Below are positions 1-64,000 of a stretch of DNA of 64,000 bases, one piece after another (the stretch's first letter is position 1; each line of letters opens with the position of its first letter). Below the pieces are notes generated by a model. The model ran no database searches. It saw only the letters and a list, made by a program, of their open reading frames with translations, and was not told the origin of the DNA. A program made the position numbers and the translations under genes. The stretch is from an uncultured Chloroflexia bacterium. GTDB lineage: Bacteria; Chloroflexota; Dehalococcoidia; DSTF01; JALHUB01. The stretch is taken from NCBI GenBank assembly GCA_963703345.1, contig OY969814.1, forward strand, positions 800,001 to 864,000, given 5' to 3'.

Positions 1-171
1 GACGGCAGCGTCGTCGAGGCCGTCCAAGCCGAGGAGCAGATCGGGGTGCTCTTCGGGCCGGAAAGCTTCGGTCAGGGGGCGCAGGACCTGCGCCAGGAGG
101 GCGATGCCCGCCTTACCCGCTCAGCCGGCGCAGGAAGCGAGGCTGGTGAGGCGGACCTCTTCTCGCGACAT
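1..171 (-). CDS. selD: Selenide, water dikinase (selenophosphate synthetase), selenoprotein, 5' part only (runs off the window start)
   Basis: Minus-strand translation from ATG at 171 gives MSREEVRLTSLASCAG-TGA-AGKAGIALLAQVLRPL...PDLLLGLDGLDDAAV. This matches the SelD N-terminus (RLT..GU/CxxK...DDAAV), with TGA (121-123) at the catalytic Cys/Sec position. SD AAAGGA and a TATAAT lie upstream. Confidence 0.92.
78..94 (-). promoter_or_regulatory. Putative bacterial SECIS hairpin of selD
   Basis: mRNA GGCGCAG-GUC-CUGCGCC, with the loop about 33 nt after the UGA; resembles the E. coli fdhF SECIS apex (UGCAGGUCUGCA). Confidence 0.7.
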
Positions 172-304
172 CGTCGTTCCTTTGGCGCCGTCGGAATCGA
201 AGCTGCATACCCCGGCGCGATGAAGGAATTATACAACGCGGAATATCGGAGCGACAGAACAACATAGTCGCCGCGCCGTGCTAGAATCGGCGGCGGAGGC
301 CAAG

Positions 305-991
305 TTGGACGCGCTTACGCCGAGAGAGGTCATCGAGCTGTTGAGCGCGCGGTACGGCGACGTGCCGCAGCGACCGCGTCGCGACCCCATCGATGAACTT
401 GTCCTTGGCGTCCTATCGCAGAACACATCCGATACGAACTCGGGGTGGGCTTTCGCGCAACTGAAGCGCGCCTTTCCGCGATGGCAGGACATCATCGAAG
501 CGCCCGCGGCCGAGGTGGAAGAGGCGATTCGCCCCGGTGGCCTGGCGCCAACGAAGTCGCTTCGAATCAAGGCGATGCTGGCGGAGATCCTGAAGCGGCG
601 CGGCTCGTTCGACCTGTCGTTTCTGCGCGAGATGCCGCTGGACGAGGCGGAGGCGTGGCTGCGGTCGCTGCCGGGCGTGGGCCCGAAGACGGCGGCGGTC
701 GTGCTGCTGTTCTCGCTGGGGCGGCCGGCGTTCCCGGTCGATACGCACGTCCACCGCGTGCTGCGACGGCTAGGGCTCGTGCCGGCGGGGGCGTCGGCGA
801 CGCAGGCGCAGGCTCTATGGCAGGCACGGTTGGCGCCGGAGGAGGTTTTGCCGTTCCACATGTATCTCATCGCGCACGGTCGTCGTACCTGCGTCGCGCG
901 GCGGCCGCGCTGCCCGGAGTGCAGCCTGAGGCATCGCTGTCCGTCGGCGGCGGAGTTCTATCCATCGCTCAGCGCGGCCGCCGCGCCCTGA
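305..991 (+). CDS. nth: Endonuclease III family HhH-GPD DNA glycosylase
   Basis: LSQNTSD, HhH motif LPGVGPKTA, PVDTHV, 4Fe-4S motif CVARRPRCPECSLRHRC. TTG at 305 follows GGAGG (the ORF track starts at 278). Confidence 0.88.
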   Translation: MDALTPREVIELLSARYGDVPQRPRRDPIDELVLGVLSQNTSDTNSGWAFAQLKRAFPRWQDIIEAPAAEVEEAIRPGGLAPTKSLRIKAMLAEILKRRGSFDLSFLREMPLDEAEAWLRSLPGVGPKTAAVVLLFSLGRPAFPVDTHVHRVLRRLGLVPAGASATQAQALWQARLAPEEVLPFHMYLIAHGRRTCVARRPRCPECSLRHRCPSAAEFYPSLSAAAAP

Positions 992-1041
992 GGCGCCGCC
1001 TCGGGGCCGACGCCCGCCAAGCGTCGTACAGCGATCATTCC

Positions 1042-1070
1042 TTGCCAGCGAGCGCTCCCGTCGCTATACT
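1042..1070 (+). promoter_or_regulatory. Sigma70-type promoter of the arg cluster
   Basis: TTGCCA-17 bp-TATACT upstream of argC. Confidence 0.65.
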
Positions 1071-1143
1071 GAACCTTCAATCGAAATCGGATCGCGATTC
1101 GTCGTTCCCGTTTCGAGGCGAAATCGGCCTCTGGGAGAGGACA

Positions 1144-2166
1144 TTGACCACCGTAGGAATCCTCGGCGCGACGGGATACGCGGGTGGGGAGCTCGCTCGC
1201 CTGCTCTATCGGCACCCGCACGTTCGACTGGAGTCGGTAGCCAGCGCTGAGTGCGTCGGGCAACGGCTGGGCGACTTCTTTCCGCATCTTGCCCCGCTCG
1301 ATTTGACGATCTGCGACGAGCTCAGCGATGTCGATGTCGTGCTGGCGGCGCTGCCGCACGCGGTCGCGGCGAAGCTGCTGCTGCCGTGGATCGACCGCGG
1401 CAAGTTCGTCATCGATCTGAGCGCCGATTTTCGCCTCAAGGACGTGGCGGAGTACGAGCGCTGGTACCGGGTTGAGCATCCGCGACCGCACCTGCTGCAA
1501 CAGGCGGTCTACGGGCTGCCGGAGCTACATCGACGCGAGATAGCCGGCGCGCGGTTGGTCGCCAGCCCGGGCTGCTATCCGACGGGAGCGATACTGGCGC
1601 TGGCGCCGGCGGTCAAGAAAGGGCTTGTCGAGAAGAGCGTAATTGTCGACAGCAAGTCGGGCGCTTCCGGCGCAGGGCGCTCGCCGACGCTGACCACGAT
1701 GCTCGCGGAAGCCGGCGAGGGGATCTCGGCGTACGCGCTGTCGGGGCATCGGCACATGCCTGAGATCGCGCAGGAGCTGTCGCTGCTGGCGGGCGAGCCG
1801 TGTCGCGTCACCTTCGTGCCGCACCTGCTGCCGATGGCGCGCGGCATCCTGACGACCGCCTACGCGTGTCTGTCGGAGAAGGGGCGAAGCCTTGGCCAGC
1901 AGGGCGTGCAGGAAGCGTACCAGGAGTTTTATCGCGACGAGCCGTTCGTGCGGGTCGTCGCGGCGGCGCCGCAGACGAAGCACGTGCGCGGGAGCAACTA
2001 CTGCGCCGTCTGTCCGACGGTCGACGAGCGGACGGACAGGCTGGTGGTGGTGAGCTGCATCGACAACCTGGTGAAGGGCGCCTCCGGCCAGGCGATTCAG
2101 AGCATGAACGTGATGCTCGGTCTACCGGAGACGGCAGGACTGGAAGGGCTTGGCCTCTATCCTTAG
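1144..2166 (+). CDS. argC: N-acetyl-gamma-glutamyl-phosphate reductase
   Basis: GATGYAG, DLSADFRL, PGCYPT, SGASGAG, DNLVKGASGQA. TTG start after GGAGAGG. Confidence 0.96.
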   Translation: MTTVGILGATGYAGGELARLLYRHPHVRLESVASAECVGQRLGDFFPHLAPLDLTICDELSDVDVVLAALPHAVAAKLLLPWIDRGKFVIDLSADFRLKDVAEYERWYRVEHPRPHLLQQAVYGLPELHRREIAGARLVASPGCYPTGAILALAPAVKKGLVEKSVIVDSKSGASGAGRSPTLTTMLAEAGEGISAYALSGHRHMPEIAQELSLLAGEPCRVTFVPHLLPMARGILTTAYACLSEKGRSLGQQGVQEAYQEFYRDEPFVRVVAAAPQTKHVRGSNYCAVCPTVDERTDRLVVVSCIDNLVKGASGQAIQSMNVMLGLPETAGLEGLGLYP

Positions 2167-2268
2167 GCGCTGGCGACGTCGCTTTCAACCAATTATGAGC
2201 GCCGAGACCGGAAAGTCTCGGCTACGATGTTAATCTATGCCGTCGATTGAAGGCGGACTTCCCAAGAG

Positions 2269-3522
2269 ATGGTCAAACAGGTTAATGGCGACTCCAAGGT
2301 TGGCGTGACGGCTCCGCGCGGCTTTCTGGCGGGAGCGGTCCCGGCCGGGTTGCGAGAGCGCGGCAGAGGCGACGATCTGGCGCTGCTCTTCTCGGAGTCG
2401 CCGTGCGTGGCGGCAGGGCTTTTCACGAACGCCGCCTTCAGGGCGGCGCCGGTGGTCCTGTCGCAGAGGAACCTTATCGACGGGAAGGCGCAGGCGGTGA
2501 TAGCCAACGCCGGCTGCGCGAACGCTTACACCGGCGCCGAAGGTTACCGCGATTCTGAGGAGATGGCGCGCCTGGCCGCAAGCCACCTCCGCCTCGCTGG
2601 TAGCAGCGATCGGACTGCAAGCAAGCTGGCCCTCGTCGAGTCCGACGTCCTGGTCGCCAGCACCGGCGTCACCGGGCATCGACTGGCGATGGACAAGATT
2701 CGCGCCGCGTTGCCGTCGATAACCCTCGCTGCCGACGGCGGCGAGCGCTTCGCCCGCGCTATCATGACCACCGACACCGTCCCCAAGCAGGCGGCGGCGA
2801 CTTTCGAGACGGGCGACCGCAGGTACAGTGTCGGCGGCTGTGCCAAGGGCTCCGGCATGATCCATCCCAACCTGGCGACCATGCTCGCCTTCCTGACCAC
2901 CGACGCGCCGGTCGAGAGGGCGTTTCTGGAGGCGAGTCTGCGAGACGCGGCCGCGGCGTCCTTCGAGATGATGACCGTTGACGGCGACAGCAGTCCCAAC
3001 GACTCGCTGATCATCCTGGCGAACGGCCTTGGCGGCGGCCCGGCGCTGCGCGAGGGCGTCGAAGGCGCGACGCAGTTCAGCGAGGCCGTCGAGCAGGTGT
3101 GCGTTGAGCTGGCGAAGGGCATGGCGCGCGATGCTGAAGGCGCGACCAAGCTGATCGAAGTCGAAGTTGTCGGCGCGAGGAGCGTCGCTGATGCGCGGAT
3201 TGCCGCCCGCACCGTCGCCGGGTCGCCGCTCGTGAAGTCGGCCGTTTACGGCAATGACCCCAACTGGGGGCGGGTGCTGGCTGCTATTGCGCGAAGCGGG
3301 GCGGACGCCGAGGAAGGCCGGACCAGTCTCTTCTGGCAGGGCGTCTGCCTGTTTCAGGAAGGGCGCCTTGTGCCGTACGATGAGAAGGCCGTCGGCGCGG
3401 CGACGAACGCCTCCGAAGTGCGCATCCGCGTCGACCTGGGGCTTGGCGCCGCCGCTGCGACCGCCTGGGGCTGTGACCTGACGGAAGAGTACGTGCGCAT
3501 CAACAGCGAATACACGACGTAG
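2269..3522 (+). CDS. argJ: Bifunctional ornithine acetyltransferase
   Basis: NAGCANAYTG, IMTTDT, KGSGMIHPNLATML, DAEGATK, WGCDLT..Y..IN..YTT. Confidence 0.96.
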   Translation: MVKQVNGDSKVGVTAPRGFLAGAVPAGLRERGRGDDLALLFSESPCVAAGLFTNAAFRAAPVVLSQRNLIDGKAQAVIANAGCANAYTGAEGYRDSEEMARLAASHLRLAGSSDRTASKLALVESDVLVASTGVTGHRLAMDKIRAALPSITLAADGGERFARAIMTTDTVPKQAAATFETGDRRYSVGGCAKGSGMIHPNLATMLAFLTTDAPVERAFLEASLRDAAAASFEMMTVDGDSSPNDSLIILANGLGGGPALREGVEGATQFSEAVEQVCVELAKGMARDAEGATKLIEVEVVGARSVADARIAARTVAGSPLVKSAVYGNDPNWGRVLAAIARSGADAEEGRTSLFWQGVCLFQEGRLVPYDEKAVGAATNASEVRIRVDLGLGAAAATAWGCDLTEEYVRINSEYTT

Positions 3523-3537
3523 GAAGGTAAATACCGG

Positions 3538-4332
3538 TTGTTGGGGGAATCAACTCTCTTAGGTGAACTCTTGTCGAAGACCATCGTCGTCAAAGTGGGT
3601 GGGAGCACCTGGGACAGCCGCGACGCGGCGCTCGACGACATCGTCGCCTTGCAGCGCGAAGGGCAGCGCGTCGTCGTCGTTCACGGCGGCGGCGACATGC
3701 TGAGCCGCTGGCTGGACGTCCACGGCGTCGAGTCGCGCTTCGTCGACGGCCTGCGAGTGACGGACGAGGACGCCCTGCCGGTCGCGGTGGCCGTCCTGGC
3801 CGGCCTGGTCAACAAACAGCTCGTCGCCGGCATCAACGCGCTCGGCGGGAAGGCGGTGGGGCTGAGCGGAGCGGACGGCGCTTGTCTTGTCGCGCTAAGG
3901 CGGCCGGAGCTTGGCTACGTCGGCGAGGTCGAGCGCGTCGAAGCGGCGTTGCTGGACTCGCTTCTGGACCGTGGCTACCTGCCGGTCCTGGCACCCATCG
4001 GAGTCGAGTCCGGCCGGGCGCAACTGCTTAACATAAACGCCGACACCGTCGCCGGCGAGGTCGCGATCGCCCTCGATGCGGACGTGCTGGCATTCTTGAC
4101 CGACGTCCCCGGCGTGCTCGACAGTGACGGCCGGACGCTGGAACGGCTTTCGGCGGCGGAGGTCGAGTCGCTGGTCGCCGACGGCACGGTATCACGGGGC
4201 ATGCTGCCGAAGGTCGAAGCGTGCGTGAAAGCGTCGGCGGCAGGTTGTGCGGCGCTTATCATCGACGGTCGGCAAGAAGGGGCGATTCGCTCCGCGCTTC
4301 GGGGACAGGTCGGCGGGACGCGGGTCGGCTGA
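3538..4332 (+). CDS. argB: Acetylglutamate kinase
   Basis: VKVGG, VHGGG, DGLRVTD, NINAD, GMLPK. Confidence 0.95.
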   Translation: MLGESTLLGELLSKTIVVKVGGSTWDSRDAALDDIVALQREGQRVVVVHGGGDMLSRWLDVHGVESRFVDGLRVTDEDALPVAVAVLAGLVNKQLVAGINALGGKAVGLSGADGACLVALRRPELGYVGEVERVEAALLDSLLDRGYLPVLAPIGVESGRAQLLNINADTVAGEVAIALDADVLAFLTDVPGVLDSDGRTLERLSAAEVESLVADGTVSRGMLPKVEACVKASAAGCAALIIDGRQEGAIRSALRGQVGGTRVG

Positions 4333-4413
4333 GGTTGGCGGTGTTGCACCGGAATCTCCTAGCGCCTCGGGGTCTTGTGTCTCGGCTCGTCGGTCACGTT
4401 CTGAGTACGCAGC

Positions 4414-5262
4414 ATGCCTGACTCGTGGTGGCTCAAGGTCAAACGTGCACAGAAGCACATGGTAGACATCGAGCGTGAGGCCCAGAGATACGCCGGCCTC
4501 CGGCCGTATCGGTTTGAACCGTTCCCCCAACCTAAGGGTCATCGTGATCTGAGGTGGACCTTGCGGATCACGAGTCAGCCCGATCCAATGCTCGCCCTGA
4601 TGGTTGGCGATTTTGTACACAACCTCAGAAGTGCGCTCGATCACGTTGTGGTCGCCTCCATCCCCAAGAAGGCGCGTAGTAGTTTCACTGCCTTTCCATG
4701 GACGTCTGTGGACATCTTCGCCAAGCGTGCCAAGGGTGAGTTCGTGATCAAGAGCGACGATGCCAGGCAAGACTTCGAACGGGCCATCCGTGGTATCCAT
4801 CCGGATGCGAGGACAACCATCATAGGGCTGCAACCCTACCACGCTGGATCCGAGGCTCACCGTATGGTGCTCGGACTCATCAGCCGCCTCGACAATGCGG
4901 ATAAGCATCGCGAACTTACGACGTTCGGTGCGGGTCTCCTCAACCCGTGGGTAGAAGCAACGTATAGAGGGACTACTAGGAAGATTAGGCCAGCCAACGT
5001 CGCGGATCGGCAGTTTGTGAATGATGGCGCAGTAGTCCGATGGTACGATCCGGCTGACCCTGCGGTGCGACCTGAAGATGTTATCAAGCCCGAAGTGCAC
5101 ATGGAGTTCGGCGGAACCGCAAGCATATTCATCCGCGTGACCCGAATGGACGGGAAGAAGGCCCCGATGTCCAACCTCCACCTCTCGCTTACTATGATGC
5201 AGGCGATCCGCACGGTTCGGTGGGTGTTGCGGATGTTGGAACCCTTCGCTCTCTACAGGTAG
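4414..5262 (+). CDS. Hypothetical protein, possible HEPN-like RNase, apparently foreign
   Basis: 282-aa ORF with visibly more A/T-ending codons than its neighbours. Motifs KxxRAxxH, GDFVHNLRSALDH, LxxLDNADKHR. Confidence 0.6.
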   Translation: MPDSWWLKVKRAQKHMVDIEREAQRYAGLRPYRFEPFPQPKGHRDLRWTLRITSQPDPMLALMVGDFVHNLRSALDHVVVASIPKKARSSFTAFPWTSVDIFAKRAKGEFVIKSDDARQDFERAIRGIHPDARTTIIGLQPYHAGSEAHRMVLGLISRLDNADKHRELTTFGAGLLNPWVEATYRGTTRKIRPANVADRQFVNDGAVVRWYDPADPAVRPEDVIKPEVHMEFGGTASIFIRVTRMDGKKAPMSNLHLSLTMMQAIRTVRWVLRMLEPFALYR

Positions 5263-5426
5263 TGCTGCCGAAGGGTGGGCCTAGCGTTCGCATCGCCTCT
5301 CACCCTAGGCATGCGACGCCCTACGGTGATGGTACAGTTGCTGTTTCAACCCTCGGAATTGCTTGCGGCGACGGCTGGAGTGTCGGGCAAGCCCCGAAAG
5401 CGCGCTTGGGTTAGAATGAGGCAGAG

Positions 5427-6707
5427 ATGACAGACTGGCAAGAGATCGCTGACAAGTACATGATGACGACCTACAAGCGGCTGCCCGTCACGCTGGTCCG
5501 CGGCGAGGGGAGTCGCCTCTGGGATGACCGCGGCAAGGAGTACCTCGACTTCTTCGGCGGGCACGTCGTCGTCAGCCTCGGCCACTGCCACCCGGTCGTC
5601 GTTCAGGCCGTGCGGGAGCAGGCGGCGACGCTGATGCATTACTCCAACATCGTCTACACGACGCCGCAGCTCGAGCTGGCCCGCCTGCTGATCGACAACT
5701 CCTGCTTCGACCGCGCCTTCTTCTGCAACAGCGGCGCGGAGGCGGTCGAGGCCGCGCTCAAGCTGGCGCGGAAGTGGGGGAAGGAGCGTCGCGGCCCAGA
5801 CGGGCGCCCGTCGGGGCGCGCCTTCGAGGTGATCTGCGCCGAGAACGCCTTCCACGGTCGCACGCTGGCCACCGTCACGGCCGGCGGCACGGAGCGCTAC
5901 AAGGCGCCCTTCACGCCGCTGCCGGAGGGCTTCCGCCACGTCCCCTTCAACGACGCGAAAGCCATCGAGGACGCGACGTCGGAGAAGACGTGCGCGGTGC
6001 TGCTGGAGCCAATCCAGGGCGAGGGCGGGATCATCGTGCCCGACGAGGGCTACTTGCGCCGCGTCCGCGATTGGTGCAACCGGCAGAACCTGCTGCTCAT
6101 CCTCGACGAAGTGCAGACGGGAATGGGACGCACCGGCGCGCTCTTTGCCTACCAGCACTTCGGCGTCGAGCCCGACGTGATCACGCTGGCGAAGGGCCTC
6201 GGCGGCGGCTTCCCGATAGGAGCGGTGCTCGCCAAGGAGCATTGCGCCGTCTTCGTCCCCGGCGACCACGGCACGACTTTCGGCGGCAACCCCCTGGCGA
6301 CGAGCGTCGGCCACGCCGTCCTCGAGTACATGTTGGAGCACGACGTTCCGGCGCAGGCGGCGCGCAAGGGCGAGATCCTGGGCCGCAAGCTGTTCGAGCT
6401 GGAAGACCGCCTGGACCTTATCGCGGCGGTGCGCGGCATGGGCATGCTCTGGGGCGTCGAGTTCAAGCAGGAGATCGCGGAAGAGGTCGTGCTGGCCTGC
6501 CTGGAAGGCGGACTAATCGTCAACAACGTGCGCCCTAACGTGCTGCGCCTGTCGCCGCCGCTGACCATCAGCGACGAGGAGCTGGAGCAGGGACTGGCGA
6601 TACTCGAGCGCGTGCTGACGGCGGGAAACGAGCTTGAAAAGGCGTCGGAGCCGGCCTTCGAGCGCGATTGGGTGAGCAAAGAAGACGGCGCCTCCGAGGA
6701 CATGTAA
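5427..6707 (+). CDS. argD: Acetylornithine aminotransferase with an extra acidic C-terminal tail
   Basis: FCNSGAEAVE, FHGRT, EPIQGEGG, DEVQTGMGRTG, TLAKGLGGG, HGTTFGGNP; lies in the arg cluster. Confidence 0.93.
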   Translation: MTDWQEIADKYMMTTYKRLPVTLVRGEGSRLWDDRGKEYLDFFGGHVVVSLGHCHPVVVQAVREQAATLMHYSNIVYTTPQLELARLLIDNSCFDRAFFCNSGAEAVEAALKLARKWGKERRGPDGRPSGRAFEVICAENAFHGRTLATVTAGGTERYKAPFTPLPEGFRHVPFNDAKAIEDATSEKTCAVLLEPIQGEGGIIVPDEGYLRRVRDWCNRQNLLLILDEVQTGMGRTGALFAYQHFGVEPDVITLAKGLGGGFPIGAVLAKEHCAVFVPGDHGTTFGGNPLATSVGHAVLEYMLEHDVPAQAARKGEILGRKLFELEDRLDLIAAVRGMGMLWGVEFKQEIAEEVVLACLEGGLIVNNVRPNVLRLSPPLTISDEELEQGLAILERVLTAGNELEKASEPAFERDWVSKEDGASEDM

Positions 6708-6715
6708 TCATCCGC

Positions 6716-6737
6716 GTAGGCCGGCGTCTCGCCCGAC
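6716..6737 (+). repeat. Degenerate GTAG-type REP-like palindrome
   Basis: GTAGGCCGGCGTCTCGCCCGAC, similar to the copy at 45972-45994 on the minus strand. Confidence 0.4.
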
Positions 6738-6763
6738 GGTTCCTGCGTCAGCCGGTCCTTGAT

Positions 6764-6803
6764 TTGACAACCAATCGGTGAGCTGGTATCCTATAGGATA
6801 CCA
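6764..6803 (+). promoter_or_regulatory. Toxin-antitoxin promoter with overlapping palindromic operator
   Basis: TTGACA(6764)-17 bp-TATCCT(6787). A perfect 20-bp palindrome TGGTATCCTATAGGATACCA (6784-6803) covers the -10 box. Confidence 0.8.
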
Positions 6804-6824
6804 ATACCACCGAGGAGAGAAGCC

Positions 6825-7271
6825 ATGGCGAAAAACGCTTCCGAAGAGATCGACCGAAGGGCCCTACTGAAGGACCTGAAAACCATGAGGCAGATCGTCG
6901 ACAGACTGGAAGGCGCGGTTCTGGCATCCGAGGATCGAGGGATTGATCCTTACCGCCGAAGACGTCGACTCTTGAGAGACATATATCTCTCCGGCAACAG
7001 CACGAGTCGAGACGAGTTGGAGCCGGTCCTTCGCTCTCAGCTCACTGACTATCACTGGATCGCGCAGCAGGTTAAGAGAGGGTACCTTGCTGTTCATGCG
7101 CTTCCCGGCGGACATAAACGATTCGCGGTAACTCCCAAAGCCGTCCGCGAGCTTCGTTTGGGAGAGGAAGATGAGGAGGAGCAGGGAATCGACGCGATGA
7201 TGAAGCTGTCTGAAGAAGCCTTCGCAGAGGACTGGGATAGCGACGAAGACGGGATTTATGACAACCTATAG
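6825..7271 (+). CDS. Putative antitoxin (possible winged-helix N-terminus, acidic C-terminal tail)
   Basis: Overlaps the toxin start. Ends in SEEAFAEDWDSDEDGIYDNL, a motif type seen in antitoxins upstream of PemK/MazF genes. Confidence 0.75.
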   Translation: MAKNASEEIDRRALLKDLKTMRQIVDRLEGAVLASEDRGIDPYRRRRRLLRDIYLSGNSTSRDELEPVLRSQLTDYHWIAQQVKRGYLAVHALPGGHKRFAVTPKAVRELRLGEEDEEEQGIDAMMKLSEEAFAEDWDSDEDGIYDNL

Positions 7272-7617
7272 TCGCGGCGACGTTGTGCTGGTGCCTTTCC
7301 CTTTTGCGGAGCTCACTGGCACCAAGCGGCGCCCGGCACTTGTAGTCAGCAGCGACGAGCACAACCGCCAAAACCGCGCGGTCGTGATTGCCCAGATAAC
7401 GAGCAAAACGGAAGGACGGCCGCGCGTAGGAGACCAGCGGATCGACGAGTGGGAGAACGCTGGGCTGCTGGCGCCCTCGCTTCTGCGTTGCCATCTTGCG
7501 ACCATCAGAGATACGCTCATCTTTCGCAAGCTGGGGAAGCTTCCGGCGGCGGACATGGCGGCCGTCGAGACGAAACTCGCCGCTGTCTTTGGTCTACCCG
7601 TGGTCTCGCGAGATTGA
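7258..7617 (+). CDS. PemK/MazF-family type II toxin (endoribonuclease)
   Basis: RGDVVLVPFPF....KRRPALVVS...ITS; 119 aa. Confidence 0.92.
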   Translation: MTTYSRGDVVLVPFPFAELTGTKRRPALVVSSDEHNRQNRAVVIAQITSKTEGRPRVGDQRIDEWENAGLLAPSLLRCHLATIRDTLIFRKLGKLPAADMAAVETKLAAVFGLPVVSRD

Positions 7618-7638
7618 TGTTCGGAAAGAGAGAGTCAA

Positions 7639-8877
<1,239 letters not shown>

Positions 8878-8959
8878 CCATTCACGCCCCGCCGCCGCGT
8901 GTCAGCGCCGCCGCGGTCGTGTTACGATAAAAGAAAGAGGCCGATTGGAGCGAGGCGCG

Positions 8960-9316
8960 ATGGCGTGGGAGATCTCCGGCTGGGTAGTCCGCTATTACGG
9001 TTGTAGGGAAAAGGACCGCGACTGCCACGTCGGCAAGTTCGAGGTGTTCCGCGCCGAAGGCCCGACCCAGGAGGTCGAGGTGCTCACCACGATGCAGATC
9101 GAGCACATCCTGGCGGGCGAGATGGGGAAGCAGGACCTCTCTGATGAGGAACGCGGGATCATTCTCTCCGTCGCTGGGAAGCACCTAATTGAGCAGTGCA
9201 TCGAGCGGGACGGGCACGTGCCGCCGGTGCTCTACCTGTCCGGCCAGATATTTCGCTCCGAAGGCGCAGAGCGGCGCCTCCTCGAGGAGTGCGGTTTGAT
9301 GCCCGACTCCGGCTAG
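8960..9316 (+). CDS. Hypothetical protein (118 aa)
   Basis: ATG at 8960 after GGAG/GAGG; host-like codon usage; MAWEISGWVVRYYGCREK... Confidence 0.7.
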   Translation: MAWEISGWVVRYYGCREKDRDCHVGKFEVFRAEGPTQEVEVLTTMQIEHILAGEMGKQDLSDEERGIILSVAGKHLIEQCIERDGHVPPVLYLSGQIFRSEGAERRLLEECGLMPDSG

Positions 9317-9456
9317 ATGGCGCTCGTCGAATCCAACTTAGGCATACGGAAACCACATGTCTATCATCAGGATTGGATTGTCGCTCAATAAGTCCACTCT
9401 TTTCAGGTCGGTCGAGCATTGCCGTGGTTGCTCCGGAACTGAGTCCGGTACATATC

Positions 9457-9831
9457 ATGAAACCGAACGAACATATTGATAAGCTAATTGCAGAACTGAC
9501 CGACTGGCGCGGCAAGATATTCGCCGACATTCGGAGGATCATCCTCGAGGCGGATCCGGAGATAGTCGAGGAATGGAAATGGATGGGCACTCCGGTCTGG
9601 TCTCACGGCGGAATAGTCTGTATTGCCAATGCTTTTAAAGATAAGGTGAAGCTGACGTTTTACGAAGGCGCGAGTATCGCGGACCCGGACAAGCTCTACA
9701 ACAGCGGGCTTGAGGGCAAGAAGTGGCGGACCATCGACTATTTCAAAGACGACAAGATCAAGGAGCGCGAGCTGAAGGACCTGGTTCGCTCTGCCGTGGC
9801 CCACAACCTTGCTAGGAAATCAACAAAATGA
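9457..9831 (+). CDS. DUF1801 (YdhG-like) protein
   Basis: DWRG..., EEWKWMGTPVWSHGG, KVKLTF..GA...DP..L.NS.LEG; AT-richer than its neighbours. Confidence 0.85.
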   Translation: MKPNEHIDKLIAELTDWRGKIFADIRRIILEADPEIVEEWKWMGTPVWSHGGIVCIANAFKDKVKLTFYEGASIADPDKLYNSGLEGKKWRTIDYFKDDKIKERELKDLVRSAVAHNLARKSTK

Positions 9832-10664
9832 CCCTAAAGGAGAGGCAAGAAGCAAGAATTCACCCACCTACTTTTCTATCAAATCTCCAGGCAGTCCTGT
9901 TTGATCTGGGCGACACCCTGTGGCATTTTCCCCAGATGCCGCCCATCGAGGTGATCCGGGGCGAAACGGTGCACCGGATCTGCGACCTCCTGCGCTCCTG
10001 GGGCATCCAGCCCGGCGGTGACCTCTTCTTCCTAGGTCGTGATATCCGCGCCGCCGTCGAAAAAGAAACGGACGCTGCCTACTGGGGCGATCTGGTCAGC
10101 CCTGACTATCCGGCGCTGGCGCAACGCGTCGCGGCGGAGAAGGGGCTCGCCATCAGCGATCAGCAGGCGCAGGAGCTCTGGCAGACCTGGAACCTGGGCG
10201 GCGTTTTCCTCGGACGGCGGCTCTACCCGGGCGTACGCGAGACGCTGGAATGGCTGCGGGAACGGGGCTATCGCGTCGGCTCCGTGACCAACCGCGGACT
10301 CGGCGGCGAGCTGTTCCGCGAAGAGCTGCGGCATCACGGCGTCCATGATCTCTTCGAAGTGCTGTCCATCTCCTGCGAAGTCGGCTATCTGAAGCCGCAC
10401 CGGCGGATTTTCGTCCACGCTCTCGAAACGCTGGGAGTGCCGGCAGCGGAGGCGGTGATGGTCGGCGACTCCCTACGGGCCGACGTGGCCGGGGCGAAAG
10501 CGCTCGGCATGACGACCGTCTGGAAGCGGGACAACCGGACGCGGGAAAGCAACGTCGAGCGGGACATGACGGCTTCGGAGGACGGCGCGGAGCCCGCCGC
10601 GGAGCCGGACTTCATCGTCGACGACCTGCGCGAGCTGATGTCGCTGCCACTGTTTCGCGACTAG
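9828..10664 (+). CDS. HAD-superfamily hydrolase
   Basis: FDLGDTL, VTN, KP..RIF, MVGDS..ADV.GA..LGM. Confidence 0.88.
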   Translation: MTLKERQEARIHPPTFLSNLQAVLFDLGDTLWHFPQMPPIEVIRGETVHRICDLLRSWGIQPGGDLFFLGRDIRAAVEKETDAAYWGDLVSPDYPALAQRVAAEKGLAISDQQAQELWQTWNLGGVFLGRRLYPGVRETLEWLRERGYRVGSVTNRGLGGELFREELRHHGVHDLFEVLSISCEVGYLKPHRRIFVHALETLGVPAAEAVMVGDSLRADVAGAKALGMTTVWKRDNRTRESNVERDMTASEDGAEPAAEPDFIVDDLRELMSLPLFRD

Positions 10665-10737
10665 ACCTTGGCAGAAGCGCCGTCATCGGCGAGAATGACG
10701 GCAGCACGCCAGTCTGATCTGCCGAAGGAGCGGTGGA

Positions 10738-12174
10738 ATGCCTGACTCGGAAGGGCGCCCCAGTCGTCGCAGGGAGCGCGTAAAGCCCTGGAGCGGACGC
10801 TTCGCCGCAAAGACGCATCCCCTCGTTGACGCCTACACCGGCTCCCTCGATGTCGACGCCGCGCTCTACGCTCAGGACATCCGCGCCTCGATCGCCCATG
10901 CCCGGATGCTGGCGCGACAACGCATCATCCCCCGCGCCGACGCCAACGCCATCGTGCGCGGCCTGCGCGAGATCGAACGCGAGATTGAGCGCGGCGAGTT
11001 CGTCTTCAACGCCGCGTTGGAGGACATCCACACGAACATCGAGGCGCGATTGGAGGAGAAGATAGGCGCGGCGGCGGGCCGGCTGCACACCGCCCGCTCC
11101 CGCAACGACCAGGTCGCAACGGACCTCCGTCTCTTCGCCAAGGAAGCGATAGCGCATTTACTCGGGGCGCTTCAAGGTCTGCAAACCGCGCTCCTGGACG
11201 CCGCTGAGCGGAACAAGGACGTGGTGATCCCCGGCTACACGCATCTCCAGCGGGCGCAGCCCGTCCTCCTGGCGCATCATCTGCTGGCCTACTTCGAGAT
11301 GCTGGAGCGCGATTTCGAGCGCTTCTCCGGCTGCTATGTTCGCACCGACGTCCTGCCGCTCGGAAGCGGGGCTCTCGCAGGCGTGCCGTATCCGGTGGAT
11401 AGAGCGGCGGTCGCGCGGGAGCTCGATTTCGCCGCCATAAGCCGCAACAGCATCGACGCCGTGTCCGACCGCGACTTCGTGGCGGAGTTCCTCGCCTGCG
11501 CAGCCATCTGCGCCATGCACCTCTCGCGACTGGCGGAGGAGATCGTTTTGTGGTCGTCGGCGGAGTTCGCCTTTATTGAGATCGACGACGCCTTTGCCAC
11601 CGGCTCCAGCATCATGCCGCAGAAGAAAAACCCGGACGTCGCGGAGCTGGCGCGGGGACGCACGGGACGCATCTACGGGCGGCTCGTGGGGTTCCTGACG
11701 ACGCTCAAGGGGCTGCCGCTGTCCTACAATCGCGACCTCCAGGAGGACAAAGCGCCGTTCCTGGACACGCACGAGAGCCTTCTGTTGACGCTGGTCGTGT
11801 TCGCGGAGATGCTGCCGGCCATCCGCTTCAACGCGGAGCGAACGCGGGCGGCGGCGGCGACGGGCTACACGCTGGCAACCGACCTGGCCGACTACCTGGC
11901 GCGAAAGGGAACGCCTTTCCGCGAGGCGCACCAGGCGGTCGGAAAGCTGGTCCGCTACGCTTCGGGCGGGGGCAAGGAGCTGTCGGAGCTGACGCTGAGA
12001 GAGTACCGGCGCTTCTCGCCTTTGTTCGACGAAGACGTGCTGGGACTTGACGTCGAGACGTCGTTGCGGGCGCGAGACGTTCCTGGCGGCACGGCGCCGA
12101 ATCGCGTGGCGGAGGCGCTGGCGGAGGCGCGGCAGCGGCTTGCCCGGCGCGAAATCGGGGAGAATGATGGCTGA
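10738..12174 (+). CDS. argH: Argininosuccinate lyase
   Basis: WSGRF, LHTARSRNDQV, GYTHLQRAQP, GSSIMPQKKNPD, YNRDLQEDK. Confidence 0.97.
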   Translation: MPDSEGRPSRRRERVKPWSGRFAAKTHPLVDAYTGSLDVDAALYAQDIRASIAHARMLARQRIIPRADANAIVRGLREIEREIERGEFVFNAALEDIHTNIEARLEEKIGAAAGRLHTARSRNDQVATDLRLFAKEAIAHLLGALQGLQTALLDAAERNKDVVIPGYTHLQRAQPVLLAHHLLAYFEMLERDFERFSGCYVRTDVLPLGSGALAGVPYPVDRAAVARELDFAAISRNSIDAVSDRDFVAEFLACAAICAMHLSRLAEEIVLWSSAEFAFIEIDDAFATGSSIMPQKKNPDVAELARGRTGRIYGRLVGFLTTLKGLPLSYNRDLQEDKAPFLDTHESLLLTLVVFAEMLPAIRFNAERTRAAAATGYTLATDLADYLARKGTPFREAHQAVGKLVRYASGGGKELSELTLREYRRFSPLFDEDVLGLDVETSLRARDVPGGTAPNRVAEALAEARQRLARREIGENDG

Positions 12175-12850
12175 CGGTATCAAGATCGCGCCTTCGATTC
12201 TCTCCGCCGACTACCTGCGTCTGGGCGAGCAGGTCCGGGAGGCCGAGGCCGCCGGCGCCGACTACATCCACGTCGACGTCATGGACGGGCATTTCGTGCC
12301 CAACATTACCATCGGACCGGTCGTCGTCGAGGCGATCAGGCGGGCGACGCGGCTGCCGCTGGACGTTCACCTGATGATCGAGGAGCCGGAACGGCACGTG
12401 GAGGCGTTCGCGAAGGCGGGCGCCTCATTCCTGACCGTGCACCCGGAGGCGACGCAGCAGCTTCATCGCACCGTCGCCTCGATACGGCGTCTGAATGTGC
12501 GGCCGGGCGTCGCGCTGAACCCGGGAACCTCTGTCTCGCTGGTCGAGGACGTGCTGGCGGACGTCGACCTTGTGCTGGTCATGAGCGTCGACCCGGGCTT
12601 CGGCGGGCAGGAGTTCATCGAAGGCGTCCTGCCGAAGGCGCGTCGACTGCGGAAACTGCTGGATGACGGCGGGTTAGCGGCGGAACTGGAGATCGATGGC
12701 GGCATCACCGTCGAGACGGCGCCGCGCTGCGTCCAGGCGGGCGTGCACGTGCTGGTGGCGGGCACGGCGGTGTTCAACGAAAAGCGAAGCGTAGCCGAGA
12801 GCATTGCCGCGCTGCGACAGAGCGTCGCGGGCGTGGTCGTCGCGGGATGA
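12167..12850 (+). CDS. rpe: Ribulose-phosphate 3-epimerase
   Basis: IAPSILSAD, HVDVMDGHFVPN, DVHLM, MSV.PGFGGQ, IDGG. Confidence 0.96.
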   Translation: MADGIKIAPSILSADYLRLGEQVREAEAAGADYIHVDVMDGHFVPNITIGPVVVEAIRRATRLPLDVHLMIEEPERHVEAFAKAGASFLTVHPEATQQLHRTVASIRRLNVRPGVALNPGTSVSLVEDVLADVDLVLVMSVDPGFGGQEFIEGVLPKARRLRKLLDDGGLAAELEIDGGITVETAPRCVQAGVHVLVAGTAVFNEKRSVAESIAALRQSVAGVVVAG

Positions 12851-12861
12851 GGACGAGGATG

Positions 12862-12901
12862 CGGTCAGACGGTCGCTTTCGACCGGGTGCGCAGGCAGCG
12901 G
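12862..12901 (-). repeat. Orphan duplicate of the rpmB 3' end
   Basis: 37/40 nt identical to 12976-13015; both encode RCLRTRSKATV-stop. Confidence 0.9.
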
Positions 12902-12916
12902 AGAGGGGGGACCGCA

Positions 12917-12936
12917 CTGAGGGATAAATCCCTCAG
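12917..12936. repeat. 20-bp palindromic repeat (REP-like)
   Basis: CTGAGGGATAAATCCCTCAG; a near-identical copy lies at 32209-32228 (inverted), with similar flanking sequence. Confidence 0.7.
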
Positions 12937-12978
12937 CTTCTTGGAAGGAACGTTGTTGGCGGGAAGTCGATGAGACGG

Positions 12979-13191
12979 TCAGACAGTCGCTTTCGACCGA
13001 GTGCGCAGGCACCGGGTGCAGATGTTCACTCTGGCGGCGCGTCCGTCGACGTAGATGGTCTGCTTGTGGACGTTGGGGCGAAACATGCGGTTCGTGCGGG
13101 GCGCTTTTCGCTCCCACCTACCGGCGTGACGGTGACGGATGTTTCGTCCGAAGGCGGTCGTCTTGCCGCAGAGTTCGCATTTGCCGGCCAT
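12979..13191 (-). CDS. rpmB: 50S ribosomal protein L28 (zinc-binding type)
   Basis: MAGKCELCGK...RTNRMFRPNV...ICTRCLR; divergent from the DAK2 gene. Confidence 0.95.
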   Translation of the reverse strand: MAGKCELCGKTTAFGRNIRHRHAGRWERKAPRTNRMFRPNVHKQTIYVDGRAARVNICTRCLRTRSKATV

Positions 13192-13277
13192 AGGGCAATC
13201 CTTTACGGGGTAGGTCCGTTCTTGGTAGAATTCGAAGGCGATCCTAACACGCCGCGGCGCACGGAGGCAAGTTCCCA

Positions 13278-14957
13278 TTGACCAGCATCGAATCGGATAG
13301 GCGTGCGGCCGACCGCGGCGGGAACGGCGCCGGCACGGCCACTTATTCCGGCGGAGAGCTGCGCGAGATGTTCGCCGCCGCGACGAGCTGGCTTGAGTGC
13401 AACGCCCAGGCCATCAACTCTATCAACGTCTTCCCTGTCCCTGACGGCGACACCGGCACCAACATGTACCTCACGATGCTGGCGACGATGGACGAGGCGT
13501 ATCAGAGCGGCAGCGAGGCCGCCAACGTCGTCGCCGGGGCGATGGCCCACGGCGCGCTCATGGGGGCGCGCGGCAACTCCGGCGTAATCCTCTCGCAGAT
13601 CCTTCGCGGCTTTGCCGACGGTCTTTCCGACAAGGAACGTTTCGATAGCCAGGACTTCGTCGCCGCGCTGGATGAAGCCACGCTGCGGGCGGACCGCGCC
13701 GTTTCGCATCCCGTCGAAGGGACGATCTTGACGGTCATGCGCGCCGTCGCCGCCGCCGCCCGCGACCGGTCGAAAGAGCTCGGCGGCAACCTGAAGAGCG
13801 TTCTCGCCGCCGCCGTCGACGCAGCCAAGGACGCCGTCGCGAAGACGCCCAGCCTGCTGCCGGCGCTGCGGGAGGCGGGCGTCGTGGATGCCGGCGGCCA
13901 GGGCCTGTACGTGATGCTGGAGGGGGCGCTGCGCTACCTCCGCGGCGACCTTGCGTCGCTGGCGCCGCTAGCCGTGCAGGACCCGGAGCGCTCCTGGGCG
14001 CGCGCGACGACGGCGTTGCACGGCGGCGAGGAAGGCAGCTTCGGCTTCTGCACGGAGTTCCTGGTGAGCGGCGAGAAGCTTAACGCCGGGTCGGTGCTGG
14101 AACGAATGCTGGAGATGGGCGATTCCGTGCTCGTTGTCGGAGATGAGAAACTGCTGCGCGTTCACCTGCACACCTCTGAGCCGGATGCCGCGATAGGCTT
14201 CGGCCGGTCGCTGGGCGAGCTGTCGCAGGTGAAGGTTGACAACATAGAGGAGCAGGCGGAGCGGTTCATCGCCCACGCGCGCGGCTACGAGGGTGACCTG
14301 GGAGCAGTGGGCATCGTCGCCGTCGTGTCGGGAGCGGGCCTGGAGGACGTGTTCCGCAGCCTGGGCGCAACGGCAACCGTCCAGGGCGGCGCGACGATGA
14401 ACCCCAGCACGCGCCAGATACTGGCGGCAATCGAGTCCTGCTCGCAGGAAGACGTCATCGTACTGCCGAACAACAAGAACGTCGTCCTTGCCGGCCAGCA
14501 GGCCGCGAAGCACAGTCACAAGCGCGTGCGGGTGGTCGGGACGACGTCGGTGCCGCAGGGGATGGCGGCGCTGGTGGCCCTCAGCCCGGAACAAGACCTG
14601 GACGACAACGCCCAGCTCATGGAAGCGGCGCGTCAGGACGTCCGGACGATCGAGGTGACGAAAGCGATCCGCACGACCTCAATCGACGGCCTCCGAGTGC
14701 GCGTCGGGCAGGCGATTGCGCTCGTCGACGGCAAACTCACGGTCGCCGACGAGTCGGCACATGCGGCTGTACTCGAGGCGCTGCGGCAGACCATCTCGCC
14801 GGAGATGAGCCTCGTCACAATCTACTTCGGCGCGGAATCGACGCGAGAGGACGCGGAAGGGCTGGCGGCTGAGATCCGCGCCATGTATCCTTCTCTGGAG
14901 ACAGAGGTTGTTTCCGGGGGCCAGCCCCACTACGCCTACATCGTCTCCCTGGAGTGA
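13278..14957 (+). CDS. DAK2-domain fatty acid kinase subunit (FakA/YloV)
   Basis: NVFPVPDGDTGTNM, GARGNSGVILSQ, EGTILTV, TMNPST, GGQPHY.Y..S.E. Confidence 0.93.
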   Translation: MTSIESDRRAADRGGNGAGTATYSGGELREMFAAATSWLECNAQAINSINVFPVPDGDTGTNMYLTMLATMDEAYQSGSEAANVVAGAMAHGALMGARGNSGVILSQILRGFADGLSDKERFDSQDFVAALDEATLRADRAVSHPVEGTILTVMRAVAAAARDRSKELGGNLKSVLAAAVDAAKDAVAKTPSLLPALREAGVVDAGGQGLYVMLEGALRYLRGDLASLAPLAVQDPERSWARATTALHGGEEGSFGFCTEFLVSGEKLNAGSVLERMLEMGDSVLVVGDEKLLRVHLHTSEPDAAIGFGRSLGELSQVKVDNIEEQAERFIAHARGYEGDLGAVGIVAVVSGAGLEDVFRSLGATATVQGGATMNPSTRQILAAIESCSQEDVIVLPNNKNVVLAGQQAAKHSHKRVRVVGTTSVPQGMAALVALSPEQDLDDNAQLMEAARQDVRTIEVTKAIRTTSIDGLRVRVGQAIALVDGKLTVADESAHAAVLEALRQTISPEMSLVTIYFGAESTREDAEGLAAEIRAMYPSLETEVVSGGQPHYAYIVSLE

Positions 14958-14984
14958 CCCACCTATCACGGGAGTCTCTGGCCG

Positions 14985-15833
14985 ATGACCGTCCGCGTGG
15001 TGACGGACAGCACGTCCGATCTTCCTCCTGACGTCCTGGAAGAGCTATCCATCGCATGCGTGCCGCTGGTGGTCCTCTTTGGCGACCAAGCATACCGCGA
15101 CGGCATCGATTTGACGACGGACCGGTTCTTCCAGAAGCTGGTAGAGAGCCCCATCGCTCCCAGCACGTCGCAGCCGTCCGTCGGCGAGTTCCAGCAGGTG
15201 TATGAGAGGCTGGTCGGCGAGGCGGATGGAATCGTCTCCGTCCACATCGGCGCGAAGCTCTCCGGCACGGTGGCGACGGCGATGCTGGCGCGCGACTCCA
15301 TGAGCAGCCGCTGTCCCATCGAAATCATCGATTCCGAGACGGCTTCCCTGGGCATCGGCTTCGCGGCCATTGCGGCGGCGCGGGCGGCAAAGGCGGGGGC
15401 GCCGTTGGAGGACGTTGCGGCGGCCGCGAGGTCGGTCGTGCGACGGCAGCACACGATATGCTTCCTCGACACGCTGGAATACGCGCGTCGCGGAGGAAGG
15501 ATCAGCCGCGTTGAGGCGATTCTGGGCGGCCTCCTCCATCTGAAGCCAATCTTCATTATCCAGGGCGTGTCGCTACCGCTGAGCCGCGCTCGCACGCGGC
15601 CTGCCGGCCTCAAGCGCCTGTTCGAGACGGCGATGGCTTACCCCAACATCGTCGACGTCGGCATAATGCACGCTACGACGCCGGAAGACGCGGAGCTTAT
15701 CGCCGGATGGACGCGCGAGCGGCTGCCGGGCGTCCCCATTCGCATCGTCCGGCTCGGCCCGGCGCTGGGTGCACACGGCGGCCCCGGCGTCACGGCGATG
15801 ACCGTCGTCGAAGGAGAGAAGAGCGGGACTTGA
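14985..15833 (+). CDS. DegV family fatty-acid-binding protein (FakB)
   Basis: VVTDSTSDL, TSQPS, LSGT, GGRI, LKPI, HGGPG. Confidence 0.93.
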   Translation: MTVRVVTDSTSDLPPDVLEELSIACVPLVVLFGDQAYRDGIDLTTDRFFQKLVESPIAPSTSQPSVGEFQQVYERLVGEADGIVSVHIGAKLSGTVATAMLARDSMSSRCPIEIIDSETASLGIGFAAIAAARAAKAGAPLEDVAAAARSVVRRQHTICFLDTLEYARRGGRISRVEAILGGLLHLKPIFIIQGVSLPLSRARTRPAGLKRLFETAMAYPNIVDVGIMHATTPEDAELIAGWTRERLPGVPIRIVRLGPALGAHGGPGVTAMTVVEGEKSGT

Positions 15834-18274
15834 ACCAGCCAGAGGCCCAACTGCGTAAGATCCTGGAGCTGGAGCAGCGCAAGGGCCACGCCGATACCGC
15901 GGTCATGGGAGGGCTTGACCGCTACCTCAAGAACCTCATCGAGCGCGACAACCTCGGCCCGCGGTCTCCGATCACCGAATCGATAATGGCGCTGCCGTCG
16001 CGTGGCTACGCCTCGCTCCCGCCCGAGGAGCGACGGCGCTGGCTGGCGCGGACGATCCAGCTCCTGAACGGCGCCGTCGAAAGGCCCACGCCGCCGCCGC
16101 CGGCCACTAAAACGCCTTCGAGGCCGAAGCGGGAGGTTCCGAAGCCCGTCGTCGTCGCCGGCGATTCGTCGTCCGCGCTGGAACTGCCGGTAACGGCGAT
16201 CCGCGGCGTGCGGGCGGCGCTGGCGGCAAAGCTGGCGCGATTGGGCGTGGCGACCGTGCAGGATATGCTCTTCTTCTTCCCCCGTCGCTACAACGACTTC
16301 GCGAGCATCCGTCCCATCGCCGAGCTTGTCGTCGGCGAGGAGCAGACGGTCATCGGCAGCGTCTGGAGCGCAACCGACACGCTGATCGGACGGCGAATGC
16401 GCGGCACCGAGGCGCTGGTCGGCGATGAGACCGGCGTGATGCGTGTGGTCTGGTTCAACCAGCCCTATCTGGCGCAGCAGCTTCGCACGAACGAGCGGAT
16501 TGTGCTGGCCGGCAAGGTGACGCTCTACAAGGGGCAGAAGACGCTGGAGAACCCGGAGTACGAGCCGCTGGAATCGGAAGAGCTGGTGCATACGGGAAGG
16601 CTGGTGCCGGTCTACCATTCGACGGCCGGGATGGCGGGACGCACCCTCCGGCGGTTGGCAAAGGAAACCCTCGATGCCTACCTTGCCGCCCTGCCGGAGC
16701 TCCTGCCGCCCTCGATGCTAGCGCGAAACCGCATGCCGTCGAGACCGGATGCCGTGCGACAAATGCACTTCCCCGACAATTGGGACGCGCTCAGGGCGGC
16801 GCGGCGTCGCCTGGCGTTCGAAGAGCTATTGCTCATCCAGGTCGGCGTTCTGCAACGCAAGCGCGAGTGGCAGGAGCGCGGGCTGGCGCGGCCACTGCAT
16901 CTGTCGGAGGAGATGCGCCGCGACTACGTGGCGTCGCTGCCCTTCGAGCTGACAGGCGCCCAGCAGAGGGCGATGGCGCAGACTCTGGCGGACCTGGCGC
17001 GGGAACGGCCGATGAGCCGCCTGCTCCAGGGCGACGTTGGCAGCGGCAAGACCGTCGTTGCGGCGGCGGCGCTTCTGGCGGCTGTCGCGTCCGGCGCGCA
17101 GGGAGCGATGATGGCGCCGACGGAGATCCTGGCGGAGCAGCACTTCCACACGCTCTGTCGCATCTTCTCTTGCAGCGAGCGGACGGCGGTCGTGGCGGTC
17201 GTAAGGCCGCCCTATCTTCCGAAGCCGCTGACGATAGCGCTGCTGACGGGAAGCCTGCCGGCGTCGGTGAAGCGGGAGCTGCGCGAGCAGATCGCCGCCG
17301 GCGAGATCGACATCGTGGTCGGGACGCATGCCGTCATCCAGCAGGACGTCGCTTTCCATCGCCTCGGGCTTGCGGTCGTCGACGAGCAACACCGGTTCGG
17401 CGTCATGCAGCGGGCGGCGCTGCGGGAGAAGGGGCGCAACCCGCACGTGCTGGTCATGACGGCGACGCCGATACCGCGCACGCTCACTCTAACCGTCTAC
17501 GGCGACCTCGACGTCTCGGTCATCGACGAGATGCCGCCGGGCCGGAAGCCGGTCCAGACGCGCTGGGTCGCGCCGGACGGGCGTGACGAAGCGTACGAGT
17601 TCGTTCGCGGCCAGGTGCGGCAGGGATATCAGGCGTTCGTCATCTGCCCGCTGATCGAAGAGTCGGAGACCGTCGCCGTGCGGGCGGCGACGCAGGAGTT
17701 CGAACGGCTGAGCAGCGAGGTCTTCCCGGAGGCGCGGCTGGGACTGCTGCACGGCCGGCTGGGCGCGCAAAAGAAGGAGCGCGTCATGCGCGAGTTCCGC
17801 GACCACGCGCTCGATATGCTGGTCTCCACCGCTGTCGTCGAAGTCGGCGTCGATATCCCGCACGCGACGGTGATGATGGTTGAGGCTGCGGAACGCTTCG
17901 GTCTGGCGCAGCTTCACCAGTTGCGCGGCCGCGTCGGGCGGAGCGACGTGCAAAGCTATTGCCTGTTGCTCTCGGACAGCCCGGCGCCGGACGCGCGAGA
18001 GCGGCTTCAGATCGTCGAACGGACGCAGGACGGCTTCGCGCTGGCGGAGGCGGACCTGCGACTGCGCGGCCCGGGGGAGTTCTTCGGGACGCGACAGAGC
18101 GGGCTGCCCGACCTGAGGGTGGCGCAGCTATCTGATGTTCCGCTGATCGAGCTGGCGCGGAGCGAGGCGACGCGCCTGTTGGAGGAAGACGCGGAGCTTG
18201 CGCGGCCGGAGCACGGCCCTCTTCGAGAGGAAGTGGCGCGGCTGTGGGAGCGCGTGGCGGCGGAGGCGCACTAG
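15830..18274 (+). CDS. recG: ATP-dependent DNA helicase RecG
   Basis: LLQGDVGSGKT, DEQHRFG, MTATPIPRT, QLHQLRGRVGR, DLRLRGPGE. TTG start overlaps the DegV stop. Confidence 0.96.
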   Translation: MNQPEAQLRKILELEQRKGHADTAVMGGLDRYLKNLIERDNLGPRSPITESIMALPSRGYASLPPEERRRWLARTIQLLNGAVERPTPPPPATKTPSRPKREVPKPVVVAGDSSSALELPVTAIRGVRAALAAKLARLGVATVQDMLFFFPRRYNDFASIRPIAELVVGEEQTVIGSVWSATDTLIGRRMRGTEALVGDETGVMRVVWFNQPYLAQQLRTNERIVLAGKVTLYKGQKTLENPEYEPLESEELVHTGRLVPVYHSTAGMAGRTLRRLAKETLDAYLAALPELLPPSMLARNRMPSRPDAVRQMHFPDNWDALRAARRRLAFEELLLIQVGVLQRKREWQERGLARPLHLSEEMRRDYVASLPFELTGAQQRAMAQTLADLARERPMSRLLQGDVGSGKTVVAAAALLAAVASGAQGAMMAPTEILAEQHFHTLCRIFSCSERTAVVAVVRPPYLPKPLTIALLTGSLPASVKRELREQIAAGEIDIVVGTHAVIQQDVAFHRLGLAVVDEQHRFGVMQRAALREKGRNPHVLVMTATPIPRTLTLTVYGDLDVSVIDEMPPGRKPVQTRWVAPDGRDEAYEFVRGQVRQGYQAFVICPLIEESETVAVRAATQEFERLSSEVFPEARLGLLHGRLGAQKKERVMREFRDHALDMLVSTAVVEVGVDIPHATVMMVEAAERFGLAQLHQLRGRVGRSDVQSYCLLLSDSPAPDARERLQIVERTQDGFALAEADLRLRGPGEFFGTRQSGLPDLRVAQLSDVPLIELARSEATRLLEEDAELARPEHGPLREEVARLWERVAAEAH

Positions 18275-18341
18275 CGCGCCGGCGAGCCGGCAAACGGTGC
18301 TACAATGACGAAAACGCCTGCTGGATTCGGAGATACCGGTT

Positions 18342-19094
18342 GTGGGTAACGCCGACCTTCATGTTCACAGCGCCTGCGGTGACGGAATGGCCACCATCGA
18401 AGAGATCCTGGCGTACGCGGACCAGAAGACGGACCTGTCGGTCGTCGCCGTCACCGACCACGACGAGCTGAAGGGCGGCGCCCTGGCCCGCGAGGTCTGT
18501 GCGCGCGGAAACTACCGCGTCCAGGTGATAGCCGGCGAGGAAGTGACTACGCTGCAGGGCCATCTCCTCGCGCTCTTCATAGAGGAGCCGGTGGTCCCAC
18601 TGAAGCCGCTGGCGGAAACGCTGGAAGCGATCCATAGGCAGGGCGGGCTGTGCGTCATCCCGCATCCGCTAAACTGGCTTACGCGCAGCATCGGCCACAA
18701 GTCGATCTTGAGCGTCATGACGCGACGCGGCACGGGCGTCTACTTCGACGCTATCCAGACGGCGAATGTGGCGCCGGGGTCGCGGGTCAAGCTCAACACG
18801 GCGCGTCGACTCAACAGAGAGCGCTATCACCTGCCGGAGGTCGGCGGCAGCGACGCCCATTTCCTGCAGGCCGTCGGCAGTGCTTACACGGTCTTCGAAG
18901 GCGAAAGCGCCGAAGACCTGCGCCGAAGCATCCTGTTGGGCACGACCAGCGCCGGCGAGGGGCGCTATCCTTCGCTGGCGGAAATAGGGTTCGGCCGGTT
19001 CCTGCGACAGCAGTACCGCGGTATAGTAGTGACGCCGAAAGCCGCCGGCTGGCTGCCGACGATCTTGAGCTTCGTCAAACGGCTGAAGCCATGA
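18342..19094 (+). CDS. PHP-domain phosphoesterase
   Basis: DLHVHS, TDHD, GEEVTT..GH, PHP, GGSDAH. Confidence 0.88.
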   Translation: MGNADLHVHSACGDGMATIEEILAYADQKTDLSVVAVTDHDELKGGALAREVCARGNYRVQVIAGEEVTTLQGHLLALFIEEPVVPLKPLAETLEAIHRQGGLCVIPHPLNWLTRSIGHKSILSVMTRRGTGVYFDAIQTANVAPGSRVKLNTARRLNRERYHLPEVGGSDAHFLQAVGSAYTVFEGESAEDLRRSILLGTTSAGEGRYPSLAEIGFGRFLRQQYRGIVVTPKAAGWLPTILSFVKRLKP

Positions 19095-20236
19095 AGATTG
19101 CCCTGGTCTCGCCCTACGACTTCGCGGTGCCGGGCGGCGTCAACAACCACATCGAGCATCTGCGGGACAACTTCCTGCGCCTGGGGCAGGAGGTGCGGAT
19201 TATCGCGCCGTCGTCGCGTCCATCGTCGCACCGGCCGGAGCAGATGGTGACGCCGATGGGCAGGGCTGTCGGCGTGCCGGCGTCGGGCTCTGTGGCGCGC
19301 GTCACTTTTTCGCTCCGCATAGCGCCGAAGATCAAGCGGCTGCTGCAGGAGGAACGCTTCGACGTCATTCACGTCCACGAGCCCTTCGCGCCCTTCCTGC
19401 CGATGCAGGTGCTGCGACTCTCCGACGCCATCAACGTCGCGACGTTCCACGCCGCCAAGGAGGGCGGAAGGAACCGCTGGTACCTCTACGGTCGCCACGC
19501 CCTGAAGCGCTGGTTCCGGCGCCTCGACGGGAAGATAGCCGTCTCGGTGCCGGCGATGCGGCTGGTCAGCCGCTACTTTCCCGGTTATTACAACATCATC
19601 CCCAACGGCGTCGACGTGGAGCACTTCGAGATGGAGCGCGAGCCTCTCCCGCAATACCACGACGGCCGCCCGAACATCCTCTTCGTCGGCAGGCTGGAAA
19701 AGCGGAAGGGCGTCAAGTACTTGTTGCAAGCCTTCGCCGAGGTGAAGAAGGAGATGCCGGGACCGCGGCTGCTCATCGTCGGGCCGCCGACGCGGGCCGC
19801 GCGCGGCTACCGTCGCTGGGTCGCCGAGACGGGACTGAAGGACGTCGAGTTCGTCGGCTACGTGTCTTACGATGACCTGGCGCGCTATCATCACACGGCG
19901 GACATCGTCGTCGCGCCGGCGACCGGGAACGAGAGCCAGGGCATCGTGCTGCTGGAGGCGATGGCGGCCGGCCGTGCGCTGGTGGCGAGCAACATCGAAG
20001 GGTACGCCAGCGTCGTGACGCACGGCGTCGAAGGGCTGCTGGTGCTCCCGAAGGATGCCCACGCGCTTGCCGGCGCCCTACTGGACCTGCTGGCCGATCC
20101 GGAGAAGCGCCGGGAGATAGGCGAGAACGGCCGGCTGCGGGCGGAGCAGTTCCGCTGGGAGAGAGTGTCGCAGCGAGTGCTGACCTACTACGAGCAGTTG
20201 CAGTACGAGAGCAGGTCCGAGGCGGAGACCGAGTAG
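19091..20236 (+). CDS. GT4 glycosyltransferase, PimA-like (phosphatidylinositol mannosyltransferase-like)
   Basis: MKIALVSPYD...PGGV..H, HVHEP, ATFH, IPNGVD, RKG, ESQGIVLLEAMAAG. Confidence 0.85.
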   Translation: MKIALVSPYDFAVPGGVNNHIEHLRDNFLRLGQEVRIIAPSSRPSSHRPEQMVTPMGRAVGVPASGSVARVTFSLRIAPKIKRLLQEERFDVIHVHEPFAPFLPMQVLRLSDAINVATFHAAKEGGRNRWYLYGRHALKRWFRRLDGKIAVSVPAMRLVSRYFPGYYNIIPNGVDVEHFEMEREPLPQYHDGRPNILFVGRLEKRKGVKYLLQAFAEVKKEMPGPRLLIVGPPTRAARGYRRWVAETGLKDVEFVGYVSYDDLARYHHTADIVVAPATGNESQGIVLLEAMAAGRALVASNIEGYASVVTHGVEGLLVLPKDAHALAGALLDLLADPEKRREIGENGRLRAEQFRWERVSQRVLTYYEQLQYESRSEAETE

Positions 20237-20303
20237 CTCCCGGACGGGCAAGCCTCGACAGGCTGGCCCAGACGGGCAGGCCCAGACGGGCAAGGAGAAC
20301 TGG

Positions 20304-20915
20304 TTGTTCACACTGGTGCCGCACACGCTGCCGCCGCGGCTGGCGGAGCCGCTCGGGCGGTCGATTGCCCGCACCGGCGTCACACCTAATATGATAACGG
20401 CGGCAGGGCTGGCGGGAGCGCTCGTGGCGGCCGTGCTGGTCGCGCGCGGGCAATTCCTCGCCGGCGGCGTTGTGATGCTGGCCGCGGCGGCGCTCGACCT
20501 GTTCGACGGTATGGTGGCGCGGGCAAGTGGTCGCGTGACGGCCTTCGGCGGCATTCTCGATTCGACCTGCGACCGCCTGTCGGAAGCAGCGGTGCTCGGC
20601 GGGCTGGTGTTCCGCCTCAGCAGCGAGGGCAAACGCGAGGAGGTGGTGCTGGCGTTCGCGGCGGTGGTCGGCTCGCTCATGGTCAGCTATCTGCGGGCGC
20701 GCGCGGAGGCGGCAGGGATGCAGCTTCGCGAGGGGCTGTTCACGCGGGCGGAACGGGTGCTGGTGCTCGGCGTCGGGCTGATTTTCGGCTGGGTACGCCT
20801 GGCTCTCTGGATTCTCGCGGTGCTGGCGAATCTGACGGCGGCACAGCGATTGTGGCTGGTGCGGCGAAGGGCCGTCGCGCTCGAAGAGCGCGACGGCGGG
20901 CGAACCGCGCAGTAA
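20304..20915 (+). CDS. CDP-alcohol phosphatidyltransferase (PI/PIP synthase-like)
   Basis: TPN, DLFDGMVAR...GGILDSTCDR signature, SYLRARAE, R.ER. Confidence 0.88.
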   Translation: MFTLVPHTLPPRLAEPLGRSIARTGVTPNMITAAGLAGALVAAVLVARGQFLAGGVVMLAAAALDLFDGMVARASGRVTAFGGILDSTCDRLSEAAVLGGLVFRLSSEGKREEVVLAFAAVVGSLMVSYLRARAEAAGMQLREGLFTRAERVLVLGVGLIFGWVRLALWILAVLANLTAAQRLWLVRRRAVALEERDGGRTAQ

Positions 20916-20934
20916 GGAGCATCGAGGTCGTTTC

Positions 20935-21705
20935 GTGATACCGCTGAGGGACCAGGAATACCTTCGGGCGCGGTTCGCCCGCGAGCTGACCGGCGCCGTT
21001 CGCATCGACTACTTCACGCAACGTCGATTGCCTGTCTTCATCCCGGGTCGCGAGGAGTGCGCTTACTGCGAGGAGACGCAGACGCTGCTGAAAGAGATCG
21101 CGGCGCTGTCGGAGAAGATTACGCTGAACGTGCACGAGTTCGCGGATTCGACGAAAGAGGCGGCGCGCCTCGGCGTCGACAAAGTGCCCGGGGTCGTCGC
21201 GCGCGGCGCGTTGAATAGGCCGCTGCGCTTCTTCGGCTTCCCCGTCGGCAACGAGCTTGTGCCGCTCATCGAGGGAATCGTCGACGCGTCGCGCGGCAAG
21301 GTAGAGCTCACGCCGGAAACCGTTCGCCACCTGCGGCGGCTCCAACAAACGGTGCGCCTGGAGCTTTTCGTGACACCGGCCTGCCCGCATTGCCCGGAGA
21401 TGACTCGACTGGCCTACAAGCTGGCGCTGGGAAGCGCGCGGGTGAGAGTCGACGTGGTCGAAATCAGCGAATTCCCGCGCCTGGCCCAGCGCTACGGCAT
21501 CCGCGCCGTGCCGACGATCGTTCTCGACGAGCGCGCGGCGCTGGTAGGCGCTATGGACGAGGTGGCGCTTGTCTCGCACATCACGCAGGCGGCGCAGGGG
21601 AAAGCGCTGCGCCCGGCCGGCGGTCCGCCCGGGCCATCGACGTCGCTGGAACAACCGCGACAGGAGGGGACGGCTCATACGGGCAGCGGGCTCATACTAC
21701 CGTGA
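20935..21705 (+). CDS. Tandem thioredoxin-fold protein-disulfide oxidoreductase (PDO/AhpF N-terminal-like)
   Basis: CAYC and CPHC motifs, with VP cis-Pro motifs in both halves. Confidence 0.85.
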   Translation: MIPLRDQEYLRARFARELTGAVRIDYFTQRRLPVFIPGREECAYCEETQTLLKEIAALSEKITLNVHEFADSTKEAARLGVDKVPGVVARGALNRPLRFFGFPVGNELVPLIEGIVDASRGKVELTPETVRHLRRLQQTVRLELFVTPACPHCPEMTRLAYKLALGSARVRVDVVEISEFPRLAQRYGIRAVPTIVLDERAALVGAMDEVALVSHITQAAQGKALRPAGGPPGPSTSLEQPRQEGTAHTGSGLILP

Positions 21706-21722
21706 AAGCTGACAGGTGAGTC

Positions 21723-23237
21723 ATGGAAGCGGAGACGACGGGGGCAAAGGTAGGCTGGCGCGCCGACTGGCTCGAACGTGCGCTGGAGTTCGACTTCACG
21801 CGGCCGCTGGCGTTTGCCGCCCTCGCGGTCGTCTACGTCGCCGCTCGCATCCCCTGGATAGGCATTGGCTACGGCGCCGACCCGGATGCCTGGCGCGTCG
21901 CTCTCTCCGCCGACCACCTGCTGTCAAACGCCGAGTACCTGCCGTCGCGGCTGCCCGGCTTCCCGCTGGAGGAGTTCGTCACCGTGCCGCTGGTGCGCGC
22001 CGGCTGGGTCTGGACGAATCTCTCCACCGTCTTCATTTCACTGGCCGGCGTATACCTCTTCGCCCGGCTGCTCGTAGAGCTCAAGCTGCCGGCGCGCGGG
22101 ATACTCACGCCTGCCTTCGCCTTCACGCCGTTGCTCTGGATCAACAGCGTCCTGACCATGGACTACATGTGGTCGCTGGCGTTCATTCTTGCCTGCTACC
22201 TGGCGCTGATCCGTCGCCGGCCGCTGCTCGCCGGGGTTTGCATTGGGCTGGCCATCGGCTTTCGTCTGACGGCGTTCTGGGCCGCGTTCGCCTTCCTGTT
22301 CTGGATCTGGCGCGAACGACGCCCACGCTCGGCAATACCGTTCGTCGGCGCGATGGGAGTTGTGTCGCTCATCGCCTATTCGCCCGTCCTGGCGACCTAC
22401 GGCATCGGGATGTTCAACTTCTACGACGCCAAAGTGTCCCTCCTCGGCGTCCTGAACCTACTGGGCAAAGATGCCCTCGGCCTCCTGGGCGCGATTGCGG
22501 TCATCGGCGGCACGCTGCTGTCCCTGCCGCGGCTGAGGCGCCTACCCGGCGACTTCCTCGCCGACAATCACGTGGCGCTCTGGGTCGTCCTCTCGGTTCT
22601 GGTGTTCGCCTCCTTCACGCGGCTTCCCCACGAAGTCGCCTATCTCATTCCGCTGTACCCCTTCGGCTTCTTCCTCATGGCGCGTTACTTCCGGCTGCCT
22701 GTCCTGTCTGTCGTGCTGGCGCTGGTGGTGCTGGCCGGCTTCGTCGACATAACATCGCCGGGAAACGACGAGATCAACGGGCAGAAGTTCACCAACGCCC
22801 AGATAGGCGCCGGCATGGTGCTCTCCGACCTGGAAACTATGAAGAGCCAGCGCGCCTTCGCCACCGACCTCGCCGCCGTCGACATCCCGCCCCATTCCGT
22901 CGTCTTCATCGGCACCATCTTCCCGCAGTTCGCCATGCGCAACAGAGACCGCCTGGAGCTGGGCATCCTGGAGCGCGACCACAGCGCGATAAGCATGCTG
23001 ACGGACCGCGGCGAGGCCGTCGACACGGCGAAAGATGTCCGCTACGTCTGGCTGCTGAAGTACGACACGTTTGAAGCGTTCCGCCAGCAGGGGTACCAGT
23101 TCTTCTACGTGCACGACGCCGAAGGGGGAAACGCCGTCGTCTTCCACTTCAGGCCGGCCTACTTCGGCGCGACTGAGGTCCTGAAGGGCAGGACGCCGGT
23201 GGGCGAGGCCAAAGGCACGGCTTCGACGAACCGCTGA
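21723..23237 (+). CDS. Polytopic membrane protein, possible GT-C glycosyltransferase
   Basis: Many hydrophobic segments; DPD in the first loop after TM1; soluble C-terminal region. Confidence 0.6.
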   Translation: MEAETTGAKVGWRADWLERALEFDFTRPLAFAALAVVYVAARIPWIGIGYGADPDAWRVALSADHLLSNAEYLPSRLPGFPLEEFVTVPLVRAGWVWTNLSTVFISLAGVYLFARLLVELKLPARGILTPAFAFTPLLWINSVLTMDYMWSLAFILACYLALIRRRPLLAGVCIGLAIGFRLTAFWAAFAFLFWIWRERRPRSAIPFVGAMGVVSLIAYSPVLATYGIGMFNFYDAKVSLLGVLNLLGKDALGLLGAIAVIGGTLLSLPRLRRLPGDFLADNHVALWVVLSVLVFASFTRLPHEVAYLIPLYPFGFFLMARYFRLPVLSVVLALVVLAGFVDITSPGNDEINGQKFTNAQIGAGMVLSDLETMKSQRAFATDLAAVDIPPHSVVFIGTIFPQFAMRNRDRLELGILERDHSAISMLTDRGEAVDTAKDVRYVWLLKYDTFEAFRQQGYQFFYVHDAEGGNAVVFHFRPAYFGATEVLKGRTPVGEAKGTASTNR

Positions 23238-23243
23238 GGCCGC

Positions 23244-24527
23244 CTATCGCCGCCGTCGCCTTCCTCTCATGACGACGCCGGCGCAAACGATTAGCGCTGC
23301 CAGCGCCACCAGTCCGGCCGTCGCTGCCGGCGGGAGGCTGCTGCTGCTGCTCGACTGTCCGCCGTTGCTGTTCGACTGCGGCTGTCCGGTCGGCTGAGCC
23401 TGCTGCTCTCCCGACTGCTTCGGCGGCAGGCCGACGCTCTCCCGCCAGGCGCTCTCGAATCCCGCCTGGTCGAACCCATAGATCTTCTGGAGGGCCGCGT
23501 CAACGGTGCTGCCCGCCTTGAACGTGGCGAGCAACTGGCCGAACTTGTCCGCGCCAAAGTGGTCGATCAGGTATGAGACCAGGCTCCAGGATTCGCCGTA
23601 GAAAACGCTCACCTTCGAGCTGCTGAGCGCCGTGCTAAATGAGCTGATGCTTCCCAGCGAAAGGACGTCGTTGGCAGCGATGGCGTCCTGGAGGGCGCGG
23701 CTCTCATCCGCGTCCGGCTTCGATTGCGCGTAGACGGCAGTGCCCTCGTTTAGCCAGGCGGGCAGGTCGCCGAAAGGCCCCTTCACGGCCTGGCCTACGA
23801 CGATGTGGGCCAACTCGTGGCGAAGGACGTCCTCCGGCTCCTGGTCCAGCGCGACGACGGCCGTGTCGGAGGAAGAGACCTCGCCCAGCGTTATTAGCCC
23901 CTCTCCCGGCGCGTTACGATTCGAGAAGGCGGCCGGGCCCATCTCCTGCGCGGTGTCGTAAAGGTAGACCTTGACCGGGAAGCTCACGGTCGTCGCGGTG
24001 AGCTGCTCCATGCGCTGCAGCCCTTGCGTGCCGACTTGCAGCAGGGAGCGTACGTCGGACTCGCCGGCGCCGTAGTACCAGAGCGTGAGGTTGCCGTCGG
24101 TCATACTTTTCCACTGGTAGCGGGTGTCGTCGTAGACGAAGGTGGCCTGCGGAGTATCGATCTTGCTGCCGGAGCCATCGTCGATCTCCCAGTAGTAGGC
24201 GACATCGGTGCCGGGCGCGAGAAACAGCTTCGAGCCACTCTTCAGGTCGAAGGTGCAGGTGATAGCAGAGGTTCCGGAGCATGTGGGCTCCTCGTAGACG
24301 GGGGCGCCCTCAGGGGCGATCGTGTAGTGGAACGTGATCTTGGCGTTGGCCGCCGCCGGTCCGTGGAATGACAGGGAAAAGGTGGCGCCATCCGGGAAGT
24401 TGTTCTTCGCCTCGTTGGAATCGACGACGACGCCGCTAAAGGCGGAGACGGTTAGGGGAGACACGGCGGCCCAGACGGCTGGCAGGACCAGCGCGATCGC
24501 CAGAAAGACGACGACAATTCGCTTCAA
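23244..24527 (-). CDS. Secreted/anchored MA-clan zinc metallopeptidase
   Basis: Signal peptide, HELAH...WLNEGTA, FYGES, C-terminal TM plus Arg-rich tail. Confidence 0.85.
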   Translation of the reverse strand: MKRIVVVFLAIALVLPAVWAAVSPLTVSAFSGVVVDSNEAKNNFPDGATFSLSFHGPAAANAKITFHYTIAPEGAPVYEEPTCSGTSAITCTFDLKSGSKLFLAPGTDVAYYWEIDDGSGSKIDTPQATFVYDDTRYQWKSMTDGNLTLWYYGAGESDVRSLLQVGTQGLQRMEQLTATTVSFPVKVYLYDTAQEMGPAAFSNRNAPGEGLITLGEVSSSDTAVVALDQEPEDVLRHELAHIVVGQAVKGPFGDLPAWLNEGTAVYAQSKPDADESRALQDAIAANDVLSLGSISSFSTALSSSKVSVFYGESWSLVSYLIDHFGADKFGQLLATFKAGSTVDAALQKIYGFDQAGFESAWRESVGLPPKQSGEQQAQPTGQPQSNSNGGQSSSSSSLPPAATAGLVALAALIVCAGVVMRGRRRRR

Positions 24528-25625
24528 TGCCCGTCTCCTCCCATCGTCATCTTCAGGTAGGCCTCCATGAACGAGTCCAGCTCGCCGTCGAGCACGGCGT
24601 CGGGGTCGCTCGACTCAAAGCTCGTGCGATGGTCTTTCACCATCTTGTAGGGATGCAGGACGTAGCTTCGGATCTGGTTGCCCCAGCCGGCGCTCACGTG
24701 CTGTCCTTTGATGCGAGACTGTTCCTCCGCCTGGCGGTCGAGCTCCCTCTCCAGCAGCCGCGCCTCCAGCACGCGCATGGCGGACTCGCGGTTGCGATGC
24801 TGCGAGCGCTCGTTCTGGCAGCTTGCGACGATGCCGGTCGGCAGGTGGGTGATGCGAACGGCGGTCGCGTTCTTCTGAACGTTCTGGCCGCCGTGACCGC
24901 TGGAGCGAAAGACGTCGATCCGAAGGTCCTCCGGATTGACGGCGATGTCAGCGGCGCTTTCCGCCTCCGGCATCACTTCGACGAGGGCGAAGGAGGTGTG
25001 ACGGGCGTGGTCGGCATCGAACGGCGACAGACGAACGAGGCGGTGAACGCCGCGCTCGCTGCGCAGGCGACCGAAGGCGTAGCGGCCGTTGATCTCCAGG
25101 GTCGCGCTCTTGATGCCGGCTTCGTCGCCCGGCATGACATCGAGGAGGTCGGTCTGGTAGCCGCGGCGCTCCGCCCAGCGCAGGTACATGCGCAGCAGCA
25201 TCTCCGCCCAGTCCTGCGATTCAGTTCCGCCCGCGCCGGCGTGAATAGCGACGATGGCATTGCGACGGTCGTAGGGGCCGGAAAAAGAGAGCTCAAACTC
25301 CAGCCCGTCGAGGCGCCGGCTCAGGGCCTGCGCTTCGCTCTCCACCTCCGCCGCCATCGCTTCGTCGTCCCGCGCCAGCCCGGCCAGCTCACGCAGATCG
25401 CGGGCGGCGCGCTCTATTTGGCGCCACGTCGATACCGTCTCGTTTGCCTGGGACAGCCGCCGCATCGATTCCTGCGCCGCCGTCGGATCGTCCCAGAAGC
25501 CGGGCCGCGCCGATTCCTCTTCGAGCCGCCGTATCTCCTTCTCGAGCGTGGCTACGTCAAAGACGCACCATTACATGGCTGATGCGTCTATCGATGTCGC
25601 CGAACCTCTCGTCGGTTTCCTGCAT
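24524..25625 (-). CDS. prfB: Peptide chain release factor 2, with programmed +1 frameshift
   Basis: ATG at 25625 gives MQETDERF...VMVRL, then CTT TGA C (25562-25556), then DVATLEKEI... in the +1 frame. SPF and GGQ motifs are present. Confidence 0.96.
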
Positions 25626-25808
25626 CCTCGTGACCCCAATCCGGAGCGTCGCTACTCCTCAGGACCTCGCGAGCCCGCAGATACGTTATCGGACGCCGGC
25701 CCCGCGCGGCCTACGTCCAATTATAGTGGCTGCTTTCGCGGGGCGGCAAACGAGGCGTTGGCAGGCTTTGCTGTGCTATCATGACGGTGGGCAATCAGCG
25801 TGTTTTCC

Positions 25809-26216
25809 ATGAAGCGGTCTCTTCTCCTCGTCTCGTTCGGCGCCTTTCTGGCCCTGGCGGCTATCGGCTGCGGCATCGGCAGCGACCCCAAGCACCAGGA
25901 GCCGCTGGCCGCGATGCATGTCATCGGGACGCCGGCGGCGGGCCAGGTGCTACAGGTTGAGCTGGACTACCGGCAGACTTACTCGGTGGACGTGGACGTG
26001 GAGTGCGACCTGAAGCAGAACGGCGAGGTGGTGCAAAAGATAGGATCGGGCACGGTGCCGGCGCTGCCCGGGGCCCGGCCGGACGGCACGCCGATGCCGG
26101 GCAAGCTCGTGTTTCCCTTCACGGTGGTGAAGGCCGGCGACTACCAGGTTGCCTGTTTCACGACGGCCGACGTGGAAAACAAGCTGAAAGCCTCCCTTAC
26201 GGTCAACGGCCGGTAG
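25809..26216 (+). CDS. Hypothetical lipoprotein
   Basis: Signal peptide with lipobox LAAIGC; beta-rich mature part. Confidence 0.7.
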   Translation: MKRSLLLVSFGAFLALAAIGCGIGSDPKHQEPLAAMHVIGTPAAGQVLQVELDYRQTYSVDVDVECDLKQNGEVVQKIGSGTVPALPGARPDGTPMPGKLVFPFTVVKAGDYQVACFTTADVENKLKASLTVNGR

Positions 26217-26223
26217 GTCGCGC

Positions 26224-26532
26224 TCAGGCCGCCCGCCGGCGTCTGCCCGCCTGGTCACGGCGGACGAACTTGAAGAACCGACTCTCACTGCCGGCGCGGG
26301 TCTGCTCCTGGTAGACGAATGCCAGGTTCTTCTCGTCGAACTTGCGGAAGAACTCGTCCCAGGAGATCTCCTGCAGCGATCCCTCTGCGCCGTAGCTCGG
26401 GAAGTTAATCCGGAGAAGGCCGGCGTCGTTCCTGCCGGCGGTCCGCGCCACCGAGGCCGGCCGTCCGCCGCGCTCTTCGGCCCATTTCCTGATGACCTGA
26501 TGATCGGTTGTCGTCTTGGTCTCGCCTGCCAT
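26224..26532 (-). CDS. Conserved hypothetical protein (TTDH..IR.WAEERG family)
   Basis: TTTDHQVIRKWAEERGGRPA...LRINFP...SWDEFF..F; SD GGAGG. Confidence 0.8.
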   Translation of the reverse strand: MAGETKTTTDHQVIRKWAEERGGRPASVARTAGRNDAGLLRINFPSYGAEGSLQEISWDEFFRKFDEKNLAFVYQEQTRAGSESRFFKFVRRDQAGRRRRAA

Positions 26533-26647
26533 CAGCTCGCCTCCTTTCGACCACTAAGTTGATCCTTCAACACGAGTGTCGGGAAGTCATTGACCGCGGG
26601 TCAAGGGTTGGCCGACCGGGCTGTTGGGAGGGAGGTGGGCGACAGTC

Positions 26648-26893
26648 CTATCGCCGGTCGTGGGGACGTTTCGGATTGACTATCGGATCGAGGATTGCGG
26701 TGGCTTTGTCGAAGTCCTTCTCCTGCACCATCACCCAACAATCGTTGGGCACGCCCGGCCCGAAGACTATGCCGACGTAGTTGCCCGCGCCGCCCAGCTT
26801 CGGGACGGCAGGCACGCCTTCATTCTGGAGGAGCTCACACCACATGGCCGCCTCGGTCTCGTCCGGGGCCATGACAACGCCTACCCAGCTCAC
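26648..26893 (-). CDS. Small DUF2007-like protein
   Basis: EA......L..EG.P ... V.V.E.D...A..IL pattern. Confidence 0.65.
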   Translation of the reverse strand: MSWVGVVMAPDETEAAMWCELLQNEGVPAVPKLGGAGNYVGIVFGPGVPNDCWVMVQEKDFDKATAILDPIVNPKRPHDRR

Positions 26894-26935
26894 GTTCGCC
26901 TCAAATACTCCTGACGACGAATCTTATAGGAAAGG

Positions 26936-26965
26936 GAAGTGGGCAGCAAGAGCGCTGCCCACTTC
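26936..26965 (-). terminator. Hairpin terminator after the SDR gene
   Basis: GAAGTGGGCAGC/GCTGCCCACTTC 12-bp stem. Confidence 0.6.
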
Positions 26966-26989
26966 GCGGTTCTCGACTGTTTCGGGCTC

Positions 26990-27910
26990 TTATTCCTTCG
27001 GAGGCTGCGCGGGCCACTCGTTCATGAGGCCCTTCGTCACCTTCTCGGGGATTATCTTGGAGATGCTGTCGACCGTCCAGTTCTCGGTGTTCTCGACGGA
27101 GGCGATGATCTCCGGCTCCGAGTAGAGGCCGATGAAGCCGTAGCGCACCAGGAAGTTGCGGCCGTTGACGTTCGCCGCTTCGTCGGTGCACAGCCAGGCG
27201 ACCATCGGGCCAACCTGCTCCGGCACCTGCTTCTCCATCTCGGCCAGCGCCTTCATGCCCGCCTCACCGGCCCGCTCGAAGCGAGCGCGCATGTCCGGGC
27301 TCATGGTCATTCGGGTGGCTGCCTGCGGTCGGATGGCGTTGCAGCGGACGCCGTAGCGTCCCATCTCGCGGGCCAGTGTGCGGGTGAAGCCGACGATGCC
27401 TTCTTTGGCGGCAGCGTAGTTGGCCTGGCCCGGGTTGCCCAGGCCGGAGGTGGAGGCGGTGTTGATGATGACGCCGCCCTTGCGCTCCTGTCGGAAGTAG
27501 GCGCAGGCAGGCTTAGCGACGTTGTAGTGGCCGCGCAGGTGGACGGCGATGACGGCGTCCCAGTCCTCGGGCGCCATGTTGAAGATCATGCGGTCGCGGA
27601 GGATGCCGGCGTTGTTGATGACGATGTCCAGCCGGCCCCAGTTGTCGAGCGCCAGCTTGACGAGCTTCTCGCCGGTCTCCGTCTCGACGATGTTGTCGTG
27701 GTTCGCGACGGCCTGACAGCCCATCGCCTTGATCTCCTGGACGACCTGCTCGGCGGGAGTCGCGTTGCTGCCGCTACCGTCAACCGACGCTCCTACGTCA
27801 TTGATGACGACGTTCGCGCCTTCAGATGCCAGGGCCAGCGCCTCGCCGCGGCCGATTCCACCGCCGGCACCCGTGACGATCGCTACCCTACCCTTTAGTC
27901 TGTCAGCCAT
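26990..27910 (-). CDS. Short-chain dehydrogenase/reductase (3-hydroxyacyl-CoA dehydrogenase-like)
   Basis: TGAGGGIG, NNAGILRD, YAAAK. ATG at 27910 after GGAGG. Confidence 0.92.
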   Translation of the reverse strand: MADRLKGRVAIVTGAGGGIGRGEALALASEGANVVINDVGASVDGSGSNATPAEQVVQEIKAMGCQAVANHDNIVETETGEKLVKLALDNWGRLDIVINNAGILRDRMIFNMAPEDWDAVIAVHLRGHYNVAKPACAYFRQERKGGVIINTASTSGLGNPGQANYAAAKEGIVGFTRTLAREMGRYGVRCNAIRPQAATRMTMSPDMRARFERAGEAGMKALAEMEKQVPEQVGPMVAWLCTDEAANVNGRNFLVRYGFIGLYSEPEIIASVENTENWTVDSISKIIPEKVTKGLMNEWPAQPPKE

Positions 27911-28007
27911 GTAATTCCTCCTCTGAATTAGAGTTTTGTTCCTTCCTTCACGCAAGCAGCTTTATAACCGATACCCCGTTTCGACGCAAGTGCGACTCGG
28001 GGTAGAG

Positions 28008-31000
28008 TTACCTTTCGTATCCGCCGGGCGAAGCTTCGACGGTGGCGAGCGTTTCCGCGGCGGCGCTGAGCCGGACTTCGCCGCAATCGCCGAAGAGAAC
28101 GGCAAGCCGACCGCACAGCTCCTCACAGGCTCGGGCGCGCGGCAGCGCCAGCTCTACCTGCTGGTCGTCGCGAGTGTACACGATGAGACGCACCTCGTCG
28201 CCGCCGGGGAAGTCGCCGAGAGCGGTTATCAAGCCGGACAGCCGCTGCCGGTCCTCCTCCTCATCCTGAGTCTCCTTCAGAGCGATGAGCACTCGACGAG
28301 GAGGGCGTTCCGCCCCCTCGACGGCGTTTCTTCGCCCCGACGGCGCCGTCCTGGCGCTGGCCGCCGGCCGGTCGCGCCGAATCCATTCGGGGATGGCGAA
28401 CGGCTCCGCGGTCGGGCCGCCGGTCTGGTAGATCGCGACGTGCTGGGTGCTGACCTGCAGCCGGTCGCCGCGCTCACGGATGCGCGCCAGGAGGATGAGG
28501 ATGTTGCCTTCTGCCCAAAGGTCGCGGGTCTGGTCATAGAGGTCGGGCCAGACGGTAACTTCGACGCTTCCCGAGAGGTCTTCGATGGTCGCGGCACAGA
28601 AGGTCTTGCCGTCTTTGGTGAGGAGGTTGCGCGTCGAGGCGACCATGCCCGCCAGCACGACGTCGCGACCCGCGAGCTCGAGCGTCACCTCGTTGCAGAC
28701 GGCGGTGATGTGCTGCGAGAGCGTCGCGGCGGCCCCGGCGAAGGGGTGCTCCGAGACGTAGACGCCGAGCATCTCTTTCTCCCAGGCGAGCATCTCGGCG
28801 CGCGGCGCCTCCGCCGGCTCCAGCTCCAGGCCGGGCAGGGGTGCGCTGACGCTCTGGCCGAAGAGGTCGAACATCGTCGTCTGACCGGAGTCGCGCATCC
28901 GCTGCTCGCGCTGGGCCAGCGAGAGGATGCGGTCGAGGTTTGCAAGCAGCGTGCCGCGGTCGCCCAGGCTGTCAAGCGCTCCCGCCTTTGTCATGCTTTC
29001 CAGCGCCCGCTTGTTGAGGTTGCGCAGGCCGGCGCGACGGCTCAGGTCTTCGACGGATGCGAAGGGCCCGCCCTCCTCGCGGGCGGCGATAAGCCCTTCG
29101 ACGGCGCCGGTCCCTACGTTCTTGATGACCGCTAGCCCGAAGCGGATGGCGGGGCGCCCGTCGTCGAGGCGCTCGATCTGGAAGTTGACGCCGCTGTGGT
29201 TGATGTCCGGCGGCAGGACGGCGATCCCCAGCTTGGCGCACTCCGCCACGGCGGCGGCGATGCGCTCCTGGGCGCCGGCGGGATGGCTCGAGGCGAGCCG
29301 GAGGACGGCTGTCAGGTACTCGGCCGGGTAATTCGCCTTCAGATAGGCGGTCTGGTAGGCGATGGTGGCATAGGAGACGGCATGCGCTTTGTTGAAGGCG
29401 TAGCCCGCAAAGGGCTCGATGAGGTCGAACACCTGCTGCGCGTCCGCTTCGCCGTAGCCGCGCTCGACGGCGCCGGCGATGAAGCGCTCCTTCTCCGCGC
29501 GCATGACGGTGGCGATCTTCTTTCCCATCGCCTTGCGCATGATGTCCGCCTCGCCGAGTGTGTAGCCGGCGAACTTCTGGGCGATGAGCAGCACCTGGTC
29601 CTGGTAGACGATCACGCCGTACGTCTCGTCGAGAATGTCCGCCAGGTCGGGATGCGGGTGCTGGATGCGGGCGCGACCGCGCTTGGCGGCGCAGAAGGTG
29701 GGGATGTGCTGCATAGGGCCGGGACGGTATAGGGCGACCATGGCGGCCAGGTCGGCGATTGAAGCGGGGCGCAGCTCCTGGATGTAGCGGCGCATTCCCG
29801 GGCTCTCAAGCTGGAAGACGCCGAACGTCTCGCCCTGCGAAAGCATCTCATACGTCTTCGCGTCGTCGTCCGGCAGGGCCTTGATGTCGAGGTCGACGCC
29901 GCGGGAGTCGCGGACGATCTCGACGGCCTGGTCGAGGATCGTCAGGTTGACCAGGCCGAGGAAGTCCATCTTCAGGAGGCCGATCTCCGCGACCTGCTCC
30001 ATCGCGAACTGGGTCATCGGGATGGCGCTCTCTTCGCCGTTGGCCGCTTCGCCGGCGCGGGTGCCGCGACTGGGCCGCTGCAGCGGTAGGTGCTCGACCA
30101 GCGGCTGGCCGGAGATGACGACGCCGGCGGCATGGGTGCTGGCGTGCCGGGCGATCCCCTCCAGCTTCTGCGCCGTGTCGACGAGGCGCCGCACCTGGTC
30201 ATCGAGGTCGTACACGCTGCGCAACTCGATGCTTTCCGATAGGGCGCGCTCGATGGTCATGTGCAGGGCGTTGGGGATGAGGCGGGCGACGCGGTCGACT
30301 TCGGCGTAGGTCATGCCGAGCGCCCGCCCGACGTCGCGGATCGCCGCCTTCGCGCCCATCGTGCCGAAGGTGATGATCTGCGCCACGTGGTCGTAGCCGT
30401 ACTTCTCGGCGACGTAGCGGATCACCTCGTCGCGGCGGTCGTCGGCGAAATCCATGTCGATATCGGGCATCTCGCGCCGCTCGACGTTGAGGAAGCGCTC
30501 GAAGACGAGACGATATGCGAGCGGGTCGATGTCGGTGATGCCGAGGCAGTAGAGGATGATGCTGGCGGCGGCGCTGCCGCGGACGCCCATGGCGATGCCC
30601 TGGCCGCGGGCGAAGAGGGCGAAGTCGCGCACAACGAGCATGTAGTTGGCGAAGCCGGTCTCGCGGACCACCGACAGCTCGTAGTCCAGGCGGCGGCGCG
30701 GCTCCTCGGCGTCGGGCGGGTAGCGCCGTACGAGGCCCTCGCGGCAGAGCTCCGCCAGGTAATCGTCCGCCGACAGGCCGGGCGGGACCTCCGCCTGTGG
30801 CAGGTGCAGGTCTCCGAAACGGAGGTCGAGGTCGCACATCTCGGCGATGCGGGCGCTGTTGTCGATGGCGTCCGGCGTTTCCGGGAAGAGGTCGCGCATC
30901 TCCTGCTCCGACTTCAGGTAATAGGAGTCATCGGGCATGCGGATGCGCTTCTCGTCGAGCAGCGAGGAGTTGGTGCCGATGCAGAGGAGGATGTCCTGCG

Positions 31001-31634
31001 TCGCGGCGTCGGTCTGGTTCACGTAGTGGACATCGTTCGTCGCGACCAGCGGGATGCCGGTCTCGCGGGACATCTTCACTAGCTGCCGGTTGACCTCGGT
31101 GAGCTCCGGCATGCTGTGCTCCTGCAGCTCGAGGTAGTAGTGATCGAACGTCTCCTGGTGCCAGCGCGCCGCCTGCACAGCTTCGTCGTAACGGCCGCTT
31201 AGGAGCAGGTCGCTGAGGAGGCCGGCGCGGCAGCCCGACAGGGCGATCAGCCCTTCGGAGTGCTCGCGCAGGAGCTCGCGGTCCATGCGCGGCTTGTAGT
31301 AGTAGCCCTCCAGGTTCGCGCGGGTGACGAGCGTCAGGAGGTTGCGATAGCCTGCCATGTTGCGGCAGAGCAGCGTCAGGTGGCGCGATTGCTTGTCCTT
31401 CGGCTCGCGGCTAAGGCGCGAATCCGGCGCCACGTACGCTTCGACACCGATGATTGGCTTGACGCCTTGAGATAGGGCCTCCTTATAGAAGTCGATGGCG
31501 GCGTAGAGGTTGCCGTGGTCGGTGAGGGCGATGGCGTCCTGACCGAGCTCGCGGGCGCGTCGCGTCAGGTCGGTCACGCGGGCGAGGCCGTCGAGCAGGC
31601 TGAACTCCGTGTGGACGTGCAGGTGGGAGAACAT
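28008..31634 (-). CDS. dnaE: DNA polymerase III alpha subunit
   Basis: HLHVHTEFSLLDG, PDIDMDF, KMDFLGL, YAFNKAHA, OB fold. Likely start is ATG 31634 just downstream of TATAAT (the track gives 31649). Confidence 0.97.
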   Translation of the reverse strand: MFSHLHVHTEFSLLDGLARVTDLTRRARELGQDAIALTDHGNLYAAIDFYKEALSQGVKPIIGVEAYVAPDSRLSREPKDKQSRHLTLLCRNMAGYRNLLTLVTRANLEGYYYKPRMDRELLREHSEGLIALSGCRAGLLSDLLLSGRYDEAVQAARWHQETFDHYYLELQEHSMPELTEVNRQLVKMSRETGIPLVATNDVHYVNQTDAATQDILLCIGTNSSLLDEKRIRMPDDSYYLKSEQEMRDLFPETPDAIDNSARIAEMCDLDLRFGDLHLPQAEVPPGLSADDYLAELCREGLVRRYPPDAEEPRRRLDYELSVVRETGFANYMLVVRDFALFARGQGIAMGVRGSAAASIILYCLGITDIDPLAYRLVFERFLNVERREMPDIDMDFADDRRDEVIRYVAEKYGYDHVAQIITFGTMGAKAAIRDVGRALGMTYAEVDRVARLIPNALHMTIERALSESIELRSVYDLDDQVRRLVDTAQKLEGIARHASTHAAGVVISGQPLVEHLPLQRPSRGTRAGEAANGEESAIPMTQFAMEQVAEIGLLKMDFLGLVNLTILDQAVEIVRDSRGVDLDIKALPDDDAKTYEMLSQGETFGVFQLESPGMRRYIQELRPASIADLAAMVALYRPGPMQHIPTFCAAKRGRARIQHPHPDLADILDETYGVIVYQDQVLLIAQKFAGYTLGEADIMRKAMGKKIATVMRAEKERFIAGAVERGYGEADAQQVFDLIEPFAGYAFNKAHAVSYATIAYQTAYLKANYPAEYLTAVLRLASSHPAGAQERIAAAVAECAKLGIAVLPPDINHSGVNFQIERLDDGRPAIRFGLAVIKNVGTGAVEGLIAAREEGGPFASVEDLSRRAGLRNLNKRALESMTKAGALDSLGDRGTLLANLDRILSLAQREQRMRDSGQTTMFDLFGQSVSAPLPGLELEPAEAPRAEMLAWEKEMLGVYVSEHPFAGAAATLSQHITAVCNEVTLELAGRDVVLAGMVASTRNLLTKDGKTFCAATIEDLSGSVEVTVWPDLYDQTRDLWAEGNILILLARIRERGDRLQVSTQHVAIYQTGGPTAEPFAIPEWIRRDRPAASARTAPSGRRNAVEGAERPPRRVLIALKETQDEEEDRQRLSGLITALGDFPGGDEVRLIVYTRDDQQVELALPRARACEELCGRLAVLFGDCGEVRLSAAAETLATVEASPGGYER

Positions 31635-31780
31635 GGCTGGATAAGTCATTATAGCGCCGCTGCCGCGTCGGAGGGCGCGAATTATGTTCAGCCTGCGACT
31701 TCCTGCGAAAAAATACTACGCCGCCGCGTTTGACGGGTTGTCCAAGCCCGTGCTACGCTGAATTGGAAAGAGGGCTTTCG

Positions 31781-32068
31781 ATGCTAGAAAACGCAACGAC
31801 CGACGAACTGCGCGAGAGGGTCGAGGAGATACTGGACGCGATCCGCCCGTCGCTGCAGGCGCACGGCGGCGACGTCGACCTGCTCGAGGTGACGCCGGAG
31901 AAGATCGCTCGCCTGGAGCTGACGGGCGCCTGCGGCGGCTGCCCCATGGCCAGCATTACGCTGAAGCTCGGCATCGAGCGCGTTCTCGCCGAGGAGGTGC
32001 CGGAGCTTGCCGGTGTCGAGGCGGTGAACGTCGACGTTGGCAACTGGCCGGGGTTCGAGCCGGACTAG
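31781..32068 (+). CDS. NifU-like Fe-S scaffold/carrier
   Basis: IRPSLQAHGGDV...GACGGCP...TLK.GIE. Confidence 0.92.
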   Translation: MLENATTDELRERVEEILDAIRPSLQAHGGDVDLLEVTPEKIARLELTGACGGCPMASITLKLGIERVLAEEVPELAGVEAVNVDVGNWPGFEPD

Positions 32069-32092
32069 CGCCGTAACCCGAATAACGATGAA

Positions 32093-32122
32093 AGGCGTCT
32101 CCGCGACGCCTCTGTTTTTCTT
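32093..32122 (+). terminator. Rho-independent terminator after the NifU gene
   Basis: AGGCGTC/GACGCCT stem followed by a T-rich tract. Confidence 0.65.
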
Positions 32123-32161
32123 GTCCCTTTCGTCTTCACCTTCTTGTGGTTGTTTGCAATT

Positions 32162-32228
32162 CTGCGGGTTGAAACCCGCAGCCTTCCCCCCGGTCCCTTC
32201 CCCGCAGGCTGAGGGATTCATCCCTCAG
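32162..32228. repeat. Inverted doublet of 20-bp palindromes (REPIN/BIME-like)
   Basis: CTGCGGGTTGAAACCCGCAG (32162-32181) and, on the minus strand, CTGAGGGATGAATCCCTCAG (32209-32228); the differences are compensatory. Confidence 0.65.
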
Positions 32229-32259
32229 ATCGTATTTCCCTTCCTGCGCAAGCTTCGGC

Positions 32260-33486
32260 CTATTCGGCGACGTCCAGGGCGAAAGCCTTGTGCAGCGCTT
32301 TCACGGCGTCCTTCACCCGCGCCTCTTCGATGATGCAGGTGATGCGGATCTCGCTCGTCGAGATCATTTCGATGTTGATGCCCTCGTCGGAAAGAGTGCG
32401 GAACATGCGCGACGCGTAGCCGGGCGCGCTGGTCATTCCCGTCCCGACGATGCTCACCTTCCCAAGCCTCTCGTCGCTCACCACCTCGCGGGCGCCTATC
32501 GCCTTCGCCGCCGCCTCGATGACCGAGAGGGCACGCTTGAGGTCGGTACGCGAGACGGTGAAGGTGAGGTCGGTCAGCTTCTCCTCGCTGGCGTTCTGGA
32601 CGATGGTGTCGACGGAGACGTGGGCGTCGGTCAGGGGCTCGAAGACCTTCGCCGCTATGCCGGGCTGATCGGGGACGTGCCGGACCGTCACCTTCGCCAC
32701 GTCGAGGTCGTGGGCAATGCCGCGCACTTTCTTGAACTGCTCCATCGAGACGCCTCCGTGAATCAGGGTGCCGCTCGCCTCCTTAAAGCTGGAGGCGACG
32801 AGTATCGGGATGTTGTAGACGCCGCCGACTTCGACGGCGCGGGAATGCATGACCTTGGCGCCCACGCTGGCAAGCTCCAACATCTCCTCGTAGCTGATCT
32901 CGTGGAGCTTGCGTGCCTCGGGGACGATGCGCGGGTCGGCGGTGTAGACGCCCTCGACGTCGGTGTATATCTCGCAGGCGTCGGCGCCGAGGGCGGCGGC
33001 GAGAGCGACGGCGGTGGTGTCGGAGCCGCCGCGTCCGAGGGTCGTGATGTCGCCGTCGGCGTCCTGCGTCAGCCCCTGGAAGCCGGCGACGATGACGATG
33101 CGCCCTTCGTCGAGCTCGCGGTGCACGCGCTTGGGATCGATTGCCAGGATGCGCGCCTTGCGATGGACCGTATCGGTGCGAATGCCGGCCTGGCCGCCGC
33201 TGAGACTGATGGCGTCCTGGCCCATGGCGTGCAGGGCCATCACCATCAGCGTACTGGAGACCGTCTCGCCGGTGGACATGAGGACGTCCATCTCACGGTC
33301 CTCCGGCGTCTCGTTTAGCTGATACGCCAGGTCTATGAGCTGGTCGGTCGTCTTGCCCATGGCGGAGACGACGACGACCATCTCGTTGCCCTGTGCCTCG
33401 CGGGCAGCGACGCGACCGGCAACGTTCTTGATCTTCTCGGCGTCGGCGAGGGAGCTGCCGCCGTACTTCTGAACGATGATTCCCAT
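32260..33486 (-). CDS. lysC: Aspartate kinase
   Basis: VQKYGGSS, VSAMG, TTLGRGGSDTTA, DPR, two ACT domains. Confidence 0.96.
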   Translation of the reverse strand: MGIIVQKYGGSSLADAEKIKNVAGRVAAREAQGNEMVVVVSAMGKTTDQLIDLAYQLNETPEDREMDVLMSTGETVSSTLMVMALHAMGQDAISLSGGQAGIRTDTVHRKARILAIDPKRVHRELDEGRIVIVAGFQGLTQDADGDITTLGRGGSDTTAVALAAALGADACEIYTDVEGVYTADPRIVPEARKLHEISYEEMLELASVGAKVMHSRAVEVGGVYNIPILVASSFKEASGTLIHGGVSMEQFKKVRGIAHDLDVAKVTVRHVPDQPGIAAKVFEPLTDAHVSVDTIVQNASEEKLTDLTFTVSRTDLKRALSVIEAAAKAIGAREVVSDERLGKVSIVGTGMTSAPGYASRMFRTLSDEGINIEMISTSEIRITCIIEEARVKDAVKALHKAFALDVAE

Positions 33487-33492
33487 GCTAGC

Positions 33493-34383
33493 CTATTCCG
33501 TCGTTAGGACCTGCGCGCCTCTCGCGCTGGGCGCGGTAATTATCGTCTCGCCCGGGCAGTTTGCCGAGAGGGCGGCGCGGAGCATCGCCTGGGCAATAGC
33601 TTTCTCATTGTGCTGCGTCCAGGCGGCAATCGTCGAGCCGCCGCCGGAGAGGTAGGAGCAGAGGGCGCCGGCTTCGCAGGCGGCGGCCATTATCGCATCC
33701 ATCGCTGGCAGGAGCTGGGAGCGCGCCGGCTGGTGGAGGCGGTCTTCGCAGGCGGTCGCCAGCAAGTCCAGACGTCCGGAGGCGAGCGCCGCGACAAGCA
33801 GTGACGCGCGGCCGACGTTGTGAATGGCATCCTCCCGCGACACCTCTGCCTCCAGAAGGCGACGGCTCTCGGACGTCGGCATCGCCTGCTCCGGCACCAG
33901 CAGCACGACCCTCATGTTGTCGGGTACCGGCACGGGCGCATGGACGACGCGTCCCTTCTTCCACACGGCGACTTGCAGGCCGCCGAGAAGCGCCGGCGTG
34001 ACGTTGTCGGCGTGGCCTTCGAGGGCGGCGCCCAAAGGGAGCAGCTCCTCGATGCTGAGGGGACTGCCCGCTAGGGCGTTGGCGCCCAGAAGGGCGGCCG
34101 CGCGAACAGCAGCGCTCGCTCCGAGTCCTCTGGCCAGCGGGAAACCGTTGCGCCAGTCGAAGGACAGCCCCTTTGGCCGCTTCGCACCGCTCGCTTCGAA
34201 GAAGGCGTCGGCGGCGGCCAGGGCCATCCGCGGCAGCCGCTCGTCCGGCGCCTCGACCGCTTCGTCATGCGCCTGGAGTGTCGCTGCCGACCACAGGTCG
34301 AGGGCGAGGCCGAGGCAGTCGAAGCCGGGCCCGAGGTTGGCCGACGTGGCCGGCAGGCGAAGGAGCACTTTTGAAGAAGGCAA
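33493..34383 (-). CDS. thrB: Homoserine kinase
   Basis: PATSANLGPGFD, PLARGLGAS, EGHADN, HQP.R. Confidence 0.94.
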   Translation of the reverse strand: MPSSKVLLRLPATSANLGPGFDCLGLALDLWSAATLQAHDEAVEAPDERLPRMALAAADAFFEASGAKRPKGLSFDWRNGFPLARGLGASAAVRAAALLGANALAGSPLSIEELLPLGAALEGHADNVTPALLGGLQVAVWKKGRVVHAPVPVPDNMRVVLLVPEQAMPTSESRRLLEAEVSREDAIHNVGRASLLVAALASGRLDLLATACEDRLHQPARSQLLPAMDAIMAAACEAGALCSYLSGGGSTIAAWTQHNEKAIAQAMLRAALSANCPGETIITAPSARGAQVLTTE

Positions 34384-34537
34384 GTCGCGGCACCCAGGGC
34401 GATACTAGTCTGACGATCCTATCATTCGGGCTCAGATGGCACAACGCGCGCGCCCCCGCTAGCGGCGGCCGAGGCCTTTCATCGATCGGCGTGACAACTG
34501 GCCGCGCGTTTGGTAGTCTACAGCTAGAAGGGTCGGC

Positions 34538-35335
34538 ATGTCGCCGCCCGGGCCAATTCGCGGCTCAGGGAAGACGCTGATGTCTTTGTTCTCGTCCCCA
34601 CGAATCGCCGTCATTGAGCTCTACGGCATGCTCGGCCAGCCCACGCGCACCGCCGAGCAGATACGCCTCCTCCAATCGCTGCGGGAGAATGACAGCGTCC
34701 GCGCCGTCGTCATCGACATCGATTCCGGCGGCGGCACGGTGGCTGCCTCCGACTACCTCCATCGCTCGGTCAAGAAGCTGGTGGAGAAGAAGCCCGTCAT
34801 CGCTTTCGTGCGCGGCACCGCGGCCTCCGGCGGCTACATGGTCGGCTGCGCTTCCAGCAAGATCGTCGCGCTGCCGACGGCGATAGTCGGCTCCATCGGC
34901 GTCATCTCCATACGCCCCATCGTGTACGATATGCTCGACAAGCTCGGCGTGCGCATGACGGTGACGAAGTCGGGGCGCTTGAAGGACATGTGGTCGCCGT
35001 TCCGCGAGCCGACGAAGGAAGAGCGGGAGCGGGAGCAGGCGCTGCTGGACGAGTTCTACGAGCAGTTTATCCGCGTCGTCGCCGACGGACGCAGACTGCC
35101 GGCGGAGCAGGTCCGTTCGCTGGCGACCGGCGAGGTCTTCACCGCCGTCAAGGGCAAGGAGATGGGCCTGGTCGACGAGCTGGGCGACCTGGATTCGGCA
35201 ATCGACCTGGCGGCCGAGCTGAGCAAAGCGCCGCGCCGCGTCCGCTACGTGCGACCGCGTCGGGGCCTGCGCTCTCTCCTGATGTCCCGGCTGGCGTCGG
35301 CAATGGTCGAAGAGGTGAGCGTCAAGCTTGAGTAG
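34538..35335 (+). CDS. sppA: Signal peptide peptidase SppA (S49); start may be 34580
   Basis: IDSGGG, AASGGY, GSIGV, KSG..KD, GLVDELG. Confidence 0.9.
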   Translation: MSPPGPIRGSGKTLMSLFSSPRIAVIELYGMLGQPTRTAEQIRLLQSLRENDSVRAVVIDIDSGGGTVAASDYLHRSVKKLVEKKPVIAFVRGTAASGGYMVGCASSKIVALPTAIVGSIGVISIRPIVYDMLDKLGVRMTVTKSGRLKDMWSPFREPTKEEREREQALLDEFYEQFIRVVADGRRLPAEQVRSLATGEVFTAVKGKEMGLVDELGDLDSAIDLAAELSKAPRRVRYVRPRRGLRSLLMSRLASAMVEEVSVKLE

Positions 35336-35508
35336 GTCCTCCGGCAGCGCATTGAATACCGCAGGCCTCACTAGCGCCTTTCAGACATCACAGTTTTCGG
35401 CCTGTAACACTTTTCTAATCATTCTGGGGCCAACATTTAAGGATTGGCGCCTGAATATATTAGATAGGCAGATCGTACAAGTCGCCTACCACAGAAGGAG
35501 GCCATAGA

Positions 35509-36669
<1,161 letters not shown>

Positions 36670-36697
36670 CTGGGGAACAGTCTCCCCGTCTTCGGTG

Positions 36698-36731
36698 CGA
36701 TGAAGCGACGGCCCGCCCCGTCGCTTCATCG
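36698..36731. terminator. 14-bp hairpin between convergent htrA and cobO
   Basis: CGATGAAGCGACGG/CCGTCGCTTCATCG. Confidence 0.6.
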
Positions 36732-36848
36732 TGTCTCGTCCCTGGAGAAGCGACCGCCTCTCTCCGAAAACATCGGTGAAGCATGCTCCTGTGAGGGTGA
36801 TTTCGGTGACCAGGGGTCCGGCACAGTCTGAAAGCCGCCTGAGTTCGC

Positions 36849-37388
36849 CTAATAGTCGATCCCCGCGACCGCGCCGGCGCCCTGCTGGAAGGGGTGCTTT
36901 ACCTGCTGCATCTCCGTCACCAGGTCGGCGAAAGCAATCAGGCGCTCCGGCGCTTTTCTGCCCGTTATGACGACGTGGACGCCCTCGGGCCGCCGCCGCA
37001 GTACGTCGACCACCTCGTCGACCGATAGCCAGCCCAGCGCAATGGGGTAGGTCAGCTCGTCGAGCGCGACCACGTCGTAGGAGCCGGAGGCGATCTTCTC
37101 CCGCGCCTGTCGCCAGCCGTCCAGGGCCATAGCCCGGTCCTTTTCGATGTCGTCGGACAGCCAGGTGAAGCCCCGTCCGACGGCGCAGATCTCGATGCCC
37201 AGCTTTTGGGCGGCGCGCTGCTCGCCGTAGTCGCCGTCCGCCGCCTTGATGAACGAGAGCATGACGACGCGCAGCCCTCTTCCCCAGGCGCGCAGCAGGA
37301 CTCCGAGGGCGGCCGTCGTCTTCCCCTTGCCGTCGCCGGTAAAGACGAGGACGAGGGAGCTCTTGCCGGACTCTGTCGATGCGTTCAT
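36849..37388 (-). CDS. cobO: Cob(I)yrinic acid a,c-diamide adenosyltransferase (CobA/CobO/BtuR)
   Basis: TGDGKGKTTAALG, LDE, TGR, KHPF..G...GIDY. Confidence 0.93.
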   Translation of the reverse strand: MNASTESGKSSLVLVFTGDGKGKTTAALGVLLRAWGRGLRVVMLSFIKAADGDYGEQRAAQKLGIEICAVGRGFTWLSDDIEKDRAMALDGWRQAREKIASGSYDVVALDELTYPIALGWLSVDEVVDVLRRRPEGVHVVITGRKAPERLIAFADLVTEMQQVKHPFQQGAGAVAGIDY

Positions 37389-37504
37389 GCGGTCCTTTTA
37401 CAGACGTTGCTTGATTCTAGCAGGCGCGCGGCCCGGCGGCGAGATGGGGCGGAAAATTGGGGTTGGGGATTGCGGTATCGGGGGGAAAACTGTATATTTA
37501 ACGG

Positions 37505-37534
37505 TTGACTCGGCGCTTCCAACTCTGATATACT
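37505..37534 (+). promoter_or_regulatory. rpoBC promoter
   Basis: TTGACT-18 bp-TATACT with an extended -10 TG. Confidence 0.7.
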
Positions 37535-37662
37535 GACTCTGGTTGCGAATAGACAGAAGAACCCCCTTTGTCGTCTTTTTCCCCAGAAAAAGGACTGATG
37601 ACAGCTTCCGCCCGTTAACCACAAGAGACTGCGGACTTAAAGGCTCTTGAGGAGAGACTAGT

Positions 37663-45895
<8,233 letters not shown>

Positions 45896-45914
45896 CCGGC
45901 GAATTCATTTCAAT

Positions 45915-45948
45915 AAGAAAGAGCCCCGGAAATCCGGGGCTTCTTCTT
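45915..45948. terminator. Bidirectional terminator after rpoC
   Basis: A-rich-GCCCCGG-AAAT-CCGGGGC-T-rich. Confidence 0.75.
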
Positions 45949-45971
45949 GTCATCGGTCCCTCGGGCTTCTC

Positions 45972-45994
45972 GGCGGGCAGGATGCCCGCCCTAC
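45972..45994 (-). repeat. GTAG-family REP-like palindrome
   Basis: Minus strand GTAGGGCGGGCATCCTGCCCGCC; its TAG is the stop codon of the radical SAM ORF. Confidence 0.65.
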
Positions 45995-47838
45995 GCGGTC
46001 GTGACGCCTCTTGTCTCCGCCAGCCGGGCCGCGCACGCCTCCGAGTACGCCTGCAGGCCGCAGACGTTGCAGCCCCCCAGGCGGCAATCGGGCGTAGGAT
46101 CGCCGTTCAACGCCCTGCGCCACTCTCCCCGCAGGAACGCCTCGCTGACGCCGCTGTCGAGATGTGACCAAGGCAGCACTTCGAACTCGTCGCGCGACCG
46201 CTGGGCGTAGAACTCGGCTGACAGCCCCGATTCCGCCAGCGCCGACCGCCAGGCGGCCACGTCGAGCAGCTCGTTCCAGGCGTCGAAGCGGGCGCCGCGC
46301 CGCCAGGCGCTCTCGATGACTTGAGTAAGCCGCCGGTCGCCCCGTGACAGCATCGCCTCGATCAGGCTTTGGTGCGGATCGTTCCAGGAGAAAGCAACGC
46401 CGAGCCGCTTGAGACCGCGTCGCAGAAGGCCGTGGCGGGCTTCGATCTCTTCGGCGGCCATCTGCGGCGCCCACTGGAAGGGCGTGTGCGGCTTGGGGAC
46501 AAAGATGGACGTGCTTACCTTTACTTGCGCTCGTCCGCCGTGCCACCGACGGCCCGCCTCCCGCACCGCCGCCGCCAGCTCGACGATGCCCTGCACGTCT
46601 TCCAGCGTCTCCGTCGGCAGACCGACCATGAAGTACAGCTTCACATTCGTCCAGCCGTGCTCGAACGCCGTCTCCACCGCCTGCAGGAGGTCGGCGTCCG
46701 TTGTCGGCTTGTTGATGACGTTTCGAAGCCGCTGGCTGCCGGCTTCCGGCGCGAAGGTGATGTTGCGGCGGCCCGGTCCCGAGGCGGACGCCGCCAGACG
46801 CACCGAAAAGCTGTCGACGCGCAGGCTGGGCAGGGCGATGGCGAGCCGCTCGCCGAACTCCCGACGCAGCGCCTCCACCATCGGGCCGATCTCCGAGTGA
46901 TCGGCGGTACTGAGGGACAGCAGCCCGAGCTCGTCATAGCCGGTGGCGGCCAGGATTGCCCGCGCGGCGTCCAGCACCTCGTCGCAGGAGCGCTCGCGAC
47001 GCGGCCGATAGATGACGCCAGCCTGGCAGAAGCGACAGCCGCGAACGCAGCCGCGCTGGATCTCCACGGCGGCGCGGTCGTGCACCGTCTGCACGAAGGG
47101 GACGATCGGTCGCGGCGGCGGCGGCGAGAGTCGCGCCAAGAAGCGGCGTCTCACCTTCGCCGGCGCGCCTTCCCGCGGGCGAATCGCTTTCACCGTGCCG
47201 TCGCTGTTGTAGGCGACGTCGTAGAGGCCGGGGACGTAGACGCCCGGAATCTGCGAGAGCTTTCGGAGGAGGTCTGCTCGCTGCCGGTTTGGCGACGCCT
47301 TCTCCTGCCGCAGCACGTCGGCGATCTCGAGCACCGCTTCTTCGCCTTCGCCGAGCACGAAGGCGTCGATGAAGGCGGACAGCGGCTCCGGATTGAGCGC
47401 GGCCGTTCCGCCGGCGAGCACCAGCGGATGGCCTGACGTTCGGTCGGCGCTGCGCAGCGGCACGCCGGCGAGGTCGAGCATGTTGAGGACGTTGGTGTAG
47501 GTGAGCTCGTAGCCGAGCGAGAAGCCGATGGCGTCGAACTCGGCCAGGGGATGACGCGTTTCCAGGCTGAAGAGCGGAAGGCCCCGCGCCCGAAGCTCCT
47601 TCTCCATGTCCGGCCAGGGCGCGTAGACGCGCTCCGCCAGCACGTCCGGCAGGCCGTTCAGGACGTCGTAGAGGATAGCGATGCCAAGGTTGGACATGCC
47701 GACCTCATAGGCATCGGGGTAGGCGAGGGCTAGACGCAGGGGAGTAGCGTCCCAGTCCTTGACCACGGCGTTCCACTCGCCTCCGGAGTAGCGAGCGGGC
47801 CGGCTGACGTTCTTGAGGATGGAGTCGAAGTCCAGCAT
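45991..47838 (-). CDS. B12-binding-type radical SAM protein (TIGR03960-like)
   Basis: PARY.GGE.N, PD.YEVGMSNLG, CVRGCRFC, FAPEAG, PKPHTPFQW, C-terminal CxxxxCxxC. Confidence 0.9.
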   Translation of the reverse strand: MLDFDSILKNVSRPARYSGGEWNAVVKDWDATPLRLALAYPDAYEVGMSNLGIAILYDVLNGLPDVLAERVYAPWPDMEKELRARGLPLFSLETRHPLAEFDAIGFSLGYELTYTNVLNMLDLAGVPLRSADRTSGHPLVLAGGTAALNPEPLSAFIDAFVLGEGEEAVLEIADVLRQEKASPNRQRADLLRKLSQIPGVYVPGLYDVAYNSDGTVKAIRPREGAPAKVRRRFLARLSPPPPRPIVPFVQTVHDRAAVEIQRGCVRGCRFCQAGVIYRPRRERSCDEVLDAARAILAATGYDELGLLSLSTADHSEIGPMVEALRREFGERLAIALPSLRVDSFSVRLAASASGPGRRNITFAPEAGSQRLRNVINKPTTDADLLQAVETAFEHGWTNVKLYFMVGLPTETLEDVQGIVELAAAVREAGRRWHGGRAQVKVSTSIFVPKPHTPFQWAPQMAAEEIEARHGLLRRGLKRLGVAFSWNDPHQSLIEAMLSRGDRRLTQVIESAWRRGARFDAWNELLDVAAWRSALAESGLSAEFYAQRSRDEFEVLPWSHLDSGVSEAFLRGEWRRALNGDPTPDCRLGGCNVCGLQAYSEACAARLAETRGVTTA

Positions 47839-47952
47839 AGGGGCCTTTCGGCGATTGCGAGGCTATGGAGATCATACCTGAAGCGTCGTCGCGCCCGCAA
47901 TTTCGATTCGCGCCGGGGCCCCTCTGCCCGCAGGAATAGGGGAAATCCTTGC

Positions 47953-48114
47953 TTTACGGGGCGCTGCTGCGCCTGCTATTATTTATGCTATGGAAAGTTA
48001 TATTTCATAGGCCGGGTTCGATGTTGTTCGCCCCAGGCTACGTCGCCTTCCCTTGGGTCGGAAGGGTCTTTGCTTTCGTGAAGAGCGTGCTGAAGTGCGC
48101 TCTTTTCGTTTTCT
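47953..48114 (+). promoter_or_regulatory. Promoter plus structured leader/attenuator (or sRNA) upstream of the PIN-TRAM gene
   Basis: TTTACG-18-TATTAT. Hairpins at 47988-48010 and 48046-48065, and a terminator-like stem 48081-48104 followed by TTCGTTTTCT. Confidence 0.5.
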
Positions 48115-48135
48115 CCTGGGAGGGGAGTGATCGAT

Positions 48136-49188
48136 ATGAAAGTGCTCTTATTCCGGGGAATGGGAGCTCTTCTCCTCGGCGGGGGCGGCTTCGGGCTTGG
48201 CCGTCTCGTGACCGCAGGAGAGAGCGGCCCGACAAAGCTGGCGATTTCGCTGGCGTTGCTCGCGTTGGGGGCGATTCTGGGGGCAGGCATATTCCCAATT
48301 ATCTTCCTTGTGCCGATGAGAAAAGCGCGACGTTACTGGAGACGCGTTTCCCTGCCGCAGGTCGGTCTGGCGACGCTGGGTCTGACTTCCGGTCTCATCG
48401 TGTCCGTGCTGCTGGTGCCCGCCTTTTCGCGCCTCCCTGATCCGGCCGACTGGATTGCGCCGCTCGTCACAGCGTTCATCGCCGGCGGCTGCGGTCTGCT
48501 CCTGTTTGCCGGTCGCGCCGACGAGCTCTCGGCGCTGCTTGGAAGCCGGCCGAAGAACGGCTGGAATGGCTACGGCGGCAAGAGCTGGAGCAAGGGGCAG
48601 CGGTTCCTGGTCAACACGAGCGCCGTCATTGACGGCCGTATCGCTGACGTCTCGGAGGCCGGCTTCATCCAGGGCACGCTCGTCTTGCCGCGCTTCGTCC
48701 TCGATGAGCTGCGCCACATCGCCGACTCCCCAGACGCTCTTCGACGCAACCGGGGCCGTCGCGGCCTCGACGTCCTCAATCGCCTTCAGAAGGAGTCGCC
48801 GGTACCGATAGAGATCACAGATAGGGACTTCGAAGACGTGTCGGAGGTCGATAGCAAGCTGGTGCGGATGGCTTCGCTCCTGGGCTGCCCGATCATTACC
48901 AACGATTTCAATCTGAACCGGGTGGCCGAGATCGAGGGTGTGTCCGTCTTGAACGTCAACCAGCTTGCCAACGCCGTCAAGTCCGTTGTCCTGCCCGGCG
49001 AAGAGATGGCGATTCGCGTAATCCAGGAAGGCAAGGAGGTGGGCCAGGGGGTCGGCTTTCTGGACGATGGGACGATGGTAGTGGTGGAAGGCGGACGCCG
49101 CCGTCTGAACGAGGAGATCGAGATCGTCGTCACGCGCGTGTTGCAGACCGTGGCGGGGAGGATGATCTTCGCTCAGCCGAAGGGGTAA
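48136..49188 (+). CDS. Membrane PIN/TRAM-domain protein (YacL-like)
   Basis: N-terminal TMs, (N)TS..IDGRI, RGRRGL, TNDFNL, GFLDDGTMVVVE; upstream of ispDF. Confidence 0.92.
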   Translation: MKVLLFRGMGALLLGGGGFGLGRLVTAGESGPTKLAISLALLALGAILGAGIFPIIFLVPMRKARRYWRRVSLPQVGLATLGLTSGLIVSVLLVPAFSRLPDPADWIAPLVTAFIAGGCGLLLFAGRADELSALLGSRPKNGWNGYGGKSWSKGQRFLVNTSAVIDGRIADVSEAGFIQGTLVLPRFVLDELRHIADSPDALRRNRGRRGLDVLNRLQKESPVPIEITDRDFEDVSEVDSKLVRMASLLGCPIITNDFNLNRVAEIEGVSVLNVNQLANAVKSVVLPGEEMAIRVIQEGKEVGQGVGFLDDGTMVVVEGGRRRLNEEIEIVVTRVLQTVAGRMIFAQPKG

Positions 49189-49197
49189 GATTTAAGC

Positions 49198-49908
49198 ATG
49201 TCGGACGAACCCGAAGTCGCGACCCCAGCGAAAAAGGGAGTCGGCGCCATAATTGTGGCGGCCGGCCGAAGCCTGCGCATGGGCAGCGACAAGATCTGGG
49301 TTTCCGTGGGCGGCAGGCCGCTGCTGGCCCATACCATCTCCATGTTCCAGTTCTGCTCGGCGGTCGACAAGATCGTGCTCGTGCTCTCCTCGGACCGGCA
49401 GAAGCTGGGGCTATCGCTCGTCAAGGGCGCTCACTTTGGCAAGGTCACGGAGATCTGCTTCGGCGGCGAGGAGCGACAGCAGTCGGTGCGCGCCGGACTT
49501 GAGGCTCTCGGCCCCTGTGAATGGGTGATCGTGCACGACGGAGCGCGCCCCCTGGTCACGGCGAAGCTAATCGAGCAAGGGCTGGCCGCCGCCCGCAAGA
49601 CTGGCGCGGCCGCCTGCGGCGTGCCCGTCCACGACACGCTCAAGCTCGTGAACGAGCAGGAGATCGTCGAGAAGAGCCTGGACCGCAACGGCCTCTGGCT
49701 AATCCAGACGCCGCAGGTCTTCCGCTACGACATACTGATGGAGGCGCATCGCAAGGCGGACGGCCGGTTCGCAGGTGACGACGCCGCGCTCGTAGAGCGG
49801 CTGGGCTACCAGGTCAAGATATTCATGGGCTCGCACCACAACATCAAGGTCACCACGCCTGAGGATCTCGTGCTGGCGCAGATGCTGTTGAGATGGCATC
49901 GGATGTAG
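49198..49908 (+). CDS. ispD: 2-C-methyl-D-erythritol 4-phosphate cytidylyltransferase
   Basis: AAG.S.RMG..K, VHDGARP, QTPQ.F, NIKVTTPEDL. Confidence 0.95.
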   Translation: MSDEPEVATPAKKGVGAIIVAAGRSLRMGSDKIWVSVGGRPLLAHTISMFQFCSAVDKIVLVLSSDRQKLGLSLVKGAHFGKVTEICFGGEERQQSVRAGLEALGPCEWVIVHDGARPLVTAKLIEQGLAAARKTGAAACGVPVHDTLKLVNEQEIVEKSLDRNGLWLIQTPQVFRYDILMEAHRKADGRFAGDDAALVERLGYQVKIFMGSHHNIKVTTPEDLVLAQMLLRWHRM

Positions 49909-49909
49909 C

Positions 49910-50377
49910 ATGAGGGTCGGCATCGGCTACGACGTTCATCCATTCGACGAAGCGCGGCCGCTCATTCTGGGCGGCGTTCGAATCGAAGGATCGCCGGGCC
50001 TGAACGGCTACAGCGATGCGGACGTCCTCCTGCACGCCCTCATCGACGCGCTGCTGGGCGCCGCCGGCCTGGACGACATCGGCAGGCATTTTCCGCCGGG
50101 CGATCCGGCGTACAAAGACATCGATAGCCGGGAGCTGCTGCGGCGAACGCGGGAGCTGCTAACGAAGAGCGGCCACAGCGTCGGGAACATCGACGCGACG
50201 GTGATCGCCGAGGCGCCGCGGCTGGGGCCGCACATACCGTCGATGCGGAGGACAATCGCCGCCGTCCTGGAGATCGATGAATCGCGCGTGAACCTGAAGG
50301 CGACCACCCACGAAGGGTTGGGGGCGATAGGCCGGGGCGAAGGGATTGCCGCGATGGCTGTCGCCTTGATAGAGTAG
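49910..50377 (+). CDS. ispF: MECDP synthase
   Basis: GIGYDVH, SDADV..H...DA, DIG.HFP, KATT.E.LG. Confidence 0.95.
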   Translation: MRVGIGYDVHPFDEARPLILGGVRIEGSPGLNGYSDADVLLHALIDALLGAAGLDDIGRHFPPGDPAYKDIDSRELLRRTRELLTKSGHSVGNIDATVIAEAPRLGPHIPSMRRTIAAVLEIDESRVNLKATTHEGLGAIGRGEGIAAMAVALIE

Positions 50378-50558
50378 AAGCAGTGGACGCTAATTCCTCA
50401 CAGAAAGCGGTCCGAAAGCCGGACCTGCCGCGCTGGCCCTCGCAGAAGGGCGGGAGATGCCGCTGCGTCTGTAGCAGCGGGCGATCGCGCTGAGCGACGC
50501 CCGAAACGGCACGGCTCGCACCCGCGGGCCTATCTTCTGAATCGAAATCGAGGGCAAG

Positions 50559-51239
50559 ATGAAAGTCTTACAAAGCATACTTCGTGACATCCAGACGGCC
50601 AGGCGTAAAGACCCGGCGGCGACGAGCAATCTGGAAGTCGTCCTGGCTTACCCCGGCTTCCACGCCCGCCAGTTCCATCGGCTGGCGCACACGCTCTATA
50701 ACCGGCACGTTCCGCTGGCGCCGCGACTCATCTCGCAGGCCGGCCGCTTCCTGACGGGCATCGAGATACACCCGGGCGCCAGGATCGGCGAAGGGCTGTT
50801 CATCGACCACGGCATGGGTACGGTCATCGGCGAGACGACGGAGATCGGCGACGACTGCCATCTCTACCAGGGCGTGACGCTGGGCGGGACCAGCACGAAG
50901 CGGGAGAAGCGGCACCCGACGCTGCGCAACAACGTCGTCGTCGGCGCGGGCGCGGGGCTGATAGGCGCGATAGAGATAGGCGAGAACGCTCGCATCGGCG
51001 CCGGCTCCGTCGTGGTGACCAACGTTCCCGCGAACGCCACCGTCGTCGGCGTCCCGGGACACATCGTGGCCTTCCAGGAGCCCGGCGACGACACCGTGGT
51101 GCACCTTCCCGACCCGGAGTGGGACCGCCTCCAGGCGCTGGAAGAGCGTGTCGACCGCCTGGAGAAACGCCTGCTCTCCACCGACGGGCAATCGCCGGAC
51201 ACAACCGAAATCAGGGCCAGCGAGGAAAGCGAAGCATGA
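50559..51239 (+). CDS. cysE: Serine O-acetyltransferase
   Basis: [24 protein letters not shown], hexapeptide repeats. Confidence 0.95.
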
Positions 51240-52597
51240 GGCTGTACAACACGCTGACGGGCCAGGAAGAGGAATTCGCGCCCTCCGACGACACGGTGAA
51301 AATGTATGTCTGCGGTCCCAACCTCTACGCGCCCTGCCACGTGGGGCACGCCATGAGCTACGTCGTCTTCGACGTGCTGCGGCGCTACCTGGAGTGGCGC
51401 GGCTACAAAGTGCGCCACGTCCAGAACTTCACCGACATCGAGGACAAGATCATCGCCCGGGCGCAGGCGACGGGCGTCTCGACGGAGGAGCTGTCGCGGC
51501 AGTACGTCGACCGCTTCTTCGCCGATATGGACCGGCTTCGCATCCAGCGGGCGCACGTCTACCCCCTGGCGACGCATGAGATACCCGGCATGATCGAGAT
51601 GGTCCAGGGACTCATCGCCAGGGGGCACGCCTATCCCGTTGACGGCGACGTCTATTTCCGCGTCCGGAGCGATCCGGAGTACGGCAAGCTTTCCGGCCGC
51701 TCGCTGGACGACCTCCAGGCCGGCGCCCGCATCGAGATCGACGAGCGCAAGGAGCACCCGATGGACTTCGCGCTCTGGAAGGCGTCGAAGGAAGGCGAGC
51801 CGTCCTGGGACAGCCCGTGGGGGCCGGGCCGCCCGGGCTGGCACATCGAGTGCTCCGTCATGTCACTACGCTACCTGGGGAAGCTGGACATCCACGGCGG
51901 CGGCCAGGACCTCATCTTCCCGCATCACGAGAACGAGCTGGCGCAATCGGAGTGCTACACGGGTGTGAAGCCGTTCGTGCGCTTCTGGGTGCACAACGGC
52001 CTGGCCCGCCTGAGCGAAGGCGAGGAGAAGATGACGCGCTCGCTCGGCAATCTCGTCGCCATCAGCGACGCCCTCGACCGGCACGGCGCCGACACGCTCC
52101 GGCTGTTCATCCTTAGCTCCAACTATCGCAGCCCGCTCACCTATGCGGACGAGGCGCTGGCCGCGGCGAGACGCGGCGTCGAGCGGCTGCGGACGGCGGC
52201 GCATGCTGCCTCGCCGGATGGCGGCGAGGCGCTGGACGCGACATCGTTCCGGGAGCGCTTCACCGAGCAGATGGAGAACGACCTCAACACCGCGCAGGCG
52301 GTGGCAGCGCTATTCGACCTGGCGCGCGAGATCAATCGCGCCCGCGACGAGGGGCGGAGCATTCGCGAGGCCCAGTCGACGCTGTTGGAGCTGGCGGGCA
52401 TCTTCGGGCTGGCGCTGGAAGAGGAGGAGACGGCGGTTCCCGCGGCGCCCTTCATCGAGCTGCTAATCGGGACCCGCGAGAAGCTGCGGGAGGCGAAGCA
52501 GTTCGCCCTGGCGGACGAGATTCGCGGCCGTCTGGAGGCGCTGGGCATCGTGCTGGAGGACGGCCGTGAGGGCACCACCTGGAAACGCAAGGATTGA
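51236..52597 (+). CDS. cysS: Cysteine--tRNA ligase
   Basis: [45 protein letters not shown]. Confidence 0.96.
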
Positions 52598-52705
52598 CTT
52601 AGGCGGTAGCAATCCCTATACTTACGTATGCTAAGAGCCCCGATTGTCGGGGGCCTACTTTTGTTACGCCCGAAAGGGATTGGGCCCTTGGGTGGAGCGC
52701 AGCAA

Positions 52706-52781
52706 GCCCGAGTGGCGCAATGGTAGCGCAACCGACTTGTAATCGGTAGGTTGGTGGGTTCGAATCCCCCCTCGGGCTCCA
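52706..52781 (+). tRNA. tRNA-Thr(TGT)
   Basis: GCCCGAG/CTCGGGC acceptor stem, ACCGA-CTTGTAA-TCGGT, TTCGAAT, encoded CCA; T-stem has one mismatch or bulge. Confidence 0.95.
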
Positions 52782-52794
52782 GCTTTATGCCGAC

Positions 52795-52882
52795 GGAGGG
52801 GTGGGTGAGCGGCTAAAACCGGCGGTCTGTAAAATCGCTGCCTTGACAGGCTACGCAGGTTCGAATCCTGCCCCCTCCACCA
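52795..52882 (+). tRNA. tRNA-Tyr(GTA)
   Basis: GGAGGGG/CCCCTCC acceptor stem, CTGTAAA loop, long variable arm, encoded CCA. Confidence 0.96.
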
Positions 52883-52976
52883 CTCAAAGGCTCAAACGGA
52901 AACCGAAGAACGAAGCACCGGACCAGGGGAGCGGCAGGGACGCAGGAACGCTGCGCAAGCCGCCGATAGTTCAGGT

Positions 52977-53052
52977 GCCCACATAGCTCAGCAGGTAGAG
53001 CACGTTCTTGGTAAGAACGGGGTCCTCGGTTCGAGTCCGAGTGTGGGCTCCA
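52977..53052 (+). tRNA. tRNA-Thr(GGT)
   Basis: GCCCACA/TGTGGGC acceptor stem, TTGGTAA loop, TTCGAGT, encoded CCA. Confidence 0.96.
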
Positions 53053-53075
53053 TAATCTAGGAGGAATAAAGCGAC

Positions 53076-54275
<1,200 letters not shown>

Positions 54276-54312
54276 GAGAGGAAGAGGGCGGCAAGCCCGG
54301 GTCAAGAGGTAG

Positions 54313-54477
54313 ATGGCGAAAAAGGAAGAACGAGCAATCATCACCCTGGCGTGCACAGAGTGCCGGGAGCGGAATTACGTAACTGAGAAGAACCGGCGCA
54401 ACGACTCCGAACGTATCGAGCTGCGTAAGTACTGCCCGCGCTGCCGCGTCCATCGCGCGCACCGTGAGGTCAGGTAA
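54313..54477 (+). CDS. rpmG: 50S ribosomal protein L33 (zinc-ribbon type); not in the ORF track
   Basis: [54 protein letters not shown]. Confidence 0.96.
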
Positions 54478-54533
54478 GTGGGTGCTGTCCGGATGCGAGC
54501 GGTACGGGGCGAAGGGCGTGGGAGGCGAAGATC

Positions 54534-54836
54534 ATGAGTCGTGCGCTTAGACGGCATCCTGTCGTTAGCAAACCGTCAAAGAAGGCGCCTCCTCTGCGGG
54601 CGCAGCGGCCACCGAAGGGCGGCGCGCCCACGCGCACTCGTCAGGGCTGGCGTCGCTTCCTCCCCCGTTGGGTCGAGGAGATTGTCAGCGAGCTGCGCAA
54701 GGTCACCTGGCCGACGCGTCGGGAGACCATAAACCTGACGCTGGTCGTCCTCGTCGTGTCGGCGGCCGTCGGCGGTTTGCTGGGCGGAATCGACATCCTC
54801 TTTAACTGGTTCATGAGCAATACGATATTACGCTGA
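54534..54836 (+). CDS. secE: Preprotein translocase SecE
   Basis: ELRKVTWPT followed by a TM helix. Confidence 0.93.
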   Translation: MSRALRRHPVVSKPSKKAPPLRAQRPPKGGAPTRTRQGWRRFLPRWVEEIVSELRKVTWPTRRETINLTLVVLVVSAAVGGLLGGIDILFNWFMSNTILR

Positions 54837-54853
54837 CGGGGATAGGTTTTCGC

Positions 54854-55501
54854 GTGCCCAGAAAAAAGAAAGCAACAGCAGTCGTAGACGGCGAGAAGGC
54901 GAAGGGAGCGACGGCGGAGGCCCAGGCCCCCGAGGAGGATATCGCCGCCCCGGTAGAAGGCCGCGCCTGGTACGTCATCCATACCTACTCCGGCTACGAG
55001 AACAAAGTAAAGGCAAACCTGGAGCACCGTATCGACTCCATGGATGCGAAGGAGCTCGTCTTCCAGGTCATCGTACCGACGGAGGACGAGATCGAGATCC
55101 GCGACGGCCAGCGTCGCACAGTCGAGAAGAAGGTGTTCCCCGGCTACGTGCTGGTGAACATGATTGAGCTGCGCGACGACGATCCGGAGTCCAGCCGGGC
55201 CTGGTTTGTCGTGCGGAACACGCCGGGCGTCACCGGATTCGTCGGCTCCGGCGTCAAGCCGACGCCGCTGGAATCGAGCGAGGTGCGCAAGATCGTGCGC
55301 CAGATGCGCTCCGAGGAGCCGCGCGTCAAAGTCGGCTTCACCATCGGCCAGAGCGTGCATGTCATCGACGGTCCGTTCCTGGACTTCGTCGGCCAGGTCG
55401 ACGAGATAAACCTGGAGAAGGGCCGCGTGCGCGTGCTCGTGTCGTTCTTCGGTCGGGAGACGCCGGTGGAGCTCGATTTCCTCCAGGTCGAGAGGCTGTA
55501 G
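54854..55501 (+). CDS. nusG: Transcription termination/antitermination factor NusG
   Basis: [19 protein letters not shown] motif, FGRETPVEL. Confidence 0.97.
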
Positions 55502-55502
55502 A

Positions 55503-55925
55503 TTGGCAAAGAAGGTCCGCGCAATCGTCAAACTCCAGATCGAGGCCGGGAAAGCGAATCCCGCGCCGCCCGTTGGTCCGGCTTTGGGCCAGCACGGCGT
55601 CAACATCATGGCGTTCTGCAAGGACTATAACGAGAAGACGGCGTCGCAGGCGGGGACAATCGTTCCGGTCGAGATCACGGTCTTTGAGGACCGCTCTTTC
55701 ACCTACGTCCTGAAGACGCCGCCTGTGTCGGAGCTGTTGAAGAAGGCGCTGGGCATCGATAAGGGCAGCGCCACGCAGAAGCGGGAAAAAGTGGGCGAGA
55801 TTTCCCGCGACAAGGTCCGCGAAATCGCCCAGATCAAGCTCCGCGACCTGAACACGACGGACATCGAAGCGGCGATGCGTATGGTCGAAGGAACGGCCCG
55901 CAACATGGGAATAGAGGTCACGTAG
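55503..55925 (+). CDS. rplK: 50S ribosomal protein L11
   Basis: [18 protein letters not shown]. Confidence 0.97.
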
Positions 55926-56641
55926 TGGTAACCAAGGTAGGCAAGAAGCACCGTGAGGCGCTGACGCTGGTAGATCGCGAGACGACATACGCGCCGGCGG
56001 AGGCGATAGCGCTCGCTAAGAAAGCGGCCCACGCCCGTTTCGACGAGACGGTGGAGCTGCACGTTCGCACCGGCCTGGACGTTCGCCACGCCGACCAGCA
56101 ACTGCGCGGCTCCGTCCTGCTGCCGCATGGCCTGGGCAAGACCGTGCGCGTGCTGGTCTTCGCGGAAGGCGAAGCGGGGAAGCTGGCGCAGGAAGCCGGC
56201 GCGGACTTCGTCGGTGGCGACGAACTGATAAAGAAGGTCGAGGGCGGCTGGACGGACTTCGACGTCGCCCTCGCCCAGCGCGAGATGATGGGCAAGGTCG
56301 GGCGCCTTGGTCGCGTCCTCGGCCCGCGCGGCCTGATGCCCAACCCACGCTCCGGCACCGTCGTCGAGGAGCAGGACGTAGCGCGAGCGGTGCGCGATGC
56401 CCGTCAGGGGCGCGTCGAGTACCGGCTGGACCGCAGCGCCATCATCCACGTCCCTCTCGGCAAGATCGGCTTCGAGGAGCAGCAGTTGCTGGAGAACATG
56501 GCCGCGATGGTCGAGACGATCGTCAAGTCGCGGCCGGCGGGCGCCAAGGGCCAGTTCGTCCGCAGCGTCACCCTGACGACGACGATGGGTCCGGGGATCA
56601 GGCTAGAGCTCGGCTCGACGCTCGCTCTCACCACGTCGTAG
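55925..56641 (+). CDS. rplA: 50S ribosomal protein L1
   Basis: [28 protein letters not shown]. Confidence 0.97.
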
Positions 56642-56694
56642 CATCGCGTGGCGCGGACATGTTGTCCGCGAAGTCGATCGAATATAGACTAAGC

Positions 56695-56830
56695 AATACG
56701 CCACAGACAGCGGGTCCCCTCCGGCGGAGGGGGTAAATGATTGCCCGCCGAGGCGAGCTCTAACGGTTGGGCGGAAACGTCCGGTCGGTGCGTGGCTCTT
56801 GTCTGTGGCGACAAGGGCCATTTTCGTTGC
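56695..56830 (+). promoter_or_regulatory. Ribosomal protein L10 leader
   Basis: CCACAGACAGCGGG...TAAAT...CCCGCCGAGG core upstream of rplJ. Confidence 0.75.
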
Positions 56831-56843
56831 CCGGGAGGGAAAG

Positions 56844-57401
56844 ATGCCGGCACCAAAGAAACTGCGAATCGTCGAAGAGCTGACGGAGCGGCTGACGCGC
56901 GCAACTATCGCTATCGGCGCTGCTTACCAGGGGCTGCGGGTCGCGGAGATGACCGTGCTGCGACGCCAGTTGCGGACCAGAGGCGTCGAGGTGAGGGTCA
57001 CGAAGAACACGTTGCTTCGCCTCGCGGCCACCGCGGCCGAGAAGCCGGAGATAGGCGACCTCGGCGAGGGCCCGACTGCCGTGATCATCGGCTACGGCGA
57101 CGCCGTCGAGGTGGCGAAGGCTGTGACGGAGTACGTGCAATCGGCGAAGAACGCTTTCTCGCCGCGTCGCGCCTTCGTCGAAGGCCGCTTGCTCTCGGCG
57201 CGGGAGATCGTCGAGCTTTCGACGCTGCCGCCGCGGCCCGTGCTTGCCGGCCAGATCGCTGGGGCGCTACGGTCGCCCGTATGGCGGCTGGCGCAGCTAC
57301 TGTCGGGCGCGCTCGTCCAGCCGACGACTCAGCTCCTCAACTCCCGTCTCGTCCAGTTCCAGGGCCTCCTCGATGCTCGCGCGCAGCAGTTGGAGGCCTG
57401 A
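56844..57401 (+). CDS. rplJ: 50S ribosomal protein L10
   Basis: YQGL.V..M..LR, KNTL, GPTA, LP motifs; ATG after GGGAGG. Confidence 0.94.
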   Translation: MPAPKKLRIVEELTERLTRATIAIGAAYQGLRVAEMTVLRRQLRTRGVEVRVTKNTLLRLAATAAEKPEIGDLGEGPTAVIIGYGDAVEVAKAVTEYVQSAKNAFSPRRAFVEGRLLSAREIVELSTLPPRPVLAGQIAGALRSPVWRLAQLLSGALVQPTTQLLNSRLVQFQGLLDARAQQLEA

Positions 57402-57449
57402 TCACCCTTATTCCATTCCTAACGGTAATCGCTTCGAAAGGAGATTCAG

Positions 57450-57872
57450 ATGCCAGCAGCAAAGACAGCCAAGAAGGACGGCGACCGCGTCGACCAGGCG
57501 TTCGACCTGATCAAGGAAATGACCATCCTTGAGCTGCGCGACCTGAACAAGCGCATTGAGGAGGAGTTCGGTGTCGTTGCCGCCGCGCCGGTCGCCATGG
57601 CGATGGCTCCGGCCGCCGGACCGGCCCCCGCCGCCGCGCCGGCCGAGGAAGTGGAGGAGCAGACCGAGTTCACGGTCGTCCTCAAGGACATGGGCGCGAA
57701 CAAGATCAACGTCATCAAGGCGGTCCGCGAAGTGACAACGCTTGGCCTCAAGGAGGCGAAGGACCTCGTCGAGAGCGCGCCGACGAACGTCAAAGAGGGC
57801 GTGAGCAAGGAAGAGGCGGAGGTCGCGGTCAACAAGCTGAAGGATGCCGGCGCCACCGTCGAGCTAAAGTAG
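57450..57872 (+). CDS. rplL: 50S ribosomal protein L7/L12
   Basis: [32 protein letters not shown]. Confidence 0.97.
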
Positions 57873-57943
57873 TCATTTTTCTCCAGCGAAAATAGCGCAG
57901 GCGTCTGGCGGAAGAGCCGGAAAACTGCTATATTTCCCGTTGC

Positions 57944-58441
57944 ATGAGGTGCTTTGACTGCGACAAGGATGCGACGCACGAATGCCGTCGTTGCGGCAGG
58001 CTCTACTGCGATGAGCACGGCGATGAGTTGTGCGCGCAGTGCCTCAAGCCCACCGGCGCTTTGCCCTCCTTCCTGCTCTATCGCGGCACGCTGTTGGCGC
58101 TCCTCCTGGGAACCGTGGTCGCCCTCTGGCTGCTCCTGAAGCCGCCGCAAGAGGCAAGCCAGTCCACCTTCAACATCGTCCAGCCGACGGCGACGGCCGC
58201 CGTCCGCACGCCGACGAGCGAGGCCACCCTGACGCCGAACGCCTCGCCGACGGTGACGCCTACAGTCGGCGCAATCGCTTATACGGTACAGCCCGGCGAC
58301 ACGCTCATCGACATCGCGAGCCGCTACCTGCCGCCCGGCATGGGCCTAAACGACTTCATGTGGCAGATAGCCACCCACAACGGCCTCGACCCGGCGAACG
58401 CAATTCTTCAGCCTGGACAGATACTGAACCTTCCCCAGTAG
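57944..58441 (+). CDS. Zn-finger - TM - Pro/Thr linker - LysM protein
   Basis: CxxC..CxxC...CxxH...CxxC, a TM helix, then YTVQPGDTL..IA...L.PGQ.L.LP. Confidence 0.85.
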   Translation: MRCFDCDKDATHECRRCGRLYCDEHGDELCAQCLKPTGALPSFLLYRGTLLALLLGTVVALWLLLKPPQEASQSTFNIVQPTATAAVRTPTSEATLTPNASPTVTPTVGAIAYTVQPGDTLIDIASRYLPPGMGLNDFMWQIATHNGLDPANAILQPGQILNLPQ

Positions 58442-58453
58442 GCAGGGGATCTC

Positions 58454-58897
58454 TTGAAAGAGGAGATTTCGCTCGCCCGACGCCGCCTCGTCCGGGATGC
58501 GATAATCTACACGCCGATCTTCGTCGCCGTTCTCGTCGCCTGGGCCGTCGCGCTGGCTGGCGTCATCCGGCAGGGCGGTGGTGGTGGCGTCTTCCTCCTT
58601 GTGCTGCTGACGCTCGTGGCGCTGCTCGTCGGCTTCCAGAGCCTGCAGTCGCTGCGGGACCTGCGTTCGACGCTGGTGACCAGCGAGGGCGAGGTGCGGC
58701 GAAAATGGCGTCGCGCTGAGTTCCTGCTCTTCCCCGCTTACTACCTCTACCTGAACCGCAACGTCTTCAGAATCACGCCGCTTACGTACCATCAGGTGCA
58801 GCCGGGCGATTTCGTCGCCGTGCTGCACTACCCGCACACGTCTACCGTCGTTTCGGTGACCCGATTGCGGCGGAGCGAAACGAGACCAGGAGGGTAG
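58454..58897 (+). CDS. Hypothetical membrane protein
   Basis: Two TM helices followed by a beta-rich domain. Confidence 0.75.
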
Positions 58898-58898
58898 G

Positions 58899-59642
58899 AT
58901 GGAGCAACAGGAGCCATTTTCGGCAGCGGGGGTGCCCCGCAAAGCGGAATACTACACTCTCATCCGGGACCTGCCGTCGTCGGAGCGGCCCCGCGAGCGC
59001 CTGCGCGACTTCGGGGCCAGCGCGCTCTCCAACGCGGAGCTCCTGGCGATAATCCTGCGCACCGGCGCCCACAAGGAGAGCGTGCTGACGATGTCCTCGC
59101 GGCTGCTGTCATCTTACCGCGGGCTAGTCGGACTGGCGCAGGTGAGCTTCGGCGAGCTGTGCAACGAGCACGGCCTCGGCGAGGCAAAGGCGGCGCAACT
59201 GAAGGCGGCGCTGGAGCTGGGCAGGCGCCTCTCCTCGACGCAGCCGGAAGAGCGCGCGGTCGTGCGCTCGCCGGAAGACATAGCCAACCTGCTGCTCAGC
59301 GAGATGGGTCTCCTGGAGCAGGAGCACCTGCGCGTCGTGCTGCTCAACCAGCGCAACCAGGTGCTCGGCGTGCCGGAGGTGTACCGCGGCAGCGTCAACA
59401 CGTCGCTCATCCGGATAGCGGAGGTCTTCCGCGAGGCGATCCGCCAGAACTGTCCGGCCGTTGTCCTCGTCCACAATCATCCCTCCGGCGACCCGACGCC
59501 TTCCGCCGACGACATCGCGATGACGAAGCAGGCCGTCGAGGCGGGCAAGCTGCTGGACATCGAGGTGCTCGACCACGTGGTCATCGGCCAGGGCCGCTAC
59601 CTCAGCCTCAAAGAGCAGGGTCTGGGCTTCGGTCCGGCGTAG
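58899..59642 (+). CDS. radC: RadC/JAB-domain protein
   Basis: [30 protein letters not shown]. Confidence 0.96.
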
Positions 59643-59752
59643 CGCATCGCGCAGCGGGCCCTTTCAATGGGCGTTCAAATTGACGGGCCCAGCGGTTTCG
59701 CGGGATAATGCGATCAGGATTGCTGTATGGCCTGCACACAAGGAGGTGTCTG

Positions 59753-60316
59753 GTGAAGAGGTCATGGATTTGCCTGTTGATAGTGCTGGCAATCGTTGCC
59801 AGCGGTGCCCTGGTCGCGTGCGGCGGTAGCAGCAAGGCCTCGCCGACGGCAACCGCGAAGCAGGGGCAAACGGCATCGACGCCGTCGACCAATGCGACGA
59901 GCACGCCGGCGTCGACGAAGGCGACAAATACACCCGCGTCGAATGGCAACAGCGGCTCCAGCGGCGGCTCCCTGAGCGACGTGCCGGTCTACCCCGGGGC
60001 CACGAAGATCAGCGGTGGCCAGTATTCCGGCTCCGCGGGATCAATACCGGCTATCGGCTCCAACTTAAACGCGGCAGACTACACGAACTTCGCTTACGCG
60101 ATTTACGAGACAGATGACAGTCCGCAGCAGGTCTTCGACTGGTACAAGAACAACATGAGCGGCTGGACAGACGAAGGATCGTTCAGCGGCGGCGCCGGGG
60201 GGAACACCGCCGCCTTCGCGGCCTGGTCGAAGGACAACGGCAAGGTGGCCGCCTGGATGACCGTCGGGTCAAGCGACAGCAAGACTTCGCTCAGCATCTG
60301 GTCCGGCTCTCAATAG
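59753..60316 (+). CDS. Hypothetical lipoprotein
   Basis: GTG after AGGAGG, lipobox LVAC, Ser/Thr linker, DVPVYPGA domain. Confidence 0.8.
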   Translation: MKRSWICLLIVLAIVASGALVACGGSSKASPTATAKQGQTASTPSTNATSTPASTKATNTPASNGNSGSSGGSLSDVPVYPGATKISGGQYSGSAGSIPAIGSNLNAADYTNFAYAIYETDDSPQQVFDWYKNNMSGWTDEGSFSGGAGGNTAAFAAWSKDNGKVAAWMTVGSSDSKTSLSIWSGSQ

Positions 60317-60415
60317 CGTCGCCCCAAGCTTGGGCTTTGGTTGGCCATCCGCGCGGGCAGCGCTCCTTCGGGAATGCGTTGCCCGCTCCCATTGAGAAGC
60401 CCCTATCGCGGACGG

Positions 60416-60463
60416 CGCTATCTCAGCCTCAAGGAGCAGGGGCTAGGGTTCGCGCCGCCATAG
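60416..60463 (+). pseudogene. Orphan duplicate of the radC 3' end
   Basis: Encodes [15 protein letters not shown]-stop versus rad[16 protein letters not shown]-stop (59595-59642). Confidence 0.88.
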
Positions 60464-60474
60464 ACACCCACGGC

Positions 60475-60552
60475 GGTAAGACCGCTGCCTGGATCATTCT
60501 GGCTGATAACGACGGGACGACTTCGCTCGCCCTGTGGGCCGCCACGCAATAG
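60475..60552 (+). pseudogene. Orphan 3' end of a paralog/allele of the 59753 lipoprotein
   Basis: GKTAAWIILADNDGTTSLALWAATQ-stop versus GKVAAWMTVGSSDSKTSLSIWSGSQ-stop; ungapped, 11/25 identical. Confidence 0.8.
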
Positions 60553-60578
60553 GTCATGCCGACCAGCCGTCGCCCGCG

Positions 60579-61772
60579 CTACCGTTCCGTCGCGCCCTTC
60601 TCGAGTTGAGCGAGCGCTTCCGACTCGACGATGCGGTAAACCTCCCCCAGCGGCATCCCGCCCGCCAGCGCCAGGCGTCGGCACGCTTCGTACTCCGGCG
60701 ACACCTGCGGCCTGCGTCCCGGCAGACGCTTCACCTTAACCGCCGCCGGCCCCAGGCTGGACTCGAACTCGAACGTCTCGCGCTGCGCCTCGTGACGGCG
60801 CACCTCCTGCACGCGCACGCCCAGCGTCGAAGTCTCCTCCAGCAGGACGCGCGTCAGGCCTTCCTCCCGCTCGACCCCGCATAGCAGCGACAGCTTGACG
60901 GCCGGGCGGTTCTTCTTCATCTGGATGGGCGTGAACCACACGTCCGCCGCGCCCGCCGCAAACAGGCGCTCCAGCACGAAGCCCAGCAGCTCGGCGCTCA
61001 TGTCGTCGATGTTCGTCTCGATGAGGAGCACGGCGCCGCTTGCTTCCGGCAGCGCCTCGCCGAGCCAGAGGCGTAGGACGTTGGGGCGATCCGCGGTGTC
61101 GCGGCTGCCTGCGCCATACCCGACCGCCTCAAGCGCCATCGCCGGTCGCTGGAAGCTCGCGAGCGTTGTGACGATGGCCGCGCCCGTCGGCGTCACGAGC
61201 TCCCCCGGCTCGTCGGCGTCCGAGATGGGCGCGTTCGCCGCGGCGAGAAGCTCCAGCGTCGCCGGAGCGGGAAGCGGCAGCGTGCCATGGGCGCCCTGGA
61301 CCTCGCCCCGTCCGGCCGGAAGGCGGGAGGCGAAAAGCCGTTCGACGCCCAGCAGGCGCAGGCCGGCCACCGCTCCCACGATATCGATAAGCGTGTCGAG
61401 AGAGCCCAGCTCGTGCAGGACGACGGAGTCGATTTCGACGCCGTGGACGCGCGCCTCGGCTTCGGCGAGACGGCGGAAGACGGCCGACGCCTTCTCCTTG
61501 TCGGCCGGCGGCAGGCTGCTAGCCTCTATGGCGCCGAGCGCGTCGCGGAGTCGAGGAAGGGACGGCGCGTCCGCCGCGAGTTCGACCGTGACCTTCGTCG
61601 CGGCAAGGTCGTTGCGCTGCGTCCGTTCGGCCGTCAGCCGGTAGCCGGAAACCTTCACCTTCGTCAGCTCCGCCTGCAACGTCGCGAGCGGCAGCCCGGC
61701 GTCGACAAGAGCGCCGAGAAGCATATCGCCGCTGATGCCGGAGAAACAGTCGAGATAGGCGATGCGCGTCAG
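60579..61772 (-). CDS. larC: Nickel pincer cofactor nickel insertase LarC (probable CTG start)
   Basis: (M)TRIAYLDCFSGISGDMLLGAL, HG.....HE.G..D, TPTGAA, ETNIDD, MKKNRP, PEYE. Confidence 0.9.
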   Translation of the reverse strand: MTRIAYLDCFSGISGDMLLGALVDAGLPLATLQAELTKVKVSGYRLTAERTQRNDLAATKVTVELAADAPSLPRLRDALGAIEASSLPPADKEKASAVFRRLAEAEARVHGVEIDSVVLHELGSLDTLIDIVGAVAGLRLLGVERLFASRLPAGRGEVQGAHGTLPLPAPATLELLAAANAPISDADEPGELVTPTGAAIVTTLASFQRPAMALEAVGYGAGSRDTADRPNVLRLWLGEALPEASGAVLLIETNIDDMSAELLGFVLERLFAAGAADVWFTPIQMKKNRPAVKLSLLCGVEREEGLTRVLLEETSTLGVRVQEVRRHEAQRETFEFESSLGPAAVKVKRLPGRRPQVSPEYEACRRLALAGGMPLGEVYRIVESEALAQLEKGATER

Positions 61773-61790
61773 CTTCGGGCTCCTTCGCGC

Positions 61791-62549
61791 TCAGCTCTGA
61801 GCGTGGGCGAGTTGGTTGATGACGGCCGCCAGGTAGCCGGCGCCGAAACCGTTATCGATGTTGACGACGGCGACGCCCGGCGCGCAACTGTTCAGCATCG
61901 TCAGCAGGGGAGCGATGCCCTGGAAGCTGGCGCCGTAGCCCACGGACGTGGGGACGCCGATCACCGGCATGGCGACCAGGCCGGAGACGACGCTCGGAAG
62001 CGCTCCCTCCATGCCGGCGACGACGACCAGCACCCGCGCCTCGCGCAGCTTCGGAAGATGGTCGAGGAGGCGGTGCAGCCCGGCGACGCCCACGTCGTAG
62101 ACCCGCTCGACGCTGCTGCCCATCAGCTCCGCCGTGACGGCCGCTTCCTCGGCCACCGGCAAATCCGCAGTGCCGCCGCAGATGAGGCAGACGCCCGGCA
62201 GCGCCTCAGCCGGATGGCGGTCCAGCGTCGCCGCCCGCGCGACGTCGTGGTAGACGGCGTCGGGGACGCGTTCCCCTATCATCTCGAAAACGTCGCGGTC
62301 GATGCGCGTCACCAGCAGGCGTCCGGAGCGCTCGGCGAGGCGCTCGGCGATGGCGGCCACCTGCTCCGCCGTCTTCCCCTGGCCCAGCACTACCTCAGGC
62401 AGGCTGTCGCGGAGGGCGCGGTGATGGTCCAGCTTGGCGAAGCCGATGTCCTCATAGGGAAGGTGGCGCAGCCTCTCCAGCGCCCCTTCAACGTCCGTCG
62501 TCCCTTCGGATACGGACAGTAGAAGCTGTCGCAGGCTCTGCTCGTCGAT
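61791..62549 (-). CDS. larB: Nickel pincer cofactor biosynthesis carboxylase LarB (probable ATC start)
   Basis: (M)DEQSLRQLL...FAKLDHHR...PEVV.G.GKT, GTADLPVAEEA, DVGVAGLHRL, PTSVGYG, VVNIDNGFGA. Confidence 0.9.
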   Translation of the reverse strand: MDEQSLRQLLLSVSEGTTDVEGALERLRHLPYEDIGFAKLDHHRALRDSLPEVVLGQGKTAEQVAAIAERLAERSGRLLVTRIDRDVFEMIGERVPDAVYHDVARAATLDRHPAEALPGVCLICGGTADLPVAEEAAVTAELMGSSVERVYDVGVAGLHRLLDHLPKLREARVLVVVAGMEGALPSVVSGLVAMPVIGVPTSVGYGASFQGIAPLLTMLNSCAPGVAVVNIDNGFGAGYLAAVINQLAHAQS

Positions 62550-62640
62550 CGTCTCACTCCCGGGCCTGACATGTTGGCCGCGAATGAGATTATAGCATCG
62601 GCAGGTTCAGCGGACAAAAGCGCTGCCGATTCCCTCAGGG

Positions 62641-62883
62641 TTGACGCCCTCGCAACTGCAAGGGTATTATCAACCCGGCGGAGCTGCGTCTTGTAGCGCA
62701 GCGTGAGGCACTACCGGTTGAACATGGAGACCGACGACGGCGGCGATCGTAGCCGCCAAACGGCAAATAGAGGAGGCGATTCGCTGTCGATGAGTCGCCG
62801 CTAGAGCGCTGATTGGCGCCCGGCCGCGGCTCGTCCGCGGCGGACCACCTCCTGGCACGACTTTCTTGAGGAGGTGGTTTTTC
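62641..62883 (+). promoter_or_regulatory. Promoter, M-box(ykoK)-like leader RNA and SD-sequestering hairpin
   Basis: TTGACG-18-TATTAT. CAGCGTGAGGC...TGAACAT...GCCGCCAAACGG...GCTAGAGCGCTG. An ACCACCTCC/GGAGGTGGT hairpin covers the SD. Confidence 0.55.
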
Positions 62884-64000
62884 ATGCCTTTCCTCAGCCA
62901 GCTCCTTGGCCGGCCCACCCTCGACGCCGAGGGCGTGCGCGTCGGTGTGCTGCGGGACCTGCTCGTCTCCGGCGATAACCCCTATCCGCCGCTGAACGCC
63001 ATCGTCGTCGGCGATAGGGGGCACCTGCACGCCATTCCCTGGATTCACGTCGCCTCCGTCACGCCGCGCGGGGCTGTGCTGCGCAGCCGCGTCCGCCTGG
63101 AGGCGTTTCCCGCGCCGACCGACGACTTGATCTGGCTGGGGCGCGACCTGCTGGACAAGCAGATCGTCGATACGCACGGCGTGAAGCTGGTGCGCGTGAA
63201 CGACCTGGCGCTCACGGTCATTAATGGCGACCTGCGCCTCGCCGGCGTCGACAACAGCGTCGCCGGACTCTTGCGACGGCTGGGAATCGAGTGGCTGGCC
63301 AACGTTGCCGGCCGCGGACGCCCACGACTTATCGACTGGGAACAGGTAGACATCGGCCCGGCCGTCGACGAGATTCGGCTGAAGGTGCCCTTTCACCGCC
63401 TGCGTCGCATGAACCCGGCGGACATCGCGTCGGTCATCAGCCAGATGTCGCCCGGCGAGGCGGCGGACGTGCTGGAGGCGCTGGACGACGAGATCGCCGC
63501 CCACGCCCTGGCGGAGCTGTCCGACGAGCACCAGGCTGCGGTCGTCAACGCTATGGAGCCGGAGGAAGCCGCCGACGTGTTGGAGCAGATGGCGCCGGAC
63601 GAGGCGGCGGACATCCTGGGCGACGTCCACGAGGAGCGCGCCGGCGAGCTTATGCGGTTGATGGAGCCGCACACGGCCCAGGAGGTGCGCTCGCTCCTTA
63701 TCTACGAGGACGACACTGCCGGCGGCCTGATGAACAGCAGGCTCTTCGCCGTCGCCGAGATGGAGACGGCGGGCCGCGTCCTGGAAGACCTGCGACGCAC
63801 CTCTCCGCCCGAGGACGAGATCTACTATCTCTACGTCGTCGACAGCGGTGGACGGTTGCGCGGCGTCCTCTCTTTGCGTGACCTCGTCGTCGCCGAGCCG
63901 GACACGCTCATCGCCGATTGCGCGCGGCAGGACGTGGCCTTCGTACGCCTGGACGACTCCAAGGAGGAGGTGGCGCGCAAGCTCATCCACTACAACCTCC
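62884..64000 (+). CDS. MgtE-type magnesium transporter-related protein (PRC-like + MgtE_N + CBS), truncated by the window end
   Basis: MPFLSQLLGR..., LLDKQIVD..G.K.VRVND, PADIA, MAPDEAADILG, YEDDTAGGLM, YYLYVVD...L.GV.SLRDL. Absent from the ORF track because there is no stop in the window. Confidence 0.88.
   Translation, partial: MPFLSQLLGRPTLDAEGVRVGVLRDLLVSGDNPYPPLNAIVVGDRGHLHAIPWIHVASVTPRGAVLRSRVRLEAFPAPTDDLIWLGRDLLDKQIVDTHGVKLVRVNDLALTVINGDLRLAGVDNSVAGLLRRLGIEWLANVAGRGRPRLIDWEQVDIGPAVDEIRLKVPFHRLRRMNPADIASVISQMSPGEAADVLEALDDEIAAHALAELSDEHQAAVVNAMEPEEAADVLEQMAPDEAADILGDVHEERAGELMRLMEPHTAQEVRSLLIYEDDTAGGLMNSRLFAVAEMETAGRVLEDLRRTSPPEDEIYYLYVVDSGGRLRGVLSLRDLVVAEPDTLIADCARQDVAFVRLDDSKEEVARKLIHYNL

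Follow-up and report, generated by a model that had tools for sequence, protein, structure and literature searches.

A conserved tail related to those of putative PemK antitoxins on ArgD in a genus of Dehalococcoidia

The C-terminal peptides of MazE/PemI antitoxins have been described as a module that shuffles with MazF toxins (PMC3879964, citing Smith and Magnuson 2004). In MazE-mt9 and MazE-mt1 of M. tuberculosis this peptide is an acidic, Trp-containing short helix lying in the groove of the MazF dimer (PMC8145246; PDB 7DU4 and 7DU5), and two or three substitutions in such peptides generally abolish binding (PMC8145246). Two further phenomena are already described: orphan antitoxins and anti-addiction modules, such as the chromosomal CcdA of Erwinia and the phage protein Dmd (PMC7354431), and exaptation of antitoxin DNA-binding domains, in which Xre and RHH domains became host transcription factors (PMC8987985).

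In the window, the whole stretch of 64,000 nucleotides analysed here, the aminotransferase ArgD ends in a 22-residue peptide that resembles the tail of a putative antitoxin encoded next to it. Like the MazE/PemI module, the tail family is found behind different domains (HTH_17, Arc/RHH, ParD, ParB-HTH and winged helix) upstream of PemK genes; unlike that module, the carrier here is a full-length biosynthetic enzyme, the Tyr-Asp pair has been lost and the tail persists without a toxin. Retention of an antitoxin part in genomes without the toxin recalls CcdA of Erwinia and Dmd, although these are free-standing proteins, whereas the ArgD tail is fused, altered in its motif and only putatively neutralising. 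Host purifying selection on a TA part is shared with the Xre/RHH cases, which keep the DNA-binding half, whereas ArgD keeps the putative toxin-binding half, fused to an enzyme. The toxin of the window is distantly related to those of PDB 7DU4 and 7DU5; the MazE-mt9 and MazE-mt1 peptides gave no detectable sequence match to the tail family, the analogy being one of composition and position only. Searches of the open-access literature brought up no description of an antitoxin tail carried by ArgD or by another metabolic enzyme.

The argD-argG region and its PemK cassette

The arg operon of the window comprises, in order, argC, argJ, argB, a 282-aa insert, argD, a two-gene cassette and argG, with argH further on; argB, argD and argG were named by Pfam/NCBIfam profiles and the other arg genes from reading their translations. 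The argD open reading frame, tail included, spans 5427-6707, and its product, encoded between argB and argG, scored 475 bits against TIGR00707 (cut-off 410). Pfam and NCBIfam both place the end of the enzyme at residue 397. The tail, earlier said to follow the aminotransferase fold directly, is indeed present, but a seven-residue linker that the preliminary description skipped intervenes (Table 1). In cassette-free relatives argG comes after argD without an intervening cassette.

Table 1. Features of the argD-argG region (window coordinates)
Feature	Position	Strand	Basis
ArgD core, residues 1-397, class III aminotransferase	5427..6617	+	PF00202, residues 14-397; TIGR00707
ArgD helix patch, residues 320-328, in the C-terminal small domain; candidate docking surface	6384..6410	+	model helix 307-328
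ArgD linker, 7 residues, predicted to extend the last helix	6618..6638	+	model helix 383-406; dN/dS 0.14-0.28
Antitoxin-family tail on ArgD, 22 aa and stop	6639..6707	+	alignment, profile, selection
Sigma70-like promoter match for the cassette, 10/12, extended -10	6764..6792	+	1 found vs 0.2 expected
Perfect 20-bp palindrome across the -10 box; probable antitoxin operator	6784..6803	.	sequence
Putative antitoxin, 148 aa, predicted winged-helix (MarR/PadR-like) domain and canonical acidic tail (7203-7271)	6825..7271	+	model, fold search, homologs
PemK/MazF-family toxin	7258..7617	+	PF02452
argG	7639..8877	+	profile match

Several other elements were observed around argD. The 282-aa gene (4414-5262) was unmatched in the relatives' loci compared for ArgD and in Pfam and NCBIfam searches, and is similar to unnamed clusters, mostly from Actinomycetota. 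A 7-residue insertion in ArgD (5790-5815; 426 vs 419 aa) is lacking in close relatives. A short element 3′ of the argD stop (6714-6737), presumably REP-like, is shared with intergenic DNA of the cassette-free locus L054. An antisense ORF (6149-6703) was dismissed because its start codon sits on the variable last codons of the ArgD tail.

The cassette (6825-7617) has the layout of a type II TA module, with the antitoxin gene upstream of a toxin gene that overlaps its end by 14 bases, and with a promoter match and a palindrome of its own. The toxin, the only PF02452 match in the genome, scored 65.5 bits (gathering threshold 23.1), and its Arg25 and Thr48, which we take to be catalytic, are invariant in 14 homologs. 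For its partner no significant Pfam or NCBIfam match was obtained, MazE/AbrB models included, and the top matches in a fold search with the antitoxin model were all winged-helix regulators (probability up to 1.0; E 0.006 or weaker), so that a winged-helix protein is predicted. Judging by the gene pairing, this protein may bind the toxin directly and neutralise it. The stretch from argD to the toxin gene showed no terminator-like site.

In G003 and G008 the argD-argG junction holds the same cassette, as it does in two other genera (G010 and contig 31 of G016), whose ArgD proteins are tail-less. Synonymous divergence was 0.73 for the antitoxin vs 0.26 for argD between G003 and G008, and 0.26 for both genes between G000 and G003, a comparison in which the high GC3 of argD lowers its saturation level. 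Since the divergence of the cassette is out of step with that of argD, these values suggest that the cassette has been replaced at this site through repeated arrival. A recombination breakpoint in argD/argG of G008 was considered as the cause of its divergent cassette, and none was clear. The argD-argG junction looks like an insertion hot spot. At L011 (G011) a different two-gene insert follows argD, its second gene being PIN-like by eye. The G003 genome has a second PemK, of another type. Cassettes of the window's PemK class lie repeatedly in or beside housekeeping genes, named from reading translations: before hisF at L115, L119 and L126, and after an ArgS-like gene at L044, L049, L102 and L114.

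Relationship and distribution of the tail

The likeness between the two protein ends was confirmed. The tails of ArgD and of the neighbouring antitoxin align without gaps, with 11/22 residues and 41/69 bases identical and the stops in register; identities by codon position are 15, 15 and 9 of 22, third positions being the most diverged. The BLOSUM62 score of the pair was 57. The runner-up among the ends of 20,557 stop-to-stop ORFs of the genome (at least 60 aa) reached 22 when the antitoxin tail served as query (mean -14, sd 7.5) and 29 when the ArgD tail did. With a profile built from 28 non-ArgD tails, the ArgD end ranked second among 40,444 six-frame segments, at 16.7 bits and E 0.012. ArgD tails scored 12.8-24.6 bits against the non-ArgD tail profile, left-out true tails 26-61 bits. 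The profile match, the Trp and Asp anchors and the C-terminal position place the ArgD tail in the family, from which it retains Ser, Phe, Trp and Asp. Altogether, the data support descent of the ArgD tail from the antitoxin-tail family. To call it a copy of the neighbour, as was done previously, is too strong: other members score equal or higher (62 with the orphan tail gene L089 and with P0144, 52-60 with many), and Pro5 and Arg9, frequent in the family (73/147 and 55/147), are missing from the neighbouring antitoxin. The ArgD tail is equally close to the wider family and to the neighbour, which is therefore not singled out as donor.

The tail family extends well beyond ArgD. In 93 genomes of the order, searched with a mixed tail profile, 26 matches were obtained from 21 genomes, namely 8 ArgD ends and 18 other genes. 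Of the latter, 16 are followed by a PemK gene, intact in 14 cases and broken in 2, one is an orphan and one is unreadable. A DNA motif scan of a species collection yielded 15 matches at 14 loci (5 ArgD, 9 antitoxins before PemK and the orphan L089), L084 and the G004 locus yielding the same ArgD fragment. Among 1.84 billion representatives, 264 matches (clusters at 50% identity) were obtained at E <=0.001. The family tails counted here are 147, that is, the 150 listed of these 264 clusters minus three rows lacking the anchors, one of the 147 being an ArgD fragment; among the 150 listed, 126 carriers are under 100 aa and one has at least 200 aa. HTH_17, Arc, ParD and ParB-HTH domains were among those found in 40 members scanned with Pfam, most of which had no match. 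Searches for a Pfam model or a PDB match for the tail family gave none (0 PDB hits with the tail profile), and no canonical tail was present in 29 candidate long proteins (260-2000 aa), a search of weak power. Pairing with PemK and the MazE precedent (PMC8145246, PMC3879964) mark the tail as the putative toxin-binding part of these antitoxins.

Some family members are unusual in other ways. L089 (227-802) is a PD-(D/E)XK-like gene, by a sub-threshold Pfam match, with a canonical tail that scores slightly above the window neighbour against the ArgD tail; it stands alone between a tail-less argD and argG, with no toxin at the locus. At L120 an orphan tail remnant lies before hisF, in the his operon, and P0025 and P0026 carry two tails in tandem per protein. 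P0094, found on a single contig, consists of a TrpE truncated near residue 351 that continues into a canonical tail. It was rejected as a second established enzyme-tail fusion, being identical to the full-length P0174 up to the junction on one contig, and may be a chimeric assembly.

On ArgD, the tail is present in 8/9 genomes of this Dehalococcoidia genus, G005 being the tail-less one. Of 30 ArgD loci read, 7 had the tail, all within the genus, and G007 was found additionally as the eighth; none of 22 loci from other genera had it. In metagenomes 2/29 ArgD loci carried the tail, and an ArgD-tail profile matched 4/401 genomes of the class, all in the genus. An assembly error can be dismissed, the fusion having been seen repeatedly, in 8 genomes, at 2 metagenome loci and with 20 distinct tail sequences. 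In trees of 22 ArgD cores the genus forms one clade (support 99-100), and G005 nests inside it (support 98 in the DNA tree and 57 in the protein tree); because of this placement, one gain of the tail in the genus ancestor and one loss in G005 are likely.

The preliminary description proposed to ask whether the tail co-occurs with the downstream PemK gene and is under purifying selection. Selection is borne out below, but the cassette was present at only 3/9 tail-bearing loci readable for it, L053 being unreadable (its sequence ends 71 bases past the argD stop). On contigs of runs X2 and X3 the tail is also joined to argG, with 170 other bases between. A profile search detected no toxin of the window's PemK class in any of the five tail-bearing, cassette-free genomes (G001, G002, G004, G006 and G007, with completeness of 92, 97, 82, 92 and 90%, respectively), although this profile did match in 18/93 genomes of the order; weak toxin or antitoxin matches in G006 and G001 (E 0.009-0.47) were taken as noise, the toxin-class search having found nothing. 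The ArgD tail and this toxin class thus do not co-occur as would be expected of a working antitoxin. Of the two observations named beforehand as refuting the proposal, presence of the tail in orthologs without a TA locus was made; lack of likeness to antitoxin profiles was not.

Selection on the tail and possible re-use on ArgD

Selection was assessed with our own script of the MG94 codon model on 10 tail-bearing sequences, with the topology of the ArgD-core trees. The dN/dS ratio was 0.116 for the tail (p 9e-10 vs 1) and 0.073 for the ArgD core, with a median of 0.057 over 16 core windows, and the synonymous rate of the tail relative to the core was 0.85 (p 0.46), or 1.05 in its most conserved 11 codons. 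For the 11 codons that begin at Trp, where the tail departs from the family, dN/dS was 0.022. On the clade where no cassette was seen (G001, G004, G006, L054 and the unreadable L053) the tail value was 0.098 vs 0.097 elsewhere. For the first seven residues, the part that matches the antitoxin family, dN/dS was 0 on the toxin-bearing clade vs 0.255 on the cassette-free clade (p 0.005), in a post hoc test on one of eight segments, chosen after looking. These data show that the ArgD tail is under purifying selection at the protein level.

The conserved residues are in part not those of the family. The terminal pair is Tyr (145/147) and Asp (141/147) in family tails and Ser-Glu in 20/20 distinct ArgD tails, contrary to what a working antitoxin would be expected to keep, and the residue after Trp, mostly Asp in the family, is Val. 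The Trp and Asp anchors, present in 147/147 family tails, are kept in the 20 ArgD tails, one with Asn for Asp. Substitution on the stem followed by stasis would be expected if the tail had taken on a new function.

Since the tail is conserved where no matching toxin was found, it was likely captured and likely re-used on ArgD. As a whole, the explanation that it was captured once from an argD-argG cassette and then given a new role on ArgD other than toxin blocking is the best of those considered, and we give it an even chance. Deletion or illegitimate recombination would have joined the end of argD in frame to an antitoxin tail in the genus ancestor, which would then have been retuned by three replacements along the stem of the genus (Tyr to Ser, Asp to Glu and Asp to Val). 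The tail would now be a short motif that folds on binding, which is the weakest step. Its likeliest site would be the C-terminal small domain of ArgD itself, at the basic/aromatic helix 320-328, or the partner subunit, and the docked tail would stabilise or regulate the enzyme. Self-docking on ArgD specifically is, taken alone, doubtful.

In the monomer model, which is mediocre (mean pLDDT 64, 18 rows), the linker extends the last helix and residues 408-426 are unstructured (pLDDT about 30). A hint of a docking surface comes from genus-fixed changes. At ten ArgD sites the genus has a fixed residue that is rare in other genera, and seven of these sites lie in residues 297-397; the enrichment in the small domain (7/71 variable sites vs 3/147 elsewhere, Fisher p 0.015) is post hoc, reflects a single origin and mostly persists in the tail-less G005. 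Phe323 in the basic helix is fixed in tail-bearing ArgD and mostly Arg in other genera, and G005 has Gly321 and Tyr323. None of seven genus-fixed changes in ArgG reverts in G005. The ArgD changes point weakly to helix 320-328 as a candidate docking surface.

Several points weigh against re-use on ArgD. G005 does without the tail, as do all other genera searched, and the nesting of G005 in the genus is well supported in the DNA tree only. The first seven residues are unchanged with the toxin and relaxed without the cassette, in the post hoc comparison. Lineages that are toxin-free today may have met the cassette in the past, since it appears to have been replaced at the site. Finally, the tail is unstructured in the monomer model, and its partner is hypothetical.

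Competing explanations and significance

The strongest competitor is that the ArgD tail has kept the capacity to bind PemK dimers of this class and serves as a permanent second antidote or an anti-addiction guard. Produced along with the other arg operon products, it would buffer toxin that arises from read-through, and the cassette could be lost without harm; ArgD would then be a moonlighting antitoxin whose retuned peptide disarms a PemK cassette that repeatedly invades its own operon. This role is possible, at well under even chances. It agrees with the retention of Trp, Asp, Phe and Ser-Glu of the family, with the sufficiency of a 15-residue MazE peptide to bind and inhibit its toxin (PMC8145246), with the lack of a terminator-like site between argD and the toxin gene, with the divergence mismatch that suggests repeated cassette arrival, with matches to the same toxin profile in 18/93 genomes of the order, and with the post hoc constancy of the first seven residues on the toxin-bearing clade. 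On the contrary, the Tyr-Asp pair is gone in all 20 distinct tails, selection on the whole tail is equal without the toxin and strongest on ArgD-specific residues, and the cognate antitoxin keeps its canonical tail in all three cassette-bearing tail loci. Furthermore, many tail-less relatives also lack the cassette, so its loss does not depend on the tail. A complex prediction of the toxin dimer with the ArgD tail (score 0.02, mark 0.32, controls not folded) carries no weight in either direction. The earlier suggestion of ArgD as a second antitoxin is thus weakened by a tail that is kept under unchanged selection where no toxin was found and that has lost Tyr-Asp, while its premise of an antitoxin-tail origin is supported.

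It is very unlikely that the constraint lies in the DNA or RNA, through an element that serves downstream genes (promoter, operator or mRNA structure or signal), with the protein conserved as a by-product. Few synonymous changes separate some pairs (1/18 codons between G006 and G000 and 2/17 between G006 and G004, compared with about a third in the core), but the tree-wide synonymous rate is no different from that of the core and no promoter-like site was found within the tail. The antitoxin-tail origin of the scar proposed previously is supported, but a neutral scar, a translated and functionless leftover of cassette deletion, is the least probable reading and can be rejected because the tail has a dN/dS of 0.12 at a normal synonymous rate, together with a constant length and frame and 11/22 columns invariant in 20 distinct tails, despite the existence of orphan tails (L089, L120 and possibly P0094) and the loss in G005.

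The tail family that emerges from this analysis is portable and has neither a Pfam model nor a solved structure. If the tail acts as a moonlighting antitoxin, toxin activity would be tied to expression of the arginine pathway. If instead it was captured and re-used on ArgD, this genus would offer a small, phylogenetically bracketed case of a peptide from a selfish element joining a host enzyme, with the natural loss in G005 as a control.
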